In this document: one piece after another, positions 1 to 64,000 of the stretch | Layout: each line of letters opens with the position of its first letter | Numbering within the stretch: position 1 is the first letter of the stretch | From: Candidatus Omnitrophota bacterium | Lineage (GTDB): Bacteria > Omnitrophota > Omnitrophia > Omnitrophales > Aquincolibacteriaceae | Reading direction: 5' to 3' | NCBI GenBank assembly: GCA_016196545.1 | Contig: JACPXM010000022.1 | Location: forward strand, 5,064-69,063 | DNA length: 64,000 nucleotides | Notes under the pieces: generated by a model | Told to the model about the DNA's origin: nothing | The model's database searches: none | The model's input: the letters and a program-made list of their open reading frames with translations, nothing else | Program-made: the position numbers and the translations under genes

Positions 1-36
1 ATTTAACATAGTTGGTTATAAGTTGTAAGGGCTAAG

Positions 37-3000
37 TTATAACGAATAAAACACTCTCTCAAAGATCTCGCGGCACTGCGATTTTGTCTTGGAATAGGCC
101 GCTTCCAATTTTTCCTCCGCCGCAATCCCGCCTGCATCGGAAAATCCAAGGCCCTTGGCCAGCACGCGCAGGGCCGTTTTTTCACTCGGACGATTAAAGA
201 CCTGGCGGTTTTCGTAAAGTTGAAGGCGGTTTTCAATGCGGCGCATAAGTTCATAGCCTTCTTTCAAGGCCCTCGTGTCTTCTTCCCCTTTTTGGCGGGT
301 GATTTGTTCATAACGGCGTTTGATTTCGCGAACTCGGGTAAGAAACTCCGAATCAAGTTCGAGGGGGTAAATGCTGGATGAAATCTTTTGGAGGAATGAT
401 TTCCCAAGAGACTTCAATCCGGCCGCCGCCCTGGCTTTTATCAGAGCCTGAAGCTCCCAGGAATCTCCTTCTTTTTCATAATAATGAAGGGTGTCTTTTT
501 CATTTAAAATTAAAGCACCGTTTTCGCCGTGCGGCCGAAGCCTCAAATCCACTCGATATAAAAATTCATGGGGACCCCCCTCTTTGATTTGATTCAATAA
601 AATTTGCAGCCCTTGAATCAGTTCCGGAGTTTCGCCAAAATCTCCCTGAAGAAACATGAGATCCAGATCCGAGCTAAAATTGAGTTCCTGACCTCCGAGT
701 TTTCCAAGGCCCACCACGCAAAGCTTCTCATGAATTTTATTCATCCGCAGCAGGGATTCGAGGACAAAATCTGCGAGACCGCTAAAAGTGGCATAAACTT
801 CTTCAAGCGGTTCATGGCCGATCATTTCCGCAAGCGCGATACGAAGCGTTTCTTTGTGGCGGAGTTGCCGAAGGGAAATAAGAAAATGGCCGTCCGCGAA
901 GGCCGCCTCCTTTTGACGCTCATGATCCAGCACAGCCCTTGTCCTCTCAAGCCGAATGTTTTCCAACTTCAAAAGCCAAGACCCATAATCCGGATTTTCA
1001 ATCAATATTTCGGAAAGGTATTTGCTCGAACCCAAGAGCTTGAGCAAAATCAAAAGTCCGTCTTTGGATTCCGCCAGGCATTCCCAAAACGCATCCTTAT
1101 CTTCCAGCCTTTCGATAAATCTCTCAAGATGCAGGAGCGCTAGATCCGGATCCGGTACTTGAGGCCAAATCGGCCAGGCACGGTCAAGGGCCAAGGCAAA
1201 GGGCTCAAAGGCAAGGACGTGGGGACAAATCCGGGCAAGTCGCATTCCGGATTCCTGCAAATTTCTAAAACCGAGCCCGGCCATGATTCGTTTCTCCTCA
1301 ACCGAAAAATCACCCCGTAAGAAATTATTCAAACTCACCCTTGGGGCCCTCGGTCGAGGCTGCTCAAGGATAAGGGGTTCATTCCAATTTTTTTCCGAGA
1401 GGTCTTTAAGGTAGGAGGCGTATAAAGTTTTGGCAATTTCTTTATAGCGTTCCAAACGGCTTAGAAATCGTTTTCGCACGTCTTCATCGACACCGGAATA
1501 GCCGATGCGGCGGCCCAGGCTTACAAATTCTTCGGATTCGATGGGCGGAAGCGTCAAATCCCTGGCATTGCCACGCACCATTCGAAGGGCATTAATAACC
1601 GTTCGAATAAAAATATAGGCGGCACGAATGGCTTGAAATGTTTTTTCGGACAAGGCCCCGATTTCCCAAAGCGCGCGCAGGGCCTTTAAGGTATTAGGAT
1701 TTCGGATATCCCCCCAATTTTTTCTTCCCCAATAAATCTGGAGGGTTTGAACAAGATATTCCAAATCGATTAAACCGCCTTCGGAATATTTCACATTAAA
1801 GGTACCGGCTTTAACCAATTCCCTGCGTTGACGCTCCCGCAGTTTTAAGGCCTTCGCAAAATCATAAGGCTGATCACTAAAAACAAAATCATCCCTTAAA
1901 ACAAGGATTTGCGTAGAAAGTCCTTCGGGCCCGGCCACGGGCCTTAACCTAATCAGGGCCTGGCGCTCAAAATCCCACGCTCCCCCGCCTTCGCGATAAT
2001 ATTCTTTAAAGGCGTGAAGGGAAACCGCAAGCGGCCCCTTATGTCCGTGGGGGCGAAGCCTTAAATCAATTTCAAAAATCCCTTCGCTGCGGGCATGGAT
2101 GATTTTTTTAAGCCGGCGCACCAACTCGGAATAAAAATCCAGATTATTCCGGCTCTGCTCGCCGGCAGAATCGGCATGATCCGAATAGACGAACATAAGC
2201 TCCAAATCCGAGGCATACCCGAGTTCCACGCCGCCGAACTTACCGAGGCCGAAGATCGCACACTCGCTTTTTTGACCCGGTGAAATAAGAGGCGCGGGCC
2301 GCCCATCCCGCGTCTCATCGTAAGCTAAGGCATAAGCCGTTTCCACCACGACCCCGGCTAAATCCGTAAACTCTTCGGCGAATTCGCCAAGGTAAGACGC
2401 CTTGCCCAGAAGATGGCGGAGATCGATCCGAAATATCTCTCGGTCCTTATATTCATTTAAAGCAGTGATTTTTTCTTCCAAGCTCTTCTTGGAACGAACA
2501 AGCAAGGTGAGTTCCCGACGCATCGGGGCGCGGTTCTTTTTGAAACGTAAAATTTTTTCGTCTGCAAGAATGGGGAATACAGATTCATGCTGGGTCCGAA
2601 TGAATTCCTCCCATAAAAAGCGGGTGGTTCCAAAAAGACGGCTTAACCGTTCCAAATTTTGAGATCGTTTTAAAGAAAGAAGGACTTCGCTGAAATCCCT
2701 TCGGCATAAAATATCACGCCCAAATAGCGCGATTTGTTCAAGCGCCTGCGCCGGGTCCGGAACATCCGCCAGCAAGTGGGTGTATTGTTTGACAAGTAAA
2801 ATGGCCCATTGAAGAGCTTTTAATTGCTCCTCCGAAGTAACTTTCTCGCCCGTATCTGCGGCCGTCACCCAAAGCCGGTCTTGAACCTTATTTCCCACGG
2901 TTTCAATTTCCATTTTAGCAATATTTACGCCAAGCATGGACAGTGCATTCGTAAGTTCATAAAGAAATGCCGGTGTGTCTTGGGCGTAGATATCCACCAC

Positions 3001-3396
3001 GGTTTCATGGGGAGAAAAATCCTGATAGATTTGGAGAGCAATCGGGGCAAGCCGGGAATTTTTGGGGGGCTTCAGTTTGCGAAAAAATTGAACGATACGC
3101 TGATTGATTTCGCTTCGAATTTCCGGGAAATGCCCTTGGATTCCCCGCTCTCCATATTTTTTTAAATCCGCTTCGATGTTTTTCCAATCGGGAGCTTGTT
3201 TTGCTTCCACTTCAAAGCGGTCCACGGCCTTTTTGTCCTGTGTGAGGATTCGGCCGCGAATGATGTTAATTCCATTAAAGGCAAACAGACCGGTGATCAC
3301 TGAGAGAAGGCCGAGAAAATCAGGGAGTTTAACGGTAATGTCGAAGCGATTTTCGGGAAGAGGCTTTACGAGAAGGACATCGTCGAAGTCAGGCAT
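37..3396 (-). CDS. glnE: Bifunctional glutamine synthetase adenylyltransferase/adenylyl-removing enzyme (GlnE) with two N-terminal ACT-like domains
   Basis: 1119-aa ORF. Two GlnE-type nucleotidyltransferase motifs (GLGKFGGVELGYASDLELMF and GLGKLGGQELNFSSDLDLMF). The first ~190 aa contain two ACT-like repeats (FDITVKLPDFLGLLSVITG.., VVDIYAQDTPAFLYELTNAL..). Lies next to glnA. Confidence 0.85.
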   Translation of the reverse strand: MPDFDDVLLVKPLPENRFDITVKLPDFLGLLSVITGLFAFNGINIIRGRILTQDKKAVDRFEVEAKQAPDWKNIEADLKKYGERGIQGHFPEIRSEINQRIVQFFRKLKPPKNSRLAPIALQIYQDFSPHETVVDIYAQDTPAFLYELTNALSMLGVNIAKMEIETVGNKVQDRLWVTAADTGEKVTSEEQLKALQWAILLVKQYTHLLADVPDPAQALEQIALFGRDILCRRDFSEVLLSLKRSQNLERLSRLFGTTRFLWEEFIRTQHESVFPILADEKILRFKKNRAPMRRELTLLVRSKKSLEEKITALNEYKDREIFRIDLRHLLGKASYLGEFAEEFTDLAGVVVETAYALAYDETRDGRPAPLISPGQKSECAIFGLGKFGGVELGYASDLELMFVYSDHADSAGEQSRNNLDFYSELVRRLKKIIHARSEGIFEIDLRLRPHGHKGPLAVSLHAFKEYYREGGGAWDFERQALIRLRPVAGPEGLSTQILVLRDDFVFSDQPYDFAKALKLRERQRRELVKAGTFNVKYSEGGLIDLEYLVQTLQIYWGRKNWGDIRNPNTLKALRALWEIGALSEKTFQAIRAAYIFIRTVINALRMVRGNARDLTLPPIESEEFVSLGRRIGYSGVDEDVRKRFLSRLERYKEIAKTLYASYLKDLSEKNWNEPLILEQPRPRAPRVSLNNFLRGDFSVEEKRIMAGLGFRNLQESGMRLARICPHVLAFEPFALALDRAWPIWPQVPDPDLALLHLERFIERLEDKDAFWECLAESKDGLLILLKLLGSSKYLSEILIENPDYGSWLLKLENIRLERTRAVLDHERQKEAAFADGHFLISLRQLRHKETLRIALAEMIGHEPLEEVYATFSGLADFVLESLLRMNKIHEKLCVVGLGKLGGQELNFSSDLDLMFLQGDFGETPELIQGLQILLNQIKEGGPHEFLYRVDLRLRPHGENGALILNEKDTLHYYEKEGDSWELQALIKARAAAGLKSLGKSFLQKISSSIYPLELDSEFLTRVREIKRRYEQITRQKGEEDTRALKEGYELMRRIENRLQLYENRQVFNRPSEKTALRVLAKGLGFSDAGGIAAEEKLEAAYSKTKSQCREIFERVFYSL

Positions 3397-3480
3397 GGAG
3401 AGCCATTATGAAGAATTCGAAGTCGGAGAGCAAATAAAAAGCAGGGGGGGGGTTCTAAAAACTAAAAGAAGCTGTAAATC

Positions 3481-3531
3481 AAAAAGGGGACAGGCATCTG
3501 AAACAATGAAGTAAGATGCCTGTCCCCTTTT
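3481..3531 (-). terminator. Rho-independent terminator downstream of glnA
   Basis: 13-bp GC-rich stem GGGGACAGGCATC (3486-3498) / GATGCCTGTCCCC (3515-3527). A5 on the left gives a U-tract after the hairpin on the minus strand, about 26 nt past the glnA stop. T4 on the right makes it look bidirectional. Confidence 0.8.
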
Positions 3532-3553
3532 CGGGGCAATTCAGTTAAATCAA

Positions 3554-5047
3554 TTAAACGTCAAAGTACATATAAAATTCATGCGGATGAGGACGCAATT
3601 TCACCGCATCAATTTCACAGGTCCTCTTGTATTCAATCCAGGTATCGATCACGTCCTTGGTAAAGACGTCCCCTTGCAGGAGATAATCCTGATCTTTTTC
3701 AAGGGCATTAAGCGCCTCTTCAAGAGATCCTGGAACATTCTTGATTTTTGCTTTTTCTTCTGCCGGAAGCTCATAGATATTTTTATCAATGGGCTGACCG
3801 GGATCGATTTTATTGCGAATCCCATCAAGCCCTGCCATCAACATCGCGGAGAAGGTCAGATAAGGATTCGCGCTCGGATCCGGTGCTCGGAACTCAACGC
3901 GCTTTGCAGCAGGCGCCGAGGAATACATCGGAATGCGGCAAACCGCCGAGCGGTTGCGGGCCGAATACACAAGGTTCACCGGGGCTTCATATCCCGGGAC
4001 AAGCCGGCGATAGGAGTTCGTCGTCGGAGCACCGAATGCCAAAATGGAATGGGCGTGTTTCAAAAGACCGCCGATATACCATTTGCACATATCGCTGATG
4101 AGGGCATAACCTTTTCCATCATAGAAAAGATTGGTGCCTTCCTTCCAGAGGCTGGAATGAACGTGCATTCCGGAACCGTTGTCTTTAAAAATCGGCTTTG
4201 GCATAAACGTGGCAGTTTTGTTGTATTTACGCGCCGTGTTCTTAATCACGTATTTGTACATCAAAAGATTGTCCGCCATCTTGGTTAACGTGGAATAACG
4301 AATATCGATTTCGCATTGACCGGCCGTGGCGACTTCATGATGATGCACTTCCACGGGAACACCCACTTTGCGAAGCGTGAGCATAATCTCGGAACGAATA
4401 TCTTGAAGCGTATCGTGAGGAGGTACGGGGAAATAACCTTCTTTGTAACGGGGCTTATAACCAAGGTTCGGCTTTTCATCCCGTCCTGTATTCCAATCCC
4501 CCTCTACGGAATCGATGTAGTAGTAGCCAAAATTCTCGCCTTGATCAAAACGAATATCATCAAAGATAAAAAATTCGGCTTCCGGACCCCAATAGCTCAA
4601 ATCCGCAATTTTAGATTTTTTTAAATATTCTTCTGCTTTGCGGCCGATGTAGCGGGGATCGCGGCTGTAGGGTTCTTTGGTGATAGGATCATAAATATCG
4701 CAAATCACGCTGAGGGTGGGAATTTGACAGACCGGGTCAAGCACCGCGGTGGTAGGATCCGGAATCAGAAGCATATCGCTTTCTTGGATTTTCTGGAAGC
4801 CGCGAATGCTGGATCCGTCAAAGCCAATGCCTTCAACCCAAATGCTTTTCTCAATTTTGTCATAATCGACCATGTCCGTTGCCGGAATCGAAAAATGTTG
4901 CCAAAGGCCGGGCAGGTCGTTGAATTTTAAATCGATGACTTGAATCTTATGTTTTTGAATGTAGCGCTTTACTTCTTCGGGATTTGCGGGACGTGTCGCT
5001 TCCACGATTTCTTCCTCCCGGTCTTTAGATGCAACGAGCGTTGACAT
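3554..5047 (-). CDS. glnA: Glutamine synthetase, type I
   Basis: 497-aa ORF with class I GS sequence blocks ([29 protein letters not shown]). The adenylylation-loop tyrosine is retained (KNIYELP). AAGGAGG Shine-Dalgarno (SD) upstream. Confidence 0.95.
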
Positions 5048-5100
5048 TAGAAATTCCTCCTTTAATTGAGCCTACCTTGCTAGAAGCTTAAAAATGCGAG

Positions 5101-5157
5101 GCCTTACAAGCTGGCAGGGAGATTGAATTTTACTTCAACCTCCCTGCCTTGTAAAGC
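5101..5157 (-). other. Intercistronic stem-loop between PII gene and glnA
   Basis: GGCAGGGAG (5113-5121) pairs with CTCCCTGCC (5140-5148). The stem is extended by TTACAA/TTGTAA across a 3-nt bulge, with an 18-nt loop. On the minus strand a T5 run follows about 10 nt later. Confidence 0.4.
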
Positions 5158-5177
5158 CTGAAAATACTAGCTTTTCC

Positions 5178-5519
5178 TTAAACGAGCGCCCGCTCTCCTC
5201 TTTCACGGGTCCGGATCCTGACAACTTCCTCCACTTCGTAGACGAAGATCTTTCCGTCGCCCACATTCCCCGTATAAGTGGATTCGATAAGAGTCTGAAT
5301 GATTTTTTCCAAATCCTTATCAATGCAGACGATTTCCACTTTCACTTTGGGAAGGAAATCAAGCTTGTACTTTTCCCCTCTCCATTGCTGGAAGGCGCCC
5401 TTTTGCATGCCGTGGCCTTCAATTTCAGTGATCGTGAGGCCGGGATAACCGGATTCCTCAAGGGCCTGTCGGACAACGTCCAATTTCTCAGGCCGGATAA
5501 TGGCTTCGATTTTTTTCAT
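5178..5519 (-). CDS. glnK: Nitrogen regulatory protein P-II (GlnB/GlnK family)
   Basis: 113-aa ORF with typical PII sequence (MKKIEAIIRP.., T-loop with Tyr51, ..GDGKIFV..). ATGA start/stop overlap with amt. Confidence 0.93.
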   Translation of the reverse strand: MKKIEAIIRPEKLDVVRQALEESGYPGLTITEIEGHGMQKGAFQQWRGEKYKLDFLPKVKVEIVCIDKDLEKIIQTLIESTYTGNVGDGKIFVYEVEEVVRIRTRERGERALV

Positions 5520-6919
5520 GAAATCACCTCACTGTATTCTCGCTTTTTTGACGAAGAGCTTCCTCCCGAATAGCTTGATGATTTTGCGGGGGGTTCTGCG
5601 GTTGATGTTGAATAGAAACTGTACGAAGGCTTGCGCGTCATAAATTCCGGATACGCCAAATTGCCGTGCTCACCGATATCCAGACCTTCGATTTCTTCCT
5701 GGAGCGTCACGCGCAATCCAATCGTATATTTAATGATAAACCAGCAAATCGCGGAAGCAATCAAAGTGAAAGCTCCAACTGCAGCAATGCCTGTGATTTG
5801 TGCCGTCAAAAGAGCAGTTCCCCCACCAAAGAAAAGACCGTTTCCAGTTGTGTTGGGACTCACCCAATCTTGCGCAAAAAGACCGACGCACAAAGTTCCA
5901 AAAGCACCGTTTACAAGATGCACCGACGTTGCACCTACGGGATCATCCACATGCACTTTGTCAAAGAAAATGACCGCCGGAACCACAATTGAACCTGCAA
6001 TTAAACCGATAATGGCGGCGCTTGAGATACTAACAAAAGCACAAGGCGCTGTAATGGCCACAAGACCCGCTAAACAACCATTCATGGTCATCCCAAGATC
6101 GGGTTTTTTCAAAAGGAGCCAAGACACTAACGTCGCGCCTAAAATACCTGTGCAGGCTGCCATATTTGTAGTCAAACAAATATGAGACATCAAACGGGGA
6201 TCCGCAGCCATCGTGCTACCAGGATTGAATCCAAACCATCCGAGCCAGAGAACCATTGTCCCAATTAAAGCCAGCGAAAGGTTATGGCCCGGAATCGCAT
6301 TAATTTGTCCTTTGGGTCCAAACTTACCAAATCGGGGACCCAGAATAATGGCACCCGTCAAAGCGGCCCATCCGCCTACGGAATGGACAACCGTGGAGCC
6401 GGCAAAATCCCAAAAGCCTGATTTTGCTAACCAACCCCCCCCCCAAATCCAGTGGCCGGTAATCGGATAAAGGATACCGACAAGCAGAAATGAGAAAACA
6501 ATGAATGAAAGATACTTAATGCGTCCACCCACCGAACCTGAAACAATAGTTGCCGCAGTTCCTGCAAACACCAATTGAAAGAAAAACTTAGCGCCAAGCG
6601 GTACCCCGGTCCAGTTAATCGAACTATAGACTCCCTGATAAGCATCCCCTGTTGCAGGGCTATTATCCGCTCCCCCTACCATCAATAGTCCCTGCAATCC
6701 CACAAAGGGATTACCATCCCCGAACATCAGGCCCCAGCCAACAAACCAAAAGGCCACCGTAGAGCAGGCAAATACAACGAAGTTTTTTGAAAGAATATTC
6801 ACGCAATTCTTGCTTTGCTGAAATCCGGCTTCCACACATCCAAAGCCGAGATTCATGAAAAACACAAGCATCGCAGTGATTAATACCCATAGGGTATCTA
6901 GCATCACCTTAGTTTCCAT
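5516..6919 (-). CDS. amt: Ammonium transporter (Amt/MEP family)
   Basis: 467-aa polytopic membrane ORF with Amt motifs (DFAGSTVVH, WGGGW, GAFGTLCVGLFA). GGGAG SD upstream. Confidence 0.93.
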   Translation of the reverse strand: METKVMLDTLWVLITAMLVFFMNLGFGCVEAGFQQSKNCVNILSKNFVVFACSTVAFWFVGWGLMFGDGNPFVGLQGLLMVGGADNSPATGDAYQGVYSSINWTGVPLGAKFFFQLVFAGTAATIVSGSVGGRIKYLSFIVFSFLLVGILYPITGHWIWGGGWLAKSGFWDFAGSTVVHSVGGWAALTGAIILGPRFGKFGPKGQINAIPGHNLSLALIGTMVLWLGWFGFNPGSTMAADPRLMSHICLTTNMAACTGILGATLVSWLLLKKPDLGMTMNGCLAGLVAITAPCAFVSISSAAIIGLIAGSIVVPAVIFFDKVHVDDPVGATSVHLVNGAFGTLCVGLFAQDWVSPNTTGNGLFFGGGTALLTAQITGIAAVGAFTLIASAICWFIIKYTIGLRVTLQEEIEGLDIGEHGNLAYPEFMTRKPSYSFYSTSTAEPPAKSSSYSGGSSSSKKREYSEVIS

Positions 6920-7024
6920 AGAATTCTCCCTTTCTGATTTGAAAAAAAGCCCAGATCAAACCTACAAAATTGTAAGGTTTAAAATTCGCCTCCCATCTGG
7001 TGCTCGATACGAGTTAGCTATTTC

Positions 7025-7040
7025 TGCAAGGCCTATGCCA
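7025..7040 (-). promoter_or_regulatory. Sigma-54 (-24/-12) promoter upstream of amt-glnK
   Basis: The minus strand reads TGGCATAGGCCTTGCA, i.e. GG-N10-GC with TGGCA and TTGCA as in the consensus TGGCAC-N5-TTGCW. It lies about 105 nt upstream of the amt ATG. Confidence 0.7.
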
Positions 7041-7162
7041 AAGATATAAAGAGCAAGAACTAATTCCAATTAAAATTTATAACTCTTTTATATCAAATGA
7101 CTTATATAAATTAATCTAGAATTATAAAGGTTAGTCTTGATAGGTTTTTAAAAGATTAATTT

Positions 7163-7176
7163 TGACAATATTGTCA
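7163..7176. promoter_or_regulatory. Perfect 14-bp palindrome, candidate enhancer (UAS) for the adjacent sigma-54 activator
   Basis: TGACAATATTGTCA is self-complementary. It lies about 125 nt upstream of the -24/-12 element, with an AT-rich spacer containing an IHF-like TATCAA, and 18 nt after the activator gene stop. Confidence 0.45.
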
Positions 7177-7193
7177 GTCAATAAGGAAGATGG

Positions 7194-8801
7194 TCAATTT
7201 TGTAGTTTGCCGATAAGACCGTACTTTTGAATTTTATAGCCGATCATGCGCTCCGTCATGCCAAGCAGTTTAGCGGCCTTGCGTTTGTTTCCATCGGTTT
7301 TGTCCAAGGCTTGGGAAATCATCCTTTTTTCCATTTCTTCCACGGCTTCAGGCAAGGACACACCCTTTGTTTCTTCGGGCATTTGGGGCTCAAACGAGGT
7401 AAGCCCGGGGCCTTTGGAATCTTTAGGGAAGGGAAAAAGGTCCGGTGTTAAGATGTCGGTTTTACAAAGAATGACAGCCCTCTCAATCGCATTTTCAAGT
7501 TCCCGCACATTTCCCGGCCATGCGTAATTCATTAAATATTCCATGGCCTCATCGGAAACAAAGCGCACTTTCTTTCTATTTTCTTCTGAGGCGCGGACAA
7601 GAAAATGATTTACAAGGAGCGGGATGTCCTCCCGTCTCTCTCTGAGAGAGGGCATAAAAATAGGAATAACATTTAACCGGTAATAGAGATCCTCACGAAA
7701 CTTTCCCGCGCGTACGTCGTCTTCAAGATTCCGGTTTGTGGCGGTAATCAGCCGCAGATCGACGCGAATCGTTTGCGTCCCTCCCAACCTTTCAAATTCC
7801 CTTTCCTGTAAAACGCGCAGGAGTTTAATTTGCGTGCTGGGCGCAATGTCTCCGATTTCATCCAAAAATAAAGTTCCCTTATTCGCCATTTCAAAACGGC
7901 CGATTTTTGTGATTGCAGCACCGGTGAAGGCACCTTTTTCATAACCGAAAAGTTCGCTTTCAAGAAGGGTTTCGGGAAGTGCCGCACAAGAAACCTTGAT
8001 AAAAGGACCATTGGCGCGTTCACTATTATAATGAATGGCATGGGCCACAAGCTCTTTGCCGGTGCCGCTTTCCCCCCGAAGCATGACGGTGGCCCGGGAC
8101 TGGCTCACAAGCTCAATGGAGGCATAGACATCGGCCATGCGTTTACTTTCACCGATGATATTTGCAGGATGAAATTTCTTTTTAAGTTCACGCCTCAGCT
8201 CGATATTTTCACTCTGAAGCCTTTCTTTCTCACGCTCCTGCATCAAATGGATATGAACCGTTTGAGCGATCATGGAGCTGATAATGGTAAGGAGTCGTAC
8301 ATCTTCTTCGAAGGAAACATTTTCCTGGAAAAGCTGGTCCACGCTGAGCGCGCCAATGGTTTTTTGCTCCCACTTAATAGGGACACAAATAAAAGAAATA
8401 TTGCTTCTTTTGACATCTCCTCGGGATCCCGTACGATTCAAAAAAAGCGGCTCATCACCCACATTAGGCACCACAATGGGTTCCCCGGCGGCCACGACCT
8501 TTCCGGTAATTCCCTCACCGACACGGTAGCGGCCGCGCTCAATGGCCTTGTCATCAAGGCCGCGGGCCACTTCAATAATTAATTCATGGGTGCGATCGTC
8601 AAGGAGCGTGAGGGTTCCGCGCTCCATCCCCATATGACGGTGAAGAATGTCCAGAATCTCACTCATCACCTCTTCAAGGTTCAGGGAAGAGCTTGCCGTC
8701 TTAGCGATTTCATAAAGCGTTGTAAGCTCCAGGACTTCGCGTTTTAATCCTGTCAGGGTATCTGAAGTTTTTTCTCGAACCGGTTTTTCTTTTTTTTTCA
8801 T
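7194..8801 (-). CDS. Sigma-54-dependent transcriptional activator, GAF-AAA+-HTH (NifA/NtrC-like, no receiver domain)
   Basis: 535-aa ORF. N-terminal GAF-like region, AAA+ core (GESGTGKE, ESELFGYEKGAFTGA), C-terminal Fis-type HTH (NKRKAAKLLGMTERMIGYKIQKYGL). Confidence 0.9.
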   Translation of the reverse strand: MKKKEKPVREKTSDTLTGLKREVLELTTLYEIAKTASSSLNLEEVMSEILDILHRHMGMERGTLTLLDDRTHELIIEVARGLDDKAIERGRYRVGEGITGKVVAAGEPIVVPNVGDEPLFLNRTGSRGDVKRSNISFICVPIKWEQKTIGALSVDQLFQENVSFEEDVRLLTIISSMIAQTVHIHLMQEREKERLQSENIELRRELKKKFHPANIIGESKRMADVYASIELVSQSRATVMLRGESGTGKELVAHAIHYNSERANGPFIKVSCAALPETLLESELFGYEKGAFTGAAITKIGRFEMANKGTLFLDEIGDIAPSTQIKLLRVLQEREFERLGGTQTIRVDLRLITATNRNLEDDVRAGKFREDLYYRLNVIPIFMPSLRERREDIPLLVNHFLVRASEENRKKVRFVSDEAMEYLMNYAWPGNVRELENAIERAVILCKTDILTPDLFPFPKDSKGPGLTSFEPQMPEETKGVSLPEAVEEMEKRMISQALDKTDGNKRKAAKLLGMTERMIGYKIQKYGLIGKLQN

Positions 8802-9607
8802 GCTTTGACCCCGACAAGGGCAATCCCCTTGCGATTGGCTTTTTGCACGAATTCTTCTTGATCCAAGAAAATGGTTTTTCCGGCTTCAAAACCCAAGGCC
8901 TCGGCTTTAACCTCAATGAGTTCTTTAAGAGTTCCAAGACCCACGGCGGGAATATCAAACCGCATGTCCTGACCGGGCTTGGCGACTTTGACCACCACCA
9001 CTTTTCCTCCGCCGAGCTCCCCACCACGGCGAATGGTGCGGTCGGTTCCTTCAATGGCTTCAACGGCCATAACCGCCCTATTTTTCACTACGACGGTTTG
9101 TCCGATGTCGGCGCCGGCAATCGATTTTGCGACTAAAAATCCAAAGTGAATGTCCCGCATGACCCCAGGGGAAGGTTTGCGTTTCCCTAAAATCCCCTCG
9201 CCGGGAAGCGCGTTTTTAAGAAATAATGTGGAGTCCAAAAGGTCAATCCCTTCCGAGTGCAGGTAATTTGCAACTGCACCCAGCAACGTGTCGTCTTTTC
9301 GGTCCCGGAGTTGAGCCATGACTTTTATCATCTCAAGGTCCGGACGAACATTGCCCTGAAAAATCCGCACCTTTTCCACCTTTCCTGCCATCAAGGCTTC
9401 ATGAACCGTATGCGCCCGGAAAAATTTTACGAGTTTTTTAAGTTCACCGAGCTTCACCCAAGTGAATTCATCCGCCATTTTTTCAAGCGCCGGATCCGCC
9501 TCTTTTTCAATGCCGCACACGGCCACTTGATAGCCTTCCCGTCTTGCCTCCTTGGCAGCAAGCAAAGGAAAGCGCCCATTTCCGGCAATAATACCAATCG
9601 TTTTCAC
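8798..9607 (-). CDS. lpxI: UDP-2,3-diacylglucosamine pyrophosphatase LpxI (DUF1009 family)
   Basis: 269-aa ORF with LpxI-like blocks (IGIIAGNGRFP.., GQTVVVKNRAVMAVEAIEGTDRTIRR). Directly follows lpxA. Confidence 0.8.
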   Translation of the reverse strand: MKTIGIIAGNGRFPLLAAKEARREGYQVAVCGIEKEADPALEKMADEFTWVKLGELKKLVKFFRAHTVHEALMAGKVEKVRIFQGNVRPDLEMIKVMAQLRDRKDDTLLGAVANYLHSEGIDLLDSTLFLKNALPGEGILGKRKPSPGVMRDIHFGFLVAKSIAGADIGQTVVVKNRAVMAVEAIEGTDRTIRRGGELGGGKVVVVKVAKPGQDMRFDIPAVGLGTLKELIEVKAEALGFEAGKTIFLDQEEFVQKANRKGIALVGVKA

Positions 9608-9635
9608 AAAAGTGTCCTTGCGGAGGTGTTTAATT

Positions 9636-10406
9636 TTAGCGACAGATGCCCCGCTGCGAAGTCCTTAAGAATTCCAGCAGATCCACCAGAACAGGGGGTG
9701 TGGGCGTAAACCCTTCGATTTTTAAAATGGCGTTTTTTAAAGTCAACTTCGACTTAAAAATGCTCTTGAATGCTTTTTTTAGCATCGCTTGATCCTCATC
9801 GGAAATCCCTTTTCGCTCAAGGCCCACGGTATTGAGGCCATAGGCGCGGGCCGGATGACCATCCACCAGCGTAAACGGAGGCACATCCTGCACGACTTTA
9901 GAACAACCCCCGATGAGCGCGAGTTTTCCGATTCTCACAAATTGATGAATACCGCTGAGTCCTCCGATAATGGCGTTGTCATCCACCCCCACATGACCGC
10001 CAAGCGTTGCCGCATTGGCCAATACCGTGTGATTGCGAATCACGCAATCATGCGCGACATGAACATAAGCCATCAACAAATTATCATCGCCAATGACGGT
10101 TTCGCTGCCATCTTTAGTCCCCGGATTAATCGTTACGTATTCACGAATAATATTGCGGTCTCCAATTTTTAAAAAACTAATGCCGCCCTCAAATTTTTTG
10201 TCCTGGGTACGGCTTCCGACAATGGCGCCCGTAAAAATTTCATTTTCCGCTCCGATCGTGGTGTGCCCTTCAATTTGGACGCGGGCCCCCACCCGGGTTT
10301 TTGGCCCGATTTTGACCGTCCCGGCCACCATCGAATAAGGACCTATCTCCACTCCCTCGCCCAGCTCGGCATCCGCCGAGACAATGGCCGTGGGATGAAG
10401 CGTCAC
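9636..10406 (-). CDS. lpxA: Acyl-ACP--UDP-N-acetylglucosamine O-acyltransferase
   Basis: Left-handed beta-helix hexapeptide repeats and an LpxA C-terminal domain. The ORF track begins at 10442. I prefer GTG at 10406 (GTGA overlap with the lpxC/fabZ stop), which gives the canonical (M)TLHPTAIV N-terminus. Confidence 0.85.
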   Translation of the reverse strand: MTLHPTAIVSADAELGEGVEIGPYSMVAGTVKIGPKTRVGARVQIEGHTTIGAENEIFTGAIVGSRTQDKKFEGGISFLKIGDRNIIREYVTINPGTKDGSETVIGDDNLLMAYVHVAHDCVIRNHTVLANAATLGGHVGVDDNAIIGGLSGIHQFVRIGKLALIGGCSKVVQDVPPFTLVDGHPARAYGLNTVGLERKGISDEDQAMLKKAFKSIFKSKLTLKNAILKIEGFTPTPPVLVDLLEFLRTSQRGICR

Positions 10407-11689
10407 GGTTCCACGACTGCGAATTTCACTTCCGCTTCGCATACTAATTTATCTCCCACAAAGGCCTGTCCCGCACATTGCCCGGTTTTGGCTCGAATTT
10501 TTTGAACTTTGATTTCAAAACGCAATTCATCCCCCGGCACTACAGGGTGACGAAACTTGGCGGAATCAATACTCATAAAATAAGCGATTTTATTCCGGTT
10601 TTCAGGTTTGCTTAGCATGATCACACCACCCACTTGGGCCATCGCTTCAATAATCAAAACACCGGGCATCACGGGATGGCCCGGAAAATGGCCCTGAAAA
10701 AAATAATCATTCATGCTCACCAATTTAAAACCCGTCGCGCACTCTCCCGGCACAAAGTGATCAATTCGATCCACAAAAAGAAAAGGGTAACGGTGGGGGA
10801 TGATTTTTTGTATGTCTTGAACGGTTAATTTAGAGGGCAGGGATGCCATAGGATCCTCCTTACAAGCGGCTATAATTTTTTTCACCATTTCGACATTGAG
10901 AGCATGGCCACTGCGGACGGCAATAATATGGCCGCGGATAGGGCGCCCCGCAAGGTATAAATCTCCCAGTAAATCCATCATTTTATGGCGGCAGGCTTCA
11001 TTTTCAAACCGAAGCGTGTTTTCAAGGGGGGCGTTTTTTTCAAACACAAGGGTATTTGTGAGATTCGCTCCCTTTCCAAATCCTTGTGCTAAAAGGGCCT
11101 CCGCTTCCTGTTTCAAACAGAAGGTGCGGGCCGGCGCAAGCTCCCTTTCAAAAATTTCCGGTAAAATTCGAAGCGAAAGAAACTGATCCTTCAAGTCTTC
11201 ATGCCGGTAACTCAAAGTATAGGAAATAGAAAAAAAAGGAGCCGGAAGCGCAATCACCGATTGGTTTCCCGAATCAACATAAAGAGGTTCCTTAATTTCA
11301 AGGTAGCGGCGGGGAGATTCCTGTTCCCTCAAGCCCCTCGAAAGAAAGGATTCCGTAAAATCCTTGGCGCTTCCGTCCATGGCCGGCATTTCGTCGCCGT
11401 CTACTTCAATTTCGGCATTATCGATACCAAGGCCGTGAAGCGCCCCCATAACATGCTCAATCGTGCGAACGACTCCCGTACCCACCCGGAGGGCGGTTTG
11501 CCGCATTTCATCGCTTTGAACGTTTTTAATCGAAGCCTTGGCTTTAAATTCGGGATCAAGATCAATGCGGCAGAAATGAATTCCTGTATTAACAGCGGCC
11601 GGTTTAACAACGGCCTTAACCGGTTGGCCGGTATGGAGACCCCTTCCCTCAAAAACAACCGGTCCCTGTAAGGTTTTTTGAAAGCTCAT
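10403..11689 (-). CDS. lpxC: Bifunctional UDP-3-O-acyl-GlcNAc deacetylase / 3-hydroxyacyl-ACP dehydratase (LpxC-FabZ fusion)
   Basis: 428-aa ORF. LpxC N-terminal part (..[10 protein letters not shown].., ..[16 protein letters not shown]..) joined to a FabZ hot-dog domain ([23 protein letters not shown]). Confidence 0.9.
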
Positions 11690-12213
11690 TTTTTCTTCTT
11701 TGCATACTCCTTATTGAGATCATTCAAGATTTCGAGCGTCAAATCGTATTTGGCGTGATGGTAAAGGAGGGCCCGTTCATTAAACACAAAATCCAGCCCC
11801 TTCTTTTCTCCCACACGGTGAATCGTGTCGTCGATTTCTTTAAAAATTTCACGTACGATTTTATTTCGCTCCGTGCCTAATTCTTGTTTGGCGCGGCGGT
11901 CAAAATCCTGAAGCTCCCGCATTTTTGTTTCCATCAATTCCTGCTTTTTGAGCTTTGCCTCATCCGACAAAAGCACCAGTTCATCCTTCAGCTGCCGGAC
12001 TTCATGAACCAGCGCATCACGTTCTTCTTCCTTCTTTTTTCCGGCCTTTTGCAAAGTCGTATCATTGTCTTTTGTTTTTTGAAATTCATCAAAAACCTTG
12101 GCGATATCAACATAGCCAACTTTCGAGGTATCGACCGCAAATGCAGAAGCGGCTCCGAGGGTTCCGAAAATAAGCGTGAAGATAACGAATAAAACAGTGC
12201 GGTTTTGATTCAT
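11686..12213 (-). CDS. Periplasmic chaperone Skp/OmpH family
   Basis: 175-aa ORF with a signal peptide and a K/E-rich coiled-coil sequence. It occupies the classic position between bamA and the lpx genes. Confidence 0.8.
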   Translation of the reverse strand: MNQNRTVLFVIFTLIFGTLGAASAFAVDTSKVGYVDIAKVFDEFQKTKDNDTTLQKAGKKKEEERDALVHEVRQLKDELVLLSDEAKLKKQELMETKMRELQDFDRRAKQELGTERNKIVREIFKEIDDTIHRVGEKKGLDFVFNERALLYHHAKYDLTLEILNDLNKEYAKKKK

Positions 12214-12240
12214 GGCAACTCCTCCTTAAAGTGAAAATCT

Positions 12241-14646
12241 TTAAAAGCCGCGGCTTAAACTAAACTCAAACCGGCCATTGCGGTCTTCCGTATCGCGGTT
12301 GGCAATGGGAAAACCGTAATAAAAAGCAACCGGGCCAATCGGGGTTTTAATCTTAATGCCGGGACCAATACTTACGGCGAATTCGTCAAAATCAATGTTG
12401 TAGGAATCCGGATTCACATGACCCACATCGATAAATCCAGCTAAACGGAAGGCCTCGAGTTTCGGAATGGGAAAGGTATACTCCAAATTTGCAAGGGCAA
12501 GGGTTTCGCCTCCCACAGCATCCCCGGCCTCAATGGGTCCGACGCGCCGGTAATTAAATCCACGGACGGTCCCCAAACCCCCGGCGTAAAAGCGGTCAAA
12601 AATCGGGACCTCTTCGGAATCCCCGAATTCCTGCGCCGTGGCCAGCTGAAGTCGTGTCTCAACCGTATGTTTTTTAAAGAAAGTCCAGTACTTTGTGATT
12701 CCGGTATTCAAAACATAAAAATCCTGGTCCCCTCCAAGAAAACTTCCCACGAGCTCACCGTTTAAATTTGCGATAAGGCCTTTGGTGGGGTTAAAGACAT
12801 TGTCGCGCGTGTCATAGGTCGTGAACGCCTTCCAACGCGAAAGCCAATTGCGGCCCGCAAAGTCCCGTACGGTACGCGGCGCGTCATCCGAAATATCATC
12901 GAGCTCCACCCGTTCGAGCGTATAGCCCGATCCGAGACGGAACACGTCCTTAAAAAGCCTGGATAAGGTCACGCTGAAACCACGCCGCTCTTCATCAAAA
13001 TCCACATTGCGATTGTCGCGGCGGACATTAAAAACATCGGTCCCCAAGGAAACCGGCTTGTTAAAAAGATAGGGCTCATAAAAACTGACATTGTAATCCT
13101 GGCTGATGGAACCGACGCGGGCCCGTATGGCCAGGGACTGTCCGCCGCCCGTAAATCGCGGCCAATTTAAAAGGTCGAAATTGCGCTGCGAAATTTCCGC
13201 AAAACCGACAAAACGGTCAATCGAACTGACGCCACCGCCGAAGGAAAGTTCTCCCGTCCGCTTTTCTTTGACTCGAAAGATAAGGTCCTTTCGGTTGGTC
13301 GCCTGCGTGGAGGGCTCGGTGTCATAAGTAACCTCTTCAAAGAAACCCAGATTTTCAAGCCTCTGTTTGGATTTTCTCAGTTTTTCACCGTCAAAACGCT
13401 CCCCTGGACGAATACGAAGTTCGCGGCGAATCACACGGTCCCGCGTCTTCGTGTTACCGCGGATAATCACCTTCTCGACAAAATAAAGATCCCCTTCTTG
13501 GATTTGATAAACGATGTCCACTTTCCCGCTCTCGCGGTTAAGCTTCACATCCGGTAGAATACGGGCGTCCATATACCCGCGCTCTTCGTAGTATTCCCGG
13601 ACTTTCTCGAGTTCCTTAGCCAAATAATATTGGGAATAGGTGCTGCCGGGAAGCATTTCAAGCCTCTGCCAGATTTCGGATTCGGGAAAAAGCCGATTTC
13701 CTTCAATGCGAAGCTCCCCCGTCACATAATGTTTTCCTTCATCCACCAGGATTTTAATGAAAATCCAGTTTTTCGCGCGGTCGTACTCGAATTCCGGCGT
13801 TACTTTTACATCGAGATAACCTTCCTGCTGATAAAAGAGCTGAAGCCGTTCCACGTCTTGTTCAAATTCATCGTGCTTAAAAATCCCCCGGCGAATCCAG
13901 CCCTTCTTTTTCGTTTTCATAAGCTTTCGTAATCTTTTATGCTTCATGGAATCGGCACCTTCAAAAATAATCGTTTTGATTCTGTATTTGGCGCCTTCTT
14001 CAATGCGGACATAAACCGTTGCCTCTTTCGCATCGCGATTTACATCAACTTCGGATTGCACATCCACAAATTTAAAACCCTTGTCCCGATAAAGCTTTCG
14101 GATGGCTTCAACTCCCTGTTTGACCGCACGTTGATCGAGAATTTGTCCCTCGATAAATTTCAATTCCTTGCGAAGTTTCTCGTCATTAAATTTGGTAAAT
14201 CCTTCGAGAATAATTTGTTTGACGACGGGTTTTTCAACCACGCGGACGATTAATTTGTATCCCTCCGCAAGCTCTTCGATTTCCATTTTAATGTCATGAA
14301 AAAAACCGGTTGCATAAAGTCGCTTAATGTCCTCATTGATCGTTTCTTGGACAAGTGCCCCGCCCTTTTGGGATTTAATCTTTCCAAGTATGGTGCTTGT
14401 GCTGACAATTTGATTTCCTACGACTTCCAGTTCAATCACGCGATTGGGCCGCTCTTCTTGGGCCGTTTCTGGAGTCTCAGCTGTTGAAGTTTCAGTTTCT
14501 TGCCTCGGAGCGGCAGGGGGGCTCGCAGGGGCCTCTGCTTCTTGAGAGGACGCCGCGGGCTTCTGCTCTTCCTCGGCGCAAAGGTAAAAGACAAAGCTCA
14601 ACCCCATAAAAAACAAAAAAATAAGGAGGAGCCGTTTACCGAACAT
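12241..14646 (-). CDS. bamA: Outer membrane protein assembly factor BamA
   Basis: 801-aa ORF with a signal peptide, POTRA-like repeats and an Omp85 beta-barrel ending in ..RFEFSLSRGF. Confidence 0.93.
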   Translation of the reverse strand: MFGKRLLLIFLFFMGLSFVFYLCAEEEQKPAASSQEAEAPASPPAAPRQETETSTAETPETAQEERPNRVIELEVVGNQIVSTSTILGKIKSQKGGALVQETINEDIKRLYATGFFHDIKMEIEELAEGYKLIVRVVEKPVVKQIILEGFTKFNDEKLRKELKFIEGQILDQRAVKQGVEAIRKLYRDKGFKFVDVQSEVDVNRDAKEATVYVRIEEGAKYRIKTIIFEGADSMKHKRLRKLMKTKKKGWIRRGIFKHDEFEQDVERLQLFYQQEGYLDVKVTPEFEYDRAKNWIFIKILVDEGKHYVTGELRIEGNRLFPESEIWQRLEMLPGSTYSQYYLAKELEKVREYYEERGYMDARILPDVKLNRESGKVDIVYQIQEGDLYFVEKVIIRGNTKTRDRVIRRELRIRPGERFDGEKLRKSKQRLENLGFFEEVTYDTEPSTQATNRKDLIFRVKEKRTGELSFGGGVSSIDRFVGFAEISQRNFDLLNWPRFTGGGQSLAIRARVGSISQDYNVSFYEPYLFNKPVSLGTDVFNVRRDNRNVDFDEERRGFSVTLSRLFKDVFRLGSGYTLERVELDDISDDAPRTVRDFAGRNWLSRWKAFTTYDTRDNVFNPTKGLIANLNGELVGSFLGGDQDFYVLNTGITKYWTFFKKHTVETRLQLATAQEFGDSEEVPIFDRFYAGGLGTVRGFNYRRVGPIEAGDAVGGETLALANLEYTFPIPKLEAFRLAGFIDVGHVNPDSYNIDFDEFAVSIGPGIKIKTPIGPVAFYYGFPIANRDTEDRNGRFEFSLSRGF

Positions 14647-16013
14647 TAAGATTCCACCCGCTGGAATTCAGGATTTTCAAAACGGGTCCATTCCTTGAGA
14701 AAGACCAAGTTGACGTTGCCAGTCGGGCCATTGCGCTGTTTGGAGATAATCGCTTCCGCCTTGTTGCGTAGGGCGTCATCATCCGGTTTGTAATATTCTT
14801 CACGAAAAAGAAATACGACGACGTCGGCATCTTGTTCAATGGCTCCAGATTCTCGAAGATCCGAAAGCTGAGGGCGATTTCCCGTACGCGTTTCTACCGC
14901 ACGCGAAAGCTGGCTGACAGCGATCACAGGAACCTTAAGTTCACGGGCCAGCGCTTTGAGAGAGCGTGAAATTTCCGAAATTTCTTGTTGCCGATTTTCC
15001 GACCCTCCGGTGCCCTGCATTAACTGCAAATAGTCCACCACCACCAATTGAATATCATATTGCATTTTCATCCGCCGGGCCTTGGCCCGCACTTCGAGCA
15101 CGGTTTGTCCCGGTGTATCATCGATAAAAATCGGAGATTCCGAAAGTTTTCCGGCAGCCGCTGTAAGTTTTGGCCAATCCTGGTGAGAGAGATAACCCGT
15201 CCGCACCTTTTGAGCGTCCACACGGCCGTGGGAGCAAAGCATGCGCTGAACCAATTGCTCCTTGCTCATTTCCAGAGAAAAGAAGGCAATCGGCTTCTTT
15301 AAATGGATTCCAATATGTTCGCAAACCGAACTCACAAAGGCCGATTTTCCCATAGAGGGGCGGCCGGCAACAATGACAAGGTCGGAAGGCTGAAAACCTG
15401 AAGTTTTGGTATCAAAATCATGAAAACCACTGGCAAGCCCCGTAACATGCTCTTTCCTTTGATAGAGCTTATCAATGGTTTCCATACTGTCGTGGATAAT
15501 GTCTTTTAAGGAATAAAATTTTCCTTCGATCCGGTGCTGGCTAATGTCAAAGATCATGCGCTCTGCCTGATCCAGAAGAAGCGTGACGTCCCCTTCCGGC
15601 TCAAAGCAATGCTGGACAATTTCGGTTGAGCGGTGAATCAAATTCCTGAGAATGGCCTTTTCTTTGACGATTCGTGCGTAATGGTCGACATGGGCCGCCG
15701 TTGCAACCAAACTTGTCAACTGCGTCAAAAAACTGACGCCACCGATTTCTTCAAGTTGTCTTGTTTTTTTTAGTTCTTCAGAAACTGTGACCAAATCCAC
15801 GGGCTGGTTTTTTTCAAAAAGCGCCTGCATCGCCGAGAAAATTTTACGGTGAGGATCGTCGTAAAACTGATCCGCGGTCACTAACTCCAAGGCGCGGACA
15901 AGGGCAGCTTCTTCAAGGAGCATAGAACCGAGAACGTGCACTTCCGCGTCCCGGTTTTGAGGGGGAACTTTTTCAAGAAGATTCCAGGATGAACCTTGCA
16001 TTGGCAATGCCAT
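14646..16013 (-). CDS. dnaB: Replicative DNA helicase DnaB
   Basis: 455-aa ORF with a DnaB N-terminal domain and a RecA-like core (GRPSMGKSAF Walker A, ..VVVDYLQLM..). Confidence 0.95.
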   Translation of the reverse strand: MALPMQGSSWNLLEKVPPQNRDAEVHVLGSMLLEEAALVRALELVTADQFYDDPHRKIFSAMQALFEKNQPVDLVTVSEELKKTRQLEEIGGVSFLTQLTSLVATAAHVDHYARIVKEKAILRNLIHRSTEIVQHCFEPEGDVTLLLDQAERMIFDISQHRIEGKFYSLKDIIHDSMETIDKLYQRKEHVTGLASGFHDFDTKTSGFQPSDLVIVAGRPSMGKSAFVSSVCEHIGIHLKKPIAFFSLEMSKEQLVQRMLCSHGRVDAQKVRTGYLSHQDWPKLTAAAGKLSESPIFIDDTPGQTVLEVRAKARRMKMQYDIQLVVVDYLQLMQGTGGSENRQQEISEISRSLKALARELKVPVIAVSQLSRAVETRTGNRPQLSDLRESGAIEQDADVVVFLFREEYYKPDDDALRNKAEAIISKQRNGPTGNVNLVFLKEWTRFENPEFQRVES

Positions 16014-16051
16014 GCCTTAAATCCCTAATCTTTAAAGTAGAAAGCCGGTGA

Positions 16052-16498
16052 TTAAGACTTGCGTATAACTTCGAGAGCTACGATCGCTTTCACTTCTGAA
16101 TAGAGTTCGACCGTTACTTCATAGGAGCCCAAGGAGTGGATGGCTTCTTTTAAATGGATATGTTTTTTGTCCACTCGGTAGCCCTGGTGCTCTAAAGCCT
16201 CGCGGATCTGATCGCTGGTGACGGAACCAAAAAGCTTGTCCTGTTCTCCGGCTCGCGCCTCCAGTACAATTTTTATCTTGCTAAGACGGGCGGCCGTGGC
16301 TTGGGCTTCTAATTTTTCATTTTCACGCCGTGCAAGGGCCCTTGTTTTCTGATCTTGCACAAACGCTTGATTGGCCTTCGTGCTCGCTAAAGCAAGCTTT
16401 CTGGGAAGAAGAAAATTCCGGCCAAAACCATCTCGCACGCGAACGACCTCGCCCTTACGTCCCACTTTTTCAACATCCATAAGGAGAATAAGTTCCAT
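16052..16498 (-). CDS. rplI: 50S ribosomal protein L9
   Basis: 148-aa ORF, MELILLMDVEKVGRKGEVVRVRDGFGRNFL.., in the conserved rpsR-rplI-dnaB order. Confidence 0.93.
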   Translation of the reverse strand: MELILLMDVEKVGRKGEVVRVRDGFGRNFLLPRKLALASTKANQAFVQDQKTRALARRENEKLEAQATAARLSKIKIVLEARAGEQDKLFGSVTSDQIREALEHQGYRVDKKHIHLKEAIHSLGSYEVTVELYSEVKAIVALEVIRKS

Positions 16499-16516
16499 AA
16501 CGGATTCGCCTCCTTG

Positions 16517-16840
16517 CTAATCAATTTGAAACGCGACAAACCCGATATGTCGGGCGCGCTTAATGACACGGGCAAGCCGGCGCTGGCATTTGGCGCAATT
16601 GCCAGTAATGCGACGGGGAATAATTTTCCCCTTTTCCGTAAGGAACCGCGTTAGCCGCTCAAGATCCTTATAATCCAGCGGGTTGCCTTTTTCGGCACAA
16701 AAGCGGCATGTTTTCCTTTTAAAAAATCGTCCGGACGGCCTTTCGCCTCCGGGGCCCTGATAGGGTCCTCGGGTTTCGCGCTTTCGATCTCCCGCGGGTC
16801 TCGGTCCACGGCCCATGGGTTTTCTTGCTATATACGGCAT
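16517..16840 (-). CDS. rpsR: 30S ribosomal protein S18 (RG-rich N-terminal extension)
   Basis: S18 core (..CRFC..IDYKD..LTRFLTEKGKIIPRRITG..KCQRRLARVIKRARHIG). ATG at 16840 is preceded by AAGGAG. The 202-aa track ORF runs into ssb and is an over-extension. Confidence 0.88.
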   Translation of the reverse strand: MPYIARKPMGRGPRPAGDRKRETRGPYQGPGGERPSGRFFKRKTCRFCAEKGNPLDYKDLERLTRFLTEKGKIIPRRITGNCAKCQRRLARVIKRARHIGFVAFQID

Positions 16841-16865
16841 TCTGAGTCTCCTTTGATCGCTTAAT

Positions 16866-17354
16866 TTAGAAGGGGATGTCTTCTTCGGACTCTGAAGATT
16901 TCCCGCGGGAAGAGGCCCCTTTTGGGGAAACGTTTTCTGCGGCCTCTTCGTAAAGCGCGGTGTCCGCTTCCTGGACTTGAGGAATTTCTCCGGTCTCCGT
17001 AGAGGCCCCGCCACTGCGCGGTGCCCGGGGCAGAAACTGAACACTCTGCGCAACCACTTCTGTGGTGGAACGCTTCGAGCCGTCTTGCGCTTCCCAGCTT
17101 CGTGTTTGTAACCGGCCCTCCACAAATGCGGGACTTCCTTTTTTTAAATACTCATTGCAAACTTCTCCCAGCCTTCCCCAGACCACGACACGGATAAAAC
17201 TAACTTCTTCTTTTTTTTCACCGCTTTGAGAAGCATAGGCACGATTCACGGCCAACGTGAAAGAAGTGACCGCCTGACCGGAAGGAATATAACGAAGCTC
17301 GGGGTCGCGCGTTAAATTTCCCATCAAAAGAACTTTATTAAAACTGGCTGGCAT
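16866..17354 (-). CDS. ssb: Single-stranded DNA-binding protein
   Basis: 162-aa ORF with an OB fold (NKVLLMGNLTRDPELRY..) and an acidic C-terminal tip ..SEEDIPF. Confidence 0.93.
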   Translation of the reverse strand: MPASFNKVLLMGNLTRDPELRYIPSGQAVTSFTLAVNRAYASQSGEKKEEVSFIRVVVWGRLGEVCNEYLKKGSPAFVEGRLQTRSWEAQDGSKRSTTEVVAQSVQFLPRAPRSGGASTETGEIPQVQEADTALYEEAAENVSPKGASSRGKSSESEEDIPF

Positions 17355-17385
17355 GGTAGAAAATCCCTTTCCGATTCAAACTTCT

Positions 17386-17787
17386 TTAATGAGTCGTAAC
17401 GGGGGGATGAGGATGCGTGCCCGCCCCCGCGCTACGGTGTTGAGACGGAGGCGCTTTAACGGCTGCGGGCGCTGGTTTCGTCTTCGGTTTTTTTTCCCTT
17501 TTGACGCTCTTCACGGTAATCATAAACGTCAAAAGTCCCTCAAATAATTGCAGGGCTTTTCGAAGTTCCTGCATCTGGGCAGGATCAAGCTCAAACTCCA
17601 CAGTGGCGAGGGTCCCCTCGCGCTGTTTTTTGATCCCATAACCCAAAGGCCGCCTGCCTAAATCCATTTTTTCACGGACTTGACCGCCCAGTTTTTTAAT
17701 CAGCTCTTCAAGCGTCTTTAGCTGCTGGGTTTTTGCGTCCTGAGACGGCTCTGAGTGAAAAACAAATGCTCCATCATACCATCGCAT
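17386..17787 (-). CDS. rpsF: 30S ribosomal protein S6 (with C-terminal tail)
   Basis: 133-aa ORF with an S6-like N-terminal ~95 aa. It is the first gene of the rpsF-ssb-rpsR-rplI block. Confidence 0.88.
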   Translation of the reverse strand: MRWYDGAFVFHSEPSQDAKTQQLKTLEELIKKLGGQVREKMDLGRRPLGYGIKKQREGTLATVEFELDPAQMQELRKALQLFEGLLTFMITVKSVKREKKPKTKPAPAAVKAPPSQHRSAGAGTHPHPPVTTH

Positions 17788-17835
17788 GCTTTGTCTCCAT
17801 TCTAAATTGAACTGAGTATTGCCGAAAGAGCGTAC

Positions 17836-17864
17836 AATCTAACACAAATCAGCTTGTCTAGCAA
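17836..17864 (-). promoter_or_regulatory. Candidate sigma-70 promoter of the rpsF operon
   Basis: Minus strand: TTGCTA (17864-17859), 17-nt spacer, TGT-TAGATT (extended -10; hexamer 17841-17836). It lies about 50 nt upstream of the rpsF ATG. Confidence 0.4.
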
Positions 17865-17894
17865 GCCTGGATTTTATCATTAACCTTTTATAAA

Positions 17895-18488
17895 TCAAGG
17901 GTTTACGGCATTCATTGCGGAGGCCATGGATGCCGTAACCCACAAATGACAGGCTTGAAACCCCTTTTGCCAAATGAGCTCAAAATTTTTTTTCTCTTCA
18001 GAACTAAATTTGGACAACAGAAAATCCTCTAAAAGAACTCCAGAATTTTTCCAGGACTTGGAGAGACTCTCCGCAGGAGGGGCAACTCCCACCCGAAGAC
18101 GAGGATAATGAGATGTTGCCAAAGCAAGATTGATGGATCTAAGCCCGTTGTGGCCCCCGTCCGATCCCTTGGCACGAAGCCGAAATTTTCCAAAGGGAAG
18201 AGCTGCGTCATCTACGATCACCAAAAGTTCGCGGGATCGATCGACTTGCCAATGCCGGAGGAGAAGGCCTACGCTTTCCCCCGAAAGATTCATATAAGTT
18301 TCGGGAACAGCCAAAAGCACCGATTCCCCTTCCCATTCCACCTGCGCGAGAAGGGATTGATCGCGGGTTTTTCTTTCTAAGGTTTTCTCAAAATGACGGG
18401 CCAGAGATTGCACGAGCATTTTACCGGCATTGTGCCGCGTACCGTCATATTTTTTTCCGGGATTACCGAGCCCGACAATGAGCCGCAC
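17895..18488 (-). CDS. pth: Peptidyl-tRNA hydrolase
   Basis: 197-aa ORF, MRLIVGLGNPGKKYDGTRHNAG.. and ..GGHNGLRSI.. signatures. Confidence 0.93.
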   Translation of the reverse strand: MRLIVGLGNPGKKYDGTRHNAGKMLVQSLARHFEKTLERKTRDQSLLAQVEWEGESVLLAVPETYMNLSGESVGLLLRHWQVDRSRELLVIVDDAALPFGKFRLRAKGSDGGHNGLRSINLALATSHYPRLRVGVAPPAESLSKSWKNSGVLLEDFLLSKFSSEEKKNFELIWQKGFQACHLWVTASMASAMNAVNP

Positions 18489-18494
18489 AAGGAT

Positions 18495-19202
18495 TTACTC
18501 TTTTTTATCCGTTTTTGGCGCGGCTGCTTTGGCGGAAGGGGGAGCTTCTTCACCTTCTTCAACTTCCAGCTTCTTGCCCTTTTCTATGACTTCAGGCTGA
18601 GTCGGGGCCTCTTCGGTGGCCGGCAATTCTTCTTTGGCCGGCGGATGAAGCGCAACGATGACTTCGTCTGCGTCGATTTTGCATTCCACGCCCGCGGGGA
18701 GTTGAATTTCACGCATATGGACGGAGTCTCCGATTTTCATCGCTTTCACGTCCACGATAATTTTCTCAGGGATTTGGGTTGGAAGACACTCCACCTCAAT
18801 TTCGTGATGCACAACATCGAGCACGCCTCCCTCTTTGACGCCGGCCGCCTCTTCGGCATGCTGTGTCACCAGCGGAACCTTGACTTGAATTTTCTCAGTC
18901 AGAGAAATGACGGTAAAATCGACATGCGCCACTTCATCCGTGATGGGATGATGCTGAATGTCCTTAATGCGGCAAGTGGATTCCTTAAGTTGAAGACCGC
19001 TCACCTGAAGATCAATGAGCACGTTTTCACCGGCCTTGGTATGAAGCGCTGTTTGAAAATCACGCGTCACGATTTCGAGGGCCAACGGCTTAATTCCATG
19101 GCCATAGAGAATGGCTGGAAGGGCCCCCCTTGTGCGGACCGCTTTTGTGGATTTCTTGCCCACTTCCGCCCTCGGTTTTGCTTGAAGTTTCATGGTTTGC
19201 AT
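18495..19202 (-). CDS. rplY: 50S ribosomal protein L25 / general stress protein Ctc (long form)
   Basis: 235-aa ORF with the L25/Ctc two-domain sequence (..RTRGALPAILYGHG..) plus an E/A/K-rich tail. Confidence 0.88.
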   Translation of the reverse strand: MQTMKLQAKPRAEVGKKSTKAVRTRGALPAILYGHGIKPLALEIVTRDFQTALHTKAGENVLIDLQVSGLQLKESTCRIKDIQHHPITDEVAHVDFTVISLTEKIQVKVPLVTQHAEEAAGVKEGGVLDVVHHEIEVECLPTQIPEKIIVDVKAMKIGDSVHMREIQLPAGVECKIDADEVIVALHPPAKEELPATEEAPTQPEVIEKGKKLEVEEGEEAPPSAKAAAPKTDKKE

Positions 19203-19226
19203 TGGTCAATCCTCCTTAAAATAAAA

Positions 19227-20225
19227 TTAAGCCTCAACCCTAACTTGGGAAAACAGGCTGCTCACCGATTCGTTGCGGTGAATTCGTAGCATGGCGTCCG
19301 CCAGAAGCGGGGCCACGGACACTTGTTTGATTTTTTGAATACGGCTCTCAGGTGCAAGCGGAATGGAATTCGTCACAATCAATTCGCTTAATTCCGAATC
19401 CCGGATTTTTTCGGCGGCATTTCCCGCAAGAATGGGGTGCACAATGACGGCGTAGACCTCAAGGGCGCCGGCCTCTTTTAACGTGTGCACTGCCTCCACA
19501 AGCGAACCGCCTGTGGAAACCATGTCGTCGACAATCATGACATTTTTCCCTTTCACATCCCCGATAATATTCATCACATGAGTTTGAGTTGCGCTTTCGC
19601 GGCGCTTGTCCAAAATGGCAAAAGAGGAATTCAAAAAGCTCGCATACGCGCGGGCCATACGAATGCCTCCCACATCGGTAGAGACCACCACTACGTTTTG
19701 AAGGTTTTTGCGACGCATGTGATCGCCCAGCATATTGATTGAATAAAGATGGTCCACCGGAATGTCAAAAAATCCCTGAATCTGACCGGCGTGAAGGTCC
19801 ATGGTCAGCACCCGATGCGCACCCGCGGTAGTAATCAAATTTGCCACCAGCTTGGCCGTGATGGGAACGCGCGGCCTGTCTTTTCGGTCCTGACGCGCGT
19901 AGCCAAAAAAAGGCAGGACGGCCGTAATCCGTTTGGCAGAGGCCCTCCTGGCAGCGTCGATCAAGATCAAAAGCTCCATCAAATAATCATTGGGGGAGGT
20001 ACAAATCGATTGCAGGATAAAAACATCGCGTCCTCGAATATTTTCCCGGATTTGGACCTGAATCTCCCCTTCCGGAAAACGTCCCGCCAAAACATCTCCC
20101 GGGGCTTTCCCGAGGAGATCGGCGATTTCTTTTACCAACTCCGGATTAGAATTTCCGGCAAGAATGGTCAAACCATTCGTGTCATGAAGCTTTCCGCCGT
20201 TTAAAATTTTATCCAGTCCGAACAT
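19227..20225 (-). CDS. prs: Ribose-phosphate pyrophosphokinase
   Basis: 332-aa ORF with a PRPP synthetase signature (..DLHAGQIQGFFDIPVDHL.., ..VMIVDDMVSTGGSL..). Confidence 0.93.
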   Translation of the reverse strand: MFGLDKILNGGKLHDTNGLTILAGNSNPELVKEIADLLGKAPGDVLAGRFPEGEIQVQIRENIRGRDVFILQSICTSPNDYLMELLILIDAARRASAKRITAVLPFFGYARQDRKDRPRVPITAKLVANLITTAGAHRVLTMDLHAGQIQGFFDIPVDHLYSINMLGDHMRRKNLQNVVVVSTDVGGIRMARAYASFLNSSFAILDKRRESATQTHVMNIIGDVKGKNVMIVDDMVSTGGSLVEAVHTLKEAGALEVYAVIVHPILAGNAAEKIRDSELSELIVTNSIPLAPESRIQKIKQVSVAPLLADAMLRIHRNESVSSLFSQVRVEA

Positions 20226-20273
20226 AATTTCCTTTCAACTGCCCTTGCAAAGAGAGTTTTTCGCAATGACCGG

Positions 20274-21566
20274 CTATGAATGTTTCAATTTTCTTAACGG
20301 TTTAGCCGGAACACCCACCACAACGCCTCCCGCTTTAACTTTCGTTCCCTTTGTCAGAACTGCCCCCGCACCGGTGTGGGCCCCATCTCCAATTCGAACC
20401 GGAGCCACAAAAACCGTGTTCGAACCCACGAAGACCTTTTTTCCGATTTGAGTCTTGTTTTTATTTTTGCCGTCAAAATTCGCAGTAATCGTACCGGCCC
20501 CAATATTGGTTTCATCTCCGATCTCGGCATCTCCGAGATAAGCTAAATGCTTGGCTAAAACTTTACGGCCGATTTTAGAGCGCGAAACTTCCACAAAGCT
20601 CCCGATGACGGTGTTGGCCCCGAGGGTTGTCCCCTTGCGGATTTTCGAAAAAGGGCCGATTTGGCACCCCTTTCCAATAGAAACTCCAGACTCAATATAG
20701 CACCAGGGATAGATCACGGTGTCCGCGCCGATTTTGACCCCCGGTTCAATAAACGTTTGATCGGGTGAGACAAAGGTCACGCCCCGTTCTTGATGATTTA
20801 TAATTTCTCTGTTTTTCATCATGCGATGCGCCTCGCCCAAATCCCGGCGATCATTAATCCCTTGCGCTTCAGGGAGAGTCGCGAACGGAAAGGCCTCAAG
20901 CCGGCAACCCCGCGCGGCCAAAACTTCAATTGTGTCTGTCAAATAAAATTCGTTTTTTTGATTCGAGGGCCGAATTTCGGAAAGCCCTTTCCAAAGGGCG
21001 GCACTCTGAAAAAGATAAATTCCGGAATTGACTTCCTGAATTCTTTTTTCTGATTCCGAGGCATCAAGCTCTTCACGAATCCCAAAAAATTTTCCGCCAG
21101 CCCGTAGAATTCGGCCGTAACCGGACGGCTCGATCTGAAGCGAGGAAAGAACGCTCGCTTGGGGTTTGGCCTTGTGATGCGCCGCCAGAAATTGTTTTAA
21201 GGTTTCCAGCGTCACAAGCGGCATATCCCCGGGCCAAATCAGAATGTCTCCGGAATATCCGGAAAATTTGGGACGTGCCCTTAAAACCGCGTGGCCCGTA
21301 CCGCGTTGCTGTTTCTGAAACACAAGGGTAGGGGCGGGGTTTCTCCGCCCCGTTCCGGGCGCGGAAACCGCGTCCCTACGTTTTAAGAAAGAACGAATTT
21401 CATCTGCGCCGTGCCCCACCACGAGAACGATTTCCCGAATGCCCAGCTGTGCCAGTTGATCCAAAACATAAGCCAGCATCGGCCGTCCCATGACCGGATG
21501 CAATACCTTCACAAGGGAAGAGCGCATCCGAGTTCCCTTGCCGGCTGCGAGAACTACGGCACGCAT
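20274..21566 (-). CDS. glmU: Bifunctional UDP-N-acetylglucosamine pyrophosphorylase / glucosamine-1-phosphate N-acetyltransferase
   Basis: 430-aa ORF with the N-terminal LAAGKGTRM nucleotidyltransferase fold and C-terminal hexapeptide-repeat acetyltransferase. Confidence 0.92.
   Translation of the reverse strand: MRAVVLAAGKGTRMRSSLVKVLHPVMGRPMLAYVLDQLAQLGIREIVLVVGHGADEIRSFLKRRDAVSAPGTGRRNPAPTLVFQKQQRGTGHAVLRARPKFSGYSGDILIWPGDMPLVTLETLKQFLAAHHKAKPQASVLSSLQIEPSGYGRILRAGGKFFGIREELDASESEKRIQEVNSGIYLFQSAALWKGLSEIRPSNQKNEFYLTDTIEVLAARGCRLEAFPFATLPEAQGINDRRDLGEAHRMMKNREIINHQERGVTFVSPDQTFIEPGVKIGADTVIYPWCYIESGVSIGKGCQIGPFSKIRKGTTLGANTVIGSFVEVSRSKIGRKVLAKHLAYLGDAEIGDETNIGAGTITANFDGKNKNKTQIGKKVFVGSNTVFVAPVRIGDGAHTGAGAVLTKGTKVKAGGVVVGVPAKPLRKLKHS
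21328..21379. repeat. GC-rich double-hairpin segment inside glmU, bounded by GTAGGG / CCCTAC
   Basis: GTAGGGGCGGGGTTTCTCCGCCCCGTTCCGGGCGCGGAAACCGCGTCCCTAC holds two hairpins (GGGGCGG/CCGCCCC and CGCGG/CCGCG). It encodes about 13 residues (..AVSAPGTGRRNPAP..) that have no counterpart in E. coli GlmU as I recall it. Confidence 0.45.
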
Positions 21567-21575
21567 CGTGCAACC

Positions 21576-22517
21576 TCAACCTTTGATGCCCGTCAGCTTA
21601 ATCCCTTCCACGAAAAATCGCTGATTGACCATAAAGACAATCAAAATCGGAAGTATCATCATCACGGAAGCCGCCATTAAAAGCGTCCAATCCGTGTTAT
21701 GAAGGCTTTGAAAATAAGCCAAGCCCACGGGCAGGGTGTATTTCGTTTGGGTGTTAATGACGATCAAAGGCCACATAAAATTCATCCACGTTCCCATGAA
21801 AGTAAAGGTCGTCAAAGTGGCCAAGGCCGGCTTTGAAAGCGGCAGAATAATGCGCCAAAAAATCCCAATATAGGAGCAGCCATCGATTTTGGCTGCGTCT
21901 TCCAAATCTTTGGGAAGTGTCAAAAAAAACTGGCGTAACATAAAGGTTCCGTAAGCCGTAAAAATGCCGGGCAAAATCAGCGCTTTATAGGTATCAATCC
22001 AGCCTAAATGCTTCAGCAAAATAAAAACCGGAATCATCGTAACTGCGCCAGGGACCATCATGGTTCCAAGATAAGCAAAAAAAACTTTATCCCGGCCCGG
22101 AAACTGTAATCTTGCAAACGCGTACGCTGCCATTGCGCTCGTAGCGACCTGTCCAAAGGTCACGCACAAGGCCACGAAAATGGAATTGAGATAAAATCTC
22201 GCGAAAGGCACCACCTGCCAGGCCTTGACATAATTTTGCCAGACAAAACTCGTAGGAATCCATTCTTCCCACCAATTCTTTTGAAAGGAAAAAACAGCGC
22301 CCGGGGCCTTCAGGGAAGTTGAAACCATCCACAGAAAAGGACCTACCATCGTCAAGGCCCCCACCGTCAACACGATCGTGGCGAGGGTCTTGTTTAAAAT
22401 TTCCCGGCGCTTTTTGCGGGCTTTTATCGTTTCAAGGGTCAGTGCTTTGGCAATGGCCTTGGCTTGTACATAAGCCTGAATTTCCGACGTTTGATGAAGC
22501 GCTTGAAGGGCTGCCAT
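21576..22517 (-). CDS. Carbohydrate ABC transporter permease (MalG-like)
   Basis: 313-aa ORF with 6 TM and a binding-protein-dependent transport EAA loop (..DLEDAAKIDGCSYIGIFWRIILPLSKPAL..). Confidence 0.85.
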   Translation of the reverse strand: MAALQALHQTSEIQAYVQAKAIAKALTLETIKARKKRREILNKTLATIVLTVGALTMVGPFLWMVSTSLKAPGAVFSFQKNWWEEWIPTSFVWQNYVKAWQVVPFARFYLNSIFVALCVTFGQVATSAMAAYAFARLQFPGRDKVFFAYLGTMMVPGAVTMIPVFILLKHLGWIDTYKALILPGIFTAYGTFMLRQFFLTLPKDLEDAAKIDGCSYIGIFWRIILPLSKPALATLTTFTFMGTWMNFMWPLIVINTQTKYTLPVGLAYFQSLHNTDWTLLMAASVMMILPILIVFMVNQRFFVEGIKLTGIKG

Positions 22518-22540
22518 AAAATAATCTAGGGTGAAATTAA

Positions 22541-23446
22541 TTAATGATAATGAACCGTTTTACCAAACACCCTCCACTGAAGGAGGGTAAAAATGAAAAC
22601 AATAATAAAAAGAATCCACGCAAGCGCCGCGGCATAGCCCATTTTTTGCCATTCAAAAGCATTGTTATAAAGATAGTAAATTAAAGTCGTCGTGGACCCG
22701 TTCGGCCCTCCGCCTGTCATCACATAGGCCGGATCAAAACCGGCCTGAAAACCGCCGATAATGCTCATGATGGCAATAAAAAAAGTTGTGGGCGAAATTT
22801 GCGGCCAGGTCACAGCCCAGAATTTCTGCCACGCGTTCGCGCCGTCCACCTCCGCTGCGTCATAAAGATCACGAGGCACTCCTTGAAGCGCGGCCAAATA
22901 AAGAATCATGTTGTAGCCGCCTACGGTTTGCCACACACTCATCAGAATAAGAGCGGGCTTGGCCCAAGCTTCGTCGGTCAGCCAATTCGGACCTTTAAGG
23001 GTAAGTCCGAGCGTATGTCCGAGATTGGCAATCAGCGTGTTTAAAATACCGAATTCCGGATTATAAATCAGGCGCCACAACATATAGATTGCAACGCCCG
23101 AACAAAGTGTGGGCAAAAAATAAACCGTACGGAAAAAGACAATCCCCTTTAACTTTTGGTTCATGGCGATGGCTAAAATTAAAGATCCGCCCATGCTTAA
23201 AGGAATTGCGAGCATCAAATAAAGGGTATTAAAACAATATTTCCAGAAATCAGGGTCCCAAAAAAGTTCGATGAAATTTTTAAACCCGACCCAACGCGGA
23301 GGCGTCAACAAATCCCAACTGATAAAACTCAGTGCAAATGAAGCCGCCACGGGAATGGAGGTAAAAATCATAAACCCCAAAAAATTGGGGAACAAAAATC
23401 CGTACGCGGTGACGGTTTCTTTCTGGGAATTGGTCAAAGACTTCAT
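22541..23446 (-). CDS. Carbohydrate ABC transporter permease (MalF-like)
   Basis: EAA loop ..[27 protein letters not shown]... I prefer ATG at 23446 (MKSLTNSQ..), which forms an ATGA overlap with the clpX stop. The track start at 23524 lies inside clpX. Confidence 0.83.
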
Positions 23447-24699
23447 GCGGATTTGATCCAGAGGCTGCTGCGGACAAGCTGAGGCGGTTCTTTGCCTTCC
23501 ACGACTTCCTTCGTAATAACACATTCAGAGACATTGGTTTCAGAAGGCACGTCATACATGACATCCAGCATTAAACTCTCCAGAATCGAGCGGAGCGCGC
23601 GCGCGCCGGTGCCTTTGCGAATGGCCCGTTTGGCCACTTCGGCAAGGGCCTCTTCAGTAAAACGCAGGGAGACGCCTTCCATGGTAAAAAACCGCTGGTA
23701 TTGTTTGATTAAAGCATTCTTGGGTTCCGTCAAAACTCGGATCAAGTCAAGTTCACTTAATCCATGAAGCGTGGAAATTACGGGAAATCTTCCGATGAAC
23801 TCGGGAATCAAACCAAATTTTAAAAGATCTTCGGTGTCCACCAAAGCCAGCGTCTCTCCCAACGTGCGCTCAACGGTCCCGATGCCTTCGCGAATCGCCC
23901 CAAATCCCAGAGACTTGTTGGAAACACGGCTTTCGATAATGCGTTCCAAATGGGCGAAGGTGCCGCCGCAAATAAAGAGAATATTCTGCGTGTTGATCGG
24001 AATATATTCCTGCTGGGGATGCTTGCGTCCGCCCTGCGGCGGGACATTGGCAATGGTCCCTTCCAAAATTTTCAAAAGCGCTTGCTGCACGCCTTCGCCG
24101 GAAACATCTCGGGTGATCGAAACATTTTCGGAGGTCTTGGCAATTTTATCGATTTCATCAACATAGATAATGCCCAGCTCGGCGCGCTTCACGTCAAAAT
24201 TGGCGGCTTGCAAAAGCCGCAGGAGCACATTTTCCACGTCCTCGCCGACATAGCCCGCTTCGGTCAGTGAAGTCGCATCGGCAATCGCAAAGGGAACATC
24301 TAAAAGTTCGGCGAGCGTGCGGGCAAAAAGGGTTTTCCCGGAACCCGTGGGACCGATTAAAAGAATATTGCTTTTTTCGAGCAGGACATCGCTTGCGGAA
24401 TTACCGCGGTCTTTAATGCGTTTGTAGTGATTGTGAACGCTGACAGAAAGCTGCTTTTTGGCGCGCTCCTGGCCAATGACATACTGATCCACTTTGGCCT
24501 TGATTTCGCGAGGCTTCGGGACCACAAGGCCCTCTGAGACATCATATTGTTTGACAGTGGAAGTTGCGGTCTCTTTGGTTAAGATGTCCGAACAAATCCG
24601 GATGCAAATATCGCAAATATAAACGCCGGGCCCGGAGAAAATCTTCCGAACCTCTTTACGCTTATCCCGCCCGCAAAACGAACACCGTTCCGTGATCAT
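23443..24699 (-). CDS. clpX: ATP-dependent Clp protease ATP-binding subunit ClpX
   Basis: 418-aa ORF with an N-terminal C4 zinc finger (CSFCGR..CDICI) and AAA+ core ([25 protein letters not shown]). Confidence 0.96.
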
Positions 24700-24778
24700 A
24701 AATGGGAGTTCCCCTTAAAATTGTATTTTTTAACTTCCTGCGCCCTGTATTCTCATATAAAATACCGCTTCACTTCAT

Positions 24779-24849
24779 TGCCCGATGGTGAAATGGTATC
24801 ACACCGCCCTTTGGAGGCGAGGTTCCTGGTTCGAGTCCAGGTCGGGCAG
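24779..24849 (+). tRNA. tRNA-Gln (anticodon UUG)
   Basis: Hand-folded cloverleaf. 7-bp acceptor TGCCCGA/TCGGGCA with U1-A72 and G73 as in bacterial tRNA-Gln. D stem GTGA/TCAC, anticodon loop CTTTGGA, T arm CCTGG-TTCGAGT-CCAGG. CCA is not encoded. Confidence 0.85.
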
Positions 24850-24870
24850 TTTCCCTCTTGGGAAACTACT

Positions 24871-24905
24871 GCACCGGGAAAGTTTAAGGAAAACTTTCCC
24901 GGTGC
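24871..24905. terminator. 15-bp perfect hairpin between convergent tRNA-Gln and ispE
   Basis: GCACCGGGAAAGTTT-aagga-AAACTTTCCCGGTGC. No clear U-tract on either strand. A smaller GTTTCCC/GGGAAAC hairpin lies at 24849-24866. Confidence 0.5.
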
Positions 24906-24942
24906 TGCAGCGTAATCTTACAAAACTCCGCTCAAATGCATC

Positions 24943-25821
24943 TTAATAACTAGAACAAACTAGAACTTTTTTTGAAGGAAAAATTCGTCTTAGCGACTTG
25001 GCGATTAAAATCGCCTGTCTTTTTGCGTCCGCAAGGACAAAAAAAGTCGGGCCGCTTCCCGACATTAACACATCCTGAATCCCTTTTTGGAGAATTTTCG
25101 CTTTGATATTTCGAAGTTCAGGCCTTAAAGCGAAAGCCGGTTTTTCCAGATCATTGGCAAGTCGTAAAGCGTATTGTTTCAATCCCTTGCGCTGAAAAAA
25201 GTTGCAAAGGATTTTAACAGTACGAAGCTCCTTTGTCAAGGAAGCGCAGGGGCGGGCTTGGGCAAATTTCCCATAGACTTGCTTCGTTATAAGCCTATAG
25301 GGTGAAATAATTAAGACAAGCCATAGCTTTTTGGTGCTCGGTATTGATCGAAGCCGATCGCCCCTGCCTGTTCCTATGGCCCGGGGGACCTCTTTCAAAA
25401 AAAAAGGGACGTCCGCCCCAAGTCTTCGGCCGATTCTAAAAAGGCTATTTTCAGAACCTTTCAGCCCATAAAGCCTTTTCATGCCGAGGAGAAAAAAGGC
25501 TGCGTTACTTGATCCCCCTCCGAGCCCTCCGCCGATCGGAATGTGCTTGGTGAGCCGGACTTTCACGCCTCCCATTTTGGGATATTGCCTTTGAAGAAGC
25601 CGGTAGGCCCTTGTGATCAAATTATCTTCGCCTACGGAAAGCGCAGGCTCACTGGCCGAAAGTGAAAAAACTCCTGGCGCGGCCTTGATAAGCCGCAGGC
25701 TGTCTTTTAAGGAAATGCGCTCAAAGAGCGTCACAAGGTCATGATAGCCGTCCCGACGACGGCCTAGGACTTTCAAATAGAGATTAATTTTGGCAGGACT
25801 TTTAAGCGTGAGGGAGTGCAT
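24943..25821 (-). CDS. ispE: 4-diphosphocytidyl-2-C-methyl-D-erythritol kinase
   Basis: 292-aa ORF of the GHMP kinase type (..SPAKINLYLKVLGRRRDGYHDL.., ..IPIGGGLGGGSSNAA..). Confidence 0.9.
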   Translation of the reverse strand: MHSLTLKSPAKINLYLKVLGRRRDGYHDLVTLFERISLKDSLRLIKAAPGVFSLSASEPALSVGEDNLITRAYRLLQRQYPKMGGVKVRLTKHIPIGGGLGGGSSNAAFFLLGMKRLYGLKGSENSLFRIGRRLGADVPFFLKEVPRAIGTGRGDRLRSIPSTKKLWLVLIISPYRLITKQVYGKFAQARPCASLTKELRTVKILCNFFQRKGLKQYALRLANDLEKPAFALRPELRNIKAKILQKGIQDVLMSGSGPTFFVLADAKRQAILIAKSLRRIFPSKKVLVCSSY

Positions 25822-25828
25822 AGAAAAT

Positions 25829-25938
25829 CAAAAGTCAAAAGTAAAAGAAAAATCTGTCGGTCCAGGCTTGCCTTCGCCGGAGCGGCGCTTCGGCGAAGGA
25901 TGACAGATTTTACTTGTTACTTGTATTTTTGACTTTTG
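25829..25938 (-). other. Long imperfect hairpin (~110 nt) between the bS22-like ORF and ispE
   Basis: Outer helix CAAAAGTCAAAA (25829-25840) / TTTTGACTTTTG (25927-25938). Middle helix AAAATCTGTC (25849-25858) / GACAGATTTT (25902-25911). Apical GC helix CCTTCGCC (25871-25878) / GGCGAAGG (25892-25899). Confidence 0.6.
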
Positions 25939-25950
25939 CCTTTTGACTTC

Positions 25951-26049
25951 TTAAGACCAGGGCTTTTTCTTATGCCGGTTTCGGCGCAATTTTTTTTTGC
26001 GCTTATGTTTATTCATCTTCTTTTTGCGCTGTTTTCGTGCCCAAGGCAT
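25951..26049 (-). CDS. Small basic protein, bS22 / AURKAIP1-COX24-like (32 aa)
   Basis: Not in the ORF track because it is shorter than 60 aa. It reads ATG..TAA = MPWARKQRKKKMNKHKRKKKLRRNRHKKKPWS, with GGAGG 6 nt upstream. The pattern R-K-x-M-x-K-x-K-x-R-K-x-L-R-R-x-R matches mycobacterial bS22 ([25 protein letters not shown]..) as I recall it. Confidence 0.65.
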   Translation of the reverse strand: MPWARKQRKKKMNKHKRKKKLRRNRHKKKPWS

Positions 26050-26108
26050 GACGACCTCCGGTGGAATGAAAAATTAAATCATTGGATCAAATTTTAAATT
26101 TTGACTTA

Positions 26109-26984
26109 TTATGGAATTACTTTGTTCAAGGGATATTCGATGATTCCCGAAGCCCCCGTTTTTTTAAGCTCCGGGATAATTTCGCGAACCACGGCTTCGT
26201 CGATGATAGTGTCGACGTCAAACCAGCCCTCCTCGGAGAGCGTGGAAATCGTGGGTTTTTTAAGGGCAGGCAGGATTTTCAGAATTTTTGCAAGATCCTT
26301 GTTTGCCACATTCATTTTAAGCCCCACTTTTTGCTGTGCCCGCACCGCGCCTTCCAAAAGCATCACAAGATTTTCCATTTTTTTTCGCTTCCACTCCTCT
26401 TTATAGCTTTTGTGGTTGGCGATGAATTTCGGCACCGAGGTAATCAGCGTGTCGATAATTTTTAAGTGATTCGCCCGCAGGCTCGAGCCGGTTTCCGTTG
26501 CCTCGACAATGGCATCGGCCAGGCGCGGGGGCTTCACTTCGGTCGCACCCCAAGAGAATTCGACCTCGGCTTCCACCTTGTGTTTTTTGAGATATTTTTT
26601 AGTCCCGTGGACGAGTTCCGTGACAATTTTTTTGCCCTCGAGGTCTTTGACGCTCTTATAAGGGGAATCTTCATGAACGGCTAAAACCCATCTCACGGGA
26701 TTCGTAGTGCGTTTGGAATACTGAAGTTCACAAAGTTCTTTGACATTGGATTCGTTTTCAAGAATCCAGTCATGGCCCGTGAGGCCGCAATCCACCACGC
26801 CGTCTTCAATATAGCGGGACATTTCCTGGGGGCGGAAAAGGATCACCTCAATTTCTGGGTCATCAATGGAAGGGAAATAAGAGCGGGCATTCACGCTGAT
26901 GGAAAAGCCGGCCTTTTTAAAAATCTGATAAGTGGCCTCTTCCAAACTGCCCTTCGGCAAAGCAATTTTAAGTTTACAAGACAT
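26109..26984 (-). CDS. hisG: ATP phosphoribosyltransferase, long form
   Basis: HisG catalytic domains plus a C-terminal regulatory domain. ATG at 26984 gives [14 protein letters not shown]... The track start at 27023 is a TTG 13 codons upstream. Confidence 0.88.
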
Positions 26985-27009
26985 AGGATTGGAAATTCTA
27001 TCTTTTTGC

Positions 27010-27038
27010 TTGAGGGGTGTCAACTAGGGGCTTATACT
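27010..27038 (+). promoter_or_regulatory. Candidate sigma-70 promoter of the ZIP transporter gene (near-leaderless)
   Basis: TTGAGG (27010-27015), 17 nt, TATACT (27033-27038). Only 10 nt separate it from the ATG at 27049, and there is no SD. Confidence 0.35.
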
Positions 27039-27048
27039 TTTCTCTTCT

Positions 27049-27789
27049 ATGGATTTTACTTTGGCTCAAAGTTTGGCAGCCTATGTCAGTGCGGGACTTG
27101 GCGCCGCACTAGCGGTTTCCATCGGAGTTTCTCACCGGCAGCTTTGCGCACTGATCAGTTTTGCCGCAGGGACTTTGCTTTCGGTCACCCTTTTTCATAT
27201 TCTTCCCGAGGCGAAGGAAAACGGCTTGTCTGTGGCCTCACTGGGTTTCGCCTTAGCGAGTGGCTACGGATTGTTTTTTCTCATCAGCCGTTATGTGTTT
27301 CACGTATGCCCTGCCTGCGCCGCCTCCCATTTTGAGCATCAAAGCGAATCAAAATTCAAGAATATTTTCTTCCTCCTCGCCATTGCCCTCACGATTCATA
27401 GCATTATGGATGGAATGGCCATCGCCTTAAGTCCTCATATGTCTCAGGGCGCCGCAGACCCTTCCTTGTTTTTTACCGTCGCTATTCACAAAATCCCTGA
27501 AGGACTTGCCCTGTGTGCCCTTCTCATGAAATCAAGTTTCAGCCGAACCAAGGCCCTCCTGGGAACCTTGGCCTTTGAGCTATCCACTCTCCTGGGGTGG
27601 ACGATTGGACATGGAATGATCGGACTTGAAATGTCTGTCTCATGGCTGAATCTTGTGATGGTTCACATTGCCGGGGGATTTGTTTATCTCGCCTTTCACG
27701 CTGCCATTAATGAAATTCGCGACCATTCTCCTCGCTTTATCCTAAGCTTCTTTCTGCTCGGTCTCCTCTTTATGGCCCTCGTGAGATAA
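27049..27789 (+). CDS. ZIP family metal (zinc) transporter, ZupT-like
   Basis: 246-aa polytopic ORF with the ZIP signature HKIPEGLAL and His-rich segments. Confidence 0.85.
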   Translation: MDFTLAQSLAAYVSAGLGAALAVSIGVSHRQLCALISFAAGTLLSVTLFHILPEAKENGLSVASLGFALASGYGLFFLISRYVFHVCPACAASHFEHQSESKFKNIFFLLAIALTIHSIMDGMAIALSPHMSQGAADPSLFFTVAIHKIPEGLALCALLMKSSFSRTKALLGTLAFELSTLLGWTIGHGMIGLEMSVSWLNLVMVHIAGGFVYLAFHAAINEIRDHSPRFILSFFLLGLLFMALVR

Positions 27790-28089
27790 CTGCGGTTGGG
27801 TTTCCTAACATTCCTTCTATTCCTTTTTTTAATGTAACAAACCTAAAAATGCCCTCTTATCAATTTCTTCCAATTCATAGCATTTCCGAGAAGGCCTCAA
27901 TTTTTGGGATCAGCGGGTTTCAGAACTGATTTTCAACCTTCAAAATCTATTTTAAAGACTCAGCGCTAGCACGCGTTTTCTCAGGGTATTGCAGATCGCA
28001 TACTCCACAGGTATGTTTCAGTACAAGAAGGGAAAGAAACGAGAACTAAAATCAAGGAATCTACGAAAAGATAAAAAAAAGGATAAAAA

Positions 28090-28296
28090 ATGAATCCTAT
28101 GGACGGAAGTATCGGAAACGAGAAAAAGGAAATATTAACGCCCCGGGAAATCAGCAAACTGCTGTCCATTCCACTTTCCACGGTTTATAAACTGACGGCC
28201 CAGGGAAAATTCAAGGCAACCAAAGTCGGAAAACACCTTCTGCCGTCGGACAGCTTTTCTGCGCCTTTATTTTTATCCTCTATTTTATCTACCTGA
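28090..28296 (+). CDS. Small helix-turn-helix protein, excisionase/MerR-like HTH with atypical C-terminus
   Basis: 68-aa ORF. LTPREISKLLSIPLSTVYKLTAQGKFKATKVGKH resembles the excisionase-family HTH (..STVYRL..G.L.A.KVGR.). The sequence after KVGKH departs from the usual WRF motif. Located in an AT-rich, otherwise non-coding gap. Confidence 0.45.
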   Translation: MNPMDGSIGNEKKEILTPREISKLLSIPLSTVYKLTAQGKFKATKVGKHLLPSDSFSAPLFLSSILST

Positions 28297-28333
28297 CCCG
28301 CTAAGGCCGACATCTTCCCACGACATAATAACA

Positions 28334-28416
28334 ATTGAAGTTGGGGTTTTTCAATTTCAAGGGTCGTCGTGTACAGTACCGCGAACCCCTAAAATTTAAA
28401 ATGACGCGGTACTAGG
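28334..28416 (+). repeat. Double-hairpin repeat element, copy A
   Basis: 28373-28416 is 100% identical (44 nt) to the reverse complement of 52752-52795. The hairpin at 28334-28360 is about 85% identical to the reverse complement of 52801-52826. The CTAG at its 3' end contains the stop codon of the MgtC-like gene on the other strand. Confidence 0.85.
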
Positions 28417-28861
28417 CGTCGTGGCCGCCGAAGAGACGATCAATTTTCGAGAAAAGAATCAAAATCACCAGGGCAAGAAAGGTCGAAAGAACGGCGGGTT
28501 TATATTGCCCTAGCCCGCACGCAAGGCCAATACCGGCCACGGTCCAAATCCCTGCGGCGGTTGTCAGTCCTTTGATTTCCCGAGGGTCGCGAATAATGGC
28601 CCCGGCTCCGAGAAATCCGATTCCGCTCACCACCTGCGCGGCAATACGCGAAGGATCCACCGTCGCCACGGCCCGGTAAATTTCAAAAACTTCAATCGAG
28701 ACAACCATGATTAAGGCCGAGCCTAGCGATACCATTGCGTAGGTCCGCACCCCGGCTTCCTTGCGCTGCCACTCGCGCTCAAAACCAATCAGTCCTCCGA
28801 GAAAAGTTGCCGCAATTAATCGAAGCGTAATGTCAAAATCATTCTGGGTGAATTGAAACAT
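28412..28861 (-). CDS. MgtC/SapB family membrane protein
   Basis: 149-aa ORF with the MgtC N-terminal domain pattern (..LRLIAATFLGGLIGFEREWQRKEAGVRTYAMVSLGSAL..). Confidence 0.85.
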   Translation of the reverse strand: MFQFTQNDFDITLRLIAATFLGGLIGFEREWQRKEAGVRTYAMVSLGSALIMVVSIEVFEIYRAVATVDPSRIAAQVVSGIGFLGAGAIIRDPREIKGLTTAAGIWTVAGIGLACGLGQYKPAVLSTFLALVILILFSKIDRLFGGHDA

Positions 28862-28878
28862 TTAGATTCTCCCAACGG

Positions 28879-29940
28879 TTATCCCAATTTAAGATTCGCA
28901 TTCCCCGTAAGTTTCATCGAAGAACGTCTGCCGCGCCGGAAAAGCTCCGCGCCGCGGCGGGCAATCATTGCGGCGTTGTCGGTGGTCAAACGATTCGGTG
29001 GAAACCAAACCTTGAGGCCGCGCTTTGCGGCTTCTTCCGGTAATCGCTTGCGCAGATAAGAATTCGCGCTCACTCCCCCGCCCACGACAATGTCCGCGAC
29101 CTTTTTAACATCGGCAGCCGCCAGTGTTTTCTCAACCAGCCACGCGACGACGGCGTATTGGAAACTGGCGCAGACGTCGTTGACGAATTGTGAATTCAAT
29201 AATGGAGGGGCCGGCCCCTGCGCTGGCCCGCTGAACAATAATTGCGGGCGCCCGCGGGGGGGCGCCCCTACGTCTTGTTTCTCCACCAAATACAGCACCG
29301 CCGTTTTAATTCCGCTGAAACTGAAATCAAAGTATCCTTTTTGTTTTGGCTTCGTGAATTTAAATGCCTTGGGATTTCCTTCTTTGGCGAGCTTGTCAAT
29401 CACCGGCCCGCCCGGAAATCCGAGCCCCAAAATTTTTGCGACTTTGTCATAGGCCTCGCCCGCCGCGTCGTCCACGGTTTCACCCAGGCGCGTGGATTTC
29501 CCCTTTTTTTGATAAACCAAAATCGTGTGGCCACCCGAAACCAAAAGCCCGACATAATGAGCCGGCTCTTTGTGTCCAATAAAATTTGCAGACAAATGTG
29601 CTTCCAAATGATTCACGCCAATGAGCGGAACACCAAGACCATAAGCCAGAGTTTTCGCGAATGAGACTCCGACGAGGAGAGATCCAATAAGTCCCGGGCC
29701 TTCCGTGACAGCAATCAAATCAATATCTTTGGATTTAATTTTGGCTTCGTCCAGTGCTTCCTGAAACACAAAATCGATTTGCTCCAGCGAGTGCCGCGAC
29801 GCGATTTCCGGCACTACACCTCCAAACGGCTTGTGCCTGAAAAGGCTGGAAGAAATAATATTCGAGCGGACTTTGTCCAGTCCTTCCAGCACCGCGCAAG
29901 ACGTTTCATCACACGAAGTCTCAATTCCGAGGGTCAGCAT
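28879..29940 (-). CDS. tsaD: tRNA N6-adenosine threonylcarbamoyltransferase TsaD
   Basis: 353-aa ORF, MLTLGIETSCDETSCAV.., ..HLEAHL.., ..GGGVSAN... It contains an extra ~24-aa P/G-rich loop. Confidence 0.92.
   Translation of the reverse strand: MLTLGIETSCDETSCAVLEGLDKVRSNIISSSLFRHKPFGGVVPEIASRHSLEQIDFVFQEALDEAKIKSKDIDLIAVTEGPGLIGSLLVGVSFAKTLAYGLGVPLIGVNHLEAHLSANFIGHKEPAHYVGLLVSGGHTILVYQKKGKSTRLGETVDDAAGEAYDKVAKILGLGFPGGPVIDKLAKEGNPKAFKFTKPKQKGYFDFSFSGIKTAVLYLVEKQDVGAPPRGRPQLLFSGPAQGPAPPLLNSQFVNDVCASFQYAVVAWLVEKTLAAADVKKVADIVVGGGVSANSYLRKRLPEEAAKRGLKVWFPPNRLTTDNAAMIARRGAELFRRGRRSSMKLTGNANLKLG
29196..29271. repeat. Cluster of GC-only palindromes inside tsaD (in-frame insert)
   Basis: AGGGGCCGGCCCCT (29206-29219), GCGGGCGCCCGC (29244-29255) and GGGGCGCCCC (29259-29268), each preceded by CAATAAT. 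The segment encodes GAPPRGRPQLLFSGPAQGPAPPLL, which has no counterpart in E. coli TsaD as I recall it. Confidence 0.5.
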
Positions 29941-29943
29941 ATG

Positions 29944-30339
29944 TCAATTTTTTCTTACTTTTTTTATGAATAAAACACCAAAATACGATACTCCATATAT
30001 CAAAGGCACACCAAAGAAATATAAATATTCATGAGTTGTATCCCCTTGGAGATCAAACTTAACATAAGTGCCGCTCAAAAAAATGCCTGTAGCTCCGAAT
30101 AAAAGAACGCTCCCAAAAAACCATGGATATTTCTGAAGTTTTTCCGGACTTACAATAATGCTTACCCATAGAGCTATAATTGACATGATGCCCAAGAACC
30201 AAATCGGCCTTCCAGCCAAACCAAACGGGCCATAGGAATAGGGATTAAAAAACATTTTGATCATATCCGGCAAAAGAAAAACAGTTGTCGGCAAGGCTAT
30301 GATACAAATCAGGAAAATTTTTATAATCCAACCAATCAT
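29944..30339 (-). CDS. Hypothetical small integral membrane protein (about 4 TM)
   Basis: 131-aa hydrophobic ORF, AT-richer than its neighbours. It lies 4 nt upstream of tsaD and 18 nt downstream of the nuclease gene. I recognise no family. Confidence 0.6.
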   Translation of the reverse strand: MIGWIIKIFLICIIALPTTVFLLPDMIKMFFNPYSYGPFGLAGRPIWFLGIMSIIALWVSIIVSPEKLQKYPWFFGSVLLFGATGIFLSGTYVKFDLQGDTTHEYLYFFGVPLIYGVSYFGVLFIKKVRKN

Positions 30340-30357
30340 TGTAATTTCCTCCTTGAT

Positions 30358-31344
30358 TTAGTCATTCACCCTCACAGCTAATTCTTTGTCGAGCAATTCC
30401 TGGTTGATATAAATTTTACCGGCCCAAACGTCAGCGAGGTAGCGGTCGTATTTGTCGGACCTCACGGTTTTGATCATCACCGGCGAGGAGTGACGCGTGG
30501 CGGGTGACAGAAGTTTTTTAAGAAATTCTTTGGCTTCCTTGCCTTCCGCACTTTCGATTTCGGGAGCGTCGAGGCCGCGCAGCCGGAGTTTCTGGTGCGT
30601 CCAAATTCCGAAGCCAAGGTGAATGTTCGCCCAAAACGTGTCGCCGTCAATCACATCTTCAACTTGAACTTCGTAAGTATAAAGGTCCTCCGCGGGAGGA
30701 TTTGTGGGTTCCGGCACTGGACCTTTAATTTCATAAAAATTAGCAAAGCCGAGGTCGTAAACTTTTTTGCCGTTCCAATCAATCACAAGATAGGTCCCGA
30801 TTTTCCCGGGCTTGGCAACTAGGGGCACGGTAGGCCACGTCTCTGCTTCGGAACCGCCCGACCGGGACTTGCGTTTGCGAATTTCCTCGCGCACCTGGTC
30901 TCGCGTCCAATTCCGATTTAGGGCTTCCCTGGCAACGGCTTCTCTTTCTTCAGGATCGTTAAGCGATAAAAGCGCCTGGTAATGACTCCAGCTCAATTTA
31001 TTGGCGGGCCAATTCATTGGGTACGCTCGGGCAAATTGGAGCATCAAACTAAGTTCCGTTTGGCTGGTGCCAAGATCTCCTGCCAGTTTATCGAGTACCC
31101 TCTTTCCATAATCAGCCCTTTCTTTAAATTGAAGGACATGCTCATCAATTAACTTTCCGGTCTCCCAAGCCTCGCGAACTTTTTCCTGCCTAACAGCAGA
31201 CTCAATTCGCTGAACGGTGGCGGCGCGCGTCTGGCGAATCGCCTTCACGAGCTGCTCGTAAGTCGCCACCTGCGACGCGGCAATCGCAGGAAAAGAGAAT
31301 AAAAAAAATAAAATTCTAACTAAGTTTTTTGGTGAGAATTTCAT
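30358..31344 (-). CDS. Secreted nuclease: signal peptide + DUF1016 N-terminal-like domain + staphylococcal-nuclease (SNase) domain
   Basis: ATG at 31344 gives MKFSPKNLVRILFFLFSFPAIAA|SQ (Sec signal, AxA). The middle part resembles DUF1016_N (..YGKRVLDKLAGDLG.., LSWSHYQALLSL). The C-terminal part has SNase motifs (VIDGDTF.., LRLRGLDAPE, DKYDRYLADVW). The track start at 31428 is a TTG. Confidence 0.75.
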   Translation of the reverse strand: MKFSPKNLVRILFFLFSFPAIAASQVATYEQLVKAIRQTRAATVQRIESAVRQEKVREAWETGKLIDEHVLQFKERADYGKRVLDKLAGDLGTSQTELSLMLQFARAYPMNWPANKLSWSHYQALLSLNDPEEREAVAREALNRNWTRDQVREEIRKRKSRSGGSEAETWPTVPLVAKPGKIGTYLVIDWNGKKVYDLGFANFYEIKGPVPEPTNPPAEDLYTYEVQVEDVIDGDTFWANIHLGFGIWTHQKLRLRGLDAPEIESAEGKEAKEFLKKLLSPATRHSSPVMIKTVRSDKYDRYLADVWAGKIYINQELLDKELAVRVND

Positions 31345-31384
31345 TGGCGAGTTTGGGATTGGCTTTGCCGCTTTGCTCTTGCAA
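31316..31384 (-). pseudogene. Diverged duplicate of the gatB 3' end (22 codons + stop), in frame with gatB
   Basis: It translates to [22 protein letters not shown], compared with the genuine gatB end [23 protein letters not shown]. Over the 17 aligned codons from GKANP to the stop there are 9 synonymous and 2 non-synonymous differences. Confidence 0.7.
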
Positions 31385-31432
31385 AGCGACTCTTTGGGGA
31401 GAACTTGAGGTTCTCCTCCGAAGCGCAAACCC

Positions 31433-32965
31433 TCAACTTAGTTTCCTTACCAAGATCTCATTTGCAAGTTTCGGGTTTGCTTTGCCTTGCGTCTCTTTCA
31501 TGAGTTGGCCGACGAGAAAGCCGAGCGCCTGCCGTTTCCCCGCTTTGAAATCCGCCACAGATTTAGGATGGGCAGCAATGATTTTATCGGCGGCACTTTC
31601 CAGGAGCTTGGTGTCCGTCACTTGCTCCAGGCTTTTTTCTTTAACGACCGTACCGGGTGATTTTCCGCTTTCATAAGAAATGGCAACCACGTCCTTTGCG
31701 ATTTTTCCACTAATCGTTTGGTTTTCAATTAAACCGAGGAGCTCCGCCAAATAAGTTGCAGGAAAAAATTTAGGCAAGGTCTCAACCGTGTGCTTATTAG
31801 AATTTACAAGAGCAAGTAACTCCGATTGAATCCAGTTGCTTGCGAGTTTTGGATTTGCTTTTTCCGCTACCGCAGTTTCAAAATAATTTGCGAGCTGTTT
31901 ATCTTGCACAAGGACCAAGGCATCATAATCGGAAAGACTGTAATTTTTGATAAAACGGTCCACACGCTGAACCGGAAGTTCGGGCAAGTCTTTGCGAATG
32001 CCTTCTACCGTCTCCTTGGAAATTGAAAACGGTACCAGGTCCGGCTCGGGGAAATAACGGTAATCGTGAGCCTCTTCTTTTGATCTCATTGTAAAGGTTT
32101 GTCCTTTGGTTTCATTCCACAGCCGGGTTTCTTGAATCACGCGTTCGTGACTCTCCAAAAGGTCGGTTTGACGTTTGATTTCATATTGAATGGCCTTTTG
32201 GACTGCCTTGAAGGAATTCATATTTTTGATTTCGGCTTTGGTGCCGAATTTAGATTCACCCGCTTTTCGAATCGAAACATTGGCGTCGCAGCGCAGGCTT
32301 CCTTCCTCCATATTGCAATCGCTTACTTCCAGGTATTGAAGAATGGCTTTGAGTGAAGTGAGATAAGCGTAAGCCTCTTCCGGAGAGCGGAGGTCGGGCT
32401 CCGAGACAATTTCAAGAAGGGGTGTGCCCGCACGGTTGTAATCGACGAGACTCGCGGCCGCAATCCCTTCGTGAAGCAGTTTCCCTGCGTCTTCTTCCAA
32501 ATGCGCGCGCGTAATTCCGATTTTTTTTGTGATCATCTTTTTGTCATCCTGAACTTTTTGGCTATCCCCCTGAGCTTCTGGGTTCTCCATTTTAGATGCT
32601 TCGGCGTCCGGACTCAGAATAACCGCTTTATTAGGTTTATATTCAATTTCGAGCCAGCCCTTGCCGTTGACAGGGTTATCGTATTGAGAAATTTGATACG
32701 CCTTCGGAAGGTCGGGATAAAAATAATTTTTTCGGTCAAATTTCAGTCGTCCTGAGATTTCGCAGTTGAGGGCCAGTCCCACTTTGAGCGCAAGTTTGAG
32801 CGCCTCTTCATTTAAGACCGGAAGCGAGCCCGGCCAGCCCAAACAGACAGGACAAGTATTTTTATTCGGCTCTTCGCCAAACTTCGTTGAGCACCCGCAA
32901 AAGAGTTTCGATTGCGTTAATAATTGGACGTGGACTTCAAGTCCAATGACGGGTTCGTAATTCAT
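31433..32965 (-). CDS. gatB: Asp/Glu-tRNA(Asn/Gln) amidotransferase subunit B
   Basis: 510-aa [18 protein letters not shown].., ..[13 protein letters not shown].., ..[11 protein letters not shown].., with a C-terminal YqeY-like tail. Confidence 0.95.
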
Positions 32966-34422
32966 AATTTTGGTTTTTGTTTGTAATAACCGGTTTCTTG
33001 CTCAAAGGCGTGGCCGGCGCGGAAAATTGTTTCTTCGTCAAAAGGCTTGGCCATTAATTGCATTCCGATCGGCAGTCCGGATTTTGTGAAGCCGCAAGGC
33101 AGTGACATTGCCGGAATTCCAGCCAGGTTCACGGGGATCGTAAAAATATCGGATAAATACATCGCAAGCGGGTCCGAGGATTTTTCGCCGATTTTAAACG
33201 GAGGGGTGGGGGCCGTGGGCGATAAAATCAAATCCACTTCCTTGAAGGCCTGGGTGAAATCTTCGCGAATCAGCGTTCTCACCTTCTGACCTTTGAGATA
33301 ATAAGCTTCATAATAGCCGGCCGAGAGGACAAAAGTGCCGAGCAGTATTCTGCGCTTGGCTTCTGCTCCAAATCCCTGGCTTCGGGTTTCAAAATACATT
33401 TCCTTTAAATCTTTGGCGGGCACACGAAATCCGAATTCGACTCCGTCAAATCTTCCAAGATTGGAACTTGCTTCTGCGACGGCAACAATATAATAAACCG
33501 CCACGGAATATTCCGTGTGGGGCAGACTCACCGGTTTGATTTCCGCTCCGAGTTTTTTAAATATCTCGGCAGCGTCACGCACGGATTTTTCAACCTCCTT
33601 GTCCATTCCCTCGACAAAATATTCTTTGGGAAGGCCGATTTTGAGGCCTTTGATTTGCTGCGTGAGCGCCTTGGTATAGTCCGGCACCGGGTTTGGCGCG
33701 GAGGTGGAGTCTCGGGAGTCGTGGCCTGCAAGAATATTCATTAAGATCGCACAGTCCTCCACCGTTTTGGTGAGAGGCCCGATTTGATCAAAGCTCGAAC
33801 CAAAGGCAATAAGCCCGTAGCGAGAAATCCTTCCGTAAGTCGGTTTGAGTCCTACAATACCGCAAAACGCGGCGGGCTGGCGAATCGAACCTCCGGTATC
33901 GGAACCGAGCGCTGCGTAAGTCATGTCTGCAGCAACCGCCGCTGCAGAGCCCCCACTGGAACCTCCCGGCACACGCTCTATATCCCACGGATTTTTCACA
34001 GGGCCAAACGCAGAAGATTCATTGGAGGAGCCAAAGGCGAATTCATCCATATTGCATTGGCTAAAAAGGGTGGCACCCGCGGTTTTGAGTTTTTCAATGA
34101 CGGTCGCGTCGTAAGGAGGGACATGGCCCGCAAGAATTTTTGAGGCACAAGTGGTTTCCAGGCCGCGGATGCAAATATTGTCTTTGATGGAAATCGGAAC
34201 ACCCGCCAAGGGACCCGTGACAGGGGACGGGTGAGGGGGAGAATCAGATTTATTAAATCTTAAAAATGCGTTAAGTCTAGGGTTTAGACTTTCGGCACGG
34301 GAGATAAGGGCATCGAAAAGAGTTTTGTTCCCCTCTTTTTTCGAGTAATCTATTGCCTCTTTGAACGTCAATTGATGAAGCGGCGTATTCCCTTTTTCCG
34401 CTTTAATGGAACTACCGGTCAC
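32962..34422 (-). CDS. gatA: Glu-tRNA(Gln) amidotransferase subunit A
   Basis: 486-aa ORF with the amidase signature (..[13 protein letters not shown].., ..[12 protein letters not shown]..). GTG start, and ATGA-type overlap with gatB. Confidence 0.95.
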
Positions 34423-34443
34423 CGGTCACCTGTCACTTGTCCC

Positions 34444-34725
34444 TTATTTATCCACCACTTTGGGAACTTTGAAGAAATTGCCTTCGCGCCCGGGGGCGTG
34501 TTTGAGGACCTCGTCACGTACTTGGGAAGGGTTGACTTGGTCGGGGCGGAAAACATTTTCGATTTCTAAAACATGACTGGTAGGGGACACATTTTGAGTG
34601 TCCAAGGTTTCAAGTTTTTTAACATAGCCGAGAATGGCTTCCAAATCATTTTTCAGTTTCGCAGCTTCCTCAGGTTTCAAATGAAGCCTGGCCAGCCCGG
34701 CGATTTTTTCGATTTCAAACGACAT
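34444..34725 (-). CDS. gatC: Glu-tRNA(Gln) amidotransferase subunit C
   Basis: 93-aa ORF, ..IAGLARLHLKPEEAAKLKNDLEAILGYVKKL.., upstream of gatA. Confidence 0.9.
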   Translation of the reverse strand: MSFEIEKIAGLARLHLKPEEAAKLKNDLEAILGYVKKLETLDTQNVSPTSHVLEIENVFRPDQVNPSQVRDEVLKHAPGREGNFFKVPKVVDK

Positions 34726-34751
34726 CGATTTCCCTTTCGATTAAAGTTTGC

Positions 34752-34780
34752 AGACTAGCATGTGCGCCTGAGCCTGTCAA
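34752..34780 (-). promoter_or_regulatory. Candidate sigma-70 promoter of gatCAB
   Basis: Minus strand: TTGACA (34780-34775), 17 nt, TAGTCT (34757-34752). It sits between the rsmA terminator hairpin and the gatC ATG. Confidence 0.45.
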
Positions 34781-34786
34781 TTCACC

Positions 34787-34839
34787 CAAAACTTACCGGT
34801 TCCAGGTTGCCGCCGGCAACCTGGAACCGGTAAGTTTTG
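34787..34839 (-). terminator. Long near-perfect palindrome / terminator immediately after rsmA
   Basis: CAAAACTTACCGGTTCCAGGTTGCCG-C-CGGCAACCTGGAACCGGTAAGTTTTG forms an approximately 24-26 bp stem. It starts at the base after the rsmA stop, and the 3' arm ends in TTTTG on the minus strand. Confidence 0.7.
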
Positions 34840-35688
34840 TTAGTTTAAAGCTTCGGCGAGGGCCATAAAATCTTTTAAAAGCAGCTCCTCTGCCCTGACT
34901 TTCGAATCAAATCCCAAAGACACAATCCTCTTTTCAAGATTGCTTCTATCCTGTTTAATTTTGGGCCAGCGGGAAAGCAGATGAAGCAGCGTTTTCCGGC
35001 GCTGGCTGAAAGCAACCTTGATTAAATCAAAAAGAAATTCCTCCTCTTTTTTCGAAAATCCCGAAGGCCTCGCCCTGAATTTAAGCACCAGGACCGTCGA
35101 ATCCACGTCCGGCTCAGGCGCAAAACAACGCCGTGAAATATCAAAGGCGTGGACGATTTCTGCGCTGTAGCGGAGACCCAACGTGAGACGGCCATAATCT
35201 TTAGAGCCGGGTGTGGCCAGAAGGCGCTTTGCCACTTCTTTTTGCATCGTAAGGACCCCCCGCTCAATCAGGGACCTGCTTTCTGTAAGATAAAATAAAA
35301 TCGGACTCGTTAAATAATAAGGGAGATTGCTGAGGACCTTGACCTGGCCGCCTTTTTTAACGCCTCGGGCCCATTGTCTAAAATCAAAATCTAAAATATC
35401 CCCGTGAATCAAATGGATTGTCTTTTTTGCCTCCTCACCGAGTTCCTCTTCAAGAAAACGAATCATTCGTTGATCGCGTTCGATCGCAGTCAATTGAAAT
35501 CCCCGGTTGAGGATTTCAAAACTAAGCGCTCCCAAACCGGGCCCGATTTCAAGCAGCCTGTCGGATTCCTCCAGCTCCAGCAAATCTACGATTTTGCGCT
35601 GAATATTGGGGTCGATCAAAAAATTCTGCCCAAGGGATTTTCGCAGTGAAAGATTGTGCCGTTTTAGAATTTCAATTTGCGTGGGCAT
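34840..35688 (-). CDS. rsmA: 16S rRNA (adenine1518/1519-N6)-dimethyltransferase
   Basis: 282-aa ORF, ..LGQNFLIDPNI.., SAM-binding motif ..LEIGPGLGALS... Confidence 0.92.
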   Translation of the reverse strand: MPTQIEILKRHNLSLRKSLGQNFLIDPNIQRKIVDLLELEESDRLLEIGPGLGALSFEILNRGFQLTAIERDQRMIRFLEEELGEEAKKTIHLIHGDILDFDFRQWARGVKKGGQVKVLSNLPYYLTSPILFYLTESRSLIERGVLTMQKEVAKRLLATPGSKDYGRLTLGLRYSAEIVHAFDISRRCFAPEPDVDSTVLVLKFRARPSGFSKKEEEFLFDLIKVAFSQRRKTLLHLLSRWPKIKQDRSNLEKRIVSLGFDSKVRAEELLLKDFMALAEALN

Positions 35689-35723
35689 AAAAAACCAAAA
35701 GGTACCCGGTTCCTTTTTGCACT

Positions 35724-36641
35724 CTACCTTTTGCCTTTGCTAAGTTTGATCGCCAGTTCAATGGCCGCAATCATCGAGCGTTCATCGGCCTTATTTTTAT
35801 AAGCAATCTCAAAGGCGGTTCCGTGGTCCGGTGAGGTGCGGATAAAAGGAAGGCCAAGGGTTACATTCACGCCGTCGCGAAAGGCAATCATTTTAAAAGG
35901 CGCGAGGCCTTGATCATGATACATGCTCACCACGGCGTCAAAGCGGCCCTCGTAGGCATCAAAAAATAATTGATCCGCGGACCGGGGCCCCACCGCAACC
36001 ATTCCCTTTTTGCATGCTTTTTCGACAGCGGGGCGAATGTATTTTTCGTCCTCGGGTCCGGTTTCCTTTCCGTGAGGATTCAGTGCACACACCGCGATTT
36101 TCGGCCTTCGGATTCGGAAATATTTTTTTAGAAATTCATCCGTGAGACGGATTTTCTCAAACACAAGCGGCGTACGAATCAACCGGCTTAGGCGGCTTAC
36201 CGGAACATGAATCGTCGCGAGCGTCACTTTTAATTTCTTCGAAACAAACATCATCGCAAAGGATTGGACCTTTGCGCGCTTCGCGAAATATTCCGTGTGT
36301 CCCACAAACTCCGAATCCACCAAGCGCATCGCCGTTTTATTCACCGGCGCCGTGACGATCGCCTGCACCCTGCCCGTGAGCGCCAGGTCCGCGGCTTTAC
36401 GGATTGCAGCAAACGCAGCTTGGGCATTCCATTTTGAAATTTTTTGTTTCTCGATTTTAAAACAGGGGACAGGCACGAAGGGCACTTCGGGCCGCTCCCT
36501 TGTTTCTTTCCAAGTTTCGGGACTTCCAATGATCATAAACTCGGCGGAACGCACCCGAATTTTCTTAAGCGCCTTGAGGGTAACTTCGGGACCAATCCCT
36601 CCGGGATCCCCCATCGTGATCGCAATGACAGGTTTTTTCAT
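35724..36641 (-). CDS. pdxA: 4-hydroxythreonine-4-phosphate dehydrogenase
   Basis: 305-aa ORF, ..ITMGDPGGIGPE.., ..HTEYF.., ..TSPDHGTAF... Confidence 0.9.
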   Translation of the reverse strand: MKKPVIAITMGDPGGIGPEVTLKALKKIRVRSAEFMIIGSPETWKETRERPEVPFVPVPCFKIEKQKISKWNAQAAFAAIRKAADLALTGRVQAIVTAPVNKTAMRLVDSEFVGHTEYFAKRAKVQSFAMMFVSKKLKVTLATIHVPVSRLSRLIRTPLVFEKIRLTDEFLKKYFRIRRPKIAVCALNPHGKETGPEDEKYIRPAVEKACKKGMVAVGPRSADQLFFDAYEGRFDAVVSMYHDQGLAPFKMIAFRDGVNVTLGLPFIRTSPDHGTAFEIAYKNKADERSMIAAIELAIKLSKGKR

Positions 36642-36653
36642 AAACGGTGCGGC

Positions 36654-37619
36654 TTAACGGATGGAAATATAGGCTTCGCGTCTCAATTCATTCATCCACT
36701 CGCGAAAGCGCATGGAAACCTTTCTGCGGAAAAGATTGCCGAAGATTTCATCGCGGACCTCTTCAAACGAACGTTTTTTTCCTTCTTCTCTCATTTCCAA
36801 GCGGAAGAAATGATACCCCATTTCAGTTTCCACAATATCGGAATATTCCTGAGGTTTCATAGAGAAAATCACCTGATCGATCACCGGAATCATTTCACCC
36901 CGCTCAACCCAATCCCCCAAACCACCGTTTTTTGCCTGGGCATCTTCGGAATTCTCCTTGGCCAGCGTTTCAAAATCTTCGCCGGCCATGATTCGGTTGC
37001 GCAGGGTTTCGATTTTGGTTTTTGCCCCCTCGTCGGTGAGACCTTTCAGGCGCGCCTCCTCTCCCTTTTTGAGGGTGAGGGAGCGCACTTTAACCCGGTC
37101 CTGCGAGGCAAATTCCTGGGGATGATTTTTAAAATAGTCTTCAACTTCAAGCGGAGAGACAATGACCCTCGCCCGAATTTCCCGATCATGAAGCTGGCGG
37201 ATCATGGCCTGATTTTTAAGCCGCTCGCGCAGCAAAGTAAGATTTAAACCTTCTTTGTAGAGGGCTTGTTCCAAATCTTCTTCGGTTTTATACCGCTTCA
37301 CAAATTCCTTAAAATCCCTCTCGACTTCATCTTCTGAAACTTCAATATTTTGACTTTTGGCCTCCTGAAGTACGAGACGGTCTTCAACCAGCTGATTCAG
37401 GAGCTTGCGGCGTGCCTCTGAGAGGGTCGCCATTAACTGCTCCCCGCTCATGTTGTTTTTGTATTCCTCGTAAACAGGCCTGAAGATGAGATCCAACTCG
37501 CTTTGGGTAATGGCCTCGTTATTGACCACGGCCACTACCTGGTCAAGCATTTGGCTTTCAGCGTAACCAATTGTAATATATAGAGATATGAATAATACCA
37601 AACCCGAAAAAATTTTCAT
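36654..37619 (-). CDS. SurA-like periplasmic chaperone / parvulin-type peptidyl-prolyl isomerase
   Basis: 321-aa ORF with a signal peptide, a SurA N-terminal-like region and one parvulin domain (..GGLGDWVERGEMIPVIDQ..MGYHFFRL..). Confidence 0.82.
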   Translation of the reverse strand: MKIFSGLVLFISLYITIGYAESQMLDQVVAVVNNEAITQSELDLIFRPVYEEYKNNMSGEQLMATLSEARRKLLNQLVEDRLVLQEAKSQNIEVSEDEVERDFKEFVKRYKTEEDLEQALYKEGLNLTLLRERLKNQAMIRQLHDREIRARVIVSPLEVEDYFKNHPQEFASQDRVKVRSLTLKKGEEARLKGLTDEGAKTKIETLRNRIMAGEDFETLAKENSEDAQAKNGGLGDWVERGEMIPVIDQVIFSMKPQEYSDIVETEMGYHFFRLEMREEGKKRSFEEVRDEIFGNLFRRKVSMRFREWMNELRREAYISIR

Positions 37620-37627
37620 AGAGACCC

Positions 37628-37656
37628 TTTATATCACAGCCCTTCCCACCTATCAA
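37628..37656 (-). promoter_or_regulatory. Candidate sigma-70 promoter abutting the surA-like ATG (leaderless candidate)
   Basis: Minus strand: TTGATA (37656-37651), 17 nt, TATAAA (37633-37628), then only 8 nt before the ATG at 37619. No SD. Confidence 0.35.
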
Positions 37657-37716
37657 GCTCTCTACAACTAGCGTTTGTACATTTTTTATGGTTGAGGGCG
37701 ACGGAATCTGCTACTT

Positions 37717-37761
37717 CCCCCACAGCCAGTGTGTAAAAGCTTTTTCACACCGGCTGTGGGG
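37717..37761 (-). terminator. Hairpin just downstream of mfd
   Basis: CCCCACAGCC-a-GTGTG (37717-37733) pairs with CACAC-c-GGCTGTGGGG (37746-37761). It lies 6 nt after the mfd stop and has no U-tract. Confidence 0.45.
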
Positions 37762-37767
37762 AGGTTA

Positions 37768-39666
37768 TTAGGTAGATTTGGATTTGCGTTGTTTTTCGAT
37801 TTCATCTTTGAGCATACGACAATAAAGGTCAAATCCGACGGCATGAATGAAACCGCTTTGCTCGGTTCCGAGCAAATTACCCGCCCCGCGAATTTCAAGA
37901 TCTTCGAGGGCAATTTTGAATCCGGAACCGAGCTCCGTAAAACGTTCAATGGCGGCCAGGCGCTTTTGGGCGTCGCGGCTTAACAAGTAATCCTTAGGCA
38001 CTATAAAATAGGCGTAGGCCTGGCGCTTTTCCCGGAAACGCCCCACCCTTCCGCGCAGTTGATAAAGATCCGCCAGCCCAAATCTATCCGCACGGTTCAC
38101 CATAAGGGTGTTCGCATTTGGAATATCAATGCCGGATTCGATGATGTTGGTGGCGATCAAACAGTCGATTTTATTTTCTAAAAAATCTCCCATGACGGCT
38201 TCAAGCTCCTTGGGATTCATTTGGCCGTGTGCCACGCCAAAGCGGACCTGCGGCAAAAGCGATTTTAAATGCCCATAAACTTTTTCGATGGATTGCACCC
38301 GGTTGTGCACAAAATAAATTTGCCCGCCGCGTCCAAGCTCCCGTTCAAACGCACCTTGGATACGGTTTTCATCCCATTCCATAATGAAGGTCTCAACCGG
38401 CAGGCGGGCCTTGGGCGGCGTATTGATCACCGACATATCGCGCACGCCTACCAGCGACATATAAAGGGTTCGCGGAATGGGCGTGGCCGTCATCGTGAGG
38501 ATATCCACGAAAGTCCTGAACGCCTTCAACCGCTCCTTATGGGCGACGCCAAATCGCTGCTCCTCATCAATCACCACGAGCCCCAAATCTTTGAAGCTTA
38601 TATCCCGTGAAAGCAGACGATGCGTGCCAATAACGATGTCGGTGGTCCCGTTTTTAATCGACGCAATAATGCCGGATTGTTCTTTTTTGCTTCGAAACCG
38701 GGAAAGCACTTTGACGGTCACCGGAAAATTTTTAACGCGGTTTTTTATCACGAGATAATGTTGTTCGGCCAGCACCGTGGTGGGCACAAGCAGGGCCACT
38801 TGTTTTCCCGACGTAACCACTTTGAAGGCCGCACGAATGGCCACTTCAGTTTTACCATAACCCACATCGCCCGCGAGCAAGCGGTCCATAGGCTTGGGGC
38901 TTTCCATATCTTTTTTAACCTCCCGAAGGGCGTCGATTTGCCCGGGCGTTTCTTCAAAAGGAAATTCCTCTTCGAAGGGCTTCTGCCAGGGATGGTCTTT
39001 GGAAAATGCGATTCCCTGAACAATGGCGCGCTTCGCATAAAGCTCCACCATGTCACGGGCAATTCCGGAAATCGCAATTCGCGCGCGGCTTTTCGCACGC
39101 TCCCATTCCTGCGTATTGAGTTTCGTGAGTTTTGGGGCGCGGCCTTCTCCGCCGATGTAACGCTCAAGCGGCTCATCGGTCTCAAAGTATAAAATTTCAC
39201 CCTTGGCATATTCGACCGCAAGGTGCTTACGCTTTTCCCCTTTAATTTGAAGAGATTTAGTGCCTAAAAATTTCCCGATCCCGTATTTAAGATTGACCAC
39301 GTAATCGCCGCGCTCAAGGTCTTTCCATTGGGTGACGGGCTCCAAGGATTCAAAGCGCTGGGCTTGACGGCTAATTTTTTTTTCGAAGACTTCGGAACGC
39401 GGGATCAATAAGACTTCATCGTAAGTCACCAACGAGGAACCGTCAAAAGGTGAGAAATCTCGGATGGCAGAAATCCTGTCAGCCTCAAATTCAAGGCGGA
39501 CGGGACTGCGGTAAGTGACCGGATAGATATCGAAAATCGCGCCGCGCAACGCAAATTCACCGGGACGGGCCACAAATTCACTGCGCGCGTAGCGAATTTG
39601 AGTCAAAAGCTCGACCAGCTTTTCACGCTGGAGGGTCTCGCCGACTTTTAATCGCTGAAAATGCAT
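37768..39666 (-). CDS. mfd: Transcription-repair coupling factor, compact form (632 aa)
   Basis: D2-like N-terminus (..[29 protein letters not shown]..), CarD/RID segment ([16 protein letters not shown]), and SF2 translocase ([18 protein letters not shown], ..QLRGRVGR..). It ends at ..[15 protein letters not shown]... No coding space for the missing domains exists on either side. Confidence 0.85.
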
Positions 39667-39671
39667 GCCGT

Positions 39672-39677
39672 ATTATA
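39672..39677 (-). promoter_or_regulatory. Perfect TATAAT 5 nt upstream of the mfd ATG (possible leaderless start)
   Basis: The minus strand reads ..CTGC-TATAAT-ACGGC-ATG. There is no convincing -35 and no SD. It lies 12 nt after the aminotransferase stop. Confidence 0.25.
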
Positions 39678-39688
39678 GCAGGGCAAAG

Positions 39689-40876
39689 CTATTTTTTCTT
39701 AAGCCAATCGGCCATACGCCGGCTCGCTTCTTCAAGATTCGCTTCGGAAGCGGCAAAACTAAGTCGCACGTGCCGGTCACTTCCAAAGGGTTTTCCGGGG
39801 ACTACGGCCACGTGGGCCTCTTCGAGGAGTTTTTCTGAAAAACTGACGGAGTCCATACCCGTTTCCGCGATGTTCACAAAAAGATAAAACGCCCCGCCCG
39901 GCATAAACGGCCGGAGCCTGGGAATGGCCTTTATTTTTTCATAAAGGAGTTGGCGGCGCCTTTCAAAAACTTCACACATTTTTCGCGCATCCTCCTCGCC
40001 TTTTTCAAGGGCCGTCATACCGCCTGCCTGTGCGAAGGACACGGGATTCGAAGTCGAGTGGCTTTGAATGCTTGAAACCGCGCGGGCCAATTCTTGGGTC
40101 GGGCAAGCACTGTAGCCAAGCCTCCAGCCTGTCATCGCATAGGCCTTGCTATGTCCATTGACAATCAGGGTTCGGGCCGCGATTTCGGGATCAAGCTGGG
40201 CGATGGAATAATGTTTTTGATGATCAAAGATAAGTTTTTCATAGATTTCATCACTGATCACAATCAGGCGCGGAAAATTTTTTAAAATTTTCACAAGCCC
40301 CAAAAGCTCCTCTTTCGAATAAACCGCTCCGGTAGGATTGGAGGGTGAATTTAAAAGCAGAATTTTCGTGTGCTCCTGGAGCCCCCTTTTTAAAATCTCC
40401 GGGGTGAGTTTAAAATCGGTAGTTTCATCCGTTTTAAGGAGGAGGTTTGTGCCGCCAAGCACCGTCACCATCTCTGGGTAACTCAGCCAATAAGGCGAAG
40501 GAATGGCAACTTCATCTCCCTCATTTAAGAGGGCAAAAAGCAGATTGAAAATAGAGTGTTTGGCACCGGTTGAAACCACAATTTGTTCCGGAGTAAAATC
40601 CAGGCCCTGATCGCGCTTGAACTTGGCGCAAATGGCCTTACGAAGCTCAAGGATTCCGTTAACCGGCGTGTATTTGGTAAGGCCCTTTTGAAGGGCCTCG
40701 ATCGCGGCTTGCTTGATATAGGAAGGGGTATCAAAATCGGGCTCGCCGGCGGAAAGAGAAATGACATTCAAGCCCTTGGCCTGCATTTCTTTGGCCTTGG
40801 CGCTAATGGCGAGGGTTACCGAAGGCTGAACGGATCGAGCCCGTTTTGAAATCTCAAAAAGGAATTTATTGGTCAT
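39689..40876 (-). CDS. Class I pyridoxal-phosphate-dependent aminotransferase (aspartate aminotransferase-like)
   Basis: AspAT-like blocks (..SLSAGEPDFDTP.., ..SNPTGAVY.., ..NGHSKAYAMTGWRLGY..). I prefer ATG at 40876 (MTNKF..). The track start at 40903 is a GTG. Confidence 0.85.
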   Translation of the reverse strand: MTNKFLFEISKRARSVQPSVTLAISAKAKEMQAKGLNVISLSAGEPDFDTPSYIKQAAIEALQKGLTKYTPVNGILELRKAICAKFKRDQGLDFTPEQIVVSTGAKHSIFNLLFALLNEGDEVAIPSPYWLSYPEMVTVLGGTNLLLKTDETTDFKLTPEILKRGLQEHTKILLLNSPSNPTGAVYSKEELLGLVKILKNFPRLIVISDEIYEKLIFDHQKHYSIAQLDPEIAARTLIVNGHSKAYAMTGWRLGYSACPTQELARAVSSIQSHSTSNPVSFAQAGGMTALEKGEEDARKMCEVFERRRQLLYEKIKAIPRLRPFMPGGAFYLFVNIAETGMDSVSFSEKLLEEAHVAVVPGKPFGSDRHVRLSFAASEANLEEASRRMADWLKKK

Positions 40877-41438
40877 CCCCTTTAAGGAATTTGCGGAGGG
40901 CACCTAAAAAGCCGCCTTTCTTTTCCGACTCTTTTTTCTCCTGGGCCTTCTTAGACTCAGTGGCCTTTTTCTCTTCTTTTTCTTTCACGGCTTGAGGAGC
41001 GTGGGGCTCGGTTTGATCATGAATATGGGGTTTTTCCTTTTTGGCCTTTTTCGGTTCTTTTTTCTTTTTCACAGGCGCTTCCATCACGGCGGTAAATTCA
41101 AGCAAAGCTGTTTGTGCGCCGTCTCCGACTCGATTCGAAATTTTAAGAACGCGCGTATAGCCTCCCTGACGGCTTTGAAAATGCGGTGCGATTTGAGTCA
41201 AAAACGCATGCGCGGTGCGGGAGCATCCCAGGCGAGAAATTAAAAGCCTGCGGGCAGAAAGATCCCCCTGCTTTGCGATTTGCACCATTTGATCCGCCAA
41301 GGCGCTTGCCGCTTTAGCCTTCGCGTAAGTCGTTTGAATCCTTTTATGGACCACCAGACTTTTCACGAGGTTTCTGAGAAGCGCCTTACGGTGCTTGGTT
41401 TGTACTCCGAGCGTTAGTTTATGCCTCTGATGACGCAT
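40866..41438 (-). CDS. rplQ: 50S ribosomal protein L17 with ~70-aa K/E-rich C-terminal tail
   Basis: 190-aa ORF with an L17 core (MRHQRHKLTLGVQTKHRKALLRNL..) downstream of rpoA. Confidence 0.92.
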   Translation of the reverse strand: MRHQRHKLTLGVQTKHRKALLRNLVKSLVVHKRIQTTYAKAKAASALADQMVQIAKQGDLSARRLLISRLGCSRTAHAFLTQIAPHFQSRQGGYTRVLKISNRVGDGAQTALLEFTAVMEAPVKKKKEPKKAKKEKPHIHDQTEPHAPQAVKEKEEKKATESKKAQEKKESEKKGGFLGALRKFLKGDDQ

Positions 41439-41445
41439 GATTCAC

Positions 41446-42474
41446 TCAGCTTTTCGCGGGAGCCGCGGGTGTCGGCAAACTGACGGGCGGGGATCCCCCT
41501 TTTCGTTTCAATCTTTCCTCAATATTGACTCCAAGCCCAAGTCCCATGGAAGTCAAAATCGCGCTGATTTCAGAAAGGGATTTTTTTCCAAAATTCTTGT
41601 ATTTCAACATTTGGGCCTCGGTTTTCTGAATGAGGTCACCGATGGTTTTAATGTTCGCGGCCTCAAGGCAATTGGCGCTTCGCACCGAAAGCTCAAGCTC
41701 GCTGATGGGCTTTCCGATGAGGTCTTTAAACGCAGAATCCTCTTCCTCTTCTTCTTCCTCCTCCACAGGCAGCTCACCATAATTAACGAAAATATCTAGG
41801 TGGCGCTGCAAAATATTGGAGGCATAAAGAAGCGATTCTTCCGGAGTCATCGCACCGTTGGTCCAAATTTCAAGAATGAGCCGGTCATAATCCGTGATTT
41901 GCCCAACGCGGGTTTCCTCCACAGCAAAATTCACGCGGGTAATCGGCGAATAAAGCGAATCCACCGGGATATCCCCAATCGAGACCTCCTCGGCTTTATT
42001 GCGTTCCGCGGGAACATAACCGCGACCGCGACCGATTTCCATTTCCATGCGAAAGGGCACTTCCTTGGAAAGATTGCAGATCACCTGGTTGGGGTTGATA
42101 ATTTCAATCGTTTCATCCGATTGAACGTCGCGGCCCGTGACAGGGCCTTTTCGTTTGACGTCAATGGTGAGAGTCTTGGGTCCTTTTCCGTGATAACGGA
42201 CCACAAGTTTTTTGATATTGAGCACAATCTGCGCCCCGTCTTCCATCAAACCATCCAGCGTGGAAAACTCATGCAGCATGCCGTCCACTTTAATACGCGT
42301 CACAGCCGCCCCTTCAATCGAAGAGATCAGAACACGGCGCAGGGCATTGCCCACCGTCGTCCCATAACCCCTTTCAAAAGGCTCCGCTACGAATTTTCCG
42401 TAAGTCGGAGTGAGCGTCGCCTTTTCCGCTTCGAGACGCTTTGGCATTTCAAATGATTTCCAACGAATTCCCAT
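41446..42474 (-). CDS. rpoA: DNA-directed RNA polymerase subunit alpha
   Basis: 342-aa ORF with an NTD (..GTTVGNALRRVLISSIEG..) and a CTD (..ELSVRSANCLEAANIKTIGDL..). Confidence 0.96.
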   Translation of the reverse strand: MGIRWKSFEMPKRLEAEKATLTPTYGKFVAEPFERGYGTTVGNALRRVLISSIEGAAVTRIKVDGMLHEFSTLDGLMEDGAQIVLNIKKLVVRYHGKGPKTLTIDVKRKGPVTGRDVQSDETIEIINPNQVICNLSKEVPFRMEMEIGRGRGYVPAERNKAEEVSIGDIPVDSLYSPITRVNFAVEETRVGQITDYDRLILEIWTNGAMTPEESLLYASNILQRHLDIFVNYGELPVEEEEEEEEDSAFKDLIGKPISELELSVRSANCLEAANIKTIGDLIQKTEAQMLKYKNFGKKSLSEISAILTSMGLGLGVNIEERLKRKGGSPPVSLPTPAAPAKS

Positions 42475-42513
42475 TGTATCCTCCTTAGAGATAGGCGAAA
42501 ATTAGCCTTTTTA

Positions 42514-43137
42514 TTATTTCGAGTACAATTCCACGATCAGTGATTCTTCCACCGGAAGACCGGCATCCGCTTTGAGGGGGAGCCTCTCCACTTTTGCTTC
42601 CAGCTTATTTTTGTCAAGGGTCAGCCATTCCGGGATTGGAATATCCTGATTTTTTTCCAGACTTTCCTTAATCCGCTTGATATTCTTCTCTTTGTTGCGG
42701 GGAGAAATTTTGTCTCCCGGCTTCACGAGATAGGACGGTATATTCACCGGCCGACCGTTCACGTAAATCAGTCCGTGACTCACCATTTGCCGGGCCTCGG
42801 GGCGTGTCCCGGAAAAAAGAAGCCGATAAATCACATTGTCAAGACGGCTTTCCAGCATTTGAGTCAAAATTTCTCCCGTGGCGCCCCGCTTTCGGGAAGC
42901 CCGTTGAAAAAAGACTCGGAACTGGCGCTCTAAAAGTCCGTAAATACGTTTCATTTTTTGCTTCTCGCGAAGCTGAACCCCATAATCCGAAAGTTTCTGC
43001 CTTTTTGCGCCGTGCTGTCCCGGCGGCTGTTCCAGACGCTCTCGGAATTTGTCATCGTTGCGCCGGCCGCTTTTGAGCATCAAATTGACGCCTTCGCGGC
43101 GCGACAACCGGTTAACCGGACCTCGATAACGAGCCAT
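42514..43137 (-). CDS. rpsD: 30S ribosomal protein S4
   Basis: 207-aa ORF, MARYRGPVNRLSRREG.., with an S4 domain. Confidence 0.95.
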   Translation of the reverse strand: MARYRGPVNRLSRREGVNLMLKSGRRNDDKFRERLEQPPGQHGAKRQKLSDYGVQLREKQKMKRIYGLLERQFRVFFQRASRKRGATGEILTQMLESRLDNVIYRLLFSGTRPEARQMVSHGLIYVNGRPVNIPSYLVKPGDKISPRNKEKNIKRIKESLEKNQDIPIPEWLTLDKNKLEAKVERLPLKADAGLPVEESLIVELYSK

Positions 43138-43140
43138 AAA

Positions 43141-43512
43141 TTAAACTCTCCTTCTCTTGGGTGGGCGGCAGCCATTGTGCGGGATCGGAGTCACATCGTG
43201 AATAGCACTGATCTGAAGTCCCGCCGCCTGAAGCGCGCGAATTGCAGATTCGCGGCCCGCGCCCGGCCCTTTAATAAAAACTTCCACTTCCTTCATACCG
43301 CATTCCATCGCTTTCTTAGCGGCCTGTTCGGAGGCCACCTGTGCCGCAAAGGGTGTGGATTTTTTAGACCCTTTAAAACCCGCGGAGCCCGATGAGGACC
43401 ACACGAGGGCATTGCCCTTGGGATCGGTAATCGTCACAATGGTATTATTAAAACTTGCCAGGATATGCGCCACTCCGCGCGGAACCTGCCGTAATTTTTT
43501 CTTTTTTGCCAT
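43141..43512 (-). CDS. rpsK: 30S ribosomal protein S11
   Basis: 123-aa ORF, ..[22 protein letters not shown]... Confidence 0.95.
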
Positions 43513-43549
43513 AAATCTCCTTAAAGAATGTTACGAGGTAACCTATTCA

Positions 43550-43936
43550 TTATTTGGGTGCTGGCGGTTTCTTGCTCAATCCGCCGATAGTCTTTCGCGG
43601 CCCCTTCCGGGTCCTTGCATTCGTATGGGAACGCTGGCCTCGGACCGGAAGTCCTTTGAGATGCCGCGAACCCCGGTAGCAGCGAATATCCATAAGTCGT
43701 TTGATATTCTGCTGTACTTCGCGCCGAAGATCCCCCTCTACCTTGGTTGTCTTTTGAATCACGGCCGTGATGGTGGAAATTTCTTTTTCCGTGAGATCTT
43801 TTGCGCGCTTATTCGGATCGACGCCGGCTTCCGCCAAAATCTTCTTGGAATTGGATTTTCCAACCCCATAAAGGTAACGTAGCGCAACTTCCGTCCTTTT
43901 TTCCCGCGGTATATCCACACCTATAATTCTTGGCAT
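43550..43936 (-). CDS. rpsM: 30S ribosomal protein S13
   Basis: ATG at 43936 gives the canonical [14 protein letters not shown]... The track ORF is extended 30 codons upstream across rpmJ. Confidence 0.93.
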
Positions 43937-43950
43937 AAATAACGACTCCT

Positions 43951-44064
43951 TTATCCTTGCCGCTGCTTGTGCTTGGGATTGGTACAAATCACATACACAA
44001 TGCGCTTGCGGCGGACGATCTTGCAATTTTCACAAATTCGTTTGACGGAACTTCTGACTTTCAT
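43951..44064 (-). CDS. rpmJ: 50S ribosomal protein L36
   Basis: Not in the ORF track. Hand translation gives [37 protein letters not shown] (37 aa) with GGAG upstream. Confidence 0.93.
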
Positions 44065-44129
44065 AATCTCCTGTCTTGTCATCCTTCTCCCGCCTCTGGC
44101 GGGATCAGGATAACCTGCCTATCGGCAGG

Positions 44130-44348
44130 TCATTTCACTCTAAACGTAATACGTCCCCGCGTTAAGTCGTAAGGGGAAAGTTCGACTTTCACCTTATCGC
44201 CGGGAAGGATGCGAATATAGTGCATCCTCATTTTCCCGGAAATATGGGCCAAAACCTTATGACCGTTGTCGAGTTCAACTCGAAACATGGCGTTGGGAAG
44301 CGGTTCAATCACTTTCCCTTCCACTTCGATCGAATCTTCCTTAGGCAT
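44130..44348 (-). CDS. infA: Translation initiation factor IF-1
   Basis: 72-aa [44 protein letters not shown]... Confidence 0.96.
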
Positions 44349-45096
44349 TTTCGCCTCCGGTTAAATTCATGAACCCTTCTTCCGTAAAAGCAATGGTATC
44401 TTCATAATGACTTGCCCATTTTCGGTCTCGCGTCACTACGGTCCAGCCATCGGCGAGGGTTTCCACCGCGTGATGGCCCTCGGTGACCATCGGCTCAATC
44501 GCAATCACAAGTCCCGGCTGAATCTTCGCACCGTGCCCGGCCTTGCCAAAATTCGGAACCTGGGGATCTTCATGAATTGCACGGCCTATGCCGTGGCCCA
44601 CATATTCACGCACAATGCCGAATCCCTGAGACTCGATGGAGCGCTGAATCCGCTCGGACAAATCTCCGATCCGCGACCCGGGCTGATATCCTTTCAATCC
44701 TTCAAAGAGCGATTCTTTTGCCGTGGCAATCAATCTTTCTACGGTTTGGGAAACTTTCCCTACGGCCCAGCTTCTTGCCGAATCTGCGAAATAACCCTTT
44801 AACTTAACGCCGATATCAAAACTGATAAGGTCTCCCTCGTGGAGCCTTCGCGATCCCGGTATTCCGTGAACCACTTCTTCATTCACTGAAATACACGCCG
44901 TTTTTGGAAATCCCCGGTAACCTTTAAAGGCCGGTTCACCGCCCAGCTTGCGAATCACGCGCTCCGCAATCCGGTCAATATCATCCGTCGTTATTCCCGG
45001 TTTTACGGCCGGACCAACTTCTCGGAACACTTCCTTTAAAATGGCGCCCGCATCGGCCATAATCTGGATTTCACGTTTGGATTTCAGCGAAATCAT
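44341..45096 (-). CDS. map: Type I methionine aminopeptidase
   Basis: ATG at 45096 ([13 protein letters not shown]..) forms an ATGA overlap with the adk stop. Metal-ligand blocks are present (..[15 protein letters not shown].., ..[10 protein letters not shown]..). Confidence 0.92.
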
Positions 45097-45746
45097 AAGC
45101 CGATTTGCGCAAAAAGTTCTTTCAACTCCGTTTGCAGCTCGGGCACATCCCAATCACCGTGTACGTCCTGTAAAAGGTTCTTCTCGCGGTAATAAGCAAT
45201 CAGCGGGTAAGTTTCCTTTTCATAAGTCGCAAGACGATGGCGAATCGTATCGGGTTGATCGTCTTTGCGCTGAACGATCTTAGCTTGGCAGCGGTCGCAA
45301 CTCCCCTCTTTTTTGGGGGGGATATTGCGGATATGATAATTCGCCCCGCATTCCGGACAAATCCTGCGGCCCGAAAGCCGATCAATAATCACGCGCTCCG
45401 AGGTCGCAAAATTCAATACCGCGTCAAGTTCAGCGTTATGGCTTTTCAAAAAACGATTCAAGGCCTCAGCCTGCCCCAAAGTCCTGGGGTACCCATCCAA
45501 AATAAACCCTTTTGAAACTCCGGCGCGTTCGACTTCACCGGCCATCATTTCATTGACAAGCTCGTCGGGGACCAATCCTCCCCGTTCAATAATATCCTTG
45601 GCGCGTGATCCGATTTCTGATTGTTCCCGGATATGCTTTCTTAAAATGTCGCCTGTCGCCAAATGACTTACTTTAAATTTTTCACTTAAAATTTTTGCGT
45701 GGGTTCCCTTACCCGCTCCGGGGGGCCCCAATAACACAAGCCTCAT
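45093..45746 (-). CDS. adk: Adenylate kinase (zinc-lid type)
   Basis: 217-aa ORF with GPPGAGKGT P-loop and lid CPECG..CDRC. Confidence 0.95.
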   Translation of the reverse strand: MRLVLLGPPGAGKGTHAKILSEKFKVSHLATGDILRKHIREQSEIGSRAKDIIERGGLVPDELVNEMMAGEVERAGVSKGFILDGYPRTLGQAEALNRFLKSHNAELDAVLNFATSERVIIDRLSGRRICPECGANYHIRNIPPKKEGSCDRCQAKIVQRKDDQPDTIRHRLATYEKETYPLIAYYREKNLLQDVHGDWDVPELQTELKELFAQIGL

Positions 45747-47101
45747 GCCCGGCGCGCCTTCAACTTTCCCCGCTTGATAAAGCCGTCATAATGACGCATC
45801 AAAAGCTGGGACTCAATGGACTGCATGGTGTCCAGCACCACGCCCACAATAATCAAAAGCCCGGTGCCGCCGAAAAAGCTTGCGATCAAAAAGGGAATAT
45901 TTAAAACCCTTGGCGACGAAATAATGCTGGGAAAGAGCGCAATCACGGCAAGAAAGATAGCCCCGCTTGCCGCGATCCGGGTCATAATATAGTCTAAATA
46001 TTCCGCCGTGTTTTTCCCGGGCCGTATCCCCGGAACAAACCCGCCGAATTTTTGTAGATTTTCACTGACCTCAATCGGATTAAACGTGATCGCAGTATAA
46101 AAAAACGTAAAGAACAAAATCAAAAATGCGTAAATCAAAGAATAGGCGACAGTCCCGTGCGCAAGTAGCTGCGCCGCTTTGGTCAATGCCCCCGCGTTGG
46201 GAAAAAACCCCGCCAGGGTCGCCGGAAACAATATCACGGATTGCGCGAAAATAATTGGAATCACTCCCGCCTGATTCACTTTAAGCGGCAAATAGGTGCT
46301 TTGCCCCCCGTAAACCCGGTTTCCCCGAATTTGGCGCGCGTACTGAACCGGAATTTTTCGCTGACCCTGAATGATCAAAATGACGCCGATAACCGTGCCC
46401 ACGAAAAGCGCAACCATAATCGAAAATTTCAGCCATGAAATCTGCTGATGCGATAGATCCAAGGGCGACAACAAAACCCAAGTCTGTAAAATCGCGGTTG
46501 GCAGCGAAGCGATAATGCCGGCCGTGATAATCACCGACATCCCGTTCCCGATTCCATATTGATCCACCTGTTCCCCGAGCCACATAATAAACGCGGTTCC
46601 CGTCGTAAGCGTCAACATGGTCATTAACCGGAATCCCCAGCCGGGATCGGGCACAATGACGGTGCCGTTAAAGGCCTGTGGATTTTCAAGCCAAAGGGCA
46701 ATGAAAAAGGTTTGAATCAAGCTCAGCAGCACAGTTCCATAGCGTGTGTACTGAATGATTTTTTTTCGGCCTTCTTCACCTTCCTTTGCCAGCTTTTCCA
46801 GTTGCGGAATCACCACCGTCAAAAGCTGCAGGATAATGGACGCCGAAATATACGGCATAATCCCCAACGCAAAGATCGTGGCCTTTTCCAGCGCGCCGCC
46901 GGAAAACATTCCCATAATGCCAAAGAGCGTCCCCCCGGGTGTGCGCGAAATGCTTTGAAAAAAACGCGCCAGGGCCGTTCCGTCAATTCCCGGTGTCGGA
47001 ACATAAGAACCGATACGGTAAATCACAATAATAAAGAGCGTAAAAAGAACTTTGTTCCTGAGTTCAGGAACTTTAAAAATATTGCCGAACGCTTGAATCA
47101 T
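45743..47101 (-). CDS. secY: Preprotein translocase subunit SecY
   Basis: 10-TM SecY sequence. I prefer ATG at 47101 (MIQAFGNIFKVPELR..), 4 nt after the rplO stop. The track start at 47161 is a GTG inside rplO. Confidence 0.93.
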   Translation of the reverse strand: MIQAFGNIFKVPELRNKVLFTLFIIVIYRIGSYVPTPGIDGTALARFFQSISRTPGGTLFGIMGMFSGGALEKATIFALGIMPYISASIILQLLTVVIPQLEKLAKEGEEGRKKIIQYTRYGTVLLSLIQTFFIALWLENPQAFNGTVIVPDPGWGFRLMTMLTLTTGTAFIMWLGEQVDQYGIGNGMSVIITAGIIASLPTAILQTWVLLSPLDLSHQQISWLKFSIMVALFVGTVIGVILIIQGQRKIPVQYARQIRGNRVYGGQSTYLPLKVNQAGVIPIIFAQSVILFPATLAGFFPNAGALTKAAQLLAHGTVAYSLIYAFLILFFTFFYTAITFNPIEVSENLQKFGGFVPGIRPGKNTAEYLDYIMTRIAASGAIFLAVIALFPSIISSPRVLNIPFLIASFFGGTGLLIIVGVVLDTMQSIESQLLMRHYDGFIKRGKLKARRA

Positions 47102-47105
47102 AATT

Positions 47106-47531
47106 TCAAAGGATGACGGCTTTACCGCCTGCCTTTTCAATTTTGGCTTTGGCAGATTCACTAAAGCGATGGGCCTTCACCGTCACCGCTTTTTTAAGCT
47201 CGCCAGTCCCCAAAATTTTTAAAGGCAAACGATCATTTTTTAAAAACCCTCGGTTTTTCAAAACTTCCGGCGTGATTTCCGCAGGCTCAAGCAATGCGAT
47301 TTGATCCAAATTCACAATGGCAAAGGCGCGCTTAAATTCTGCGTTATTAAAACCCCGTTTCGGGAGCCGGCGATAAAGTGGGTTTTGCCCCCCTTCAAAA
47401 CCGGGACGAAGCGCAAAACCAGAACGCGCCCTCTGGCCCTTATGCCCCTTCGTGGAAGTCTTACCGTGGCCCGAACCTATGCCGCAACCCAGTCTTTTTC
47501 GCCTTTTCTTATAAGGAAATTTTGCTCTCAT
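47106..47531 (-). CDS. rplO: 50S ribosomal protein L15
   Basis: 141-aa ORF, ..[19 protein letters not shown].. pattern. Confidence 0.93.
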
Positions 47532-48127
47532 GCCGAGGCCTGATTTTCTGTTTCATTTCGGATTTTGGAATTCACGAGCTGTTTTAATCCATCAAGGGTT
47601 GCCTTCAAAACGTTATTCGGATTATCGCTTCCCAGGCTTTTCGTTAAAATATCTTTGATCCCGCAGGATTCACAAACTGCGCGAACCGAACCCCCTGCGA
47701 TCACACCGGTGCCGGGTGCCGCAGGCTTTAAAAGAACGCGGGCCGCACCGTAAGTTCCAATCACTTCATGAGGAATCGTGGTTCCCTTTAAAGTGATTTT
47801 TAACTTGTGTTTATCCGCGGCGATAAGGGCCTTGCGAATGGCGTCGGCAACTTCACTCGCCTTTCCGAGGGCAAATCCGATTTCCCCCTTGCCGTCCCCT
47901 ACCACGACAAGCGCACTAAAATGAAAACGCCTGCCGCCTTTAACCACTTTTGCGCAACGGTTCACGTGAATTACCTTTTCATAATGTCCGGAACTGCCTG
48001 CGCCTTGCCCCCCCTGTTGGGAGGAACGGGAGGGGCGCCGCGGCTTTCCCTGTTTTTTCGGGGCTGCTGCGGCTTCTATAGTTTGCGTCACTGCGCCTGC
48101 TGTCGGTTGAACCTTTTCTTCATTCAT
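47528..48127 (-). CDS. rpsE: 30S ribosomal protein S5 (N-terminal extension)
   Basis: 199-aa ORF with an S5 core (..[30 protein letters not shown]..). It is followed directly by rplO, with no rpmD between. Confidence 0.93.
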
Positions 48128-48486
48128 TAGAATTCAATACCCTCTTGGCGTAAGGATTCGGCAACCGCTTTAATCCTGCCGTGATAGATTAAACCACCGC
48201 GGTCAAAAGCGATTTTTCGAATTCCCTTTTCTTTGAGTTGCGCGGCAAAAAATTTTCCAAGTTTCGCTGCCGCGTTTTGCTTGCTTAATTTCCCTGCAGA
48301 TTTTACAAAACCCTTATCTTGAGTTGAAAAAGAAAACAGGGTCTTGGACTTCTCATCATTGATGACTTGACAATAGAGGTTCTTAAGGGACCTGTGCACA
48401 GAAAGACGAGGTCTTTCCGAGGTTCCAAAAATCTTTTTGCGAAGGCCTTTATGCCTCTTAACCCTTGAGTGTTCCCTGTTTTTCAT
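48127..48486 (-). CDS. rplR: 50S ribosomal protein L18
   Basis: 119-aa ORF, ..[18 protein letters not shown].., ..[14 protein letters not shown]... Confidence 0.93.
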
Positions 48487-48494
48487 AAATGTTA

Positions 48495-49031
48495 TTACCC
48501 TACCGTCTTCCCTTGTTTGCGGCGAATCACTTCACCGGTATAACGAACTCCCTTACCCTTATAAGGCTCCGGTTCATGAAAACGCCTGATTTCGGCCGCC
48601 ACTTCCCCCACCAATTGTTTGTCAACTCCTGTGACGACGATGTGCGTGGGGGTTGTGCATTTGATCTGAATCCCTTCCGGAATCTTAAATTCCACAGGAT
48701 GCGTAAATCCCAGTGAAAGGGTCAATTGATTTCCCTTAACCGCCGCCTTAAAACCCACTCCCTCAATATCAAGTTCCTTCGTATATCCCTGAGTGACGCC
48801 TAAGACCATGTTTTGAATCAGGTTACGGGTCAAACCGTGAAGGGAACGGTCGGTTCGAATATCCGAAGGGCGTGTCACCTCGACCTGTTTGTCCGTCAAT
48901 TGGACGTTCATTCGGGGGTGAACCGAAAGGTCCATTTTTCCTTTAGGGCCCTGAACATTCAAGTGACGTCCCTCTAACTGGACTTTTACGCCCGACGGAA
49001 TCAATACTGGTTTTCTCCCGACTCTTGACAT
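48495..49031 (-). CDS. rplF: 50S ribosomal protein L6
   Basis: 178-aa ORF, MSRVGRKPVLIPSGVKV... Confidence 0.94.
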   Translation of the reverse strand: MSRVGRKPVLIPSGVKVQLEGRHLNVQGPKGKMDLSVHPRMNVQLTDKQVEVTRPSDIRTDRSLHGLTRNLIQNMVLGVTQGYTKELDIEGVGFKAAVKGNQLTLSLGFTHPVEFKIPEGIQIKCTTPTHIVVTGVDKQLVGEVAAEIRRFHEPEPYKGKGVRYTGEVIRRKQGKTVG

Positions 49032-49056
49032 GACGTGTCAGCTCCTTGTTAGCCGA

Positions 49057-49455
49057 TTACCAAACCGTGCAAATCAGCTCACCACCGATTTTGCTCTCGC
49101 GGGCCTTGCGGTCCGTCAAAATACCTTTGGAGGTCGAAACAATCGCAATTCCAAGCCCCCCTTGCACACGAGGGATTTTTGTACAACCGACATAAGAGCG
49201 AAGCCCCGGTCTTGAAACCCGCTTCAAACCCTGAATGGCGGGCTTCTTTCCCCGAATATACTTGAGATGAATCCGGATAAAACGTCTCTTACCTTCCGAG
49301 AAAACCTTCACATTTTCGATGAAGCCTTCTTCTTTTAGAATTTCTGCGATCTTCACTGCCGCATTGGAAGCGGGCACCGTGACCTTTTCCAAATGGGCCC
49401 GTGAAGCATTGCGTATAACCGTCAAAAAATCAGCGATAAAATCAGTACAGGGCAT
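49057..49455 (-). CDS. rpsH: 30S ribosomal protein S8
   Basis: 132-aa ORF, ..DFIADFLTVIRNA.., ..GGELICTVW end. Confidence 0.94.
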   Translation of the reverse strand: MPCTDFIADFLTVIRNASRAHLEKVTVPASNAAVKIAEILKEEGFIENVKVFSEGKRRFIRIHLKYIRGKKPAIQGLKRVSRPGLRSYVGCTKIPRVQGGLGIAIVSTSKGILTDRKARESKIGGELICTVW

Positions 49456-49467
49456 GAATGAACTCCT

Positions 49468-49653
49468 TTACCAGCTTGATTTTACAACGCCAGGGATCAT
49501 TCCCTGACTGGCAAGTTCCCGGAAACAAATCCTGCAAAGTGCGAATTTTCGGATATAGCCGCGCGGGCGACCACAGTTTTTGCAACGATGGTATTTTCTG
49601 ACTTTAAACTTAGGTTCCCGCTGTTGTTTTACAATAAGACATGTTTTCGCCAT
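49468..49653 (-). CDS. rpsN: 30S ribosomal protein S14, type Z (zinc-binding)
   Basis: 61-aa ORF with CKNCGR..CRIC cysteines and a ..PGVVKSSW end. Confidence 0.94.
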
Positions 49654-49658
49654 AAAAT

Positions 49659-50282
49659 CTATGCAACTCCCTTATCATTTTTTGAGGAAGGCTCCTGCTT
49701 TCGGAAAGGAAACCCTAAAAGCTCAAGCAGCCTTTTGGCCTCTTTTTTATTTTGGGCCGTTGTCACAAAGGTAATGTCCATGCCTTTTATTCTTTTTACT
49801 TTGTCAAACTCCACTTCCGGAAAAATGGTTTGCTCTTGAATCCCAAGGGAATAATTTCCCCGGTCATCAAAACTATTTTCCGCATAACCGCGAAAGTCAC
49901 GGATACGGGGCATGGCCACATTAAAAAGACGGTCCATAAATTCATACATACGGGCGCGGCGCAACGTCACCTTGAGACCCACGGGCGAACCCTCGCGCAA
50001 TTTAAAACCGGAAATTGATTTTTTGGCGCGCGTCGTGATCGGTTTTTGACCGGTAATCTGCCCCAATTCATGGGAAAGTTGTTCCAGAAGTTTTACGTCT
50101 TCCTGACCTTCCTTCACACCGATATTCACAACTACTTTTTGAAGCCTTGGCACCTGCATCACATTTTCATATTGAAACTCTTCCCGGAGCGCGGAAATTA
50201 TTTCCTGCCGGTATTTTTGCCGAAGGCGCGGATTTAGCGGCACTGCGCCTTCCTGAACTTTTTTTTCAGAATCCTTTTTCAC
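49659..50282 (-). CDS. rplE: 50S ribosomal protein L5
   Basis: L5 core (..[11 protein letters not shown].., ..[11 protein letters not shown]..). The track start at 50282 is a GTG. An internal GTG at 50243, preceded by AGGAAGG, would give the canonical (M)[10 protein letters not shown].., so the start is uncertain. Confidence 0.88.
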
Positions 50283-50288
50283 GAAATC

Positions 50289-50603
50289 TTATCCTCCTAA
50301 AATCTCATGGCAGCGCTTGCAATTTCTTTGCTTTGTCCCGTCAGCAAGGATGCTGTATCCCACACGCGTCGGTTTTCCGCAGCGAGGGCAAACCACCTTC
50401 ACATTCGCAATTGAAATTTTACCTTCCACTTTTGTGACACCACCCTTGGGATTGGCCTGGGAACGGCGCAAATAGACGGTCTGATAATTCACTTTCTCAA
50501 TCAAAAGAGAAGCGTCCACAGGAAAAATTTTCATCACTCGCCCTTTTTTTCCCTTGTCTTTACCCACTGTGACAAGGACTTGGTCATCTTTACGTATTCT
50601 CAT
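50289..50603 (-). CDS. rplX: 50S ribosomal protein L24
   Basis: 104-aa [26 protein letters not shown].. (KOW motif). Confidence 0.93.
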   Translation of the reverse strand: MRIRKDDQVLVTVGKDKGKKGRVMKIFPVDASLLIEKVNYQTVYLRRSQANPKGGVTKVEGKISIANVKVVCPRCGKPTRVGYSILADGTKQRNCKRCHEILGG

Positions 50604-50971
50604 TAGACCACCTCGGGAGCAAGGGAAAGAATTTTTGTGAACTCTTTGTCCCGGAGCTCGCGGGCCACAGGACCAAAAATGCGGGTCCCTCGGGGATTCT
50701 TTTGATTATCAATCAAAACCATGGCATTGGAAGAAAACCGGACACTGGAACCGTCTTTACGGTGAATGGGTGATTTAGTTCGTACAATCACGGCTTTGAC
50801 AACCTCTCCTTTTTTCACACTGCCTTCCGGCATGGCTTCCTTGACATTGGCGGTAATGACGTCCCCAATTTCGGCAATCCGCTTGCCGCGGCGGCCGATC
50901 ACACCAATCATCGAGGCCTTTTTAGCGCCACTGTTGTCTGCGATTTCTAAAATCGAACGAATTTGAATCAT
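50603..50971 (-). CDS. rplN: 50S ribosomal protein L14
   Basis: ATG at 50971 gives [18 protein letters not shown].. and forms an ATGA overlap with the rpsQ stop. Confidence 0.94.
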
Positions 50972-51231
50972 GACCCCAGCACCTTCACGAGTCTCCAACG
51001 CTTGGTTTTGGAAATCGGCCGGGTTTCCATAATTTGAACTTTCTGACCCGCCTTGGCCTCACGCTTTTCATCATGCGCGGCATATTTGACCTTGCGGCTT
51101 ATGATTTTTTTAAACTGCGGATGCTCGGTAAGCCGAGTCACTTCAACAATAATGGTTTTTTCCATTTTGTCACTGAGGACGACTCCCTCGCGCACTCTCG
51201 CCCGGCTGCGTCCCTTTGGTTCCTGGCTCAT
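50968..51231 (-). CDS. rpsQ: 30S ribosomal protein S17
   Basis: 87-aa ORF, ..[18 protein letters not shown].., ..KYAAHDE... Confidence 0.93.
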
Positions 51232-51428
51232 AATTTTTCCGTCCCTTTCTTCTCCCCCACAAGGGTGAGGGCGCGGGCAACGTCCCGCCTCAATTCTTTA
51301 ATTGCGGATTGCCGTTCCAATTTCCCGGTTTTCGCCTGAAAGCGAAGCTGCATCAAATCTCTTTTCCAATTTCGAACTTTTTCTTGAAGTTCCTCCACGC
51401 TTAAACCGCGCAGTTCCGATACCTTCAT
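51228..51428 (-). CDS. rpmC: 50S ribosomal protein L29
   Basis: I prefer ATG at 51428 ([18 protein letters not shown]..). The track start at 51440 is a TTG overlapping rplP. Confidence 0.9.
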
Positions 51429-51429
51429 T

Positions 51430-51846
51430 TTAAACTCCAAATCTTTTTACAAATTTTGTCCGAAACGGGATTTTATGCGCGCAAAGCCGCAATGCGGATT
51501 TCGCGAGGGTTTCCGGGATCCCTCCCATTTCAAAAAGGATGCGGCCCGGCTTTACCACCGCCACATAATATTCGGGCGCGCCTTTGCCTTTTCCCATGCG
51601 AGTTTCCGCAGGCTTTTTGGAATAAGCTTTATCGGGAAAGACCCGAAGCCAAATTTTCCCGCCCCGCTTGACATGACGTGTAAGGGCCACGCGTGCGGCT
51701 TCAATTTGAATCGCGGTCAGCCATCCCCGGTCCAGAGATTTGAGGCCAAATTCACCGAACGCCAAATCCGCCCCCCGTGTGGCAACCCCTCCAAGCCATC
51801 CCCGCTGCTGCTTGCGAAATTTAACTCTTTTGGGCATGAGGGCCAT
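51430..51846 (-). CDS. rplP: 50S ribosomal protein L16
   Basis: 138-aa [19 protein letters not shown]... Confidence 0.95.
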
Positions 51847-51852
51847 GATAAA

Positions 51853-52734
51853 TTAATTCTCCGACTCGAATTCCTGCTTTTTTTCAGCTTTGGATTCAAT
51901 TTTTGATTCACTCGGCGAAGCGGGCTCTTGCCCTGATTTAATTTCCTCCGCAGGGACCCGTTTTTTAGCCTTTGAAACTAATTTCTTTGGCGTCGACGGA
52001 GCGCCCGCCTGACCCGTCTCTGACGCTTCAGATTTTTCCGCAACCTCAGTTTGTTCCTCCTGCCCGAATCGCTGAATATGGGCAAGACGCTGGGCCGCCT
52101 CTTCCTTTTTCACCAGGATGTCGCCTTTATAAATCCATACTTTGCAGCCAATCGTACCGTAAGTGGTAAATGCCTCGGCAAAACCGTAATCAATATCCGC
52201 GCGAAACGTGCTCAGCGGAACCTTTCCTTCATGATATTTTTCATCCCGCGCGATTTCAGCACCGCCCAGACGCCCTTTGCAAAGAACTTTGATACCAAGC
52301 GCTCCCTTCGACATAGCCAGTTGGACAGATTTTTTCATTGCACGGCGAAAACCCACACGCTTTTCAAGCTGCATGGCGATATTTTCCGCCACAAGCTGAC
52401 CGTCTGTTTGGGGGGATTTCACTTCTTTAATATCCACAAAGAGCTCATCTTGCGTCAAGGCACCCAATTCTTCTTTAATCTTGTCGATTTCCTGTCCGCG
52501 ACGGCCGATAATCACACCTGGACGGGCCGTATGAATTCTCACGCGCACGCGGCCGCTGGAACGTTCAATCTCAACATTTGAAATTCCAGCAAAGGCCAGC
52601 TTCTTTTTCAAAAATTTTCGCAGCTTCAAGTCTTCGTGAAGAAACTGACTGAAATTTTTCCGCGCAAACCAGCGTGCCTTCCATGGCTTGATATACCCTA
52701 ATCTTAATCCGTAAGGATGTGCTTTTTGACCCAC
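51853..52734 (-). CDS. rpsC: 30S ribosomal protein S3 with ~80-aa acidic/lysine-rich C-terminal tail
   Basis: GTG start at 52734 preceded by AAGGAGG (52740-52746). (M)[13 protein letters not shown].., with KH and S3-C domains. Confidence 0.94.
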
Positions 52735-52751
52735 CCAATCCTCCTTAAACT

Positions 52752-52843
52752 CCTAGTACCGCGTCATTTTAAATTTTAGGGGTTCGCGGTACTGTGCAGA
52801 TTGAAATTGAAACCCCTAATTTCAATCTTGACGACGCACTAGG
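52752..52843 (-). repeat. Double-hairpin repeat element, copy B, in the rplV-rpsC spacer
   Basis: Its reverse complement matches copy A (44/44 nt core 52752-52795; hairpin 52801-52826 about 85%). It is bounded by CCTAGT (52752-52757) and ACTAGG (52838-52843). The latter contains the rplV TAG stop. Confidence 0.85.
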
Positions 52844-53324
52844 CTTTCTGCTTGATTGTCTTTTTCTTCTTTTGTTCTGCGGCTTTATCCAAGCTTGCCG
52901 CATCGCTTTGAGGCGTCCCAAACGTTTTCCACTCTTTCGTACCTTCTTTGAGGGTGATTGAAAGATGTGTTGTTCTTTTAATAATGCGATCCGCACGGCC
53001 CATGGAGCGGGACATAAAGCGCTTCATCACTGTCCCTCCATCCGCGCGAACCTCTGAAACATAAAGACGATTTTCATTCATGCCTAGCACCTTGGCATTG
53101 GCAACCGCAGATTTGAGGAGTTTTTCAGTCATCCGAGCGGCCTTTTTCTTTACCGTCATCAAAATCGGAAAGGCCTTGACAATTGGCTCGTGACGAATCG
53201 TGTCGATCACAAGCCGCATCTTGCGCGGCGAAATCTTAAGGAATTTGACGCGTGCAAAGGCCTTTCGGGATTCCACCAACGGATTGAGAGGTTCCGATTT
53301 TTGAGTTTGTTTGGTTTCTTTCAT
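52839..53324 (-). CDS. rplV: 50S ribosomal protein L22 (N- and C-terminal extensions)
   Basis: L22 core (..ISPRKMRLVIDTIRHEPI..). I prefer ATG at 53324 (MKETKQ..). The track start at 53348 is a TTG inside rpsS. Confidence 0.9.
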   Translation of the reverse strand: MKETKQTQKSEPLNPLVESRKAFARVKFLKISPRKMRLVIDTIRHEPIVKAFPILMTVKKKAARMTEKLLKSAVANAKVLGMNENRLYVSEVRADGGTVMKRFMSRSMGRADRIIKRTTHLSITLKEGTKEWKTFGTPQSDAASLDKAAEQKKKKTIKQKA

Positions 53325-53325
53325 T

Positions 53326-53625
53326 TTAAGCTTTCGCCGCCGTTGCAAGGGCCTTGGCCTTGTCCTGCGAAGTACTATGCTTTTTAAAGGTTCGCGTCGG
53401 TGAAAATTCCCCGAGTTTATGACCCACCATATTTTCTGTCACAAAAACCTTATGAAAAATTTTCCCGTTGTGCACCTCAAACGTCACGCCCACAAATTCA
53501 GGGACAATGGTAGAACGCCGAGACCATGTCTTGATCGGCCGGCGGTCCTTTCTTTGAACAGCAACCTTAACCTTCTTTGCAAGCTTCTCATCCAGATAAA
53601 CACCTTTTTTCGAGGAGCGACTCAT
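53326..53625 (-). CDS. rpsS: 30S ribosomal protein S19
   Basis: 99-aa [18 protein letters not shown].., ..[16 protein letters not shown]... Confidence 0.95.
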
Positions 53626-54449
53626 TTTCTTCTATCCTTCACAATATATTTGTTAGTCCATTTATGGCGCTGGCGAGTTCGAAGACCCTTGGCCTTCTGC
53701 CCCCACGGACTTTGAGGATGATTACCGCCTTTTGATTTGCCCTCACCCCCGCCCATCGGATGGTCCACAGGATTTCGAACCACGCCGCGGCTACACGGGC
53801 GAATCCCAAGCCAGCGCGAGCGCCCAGCCTTTCCAAGGGCAACGTTTTCATGTTCAATATTTGAACATTGTCCAATCGTGGCATAAGCCCCGATGGGAAT
53901 CATTCTGACTTCCCCGGAAGGAAGTTTAAGATGCGCATAGTCATTTTCTTTAGAGAGGATTTGCGCCACGCCTCCCGCAGAACGGACCAATTTTCCGCCC
54001 GTCCCTGGGATGAGTTCAACATTGTGAACCGGTGTTCCTTCGGGAATGGCTTTAAGCGGAAGGTGATTCCCTACCCTCACCTCGGCCGTTTCTCCGCTCA
54101 TCACGGAGTCTCCGACTTTGAGGCCGTCCGGGCAAAGGATATAACTTTTAAGACCATCCTGATATTCAATCAGCGAAATCCGCGTACCCCGATTGGGATC
54201 GTATTCAACCGTCAGCACTTTTCCGGGAATACCAAAATGATTGCGGCGAAAATCAATCATTCGGTAACGTCTTTTGTGACCCCCGCCCCGATGCCGTGAG
54301 GTAATATGGCCGTTCGCATTTCTCCCGCCTGAACTCCGGACCGCTTCCGTGAGCGGCTTATAGGGTTTTTTGGTCGTAAGCTCCGCGAAATCCGAAACGC
54401 TTCCAAAGCGTCGGGTCGGAGTTGTGGGTTTAAATTTTACAAGCGGCAT
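53622..54449 (-). CDS. rplB: 50S ribosomal protein L2
   Basis: ATG at 54449 ([15 protein letters not shown]..) preceded by GAGGAG. The track start at 54491 overlaps rplW. Confidence 0.95.
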
Positions 54450-54459
54450 TTTAATCTCC

Positions 54460-54753
54460 TCAAGCCTTCGTCGTAACGTCGATTTTTTCACCTTTTTTAA
54501 GGGTGACGATCGCCTTTTTCCAATCGGAGGTTTTTCCGGGCTGAAACCGGACCCGGCGCCATTTCCCGCCCTGAATGGAAGTGTTCACTCGAATCACGTG
54601 AACGTTATAAATTTTCTCAATCGCGGCGCGAATTTGTACTTTATTGGCCTTGGGATAAACCCGGAAAGCATATTTAGCAAGCTTTTCAGTATCCTTGGCC
54701 ACTTTTTCCGTAATCAAAGGTTCTTGAATGACTTCGTATAAATCGATTTTCAT
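54460..54753 (-). CDS. rplW: 50S ribosomal protein L23
   Basis: 97-aa ORF, ..[11 protein letters not shown].., in the conserved rplD-rplW-rplB order. Confidence 0.93.
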
Positions 54754-54760
54754 AATCGCT

Positions 54761-55411
54761 TTATTCCTCTTTGGCCTTCGCGAAACTCATGAGCCGCTCC
54801 TCCAAGAGCGGGAGGGCGTTTTCTTCAATAATAATTTTATCGCGCTGAAGAACTTGATAAGCATTTAAGTCCCGGGCCTTTTCTACCTGCACGAGCCACT
54901 GCATATTTTGACTTGCGCGGTCGAGATGGGTGTCTTTTTCTTTCACGACACAAAGGGCCCGCTTGCCTTGAAGCGGAAGGGCCTTAAGAATCTCCGCCCA
55001 CTCTTTGGTCTTTCCCGTGGAAAGGCCCACTTCCTCAAGAACCATCAAATTCTTCTGATCCCCCTTTAGACTCAGCGCAGAAATAAGCGCTTGATTACGC
55101 ATTTTTTTTGGGAGTGCGGTGTAATAATCCCGGGGATGGGGACCAAACGTCGTTCCCCCGCCGCGCCAAATCGGAGAGCGGATGGAACCATGTCTTGCGC
55201 GTCCCGTTCCCTTTTGCTTCCAGGGCTTTTTCCCGCCGCCACGCACTTCCTTGCGCGTTTTGGTGGACGCCGTCCCTTTTCTAAGATTCGCGGCATAAGC
55301 CTTGTGGATGAGTTCAAGAAGCCTTTTATTGATCCGGGCCGCAAAAATTTCCGGCGCAAGAACGAGCTCGCCTTTTTTATTTCCTGTTTTTGAATAAACC
55401 GGTGCTTTCAT
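54761..55411 (-). CDS. rplD: 50S ribosomal protein L4
   Basis: I prefer ATG at 55411 ([16 protein letters not shown]..), preceded by AAGGA. L4 core ..[25 protein letters not shown]... Confidence 0.93.
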
Positions 55412-55418
55412 TTTTTCC

Positions 55419-56132
55419 TTAGGTTTTTTCTTCTGAAGAACCTTCGGCTTTCGAATTTTCAACCGCAGGCTTTTCGAGTTTCCAGCTTCGCTTCGGACCT
55501 CGCCTCAGCGCGGTTCGAATCACCAAATATCCCCCCTCAGCGCCGGGCACCGAACCCTTCACGATAAGGAGATTATTTTCAAGATCTACCTTGACAACTT
55601 TAAGGCTTTGTACCGTAACATTTTCATTTCCCATACGACCGGCCGCCCGCATTCCCTTGACCACGCGGGAAGGAAAGGAGGAGGCTCCGATAGAACCGGG
55701 AACGCGCCCAAACATGGAGCCATGGCTTTTACTGGCGCCTCCCTTAAAATGATGACGTTTGACAACCCCTTGAAATCCCCGGCCAATGGAAACCCCTTCG
55801 ACATCTATGAAATCCCCGACTTCAAATTGATTCACTTTAAGCTGCTGACCCACTTGAAGACCTTCCGTCTGTTCTGTCCGGATTTCCCGCACAAACCGGA
55901 CGGGAGGAATTTTTGTTTTATGAAATTGGCCCAGCAAAGGCTTCGATAATTGTTTTTCCTTTGCCCGGTCAAAACCCAGTTGAATCGACGAATAACCATT
56001 TTTTTCCTTGCTTTGCAACGAGGTCACATGGCAAGGACCGACCTCAAGAACACTTACCGGAACTTGGCGGCCTTCCTCGTCAAAAATTTGGGTCATTCCG
56101 ACCTTTTTTCCTAAAAGTCCTATTCTTGTCAT
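55419..56132 (-). CDS. rplC: 50S ribosomal protein L3
   Basis: 237-aa ORF, ..[16 protein letters not shown].., ..[16 protein letters not shown]... Confidence 0.95.
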
Positions 56133-56440
56133 AATTTTATTTCCACATCCACGCCAGCAGGAAGATCAAGTTTCATCAGCGCGTCTACGGTGCGGGAGGT
56201 GGGATCCTCAATATCCATTAAACGTTTATGAGTACGGATTTCAAATTGGTCCCTTGCCTTTTTATCAATGGTCGGGCCCTTTAACACCGTTGTTTTCCAA
56301 ATATGCGTGGGCAAGGGAATCGGTCCGATCACCTTGGCGCCCGTTCTTTTCGCGGTGCTGACAATTTCCTGTACGGACTGGTCTAATACCCGGTGATCGT
56401 AAGCCCTGAGTTTAATCCGAATTTTCTCCTTGGATGCCAT
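56129..56440 (-). CDS. rpsJ: 30S ribosomal protein S10
   Basis: 103-aa ORF, ..[17 protein letters not shown].., ..RTHKRLMDI... Confidence 0.95.
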
Positions 56441-56453
56441 TCTAATAACTCCC

Positions 56454-58553
56454 TTAAGCCGCTTGTTCGCCTATAATTTTTTCTGCAATTTGACGCGGTA
56501 CTTGCTGATAACTATGAGGCTCCATTGTGTAGGTTGCACGCCCCTGCGATAAAGAGCGAATGGCAGTTGCATAACCAAACATCTCTGAAAGAGGCACCAG
56601 ACCTTTGACGGCCTTTAAATGTCCTCGATTGCCCATTTCCTGGATCACACAGCGGCGGGAATTAAGATCGCCAATAATATCTCCCATGTATTCTTCGGGC
56701 ACAACCACTTCCACAAGCATAATCGGCTCGAGCAAAACAGGATTGGCCCGGCGAAAGGCGTCTTTAAAACCTAAAATTCCGGCCATTTTAAACGCAATTT
56801 CTGAGGAATCAACCTCGTGAAAACTGCCGTCAAAAACCGTAGCCCTAACATCTGTAACAGGATATCCCGCTAAAACTCCGTTAGAACAGGCGTCGTTAAC
56901 ACCGTCTTCGACTGCAGGGATATATTCACGAGGGATGGCACCGCCCACCACTTTATTTTCAAATTCGATTCCCTTGCCTCGTTCGAGGGGTTCAATCCTT
57001 AAGTAACAATGCCCGTATTGACCGCGACCGCCGGTCTGTTTGATAAATTTTCCCTCGGCTTCCGCCATACCTGTAATGGTCTCTTTATAGGCCACTTGGG
57101 GTTTGCCCACGTTGACTTGAACGTTGTATTCGCGTTTCATAATGTCAATTTTGATATCGAGATGGAGCTCGCCCATTCCGCCGATTAAGGTTTGAACCGT
57201 TTCCTGATCCGTTCTCACGCGAAAGGTGGGGTCTTCCGAAACCAGTTTTTGTATCGCATCCGACATCCGGTCGCGGTCGGCTTTGGTCTTGGGTTCTACG
57301 GCCATCCAGATAACGGGCTCGGGAACAAAAAGAGATTCCAAAACCACCGGATGAGCTTCGTCGCAAAGACTGTCCCCTGTCTTTACGTCTTTTAAACCCA
57401 CCGCCGCCACGATATTACCGGCACCGGCCTCTTCAATTTCTTCACGTTTGTTCGCGTGCATCAAAAGGAGTCGTCCAAGACGTTCTTTTTTTTGCGTGCG
57501 GGGATTATAAATATAAGAACTGGAGGATAAAACCCCTGAATAGATTCGAATGTACGTTAGACTGCCCACAAATTTATCCGAGGCAATTTTGAAGGCAAAG
57601 CAAGTCAAGGGCTCTTCTTCATCCGCATGCCTTTCGATTGCCGTATCATCATTGGGATTAATCCCTTTAATCGCAGGCACGTCTTTGGGGGATGGCAGAT
57701 AATCCACCACGGCATCCAAAATTTGCTGAACGCCTTTGTTTTTAAGCGCAGAGCCGACAATAACAGGCGTAACCTTTATCGCGATGGTTCCTTTTCGAAT
57801 TCCAGCCTTAATCTCGGCAACGGTGGGTTCCTGGCCCTCGATAAATTTATGCATTAAATGATCATCGTGCTCGGCCACTTTCTCAATCATGAATTCCCGA
57901 GCCTTTTTTGCCTGCTCCAGCATGTCCGCGGGAATTTCCGCCGTTTCATATTTCGCACCGAGCGATTCATCATTAAACACATAAGCCTTCATTTCCACAA
58001 GGTCAATCACGCCGCGGAATTTATCTTCACGGCCAAGAGGCAGCTGAATCGGTACCGCATTGGCTCCGAGCTGGTCTTTCATTTGCTGAAGATTGCGCTC
58101 AAATTCAGCTCCGGTGCGGTCCATCTTATTAATGAAGGCGATTCTCGGAACATGATAACGGTCCGCTTGACGCCAAACCGTTTCCGATTGAGGCTCCACG
58201 CCTTCAACAGCGCCGAACACCGCGACGCAACCGTCCAACACGCGCAGGGAACGTTCCACTTCTATCGTAAAATCGACGTGGCCGGGCGTATCAATAATAT
58301 TGATGCGGCAGTCGTGCCAAAAACAGGTCGTGGCGGCTGAGGTAATCGTGATCCCGCGCTCCTGCTCTTGAGCCATCCAATCCATGACCGCGGTACCTTC
58401 ATGCACTTCACCGATTTTATAGGTGCGGCCCGTGTAATAGAGAATGCGCTCCGTCGTGGTGGTCTTACCGGCATCAATATGAGCGGCAATTCCAATATTG
58501 CGAATTTTCTCTAAGGGATAATGGATTTTTTTTTGTTCTTCAGCCATAGTCAT
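56454..58553 (-). CDS. fusA: Elongation factor G
   Basis: 699-aa ORF with G domain ([27 protein letters not shown]) and EF-G domains II-V. Confidence 0.97.
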
Positions 58554-58559
58554 AAAACC

Positions 58560-59027
58560 TTACCATCGGTAATGCGCAAATGCGCGGTTGGATTCCGCCA
58601 TTTTGTGAGTATCTTCGCGTTTTTTAAAAGCCGATCCTGTTTTATTGTAAGCATCCAACAATTCGTCGGCGAGCTTCACGCGCATGGGCTTGCCTTTGCG
58701 CGATTTGGCGGCACCCCGCATCCATCGAATCGCAAGACCGCTGCCCCGCTCCGGACGCACGCTGACAGGCACCTGATAAGTTGCGCCGCCGACCCTTCTC
58801 GATTTTGTCTCTAGCAAAGGACGCACATTGTCGACAGCCCGCTTAAAAACTTCAAGGGGTTCCTTTCCTGTCTTTTCTTTTAAAATATCAAAAGCCCCAT
58901 AAACGATCTTTTCGGAAATCGATTTCTTGCCTCTTTCCATGACAAGATTGATCATTTTCGCAACCAAGTGGTCTCCGAACTTAGGATCCGGTAAAATTTC
59001 CCTTTTTTGTGCTCGACGACGACGCAT
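58560..59027 (-). CDS. rpsG: 30S ribosomal protein S7
   Basis: 155-aa [22 protein letters not shown].., ..AFAHYRW end. Confidence 0.96.
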
Positions 59028-59039
59028 GATTCCCTTTCT

Positions 59040-59440
59040 TTATTTGGCCTTAGCCGCGGCCGCGCCTGCTTTGGGAGTTTTTGCCCCATATTTAGAGCGC
59101 GACTTTTTGCGGTCTGCGACACCGGTGGTGTCCAGCTTGCCGCGGATAATATGATAACGAACACCGGGAAGATCTTTCACGCGGCCCCCCCGGACAAGAA
59201 CAATCGAATGCTCTTGAAGGTTATGGCCCACTCCCGGGATATAGGCCGTGACCTCCTGGCCGTTGGAAAGCCTGACGCGGGCAATTTTACGAAGCGCTGA
59301 ATTCGGTTTTTTAGGAGTCTGCGTTCTTACAATCAAACAGACCCCCCGGCGAAAGGGCGCCCCGTGAAGCGCAGGCGCTTTTGTTTTGCGTTTAAATTTT
59401 TTTCTTCCAAATCGAATTAACTGATTAATCGTGGGTGCCA

Positions 59441-59441
<1 letters not shown>
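59040..59441 (-). CDS. rpsL: 30S ribosomal protein S12
   Basis: 133-aa [17 protein letters not shown].., ..[10 protein letters not shown]... TAATG overlap with the rpoC stop. Confidence 0.96.

Positions 59442-64000
<4,559 letters not shown>

Follow-up and report, generated by a model that had tools for sequence, protein, structure and literature searches.

A probable IS630-type miniature transposable element beside mgtC and inside the S10 operon of an Omnitrophota genome

Results and discussion

Two copies of a short repeat in unrelated gene settings

The window analysed here, the whole stretch of 64,000 nucleotides taken from a contig of a Candidatus Omnitrophota bacterium, contains two copies of a short repeat that lie in unrelated places and in opposite orientations. 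Copy A is found between a small ORF encoding an HTH_17 protein (+ strand) and a convergent mgtC gene (- strand), where the following features were recognized:

28090..28296, + strand: small ORF of the HTH_17 excisionase family (Pfam HTH_17, TIGR01764), just upstream of copy A
28318..28415, + strand: whole of copy A of the putative miniature transposon (MITE); element proper ~28321-28412, right TA at 28413-28414
28318..28334, + strand: decayed left terminus of copy A; exact boundary uncertain, within 28311-28334
28335..28360, + strand: hairpin 1 of copy A, stem TTGAAGTT / AATTTCAA, with the inner left-repeat motif TTGGGGTT
28361..28372, + strand: 12-nt linker of copy A, GGGTCGTCGTGT, which pairs with CACGAC at the left end
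28382..28415, - strand: right terminal inverted repeat of copy A, reading inward CTAGTACCGCGTCATTTTAAATTTTAGGGGTTCG; matched by both the search pattern and the profile
28412..28861, - strand: mgtC (MgtC/SapB family, 149 aa; Pfam MgtC, E=8e-43), TAG stop at 28412-28414

Copy B is located in the S10 operon, in the interval between the stop codon of rplV and the Shine-Dalgarno sequence of rpsC:

51853..52734, - strand: rpsC (S3), with an AAGGAGG-N5-GTG start just downstream of the putative MITE
52753..52842, - strand: copy B, intact; element proper 52756-52839, 84 nt
52753..52786, + strand: right terminal inverted repeat of copy B, read inward and identical to that of copy A
52809..52842, - strand: left terminal inverted repeat of copy B, CTAGTGCGTCGTCAAGATTGAAATTAGGGGTTTC (profile E=4e-7)
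52839..53348, - strand: rplV (L22; Pfam Ribosomal_L22, E=3e-31), TAG stop at 52839-52841 within the left CTAG

The two copies share a 44-nt block, ACAGTACCGCGAACCCCTAAAATTTAAAATGACGCGGTACTAGG, which is identical at 28373-28416 (+ strand) and 52752-52795 (- strand); the preliminary description of this DNA had reported this exact repeat, and both positions were verified. The pair is the longest inverted repeat detected by a whole-window repeat scan, which retrieved no additional members and so left the count at two copies in 64 kb. No third site for the 44-mer was found in the window even with three mismatches permitted, and at the same tolerance none of 100 shuffled sequences gave a match. Profile searches of the window and of ~70 kb of relatives' loci retrieved neither degenerate copies nor solo terminal repeats. 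The junctions are also present in raw reads from two runs, as Logan unitig L001 spans the mgtC-element junction and L002 spans the element-rpsC junction. Both unitigs end within the repeat, as the de Bruijn graph does, which argues that the repeat is not an artefact of MAG assembly. The element is 84-92 nt long and contains no ORF, all six frames being short or interrupted by stops, and tblastn detected no IS630-type transposase in the window, in line with the earlier remark that a transposase is absent nearby.

Family members in metagenomes and the extent of the element

In order to find further members, we used a degenerate search pattern, TAGTNCNNCGTCANNNTNNANNTTAGGGGTT, built solely from positions common to the left and right repeats, which matched the three intact ends of the window and hit four JGI metagenome contigs. 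One contig (L019) carries a third full copy, 98 nt long and with the same two-hairpin architecture, which has CTAG at both ends (7831-7834 and 7925-7928) and left and right ends identical at 23/34 positions. It lies between an HTH_17-like ORF, the TAG stop of which coincides with the left CTAG, and greA, on a contig that has no genes in common with the window or its relatives. Contigs L020-L022 contain a longer, 153-nt MITE with the same ends. In L020 (70-1447) a single CTAG serves both this longer MITE and the right end of an IS630-family insertion sequence (IS), the two being inserted side by side, and in L022 the MITE is split by an IS701-family element (NF049999, 257 bits).

Exact words of 20 and 21 nt taken from the core and the right repeat (GTACCGCGAACCCCTAAAAT; AAATTTAAAATGACGCGGTAC) gave zero matches in GTDB representatives and zero in JGI metagenomes, counts that do not bound the copy number, the source genome probably being absent from or masked in these collections. 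When phage and plasmid collections were searched with the element by blastn, the matches were at chance level only (E about 3), and a 15-mer search of viral contigs returned seven matches without flanking similarity.

Copies A, B and L019 were combined in a profile, which matched 28318-28416 (nhmmer, E=9e-31). Copy A aligns with the L019 copy without gaps (73/98 positions identical, and 36/48 where neither the search pattern nor the decayed end is involved), from which it follows that copy A reaches ~16 nt further left than had been described; the 83-nt span given previously was too short, had missed the decayed left end and becomes ~28318-28415. This left terminus reads CCCACGAC, compared with CTAGTACC (CTAGTRCC...) in intact copies, and is identical to the left end of copy B at 15/30 positions and to that of L019 at 12/30. 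It was missed by the terminal-repeat profile and is without a recognizable left repeat, CTAG or TA, so that copy A, with CTAG at its right end only (28412-28415), is probably immobile. Copy A lost its left terminus and probably stays fixed in place.

Copy B retains both ends, with TA at 52754-52755 and 52840-52841, each within a CTAG (52753-52756 and 52839-52842). Its left and right repeats (CTAGTGCGTCGTCAAGATTGAAATTAGGGGTTTC and CTAGTACCGCGTCATTTTAAATTTTAGGGGTTCG) extend over ~33-34 nt and are identical at 22/34 positions including CTAG, or 18/30 beyond it. The imperfect inverted repeat noticed earlier at the ends of this copy is therefore present, its length being ~33-34 nt, not 12 nt, and it already contains both of the complementary loops discussed below. 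Hairpin 1 proved to be as quoted before in both copies, and its stem is conserved among the three copies, the only changes being to G-U, which keep the pairing. Hairpin 2 of copy A (stem 28375-28383 / 28405-28413) was verified as a 9-bp stem with a 21-nt loop (-13.4 kcal/mol, z = -4.1), and its 3' arm is formed by the outer 9 nt of the right repeat. The 12-nt linker is also found in L019 and is thus ancestral, copy B carrying a 7-nt deletion.

The HTH_17 ORF upstream of copy A is treated here as a neighbour of the element. An ORF of this type is located directly 5' of copy A and of the L019 copy in the same orientation, the two proteins (28090-28296 in the window and 7550-7834 in L019) being weakly similar (13/33 identical, E=4e-5), and this neighbour is absent at copy B. 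The proximity may be a coincidence, since there are many HTH_17 genes in these genomes, or an association. A larger element that would start from the CTAG at 27966 and include the HTH_17 ORF was considered and rejected, no repeat being found there by local alignment or by the terminal-repeat profile. A promoter-like sequence, TTGAAA-18-(TG)TATTAT (10/12 matches; 28325-28354, - strand), lies within copy A and is absent from copy B; it faces out of the decayed left end, antisense to the HTH_17 ORF.

Empty sites in relatives

Empty sites were looked for in relatives at both window loci and were found. The rplV-rpsC spacer measures 104 nt here compared with 10-30 nt in five relatives' contigs (S3 78-91% identical), and the site is empty in all five (L003, L004, L005, an ENA contig and L006). 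In L006 a spacer of 84 nt was observed between rpsC and rplP (1506-1589), compared with 2-10 nt in other relatives, and it shows no similarity to the MITE profile. The 3' end of mgtC is likewise empty in L007/L008 and L009-L011; mgtC of the nearest relative (85% identical) ends in GCC TAA, with the next gene only 10 nt on, and the gene order TsaD-MgtC-...-Zip-HisG is conserved in L009. About 50 MgtC homologues end at the same residue (...GG[KHR]D[AV...]*), and hence the position of the stop is ancestral. Together, the empty sites of the relatives and the ancestral stop identify both window copies as insertions of ~90 nt. A narrower event, in which the end of mgtC received hairpin 2 alone and 7-8 bp were duplicated (TCGTCGTG / GCGTCGTG), changing ...GGHDDP* to ...GGHDA*, was ruled out because homologues end in ...GG[KHR]D[AV]* at the same position and because the linker lies within the element according to L019.

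The ends resemble those of IS630-family elements

Besides the 153-nt MITE, contig L020 contains a full-length IS of 1,227 bp encoding HTH_32 and DDE_3 domains (Pfam), and its product is identified as an IS630-family transposase by NCBIfam NF033545 (116.5 bits against a cutoff of 100). The ends of this IS, CTAGTGCCGCTTCAATCTTGAAATTG..., are identical to the left end of copy B at 23/34 positions (19/30 beyond CTAG). Further IS630 homologues were fetched by a protein search with the L020 transposase, independently of the DNA pattern. This search retrieved one IS in at least eight different flanks, plus one in L023, and CTAG brackets every copy. The terminal repeat of the fetched homologues, CTAGTGCCTTGTCAGCTTTGTTTTTAGAGGTTAA, is again identical to the right repeat of the window element at 19/30 positions beyond CTAG, and for copy A the match is with the left end of an IS630-family IS. 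It includes the inner TTTTAG(G/A)GGTT motif and has P ~1.6e-4 at fixed register. Different IS630-family elements in the group have ends whose mutual similarity covers a range that includes 19/30; at ~63-68%, the resemblance of the window element to IS630 ends is moderate and below the near-identity of RUP and IS630-Spn1. The IS630-family elements in L020, L023 and L027-L034 have a common terminal-repeat motif and CTAG flanks, and the motif TTTTAGAGGTT is found in the terminal repeats of full-length IS630-family elements.

Transposition in the IS630 family is of the cut-and-paste kind and involves binding of the transposase to the terminal repeats (PMC2170065), and IS630 inserts at the TA of 5'-CTAG-3', the TA being duplicated (Tenzen & Ohtsubo 1991, as reported in PMC2170065). 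On the basis of these comparisons of sequence, we consider it likely, with a probability of about 0.85, that the element is a non-coding MITE of ~84-92 bp of the IS630/Tc1-mariner type, which keeps terminal repeats of ~33 nt, CTA|GTRCNNCGTCA...TTAGGGGTT, and a short palindromic core. Of the origins proposed in the preliminary description, a MITE is the one borne out, by the terminal repeats, the CTAG/TA flanks, the empty sites, the third copy and the IS630-like ends. An IS630-family DDE transposase supplied in trans would bind the terminal repeats and excise the element, which would then be pasted into the TA of a CTAG target with duplication of the TA; this proposed route agrees with the behaviour of IS630 as PMC2170065 reports it. 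Copy B looks mobilizable if the genome has a cognate transposase.

The closest parallel is RUP of Streptococcus pneumoniae, which is likewise ~100 bp, non-coding, intergenic and inserted at TA, forms a long stem-loop and has terminal inverted repeats resembling an IS630-family IS, being derived from IS630-Spn1 (PMC2229807). There is, however, no sequence relationship between RUP and the window element. RUP is present in ~108 copies, with ends near-identical to those of the co-resident IS630-Spn1, whereas two copies of the window element were counted and its ends are ~65% alike; its target also appears to be restricted to CTAG, unlike that of RUP. IS630 of Shigella sonnei and ISY100 show the same TA duplication and preference for 5'-CTAG-3' in the account given by PMC2170065, and a DDE transposase that contains an HTH binds their terminal repeats. 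Elements of the IS630 family are ~1.2 kb long and carry the transposase (orfA/orfB), in contrast to the 84-92 bp of the window element, which has no ORF. The Correia/NEMIS elements of Neisseria are also MITEs (100-155 bp) with TA termini and long terminal repeats, and are often co-transcribed with their neighbours as a stable hairpin (PMC2229807), but they have no sequence similarity to the window element, and IHF sites, promoters and demonstrated RNase III cleavage are features of Correia.

As far as Rfam and the searched literature go, the family is previously undescribed, and none of the papers listed by the literature search connects Omnitrophota with IS630 or with MITEs. The terminal repeat CTAGTRCNNCGTCA...TTAGGGGTT together with the CTAG target provides a signature with which such repeats, and the contig breaks that result from them, can be annotated in MAGs of Omnitrophota and other bacteria. 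No new mechanism is opened by these observations.

Stop codons as insertion sites

According to the preliminary description, the CTAG at an element end supplies the TAG stop of a flanking gene in both copies. The overlap of CTAG with the stops of mgtC and rplV is confirmed, but the stops pre-existed, as the ancestral end of MgtC indicates. We read the T and A of the mgtC stop as target-derived and the G alone, the last base, as coming from the MITE. Removal of copy B together with one TA restores GCC-TA-GGAGTTTAAGGAGG, an 18-nt spacer as in relatives, with the TAG stop intact. The sites before insertion would read GCC-TA-GGAG at the rplV stop and, on the other strand, GCC-TA-GGAA at the mgtC stop. 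A stop codon survives insertion at its TA because TA+G is regenerated by an element that starts and ends with G/C, and the case thus illustrates how a stop codon is restored when an insertion of IS630 type takes place at its TA.

A TAG stop adjoins all three known insertions (28412-28414 and 52839-52841 in the window, 7832-7834 in L019). CTAG is ~9-fold depleted in the window, with 27 occurrences compared with 248 expected from base composition, and ~94% of the window is coding. Both of the C-TAG stops among the ~66 ORF-level genes are occupied sites, and ~10 intergenic CTAGs are unoccupied. With CTAG depleted in sequence that is 94% coding, the CTAGs of stop codons would be among the few harmless targets, which would account for the position of the element on stop codons. 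The occupancy of stop codons may reflect selection in a 94%-coding genome, or it may reflect an extended target, GCC-TA-GGR.

Lying within the S10 operon, copy B would necessarily be co-transcribed with its neighbours. Its sense RNA is predicted to fold as a single long hairpin and not as two (-35.4 kcal/mol, z = -5.0), since the left and right thirds of the element are complementary to each other, and in the predicted fold the ribosome-binding site and GTG start of rpsC are unpaired. No terminator-like site was detected within copy B; in copy A a weak junction hairpin and one promoter-like match were detected, neither of which is common to copy B. In this model, copy B would add a stable stem-loop (~-35 kcal/mol) to the transcript without adding a terminator and would leave the rpsC ribosome-binding site open, which is consistent with a tolerated, co-transcribed passenger. 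Whatever its effect, the copy documents the insertion of a mobile element inside the highly conserved S10 ribosomal-protein operon. A stronger proposal would be that the MITE homes to CTAG stops and that copy B has been co-opted as a stem-loop that uncouples or tunes rpsC and the downstream genes relative to rplV; by analogy, it might act as an RNase III site, as in Correia elements. We regard this proposal as improbable.

Alternatives to an IS630-type MITE

The preliminary description also drew attention to the complementarity of the two hairpin loops and raised the possibility of a structured RNA module. The complementarity is real, at 9/9 positions in copy B and over TTGGGGTT in copy A, but a kissing-loop RNA module is unsupported. 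The two loops, TTAGGGGTT and AACCCCTAA, correspond to the inner halves of the left and right terminal repeats, and a double hairpin with complementary loops would follow from an inverted-repeat design; a seemingly exotic structure is thereby explained as the standard anatomy of a miniature transposon.

A functional structured RNA, either in addition to a MITE or instead of one, would use the double hairpin with kissing loops, or the long hairpin, to act in cis on flanking messages, either by affecting processing or stability of the RNA between rplV and rpsC or as a 3'-UTR element after HTH_17 genes. The folds are indeed more stable than those of shuffled sequences (z -3.1 to -5.0), both hairpins are kept in the three copies, the three copies are oriented alike with respect to an upstream gene that runs in the same direction, and transcripts of Correia MITEs are RNase III substrates in Neisseria (PMC2229807). 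However, the hairpins and the complementarity of their loops are fully accounted for by the terminal-repeat design, copy B is without a terminator-like site, and Rfam offers no match for the element. At gathering thresholds only a tRNA elsewhere in the window was retrieved, and at E<=10 the matches were at chance level (mir-7911, 14 bits; PhotoRC-I, 10 bits). The covariation term is zero, with one compensated pair among 23, in an alignment of three sequences that has low power. The element is missing at the orthologous positions in all relatives looked at, and full-length IS630-family elements carry the same motif in their ends; both findings weigh against a primary role as RNA. An RNA of this kind is thus judged quite unlikely, and a subsidiary function, such as that of a substrate for RNase III by analogy with Correia elements (PMC2229807), may exist but is improbable.

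Insertion of IS5-group elements takes place at YTAR/CTAG, and the duplication comprises the full four bases. If the element derived from IS5, the element proper would run from TGCG to GGTA and the CTAGs on both sides of copy B and of the L019 copy would be 4-bp target duplications. There is a precedent in MITEPsy1 of Pseudomonas syringae, an IS5-related MITE of 100 nt that inserts at CTAG with duplication of CTAG/YTAA (PMC3189936). The duplication of TA and that of the whole CTAG are inseparable by sequence alone, and IS5 stays a minor rival for this reason. The ends, however, match those of IS630-family elements (HTH_32 + DDE_3, NF033545) over ~30 nt, including the inner TTTTAGRGGTT, in contrast to the IS5-type ends of MITEPsy1 (GGAAGGTCTG...) with their 4-bp duplication, and among the elements recovered here there was no IS5-like end or transposase. 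An IS5 origin is accordingly very unlikely.

Terminal inverted repeats and target duplication are both absent from IS200/IS605 elements, which have subterminal hairpins and insert 3' of a fixed word of 4-5 nt. The two strong hairpins, which may alternatively be seen as a pair of neighbouring palindromic units with GTAC at the foot of each, would suit an IS200/IS605 palindrome-associated element or a REP/BIME unit moved as single-stranded DNA by a hairpin-recognizing Y1 (HUH) transposase, but the ends are mutual inverted repeats bracketed by a duplicated TA within symmetric CTAG flanks and match DDE (IS630-family) elements, and the two hairpins are unrelated in sequence, so that one Y1 enzyme would not recognize both; this alternative, the IS200/IS605 form of which was raised in the preliminary description, is the least tenable and can be set aside with little hesitation.

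Other observations in the window

The surroundings of copy A differ from those in the relative L009, in which larB (AIRC) and larC (Ni_insertion) lie between mgtC and the ZIP transporter gene (9056-10570). The corresponding interval of the window (27790-28411) is without larB and larC, and its ~620 nt contain the HTH_17 ORF and the putative MITE instead, which suggests, from the gene order, a deletion or replacement at this position. An ORF at 30358-31428 (- strand) encodes a DUF1016 N-terminal domain fused to a staphylococcal-nuclease domain. Together with an ORF of 131 aa it is located between tsaD and the next large ORFs, while gatB adjoins tsaD in L009, and it is possibly an inserted gene. 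Finally, a perfect palindrome of 53 nt at 34787-34839, with arms of 26 nt and a 1-nt centre (CAAAACTTACCGGTTCCAGGTTGCCG / CGGCAACCTGGAACCGGTAAGTTTTG), is a single-copy sequence unrelated to the MITE and lies directly 3' of an ORF at 34840-35688 (- strand).

Follow-up and report, generated by a model that had tools for sequence, protein, structure and literature searches.

Two diverged gatB ends around a structured spacer in an Omnitrophota genome

Why would a housekeeping gene end twice? Within the window analysed here – a 64,000-nucleotide stretch of DNA from a Candidatus Omnitrophota bacterium – gatB encodes a protein that is 100% identical to P0001, an NCBI Omnitrophica MAG protein. The gene closes on the minus strand with a TGA at 31435-31433, and after a gap of 63 nt its last codons appear again and run to a TAG at 31318-31316. 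We call the two versions tail1 and tail2. An earlier note on this DNA had read tail2 as a foreign remnant tied to the nuclease and 4-TM genes that follow it. We favor, with a probability of about 0.5, a reading in which a discrete 115-117-nt cassette bounded by GGNAAAGC entered by recombination and pushed the resident gatB tail downstream.

The two tails and their divergence

The second copy of the gatB C-terminus is real. Minus-strand translation of 31316-31525 reads both tails, and a repeat finder independently recovers the pair (52 nt, 71% identical, start-to-start spacing 117). Solid homology is limited to 17 codons and the stop (31316-31369), less than the 22 codons originally claimed. 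The 117-nt spacing equals 39 codons, hence tail2 is in frame with gatB in the window; this relation had been given meaning, but it is incidental because the spacing is 115 nt at a homologous locus, L171, where tail2 falls out of frame. A phmmer search with the 38-residue read-through peptide returned no match among 1.84 billion proteins, and we rejected a stop-codon readthrough extension of GatB on the grounds that the L171 spacer has an in-frame TAG, with tail2 in the +1 frame.

Of 51 nt, 15 differ between the tails, and our recount over 17 codons confirms the 9 synonymous changes and two amino-acid replacements (V>T, R>K) reported before. By Nei-Gojobori counts, the window tails show 11.0 synonymous differences (Sd) over 11.5 synonymous sites and 4.0 non-synonymous differences (Nd) over 39.5 sites (Fisher p = 3e-8). 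When 15 random substitutions were placed in the tail, 0 of 50,000 simulations left two or fewer amino-acid changes (mean 9.4). Between tail1 and tail2 of one genome, pS is 0.96 in the window and above 1 in L171, and pN is 0.04-0.10 overall and 0.10 in the window, all tail statistics being computed over 51 nt. With synonymous sites saturated and non-synonymous changes few, this is not random divergence, and the counts and simulations uphold the view that the tails diverged like functional gatB ends and not through recent tandem slippage. Since functional gatB ends diverge in this way, the comparison argues that two tails cannot be accounted for without recombination or integration across lineages.

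Local tandem duplication (by slippage or unequal crossing-over, with drift of the dead copy) or an assembly artefact would be the simplest alternatives, and a direct repeat with close spacing and 8-nt identity at both repeat starts is what duplication might leave. But the 54-nt tail alone is repeated, the sequence after tail2 is no copy of the spacer, both peptides are intact although synonymous sites are saturated, and the supposedly dead tail2 matches the family consensus exactly. Mis-assembly of the two-tail junction, which the earlier note had named as a possible refutation, is unlikely because the Logan assembly of run SRR12113416 (L164) matches the window at 100% identity over 460 nt spanning both tails; two assemblers gave the identical junction, and a diverged homologue exists in an unrelated sample. 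The second assembly, the codon-structured divergence and the L171 homologue refute both ideas, which we hold to be extremely improbable.

Table 1. Coordinates of the gatB junction and neighboring genes in the window
Feature	Position	Strand	Basis or remark
gatB CDS, 510 aa	31433..32965	-	Pfam GatB_N 1.9e-124, GatB_Yqey 1.4e-46
tail1, functional last 17 codons of gatB + TGA	31433..31486	-	minus-strand translation
tail2, putatively displaced copy of gatB end, 17 codons + TAG	31316..31369	-	minus-strand translation
117-nt cassette: substitute tail (17 codons) + TGA + 63-nt hairpin spacer	31370..31486	-	matched in L171 by a homologous 115-nt unit in the same position
Structured spacer	31370..31432	-	consensus fold, covariation
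Predicted H1	3' arm 31432-31425 with 31480-31473	-	second arm inside tail1
Predicted H2	31419-31410 with 31404-31396	-	
Predicted H3	31389-31381 with 31376-31368	-	
Predicted closing helix	31424-31421 with 31365-31362	-	
DUF1016_N + SNase nuclease gene, 328 aa	30358..31344	-	Pfam 1e-18 and 1.9e-9; ATG 31344-31342
4-TM ORFan gene	29944..30339	-	outside duplication
tsaD	28879..29940	-	Pfam TsaD; directly after gatB in most relatives

A structured cassette and its distribution

The window cassette begins with GGCAAAGC (31486-31479) and adjoins another copy of GGCAAAGC (31369-31362), with which tail2 opens. It folds to a minimum free energy of -42.6 kcal/mol (z = -4.07), and 0 of 200 shuffles fold as well. 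A homologous arrangement is present in L171, an unrelated metagenome contig from an independent sample, run SRR20074300, whose GatB is 70% identical to that of the window. Its order is the same – tail1, stop, homologous spacer, tail2, stop – with a spacing of 115 nt; its border repeats are GGCAAAGC and GGAAAAGC, and the cassette borders are the same in both hosts. About 49 of 63 aligned spacer positions are identical (roughly 78%). Homology between the two loci ends right after the tail2 stop, beyond which the window has the nuclease and L171 has an 83-aa ORF and Band_7 genes.

The consensus fold of the two sequences contains 4 compensatory double changes in the 26 stem pairs of H1-H3; across all 36 predicted pairs there are 5, and none is changed on one side only or broken. 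With L172 added as a third sequence (its row aligned to the model), 98.5% of cells are paired and 10 pairs have changed on both sides, a level that 0 of 500 shuffles reach and for which slid controls give 0-1. Judged from these compensatory changes, the cassette carries a structured RNA (or single-stranded DNA) element. The L172 copy (938-1011; 51.7 bits, E about 1e-11) lies outside gatB, inside an anti-sigma-like ORF, and carries no gatB tail. The hairpin element therefore appears to be a separable unit. The L168 orthologue of that ORF is without hairpins (-52 vs -25 kcal/mol, L172 vs L168); protein and DNA alignments were too loose to establish that L172 differs from L168 by a clean insertion of 54 nt. 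The element has one solid copy in the 64 kb window and three in 1.75 Mb of loci. A second covariance-model match in the window (24847-24901) was rejected as a family member, being a hairpin pair beside tRNA-Gln on the opposite strand.

No Rfam 15 family matched inside 31316-31486 up to E = 10; the 601 nt searched gave just two Rfam matches, both within the nuclease gene and well short of their gathering scores. The junction showed no terminator-like or promoter-like consensus. Compared with the gatB 3' regions of the window genome and 13 relatives, spacer 31370-31432 reached a best local score of 17 (shuffles 18.1 +/- 2.2); an upstream extension of the remnant in another frame (PKS..F..KRQ) was dropped, its alignment to these 14 regions being no better than shuffles. 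We likewise set aside a diversity-generating retroelement, the tail differences not being at adenines, and an integron attC site, for which the R'/R'' consensus was absent by eye. We also rejected an independent small ORF with the tail peptide at its end, as its start and frame through the spacer are not conserved: L171 has an ATG-started 47-aa ORF, whereas in the window the counterpart of that ATG meets a TAA after 4 codons and there is a 22-codon TTG ORF only.

Two cassette-bearing loci are known, the window and L171. P0060, a relative of L171, has 167 nt of gap behind its gatB. Of the 161 gatB loci first examined, 159 have one tail, and the cassette is absent from all other loci examined, among them L168 and L172 (85-86% amino-acid identical to L171), L169/L170, L161, L001 and L081. 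A covariance-model search of about 30 Omnitrophota loci found no donor-type locus (gatB, stop and hairpins, no second tail), and searches of IMG/VR viral contigs by tail pattern, spacer pattern and GatB found no cassette-like or GatB-encoding sequence. The gatC-gatA-gatB-tsaD-mgtC order occurs in L002, L004, L005, L006, L081, L083, L085, L086 and L169; apart from L161 and L171, eight relatives combine a single tail with gatB-tsaD adjacency.

Residency of the tails and readings of the locus

Codon usage separates the two tails. Tail1 of the window scores -0.19, the 1st percentile of 17,705 host windows, and tail1 of L171 lies at the 0th percentile, while tail2 stands at the 98th percentile in the window and the 49th in L171. 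The final 17-codon block alone is atypical in gatB of both hosts (-0.20 and -0.27 vs about +0.1 for upstream blocks), and the two tail1 copies have atypical codons in common. RNA structure was rejected as the cause of the rare tail1 codons: random synonymous recoding gives folds as good or better in 30% of cases, and within tail1 covariation is seen in the H1 arm only.

Comparison with relatives gave a similar asymmetry in the window, where tail2 is nearer than tail1 to the gatB tails of all 12 nearest relatives compared. At the amino-acid level tail2 is the same as in L001/P0007 and P0018, and its nucleotide identity is 43/51 to L001, 42/51 to L161 and 42/51 to tail2 of L171. For tail1, the closest DNA match among the 128 gatB tails first compared is 37/51; tail1 of L171, at 41/51, is the closest of all gatB tails compared. 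The L171 tails give an ambiguous residency signal against L168/L172 (40 vs 38 and 36 vs 41 of 51). Identity to relatives revealed no mosaic breakpoint inside gatB, the identical-codon fractions of tail1 (0.40-0.43) not differing significantly from that of the gene (0.50). Codon usage and the relatives' tails suggest that tail2 is the resident gatB end and tail1 the newcomer, which inverts the polarity first proposed.

In that first proposal, a fragment from another lineage – the last 18 gatB codons with the nuclease and 4-TM genes – would have landed behind the resident gatB with its own 3' hairpins, anchored by homology in tsaD. One event would then cover both the second tail and the nuclease. 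Adjacency of gatB and tsaD in most relatives implies that the nuclease and 4-TM genes were inserted, the nuclease family occurs in variable contexts, and L161, with a nuclease directly after a single-tailed gatB, indicates that such donors exist. But L171 contradicts the proposal with a homologous tail2 at the same junction and no nuclease, the codon outlier in both hosts is tail1 and not tail2, and the nuclease has a host-typical composition. The supposed tie between the duplication and the nuclease and 4-TM genes is broken by two tails without nuclease in L171 and by the nuclease beside a single tail in L161. We consider this polarity very unlikely.

In the displacement reading that we prefer, the 117-nt cassette would have been inserted 17 codons before the original gatB stop, bringing a substitute 17 codons with their own TGA and a 63-nt hairpin element whose first hairpin would pair the substitute tail with bases just 3' of the stop. 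gatB would stay functional because the cassette supplies the end that was cut off, and the resident end would survive, untranslated, as a direct repeat 117 nt further downstream. The second GGCAAAGC would represent the first codons (Gly-Lys-Ala) of the displaced tail and also the 3' arm of the closing helix, and precise loss of 117 or 115 nt would join GGCAAAGC directly to CCAATCCC. The cassette would have come from another lineage; taking the anatomy, conservation, covariation, codon asymmetry and patchy distribution as observed, we infer the direction of transfer and the recombination mechanism. The joint on the gatB side may be homologous, via the strongly conserved block that immediately precedes the tail, and the other joint may lie at the short GGNAAAGC / GCCAATCCCAAACT identity; GGNAAAGC is common to the closing helix of the element and the tail start. 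Such an anatomy could result from homology-facilitated illegitimate recombination or from an indel allele transferred through homology. At least one other lineage, that of L171, would have undergone this event too or received the cassette as it spread.

Divergence between the hosts bears on how recent such a transfer could be. Between the window and L171, tail1 has a pS of 0.59 (pN/pS about 0.15), tail2 has one codon replaced besides 7 synonymous changes (pN/pS about 0.08), and host genes have a pS of 0.78. The tail2 divergence is what would be expected if resident tails had been displaced recently. At a GatB identity of only 70% between the two lineages, tail2 is still coding-like in both. 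The cassette copies (tail1 pS 0.59, spacer identity roughly 78%) have diverged about as deeply as the host genes, and therefore nothing shows recent transfer; vertical descent of the cassette with many losses is also conceivable.

A variant that we regard as unlikely is a self-contained "tail-swap" cassette that lives in an essential gene by means of its recoded 17 codons and either moves at GGNAAAGC or is skipped by ribosomes, with both tails under coding selection. More doubtful still is an old, vertically inherited module with both tails in use, for example through a jump, by ribosomes or in RNA processing, over the cassette from GGC-AAA to the following GGN-AAA, so that some GatB molecules would carry tail2 as their end and the others tail1; we give it little credence. 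Coding-type conservation of both tails between lineages (pN/pS about 0.15 for tail1 and 0.08 for tail2) and a cassette divergence resembling that of the genes speak for the module. So do the AAA (and GGC) codons that match at both borders, the rare GCA codon and foot of H1 directly after the first AAA, and the compact folding of the gap (z = -4.1). Known bypass sites likewise combine structured mRNA with take-off and landing codons that match (PMC5462505; bioRxiv 10.1101/2022.08.31.505936), and lengths of 117 and 115 nt mean that use of tail2 would have to be frame-independent, as bypassing is.

Features shared with programmed bypassing, as in T4 gene 60 and related mobile cases (PMC5462505; bioRxiv 10.1101/2022.08.31.505936), are a structured non-coding gap within a coding sequence, identical border codons and a gap length free of the reading frame. 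Unlike T4 gene 60, with a gap of 50 nt, gatB has a gap of 115-117 nt, more than twice any known bypass gap, and no stop codon follows the putative take-off codon. Moreover, the gatB gap itself holds a complete alternative gene end, and bypass is needless when tail1 already completes GatB. Vertical descent would also demand many independent, precise losses. Neither a tail-swap nor a ribosome-skipped element in a housekeeping gene has been described before.

Known systems and the nuclease start

Integrative elements that insert at the 3' ends of tRNA, tmRNA or protein genes bring along a replacement for that end, and decayed derivatives flanked by att sites exist. The gatB locus resembles them in its gene-end duplication: the upstream functional copy would be element-borne, the downstream copy a resident remnant and the target intact. 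Unlike such elements, the cassette is without recombinase or cargo, has 63 nt between its repeats and shares 8 nt of exact identity only. It might be the footprint of a site-specific integrative element with its attachment site GGNAAAGC in the gatB 3' end, a minimal att-flanked unit, akin to the cis-mobilisable remnants of such elements, which brought a surrogate gene end and would be moved in trans by a recombinase from another locus. Discrete borders, shared by two lineages and marked by an 8-nt direct repeat, would fit, as would the unit's patchy distribution, the foreign-looking codons of the surrogate tail in both hosts and the inverted repeat H3 that adjoins the right junction. Insertions at the gatB end recur, as indicated by a Poribacteria genome (L079) in which a 204-nt, 92% identical gatB-end repeat flanks an inserted 134-aa ORF. 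Against a footprint stand the absence of any integrase or transposase within 5 kb either side of the cassette (the only candidate being a small HTH_17 ORF 3 kb away), the null IMG/VR result and the L172 hairpin copy without a gatB tail. To our knowledge, minimal attP sites are far larger than the 115-117-nt unit. We judge a footprint distinctly unlikely.

The direct repeat of the gatB 3' end, with the functional copy upstream and an orphan copy downstream, matches what is seen in 3'-end displacement. [quoted passage not shown] In Rhs, CDI and T6SS effector loci (PMC5361080), as in gatB, an anchor in the conserved part of the gene is followed by a new 3' end and non-homologous DNA, and the old end lies downstream as a diverged direct repeat. 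Unlike those loci, gatB encodes a housekeeping tRNA amidotransferase subunit, both of its ends give the same peptide and nothing is diversified. Its displaced piece is only 18 codons long, its import is a 63-nt hairpin element and not a toxin-immunity module, and the same product is found in two distant lineages.

A double-hairpin unit of about 55-75 nt just 3' of a stop codon also recalls REP/BIME, MITEs and Rickettsia palindromic elements (PMC10969869). The last of these occur in frame inside genes (PMC10969869), as does the homologous hairpin pair in the L172 ORF, with covarying stems. Unlike REP- or MITE-type repeats, the gatB element is not high-copy in the available sequence, has no recognised terminal inverted repeats or short target duplications, and is fused to 17 gene-specific codons. 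A covarying hairpin element with a gene-specific coding tail, outside the Rfam 15 families, is a concrete search model for Omnitrophota genomes, in the form of covariance model R2 or the pattern TTTGCGCTTCGGASGAGARCCTCAAG.

If the displacement reading is true, the last codons of an essential, highly conserved gene can be replaced by foreign DNA without loss of function, and the old end left behind can be recruited as the start of a neighboring gene. For annotation, tail2 should not be labelled a pseudogene of a second gatB.

Such recruitment may have occurred in the window genome only, where the AAT-GAA (Asn-Glu) codons of the displaced tail would give an out-of-frame ATG for the nuclease and the next 9 codons the charged n-region of its signal peptide. 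Overprinting, or capture of a gene start, places a start in an alternative frame of coding or formerly coding sequence. The nuclease resembles this in that its ATG and 9 codons lie in another frame of gatB-derived codons; unlike typical overprinting, the case involves a loosely constrained signal-peptide n-region alone and may be an old 29-nt gene overlap. The earlier note was right that the ATG and first 9 codons (MKFSPKNLV) are read from tail2, but overprinting on a dead tail is only one possibility; equally, the overlap of the nuclease start with the tail may date from a time when gatB still used that tail. No alternative in-frame ATG, GTG or TTG would keep the signal peptide, and a start at 31344 is reasonable from the sequence and in keeping with the family.

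Among 1093 homologues of the nuclease, 20 of the 22 examined have a hydrophobic, signal-peptide-like N-terminus, usually with an Ala-rich site after it, before the conserved V.TY(D/E)QL motif; P0140 and P0161 are without an obvious hydrophobic stretch. With both domains and such an N-terminus, the protein is predicted to belong to a secreted DUF1016_N-SNase family, members of which occur beside toxin-antitoxin genes and beside a tRNA end. A Shine-Dalgarno motif is absent upstream of the nuclease, and likewise of gatB, gatA and tsaD. ORFs within about 5 kb comprise hisG, ZIP, the HTH_17 ORF, mgtC, tsaD, the 4-TM gene, the nuclease, gatCAB, rsmA and pdxA. The 4-TM protein had no homologue besides itself among 5.8 billion proteins; its gene has a GC content of 35% (vs 48.5% for the window) and a strong AAGGAGG upstream.

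The gatB 3' end and its second copy

Seven genes of the window, from gatC to mgtC, follow one order with every gene on the minus strand. Reading on past the gatB TGA adds 38 codons that include a repeat of the GatB C-terminus, and translation reproduced this extension exactly as an earlier note on the sequence had given it. The same note put the repeat at 22 codons. The 63-nt stretch that leads from the gatB stop to the second GGC gave no detectable gatB homology, which limits the duplicate to 17 codons and a stop. Below, tail1 denotes the functional gatB end, tail2 the downstream copy, and the cassette the 117-nt unit of tail1 plus the spacer that separates the two.

Features of the gatB region in the window
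Feature	Position	Strand
gatC	34444-34725	-
gatA	32962-34422	-
gatB	31433-32965	-
tail1 (17 codons and TGA)	31433-31486	-
spacer	31370-31432	-
tail2 (17 codons and TAG)	31316-31369	-
DUF1016_N + SNase nuclease	30358-31344	-
4-TM ORF	29944-30339	-
tsaD	28879-29940	-
mgtC	28412-28861	-

A repeat finder also picked up the tail pair (52 nt, 71% identical, spacing 117). Across the 17 common codons, the 15 nucleotide differences amount to nine synonymous codon changes and two replacements (Nei-Gojobori Sd 11.0 of 11.5 sites, Nd 4.0 of 39.5 sites; Fisher p = 3e-8), and in 50,000 simulations that each scattered 15 random substitutions the peptide never stayed so intact. Where the amino acid is the same, 6 of 15 codons are identical – about the level we estimated from codon frequencies for two independent back-translations, so the tails are synonymously saturated. 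A 460-nt stretch spanning the two tails recurs without mismatch in a Logan assembly (run SRR12113416). Slippage or an artefact as the source of the second tail is contradicted by this codon-structured divergence, by the identical junction in the Logan assembly, and by L171, a second carrier. We conclude that the duplicated gatB end is real, non-random and no isolated scar.

A protein from an NCBI Candidatus Omnitrophica MAG matches the window GatB at 100% identity; the runner-up among 5.8 billion proteins reaches only 72%, which leaves no relative at strain or species level. Nine relatives have a single tail, with gatB followed directly by tsaD-mgtC (L002, L004, L005, L006, L081, L083, L085, L086 and L169); in L169 synteny extends to ZIP and hisG, as in the window. 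In an initial set of 161 gatB loci, just the window and a Poribacteria locus have two tails.

The latter (L079:1190-2170, Candidatus Poribacteria chromosome OY764061.1, near the record end) is a second, independent duplicated gatB end. Its direct repeat (204 nt, 92% identical, 723 nt spacing) takes in the final ~190 nt of gatB and 12 nt past the stop. An inserted 134-aa ORF without a Pfam match lies between the copies, and a 104-aa ORF has its C-terminus in the downstream copy. Separately, the gatB-tsaD intergenic spacers of L002, L005, L083 and L085 contain long GC-rich inverted or direct repeats (for example ccgga/gtacgg; L085 z = -3.8) with no sequence kinship to the window hairpins described below. 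Within GatB itself, a charged low-complexity insertion of ~30 aa interrupts the GatB_N domain (32530-32650, minus strand, residues ~107-145; 510 aa in the window, defined against 480-aa homologues), and proteins P0002, P0006 and P0007 have other insertions at this position.

A second carrier and the probable order of arrival

We observed the same arrangement in L171, a Logan metagenome contig from a different run whose GatB is 70% identical to that of the window. There, GKANPKMANEILVKKLS-TAG is followed by a spacer homologous to the window spacer and then by a second tail. The alignment runs from tail1 to the tail2 stop at ~80% identity (our count), and similarity ends exactly past that stop. 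L171 carries no nuclease. Two loci closer to L171 (L168 and L172, 85-86% aa identical) have a single tail each.

The earlier note had read tail2 as a remnant that probably came from a different gatB allele or lineage, a polarity that L171 contradicts. Relative to host codon usage, tail1 and tail2 lie at the 1st and 98th percentiles in the window and at the 0th and 49th in L171. The atypical usage is confined, in each genome, to the last 17-codon block, with normal blocks just upstream, and structure does not account overall for the atypicality of tail1. Tail2 is closer than tail1 to 12 of 12 close relatives, and the best DNA match to the window tail1 among all gatB tails compared is that of L171 (41/51). 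These sequence comparisons point to tail1 as the probable newcomer.

Between the window and L171, pS and pN are 0.59 and 0.087 for tail1, 0.62 and 0.05 for tail2, and 0.78 and 0.18 for the gatB body; low pN relative to pS indicates that both tails evolve like coding sequence. A coding-like tail2 is what one would expect of a recently displaced resident end in each genome, but would be hard to explain for a dead tail2 in an old module. Coding-like evolution of both tails also fits a less likely rival reading, in which an old module has both of its tails in use (bypassing). In L171 the spacing is 115 nt, the spacer carries an in-frame TAG and tail2 lies in the +1 frame, so readthrough is not common to both carriers. 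L171 encodes an ATG-started 47-aa ORF (5415-5558) that begins, in the +1 frame, at the AAT-GAG of tail1, crosses the hairpin spacer and terminates with the second tail; the window has no equivalent.

The hairpin spacer and a candidate mechanism

The cassette is predicted to be strongly structured (MFE -42.6 kcal/mol, z = -4.07), while equivalent regions in most relatives are unstructured. The window and L171 share a consensus fold of three hairpins, in the first of which GCAAAYCC within tail1 pairs with GGRTTTGC directly past the stop. Four of the 26 stem pairs carry compensatory double changes, and none of the predicted pairs is broken or altered on one side only. One further strong match to a covariance model lies at L172:938-1011 (51.7 bits), where the hairpins lie without gatB tails, in frame inside an anti-sigma-like ORF (..VRVPVSEESAKLSQNGTRAQARVEKE..) that sits upstream of gatC beside an ECF sigma gene. 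In L168 the orthologous ORF lacks these hairpins (-25 kcal/mol versus -52 for L172). When all three are folded together, with the L172 row aligned to the model, 98.5% of cells pair; both sides are changed in 10 pairs, a level of covariation reached by none of 500 shuffles; slid controls gave 0-1.

We favour a discrete cassette – a substitute tail, stop and hairpins, bounded by GGNAAAGC – that would have been acquired by recombination from another lineage, displacing the resident tail; two carriers are known, and the tails span only 51 nt. Homology or microhomology could have been supplied by a strongly conserved upstream block and by the GGCAAAGCCAATCCCAAACT block in the resident tail. [quoted passage not shown] Among the roughly 30 Omnitrophota loci searched we found no donor-type locus (gatB, stop and hairpins with no second tail). 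A less likely rival is a recombinase-driven mini-element. The in-frame L172 copy resembles palindromic elements sitting inside genes. We found no further convincing copy in the 1.75 Mb searched and no Rfam family. We see the duplicated gatB end as a variation on recombination and mobile-repeat phenomena already described.

Elsewhere in the window (24778-24910), a plus-strand tRNA-Gln(UUG), alone among minus-strand genes, has two strong hairpins behind it, with stems of 7 bp and about 18 bp, that the covariance model matches weakly on the opposite strand (19.6 bits).

The nuclease start and neighbouring genes

Relative to the usual gatB-tsaD adjacency, shown by the nine relatives, the nuclease and 4-TM genes are inserted. 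In L161 (GatB 71% identical), the nuclease immediately follows a single-tailed gatB. As the earlier note had proposed, the tail2 Asn-Glu codons AAT-GAA create the nuclease ATG in another frame, and nuclease codons 1-9 (MKFSPKNLV) lie within tail2 sense codons. Codon 10 (Arg) straddles the tail2 TAG, and the T-rich stretch beyond encodes the signal-peptide h-region. Apart from a TTG at 31428, ATG 31344 is the sole canonical in-frame start that preserves the signal-peptide-like N-terminus. Such a hydrophobic N-terminus precedes the conserved V.TY(D/E)QL motif in 20 of 22 homologues read; it was not obvious in P0140 and P0161. No Shine-Dalgarno motif precedes the nuclease ATG, and gatB, gatA and tsaD likewise have none.

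The adjacent 4-TM ORF encodes a 131-aa four-helix membrane protein at 35% GC (genome, 48.5%), has a perfect AAGGAGG ribosome-binding site, and ends 3 nt short of the tsaD ATG. It is an ORFan, matching only itself among 5.8 billion proteins. Between mgtC and the ZIP transporter lies a plus-strand 68-aa ORF (28090-28296) with an excisionase-type helix-turn-helix (HTH_17); no gene is called at this site in syntenic L169.

The nuclease family is large in Omnitrophota (1093 matches). Other homologues neighbour toxin-antitoxin genes (MazE/PIN and BrnT in L162 and L167) or a tRNA 3' end (L166:1-230), which suggests that in Omnitrophota the DUF1016_N-SNase gene moves together with accessory or island DNA.

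Follow-up and report, generated by a model that had tools for sequence, protein, structure and literature searches.

The ribosomal protein genes rplV and rpsC of an Omnitrophota genome are separated by a 92-nt palindromic sequence, here called copy B, and comparison with six related loci indicates that copy B is an insertion in the lineage leading to this genome. We consider it probable that copy B is a small non-coding palindromic dispersed repeat, MITE-like and possibly REP-like, which inserted at the CTAG or TA of the rplV stop codon and has persisted as near-harmless. The established points from which this account starts are the insertion and its boundaries, its repetition within the 64-kb stretch of DNA analysed (the window), its predicted fold and the intact signals of the flanking genes. 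An earlier interpretation made from the letters of the window (the sequence-only reading) had offered a selfish insertion tolerated at this spot as an alternative to a regulatory role, and this alternative is now the best supported: the relatives are empty, the stop codon is regenerated and the rpsC signals are intact.

The rplV-rpsC junction

Nearly all genes in the window lie on the minus strand, and the str-S10-spc ribosomal cluster extends from about position 59441 down to about 48127. Within it, rplV, encoding ribosomal protein L22 (52839..53348, minus strand, from the ORF list; Pfam PF00237 Ribosomal_L22, E 2.8e-31), ends with the TAG codon at 52839..52841 (minus strand). The longest rplV ORF starts with TTG at 53348; the gene call in a Logan contig starts with ATG at 53324 and gives 161 aa, and this exact 161-aa product is carried by Logan contig L012. 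S19 is encoded at 53326..53625, as confirmed by Pfam. The rpsC gene for ribosomal protein S3 (51853..52734, minus strand; Pfam KH_2 and Ribosomal_S3_C) starts with GTG at 52734; its product is 100% identical to NCBI MBI3316840.1 from a Candidatus Omnitrophota MAG, and its N-terminus, MGQKAHPYG, aligns with those of relatives. The rpsC Shine-Dalgarno sequence AAGGAGG (52740..52746, minus strand), 5 nt from the GTG, is native and lies outside the repeat, with GGAG or GGAGG at the same place in relatives.

The two genes are 104 nt apart (52735-52838), and most of this spacer is accounted for by copy B (52752..52843, minus strand), an imperfect palindrome of 92 nt running CCTAG...CTAGG, which is delimited by repeat detection, the predicted fold, contig breaks and empty relatives. 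On the minus strand the junction reads ...AAA GCC TAG TGCGTCGTCAAGATTGAAATTAGGGGTTTCAATTTCAATCTGCACAGTACCGCGAACCCCTAAAATTTAAAATGACGCGGTACTAGG AGTTT AAGGAGG ATTGG GTG GGT CAA AAA... All other junctions from rpsL to rplR in the window measure -32 to +25 nt, and the rplV-rpsC spacer, the only one longer than 25 nt, is thus a single outlier. The sequence-only reading had described a 92-nt element filling most of an abnormal 104-nt gap, its 5' CCTAG providing the rplV TAG stop and its 3' end lying 5 nt before the AAGGAGG of an rpsC gene with a GTG start. All of these coordinates and spacings proved correct: the TAG at 52841-52839 lies inside CCTAG, and the spacer is abnormal within the cluster as well as against relatives, whose spacers are given below. 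The element also sits inside the operon, as had been proposed, and a scan of both strands from 52400 to 53200 found neither a promoter-like nor a terminator-like site in the spacer. An intrinsic terminator or attenuator was considered and rejected, since no terminator-like site occurs in 52400-53200 and the hairpin is followed by GAGUUUAAGGAGG.

Filled and empty sites in related genomes

The rplV-rpsC spacers of six related Omnitrophota loci measure 30 nt (L003), 14 nt (L004), 10 nt (L005), 14 nt (L006), 9 nt (L007) and 10 nt (an ENA contig, compared by gene coordinates only), the S3 proteins of these relatives being 79-91% identical over the aligned part. Searches of the relatives' fetched rplV-rpsC loci with blastn-short and an nhmmer profile did not find the element. 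Because these six loci have spacers of only 9-30 nt, copy B is best read as a lineage-specific insertion. The sequence-only reading had suggested an insertion and a comparison with empty sites; that comparison bears it out, with six relatives free of the element and an equally long homologous spacer absent from all of them.

Deleting copy B between its two CTAGs gives a reconstructed empty site, GCC TAG GAGTTTAAGGAGGATTGG GTG, with an 18-nt spacer and a native-looking Shine-Dalgarno sequence. At the same place the relative L007 reads TCC TAG GAGATTAAC TTG, close to the GCC-TAG-GAG of the reconstruction, and the reconstructed site GCCTAGGAG, which resembles L007, contains CCTAGG. At the locus of the second copy, described next, MgtC was compared on three contigs from relatives, two of which have the same sequence; its stop codon there is TAA or TGA, and no element follows.

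Structure and boundaries of the two copies

The second copy, copy A (about 28333..28416, plus strand), lies about 24 kb from copy B in an unrelated context, between convergent genes and outside any r-protein operon. It is a variant or partial copy that comprises hairpin 1, hairpin 2 and the terminal CTAGG without the left arm of copy B, and this CTAGG contains the TAG stop (28412..28414, minus strand) of a convergent MgtC-family gene (28412..28861). The plus strand of copy A matches the minus strand of copy B, so that the relative orientation given by the sequence-only reading, with copy B in the sense of the copy A plus strand, was confirmed by alignment. About 80 nt can be aligned and 44 nt are identical; repeat detection reports an inverted match of 50 nt at 96% (52749-52798 with 28370-28419), and blastn recovers these 44 nt at E about 3e-20 and, beside them, the hairpin-1 region. 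This match is far beyond chance in 64 kb. The idea of a 92-nt repeat therefore holds in part: a second copy exists, but only about 80 of the 92 nt are common to it, the left 13-17 nt being absent.

Divergence between the copies is uneven, with 44 of 44 positions identical on the right and about 80% identity with indels on the left. Copy A lacks the first 13-17 nt of copy B (CCTAGTGCGTCGTC...) and has an extra GGGTCGTCGTG in the linker between the two hairpins; relative to copy B, its hairpin 1 has G in place of A at two positions, both still able to pair as G-U, and an indel of 1-2 nt in the loop. The extra GGGTCGTCGTG was also considered as a possible duplication of the adjacent MgtC 3' end (GGCGTCGTGG). 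A CCACGAC/GTCGTGG inverted repeat around copy A was tried as the element ends and discarded, its right half being native MgtC coding sequence. As regards the left boundary of copy A, the contig index held no exact-product record for the HTH ORF or the ZIP gene, and relatives do not keep the gene order downstream of MgtC.

Copy B carries a long inverted repeat whose left arm (52811..52843, minus strand), CCTAGTGCGTCGTCAAGATTGAAATTAGGGGTT, pairs in the minimum free energy (MFE) RNA fold with the right arm (52752..52784, minus strand), AACCCCTAAAATTTAAAATGACGCGGTACTAGG, which is identical in copy A. By our own count the left arm matches the reverse complement of the right arm, CCTAGTACCGCGTCATTTTAAATTTTAGGGGTT, at 23 of 33 positions, and the terminus CCTAGTGCGTCGTCA matches the reverse complement of the right end, CCTAGTACCGCGTCA, at 11 of 14 positions in an alignment that includes CTAG. 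Copy B is bounded by CTAG...CTAG (or TA...TA), a candidate target-site duplication at 52842-52839 and 52756-52753 (minus strand) that may consist of CTAG or of the TA within it. Copy A has no recognisable target duplication, and because it also lacks the left repeat, the terminal repeats and the duplication are features of copy B alone; the CTAG of this one full copy could equally be part of the terminal repeat. The repeat is non-coding: in our own translation every frame entering from either end meets a stop within 0-24 codons, and the only ORF of a bridging type is a 4-codon ATG..TAG without a Shine-Dalgarno sequence.

Contig breaks and the search for further copies

The element interrupts three independent Logan contigs, which come from two sequencing runs of one study and all have an end within it. 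On the rpsC side, L001 starts exactly 30 nt before the first base past CTAGG; L012, which carries S19 and L22, has the final 31-mer GCCTAGTGCGTCGTCAAGATTGAAATTAGGG, starting one base outside CCTAG; and L013, on the MgtC side of copy A, ends 29 nt past GCC. When a k=31 graph was simulated from the window alone to predict contig ends, the end of L001 was reproduced exactly, and the contig on the rplV side was predicted to run 80 nt into the element, where copy A has a different sequence. The real rplV-side contig, L012, stops 55 nt earlier than this, at the CCTAG boundary; elsewhere it departs from the window only in its first 24 nt, far off in rplB. Copies A and B leave this break unexplained, and another sequence in the sample must therefore carry the left arm of copy B; the simplest explanation is that the sample holds at least one further copy with this arm in a different context. 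The contig breaks thereby favour a true unit that extends from CCTAG to CTAGG, of which copy A would be a variant or a partial copy.

The copies read directly are the two in the 64 kb. An exact-word scan of GTDB representative genomes found no further copy, its one match, in Flavonifractor, being a chance match without the hairpin partner; exact words from two different halves of hairpin 2 gave no match in JGI metagenome contigs, and four exact patterns gave no further copy and one chance match in IMG/VR. A two-copy profile (nhmmer) and blastn-short detected only copies A and B in the window together with about 57 kb of fetched loci (about 40 kb of it from relatives). A protein search with two 24-residue peptides encoded by the element, meant to detect genes that run into other copies, returned nothing. 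Among six ORFs near the two copies that were scanned with Pfam, none is a transposase, and neither an IS with matching ends nor a RAYT gene was identified there.

Predicted fold

The MFE RNA fold of copy B is one long hairpin of -32.9 kcal/mol (z -5.5), as good as which were none of 200 dinucleotide shuffles. Its energy ranges from -32.9 to -34.0 kcal/mol, against only -16.6 kcal/mol for a two-hairpin RNA conformer, and the same long fold is obtained with flanks. The long hairpin consists of the two 33-nt arms and a 26-nt centre; since short segments of this centre are complementary to each arm, there are two alternative folds. It takes DNA parameters to make the two-hairpin form the minimum (-18.9, z -4.95). 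In this alternative conformer, hairpin 1 (52798..52828, minus strand) has the core stem ATTGAAAT/ATTTCAAT and a loop with GGGGTT (local fold -9.0 kcal/mol), and hairpin 2 (52755..52793, minus strand), identical in copies A and B, has the stem AGTACCGCG/CGCGGTACT and a 21-nt A/T-rich loop from AACCCC (local fold -13.4 kcal/mol). Copy A, which has no left arm, is predicted to fold as two hairpins, and its fold is unexceptional (z -1.5).

These predictions do not sustain the double hairpin with a loop-loop GGGGUU/AACCCC interaction that the sequence-only reading had drawn: since the RNA minimum is a single long hairpin, the two segments form the inner part of its stem and not a kiss. A kissing-loop architecture was accordingly rejected as the main RNA fold on the energies of -32.9 and -16.6 kcal/mol. 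The suggestion that the element might influence rpsC translation likewise found no in silico indication, the predicted mean unpaired probability of the Shine-Dalgarno sequence being 0.77 when the element is present and 0.56 for the reconstructed empty site. Rfam gave no family at the gathering threshold (best sub-threshold E 2.7). A known cis-regulatory RNA or r-protein leader was rejected on this result, on the absence of the element in six relatives and on the position of copy A outside r-protein operons.

Stop codons and CTAG

Both readable copies supply a TAG stop: copy B does so with its left end for rplV, copy A with its right end for MgtC. In the sense of the gene, each junction reads GCC TAG T. 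The MgtC C-terminus, GGHDA, and the length of 149 aa are native in comparison with 12 homologues; the MgtC genes of relatives stop with TAA or TGA and continue into unrelated sequence, which together place copy A exactly at the native MgtC stop position. TAG is the rarest stop codon in the window (8 of 66 genes), and CTAG is depleted about 9-fold (27 observed, 248 expected from base composition). Only 2 of the 27 CTAG sites fall on a stop codon, both at element ends, and 10 other intergenic CTAGs are unoccupied.

This pattern fits insertion into CTAG or a stop-codon TA followed by selection against disruptive insertions; alternatively it may reflect a real preference for stop codons, and two cases do not decide between them. 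We think it rather unlikely, though worth stating, that the element is a stop-codon-seeking palindrome suited to very compact genomes, whose ends, reading CC-TAG-T inward, would terminate an abutting gene natively and make the element invisible to the operon. If this were true, folding of the mRNA into the long hairpin would exclude the insertion as a loop and set the upstream stop beside the downstream ribosome-binding site, so that translational coupling would be preserved; the element might in addition act as a site for RNase III or for mRNA stability.

A model for the insertion and the alternatives

In the account that we favour, a near-harmless dispersed repeat, the element would have inserted into CTAG, or its central TA, overlapping the rplV stop. 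The element end would regenerate TAG and leave L22 unchanged; the native Shine-Dalgarno sequence of rpsC, its spacing and its start, just outside the element, would stay intact; and with no terminator or promoter in the element, the operon would be read through, copy B probably being co-transcribed with it. In the mRNA, the 33-nt arms are predicted to pair, with CCUAG joined to CUAGG at the base and 92 nt looped out, which would place the rplV stop codon a few nt from the rpsC ribosome-binding site and keep the Shine-Dalgarno sequence single-stranded. The element would be tolerated because the stop is restored, the native ribosome-binding site is kept and the element folds on itself; the insertion likely survives between two essential genes because it is nearly neutral, a property suggested by these predictions. 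Effects on expression would be by-products: mRNA stabilisation, RNase III-type cleavage of the stem or its protection, and slower termination at a stop buried in a stem are all possible by analogy with other elements. From three features, namely terminal repeats, flanks of CTAG or TA and empty sites in relatives, we infer mobilisation by a transposase acting in trans, with CTAG or TA as the putative target-site duplication. Several points sit uneasily with the favoured account: two copies were read and the evidence for a third is indirect, copy A has neither the left repeat nor a duplication, the exact-word scans of GTDB representative genomes, JGI metagenome contigs and IMG/VR gave no further copy, and a stop codon after GCC adjoins both copies, which random intergenic insertion at CTAG or TA does not obviously predict, 10 other intergenic CTAGs in the window being unoccupied.

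The element might instead serve as a functional RNA in the S10 operon mRNA, the long hairpin, or a switch between the long and two-hairpin forms, setting the L22:S3 ratio; termination-reinitiation coupling, protection of rpsC-distal mRNA after cleavage, or an RNase III site could be the route. A very stable fold with two alternative conformers, an rplV stop in the basal stem, a stem that ends 5 nt from the Shine-Dalgarno sequence, and two hairpin-1 substitutions between the copies that both keep pairing (A-U to G-U) would suit such a role, and there are precedents: Correia elements bind RNase III and are cleaved or protected (PMC2649163), and PMC12306157 describes REPs adjoining stop codons that can stall ribosomes, their hairpins slowing termination. 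However, the element is absent in six relatives and is therefore not a conserved feature of the operon, its other copy lies between convergent, unrelated genes, it has no Rfam match, and predicted access to the Shine-Dalgarno sequence is equal or greater with the element; covariation lends no support because only two copies are known. We hold a functional RNA to be unlikely, and place at the same level the proposal that the element is a REP or REPIN palindrome, which a RAYT (tyrosine) transposase propagated in the form of single-stranded DNA hairpins or which arose de novo, and not a terminal-inverted-repeat MITE moved by a DDE transposase. Its two hairpins as single-stranded DNA (z -4.95) and the make-up of the whole unit, with two related arms in inverted orientation as in a REP dimer or REPIN, agree with that proposal, and among the features given in PMC3733652 are a CGTC, found beside hairpin 1 in both copies, an 8-bp stem, which hairpin 1 forms from AT onward, and a location mostly downstream of coding regions. 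Against it, the loops are 11 and 21 nt where those of CGTC REPs are 4-5 nt, the CGTC of copy B is separated from the stem by 6 nt and that of copy A is found on the other flank of the hairpin, neither a CCA tail nor a GTAG head is present, and no RAYT gene was identified among the six Pfam-scanned ORFs near the copies.

Two readings without a mobile element were also weighed. One-off ectopic recombination or gene conversion from the copy A locus to B, or the reverse, is very unlikely. Only two copies were read directly, and their uneven divergence (44/44 on the right, about 80% on the left) does resemble a conversion tract; but copy B has a left arm that copy A is without, so that neither can have arisen by simply copying the other, some further sequence with the left arm is needed to account for the Logan contig break, and both insertions are precise at stop codons, with the flanking genes intact. 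That a repeat-induced misjoin placed the element in the operon as an assembly artefact is the least likely of all, even though the genome was assembled from a metagenome and misassembly typically occurs at repeats: independent Logan contigs carry both junctions, rplV-element (L012) and element-rpsC (L001), and are identical to the window there, and the canonical rplV-rpsC gene order continues across the junction.

Significance

Copy B appears to belong to the first small dispersed repeat described in Omnitrophota, none having been found in the literature searched. In the rplV-rpsC spacer we see an ordinary kind of element in an unusual place, where it probably does little harm. The locus provides a clean example, filled against empty, of a repeat lodged between two essential ribosomal protein genes, and it shows how a palindromic insertion can be tolerated in a packed operon, with the stop regenerated, the ribosome-binding site untouched and an RNA that is predicted to fold on itself. 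In practical terms, the repeat breaks short-read assemblies at both loci, where Logan contigs end at its edges, and it could serve as a strain marker. It would be of more than modest biological importance only if stop-codon targeting or an effect on regulation were confirmed.

Comparison with known systems

Correia elements insert at TA, IS630 inserts into CTAG and duplicates TA, and IS5 duplicates a 4-bp YTAR target, for example CTAG; the mobility of RUP in Streptococcus pneumoniae is attributed to an IS630-family transposase. The flanks of copy B, C-TA-G or CTAG, would be compatible with either an IS630/Tc1-mariner-type or an IS5-type element, and we treat this as a lead only. In its length of about 100 nt, its inverted-repeat ends, its position beside or between genes and its long RNA hairpin, the element is like the Correia elements (CREE/NEMIS) of Neisseria, whose RNA hairpin can be an RNase III substrate (PMC2649163); unlike them, it shows no sign of IHF binding and brings no promoter-like site to the rplV-rpsC spacer, and there is no sequence similarity between the two.

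MIRUs are described in PMC3184786 (citing Supply et al. 1997) as units of 40-100 bp in polycistronic operons, with ends that overlap neighbouring genes and tetranucleotide direct repeats. The Omnitrophota element shares the operonic location, the overlap with a gene end, the tetranucleotide flanks and the absence from the homologous site of relatives. In contrast to MIRUs, which carry small ORFs bridging stop and start and are often in tandem, it is a single unit that overlaps the stop only and has no bridging ORF. According to PMC3733652, CGTC and GTAG REPs are palindromes of 20-40 bp in which a stem of 8-9 bp closes a loop of 4-5 nt; the terminal tag lies directly against the stem, and there is a short tail. 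Like REPs and REPINs, the element is palindromic, extragenic and downstream of genes, it has CGTC near hairpin 1, and inverted dimers of such repeats can form larger hairpins; the 8-9 bp stems fit, whereas loop size, tag position and tail do not, and the CTAG flanks resemble a duplication, which REPs are without. Only loosely related are the read-termination pile-ups within the S10/spc operons of many Omnitrophota genomes that a 2026 preprint describes (bioRxiv 10.64898/2026.06.07.730766).

By the definition in PMC3184786, bacterial MITEs encode no transposase and are marked by inverted repeats at their termini with direct repeats outside them, by a long and stable stem-loop, and by the occurrence of filled as well as empty sites; the Omnitrophota element behaves like one. 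Membership of the Omnitrophota element in this class is partly demonstrated: its non-coding nature and the empty sites are in place, and terminal repeats and a candidate duplication are present in copy B only. At 92 nt, it stands at the small end of the range for bacterial MITEs, with both ends in one copy only; the family has so far been seen only in this MAG and its sample, and no cognate IS is known. Chunjie elements have inserted in operons without disrupting them and include many partial copies (PMC10969869). The closest system in behaviour is Chunjie of Geobacter uraniireducens (PMC10969869, PMC3184786): both elements are short and non-coding with terminal inverted repeats and flanking direct repeats, in the Omnitrophota family as judged from copy B, and both combine a very stable predicted stem-loop with filled and empty sites, insertion into an operon that stays intact, and full as well as partial copies.

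Structure and surroundings of the second repeat copy

The variant copy of the repeat, copy A (28333-28416; 28316-28425 with its flanks), is not a simple copy of copy B, the 92-nt palindromic element between rplV and rpsC; it has no left arm, the 5' arm of the inverted repeat in copy B, and it carries an additional GGGTCGTCGTG that lies between the two hairpins. This GGGTCGTCGTG is similar to the native 3' end of the neighbouring MgtC-family gene, GGCGTCGTGG, and because of this resemblance, hairpin 2 of copy A has a short direct repeat on either side; the same GGGTCGTCGTG is in addition complementary to CACGAC, with which it pairs, in the flank to the left. This arrangement may have arisen by nesting of elements or from partial ones, through a conversion tract, or by chance within a CGT-rich motif.

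Copy A adjoins a gene-poor gap of 622 nt (27790-28411), which may be the scar of an old mobile element or integration. Within this gap lies an ORF of 68 aa (28090-28296, + strand) that matches the excisionase-type HTH_17 profile only at positions 2-36 of 51, and by this partial match the ORF is probably a truncated remnant.

CTAG sites and other palindromes in the window

The tetranucleotide CTAG is approximately 9-fold depleted across the whole window (27 sites observed against 248 expected from base composition), a scarcity that matches the expectation from its trinucleotides, and 3 of the 27 sites are part of the two element copies. TAG is the least used stop codon, ending 8 of the 66 ORFs in the window. 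Strong palindromes whose sequences are not related to that of the element also lie between genes at four other sites: a perfect 53-nt palindrome with 26-nt arms (34787-34839) that adjoins the end of the ORF at 34840-35688, one with 22-nt arms (37718-37761), one with 20-nt arms (24866-24910) shortly past the tRNA at 24779-24849, and one with perfect 18-nt arms (3482-3531). These four palindromes may be terminators or members of other repeat families.

Proteins flanking copy B and reported 'variability loci' in S10/spc operons

The S3 protein encoded by rpsC (51853-52734) is 293 aa long, and its Ribosomal_S3_C match stops at residue 201; a C-terminal tail rich in Lys, Glu, Ser and Ala extends ~70-80 residues past the Pfam domains. 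L22, encoded by rplV (52839-53348), extends on both sides of its Pfam match (residues 32-134). Variable tails are also seen in relatives, where S3 ranges from 245 to 307 aa, and the L22 tail is too variable for these relatives to confirm its native last codon.

In the Logan contig that carries the S19 and L22 genes and the rplV-element junction (L012, SRR12113416), positions 1-24 are wholly unlike the window, whereas the other 976 nt are the window sequence. The counterpart of these 24 nt (about 53790-53813) lies in rplB, and the mismatch suggests that the assembly graph was joined inside this conserved gene to sequence from a different strain or species.

In 150 of 223 Omnitrophota chromosomes, according to section 23 of a 2026 preprint (bioRxiv 10.64898/2026.06.07.730766), S10/spc ribosomal operons coincide in part with soft-clip pile-up 'variability loci', whose mechanism the preprint leaves open. 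Small repeats within S10/spc operons, such as the rplV-rpsC element, could be a candidate contributor to these loci.
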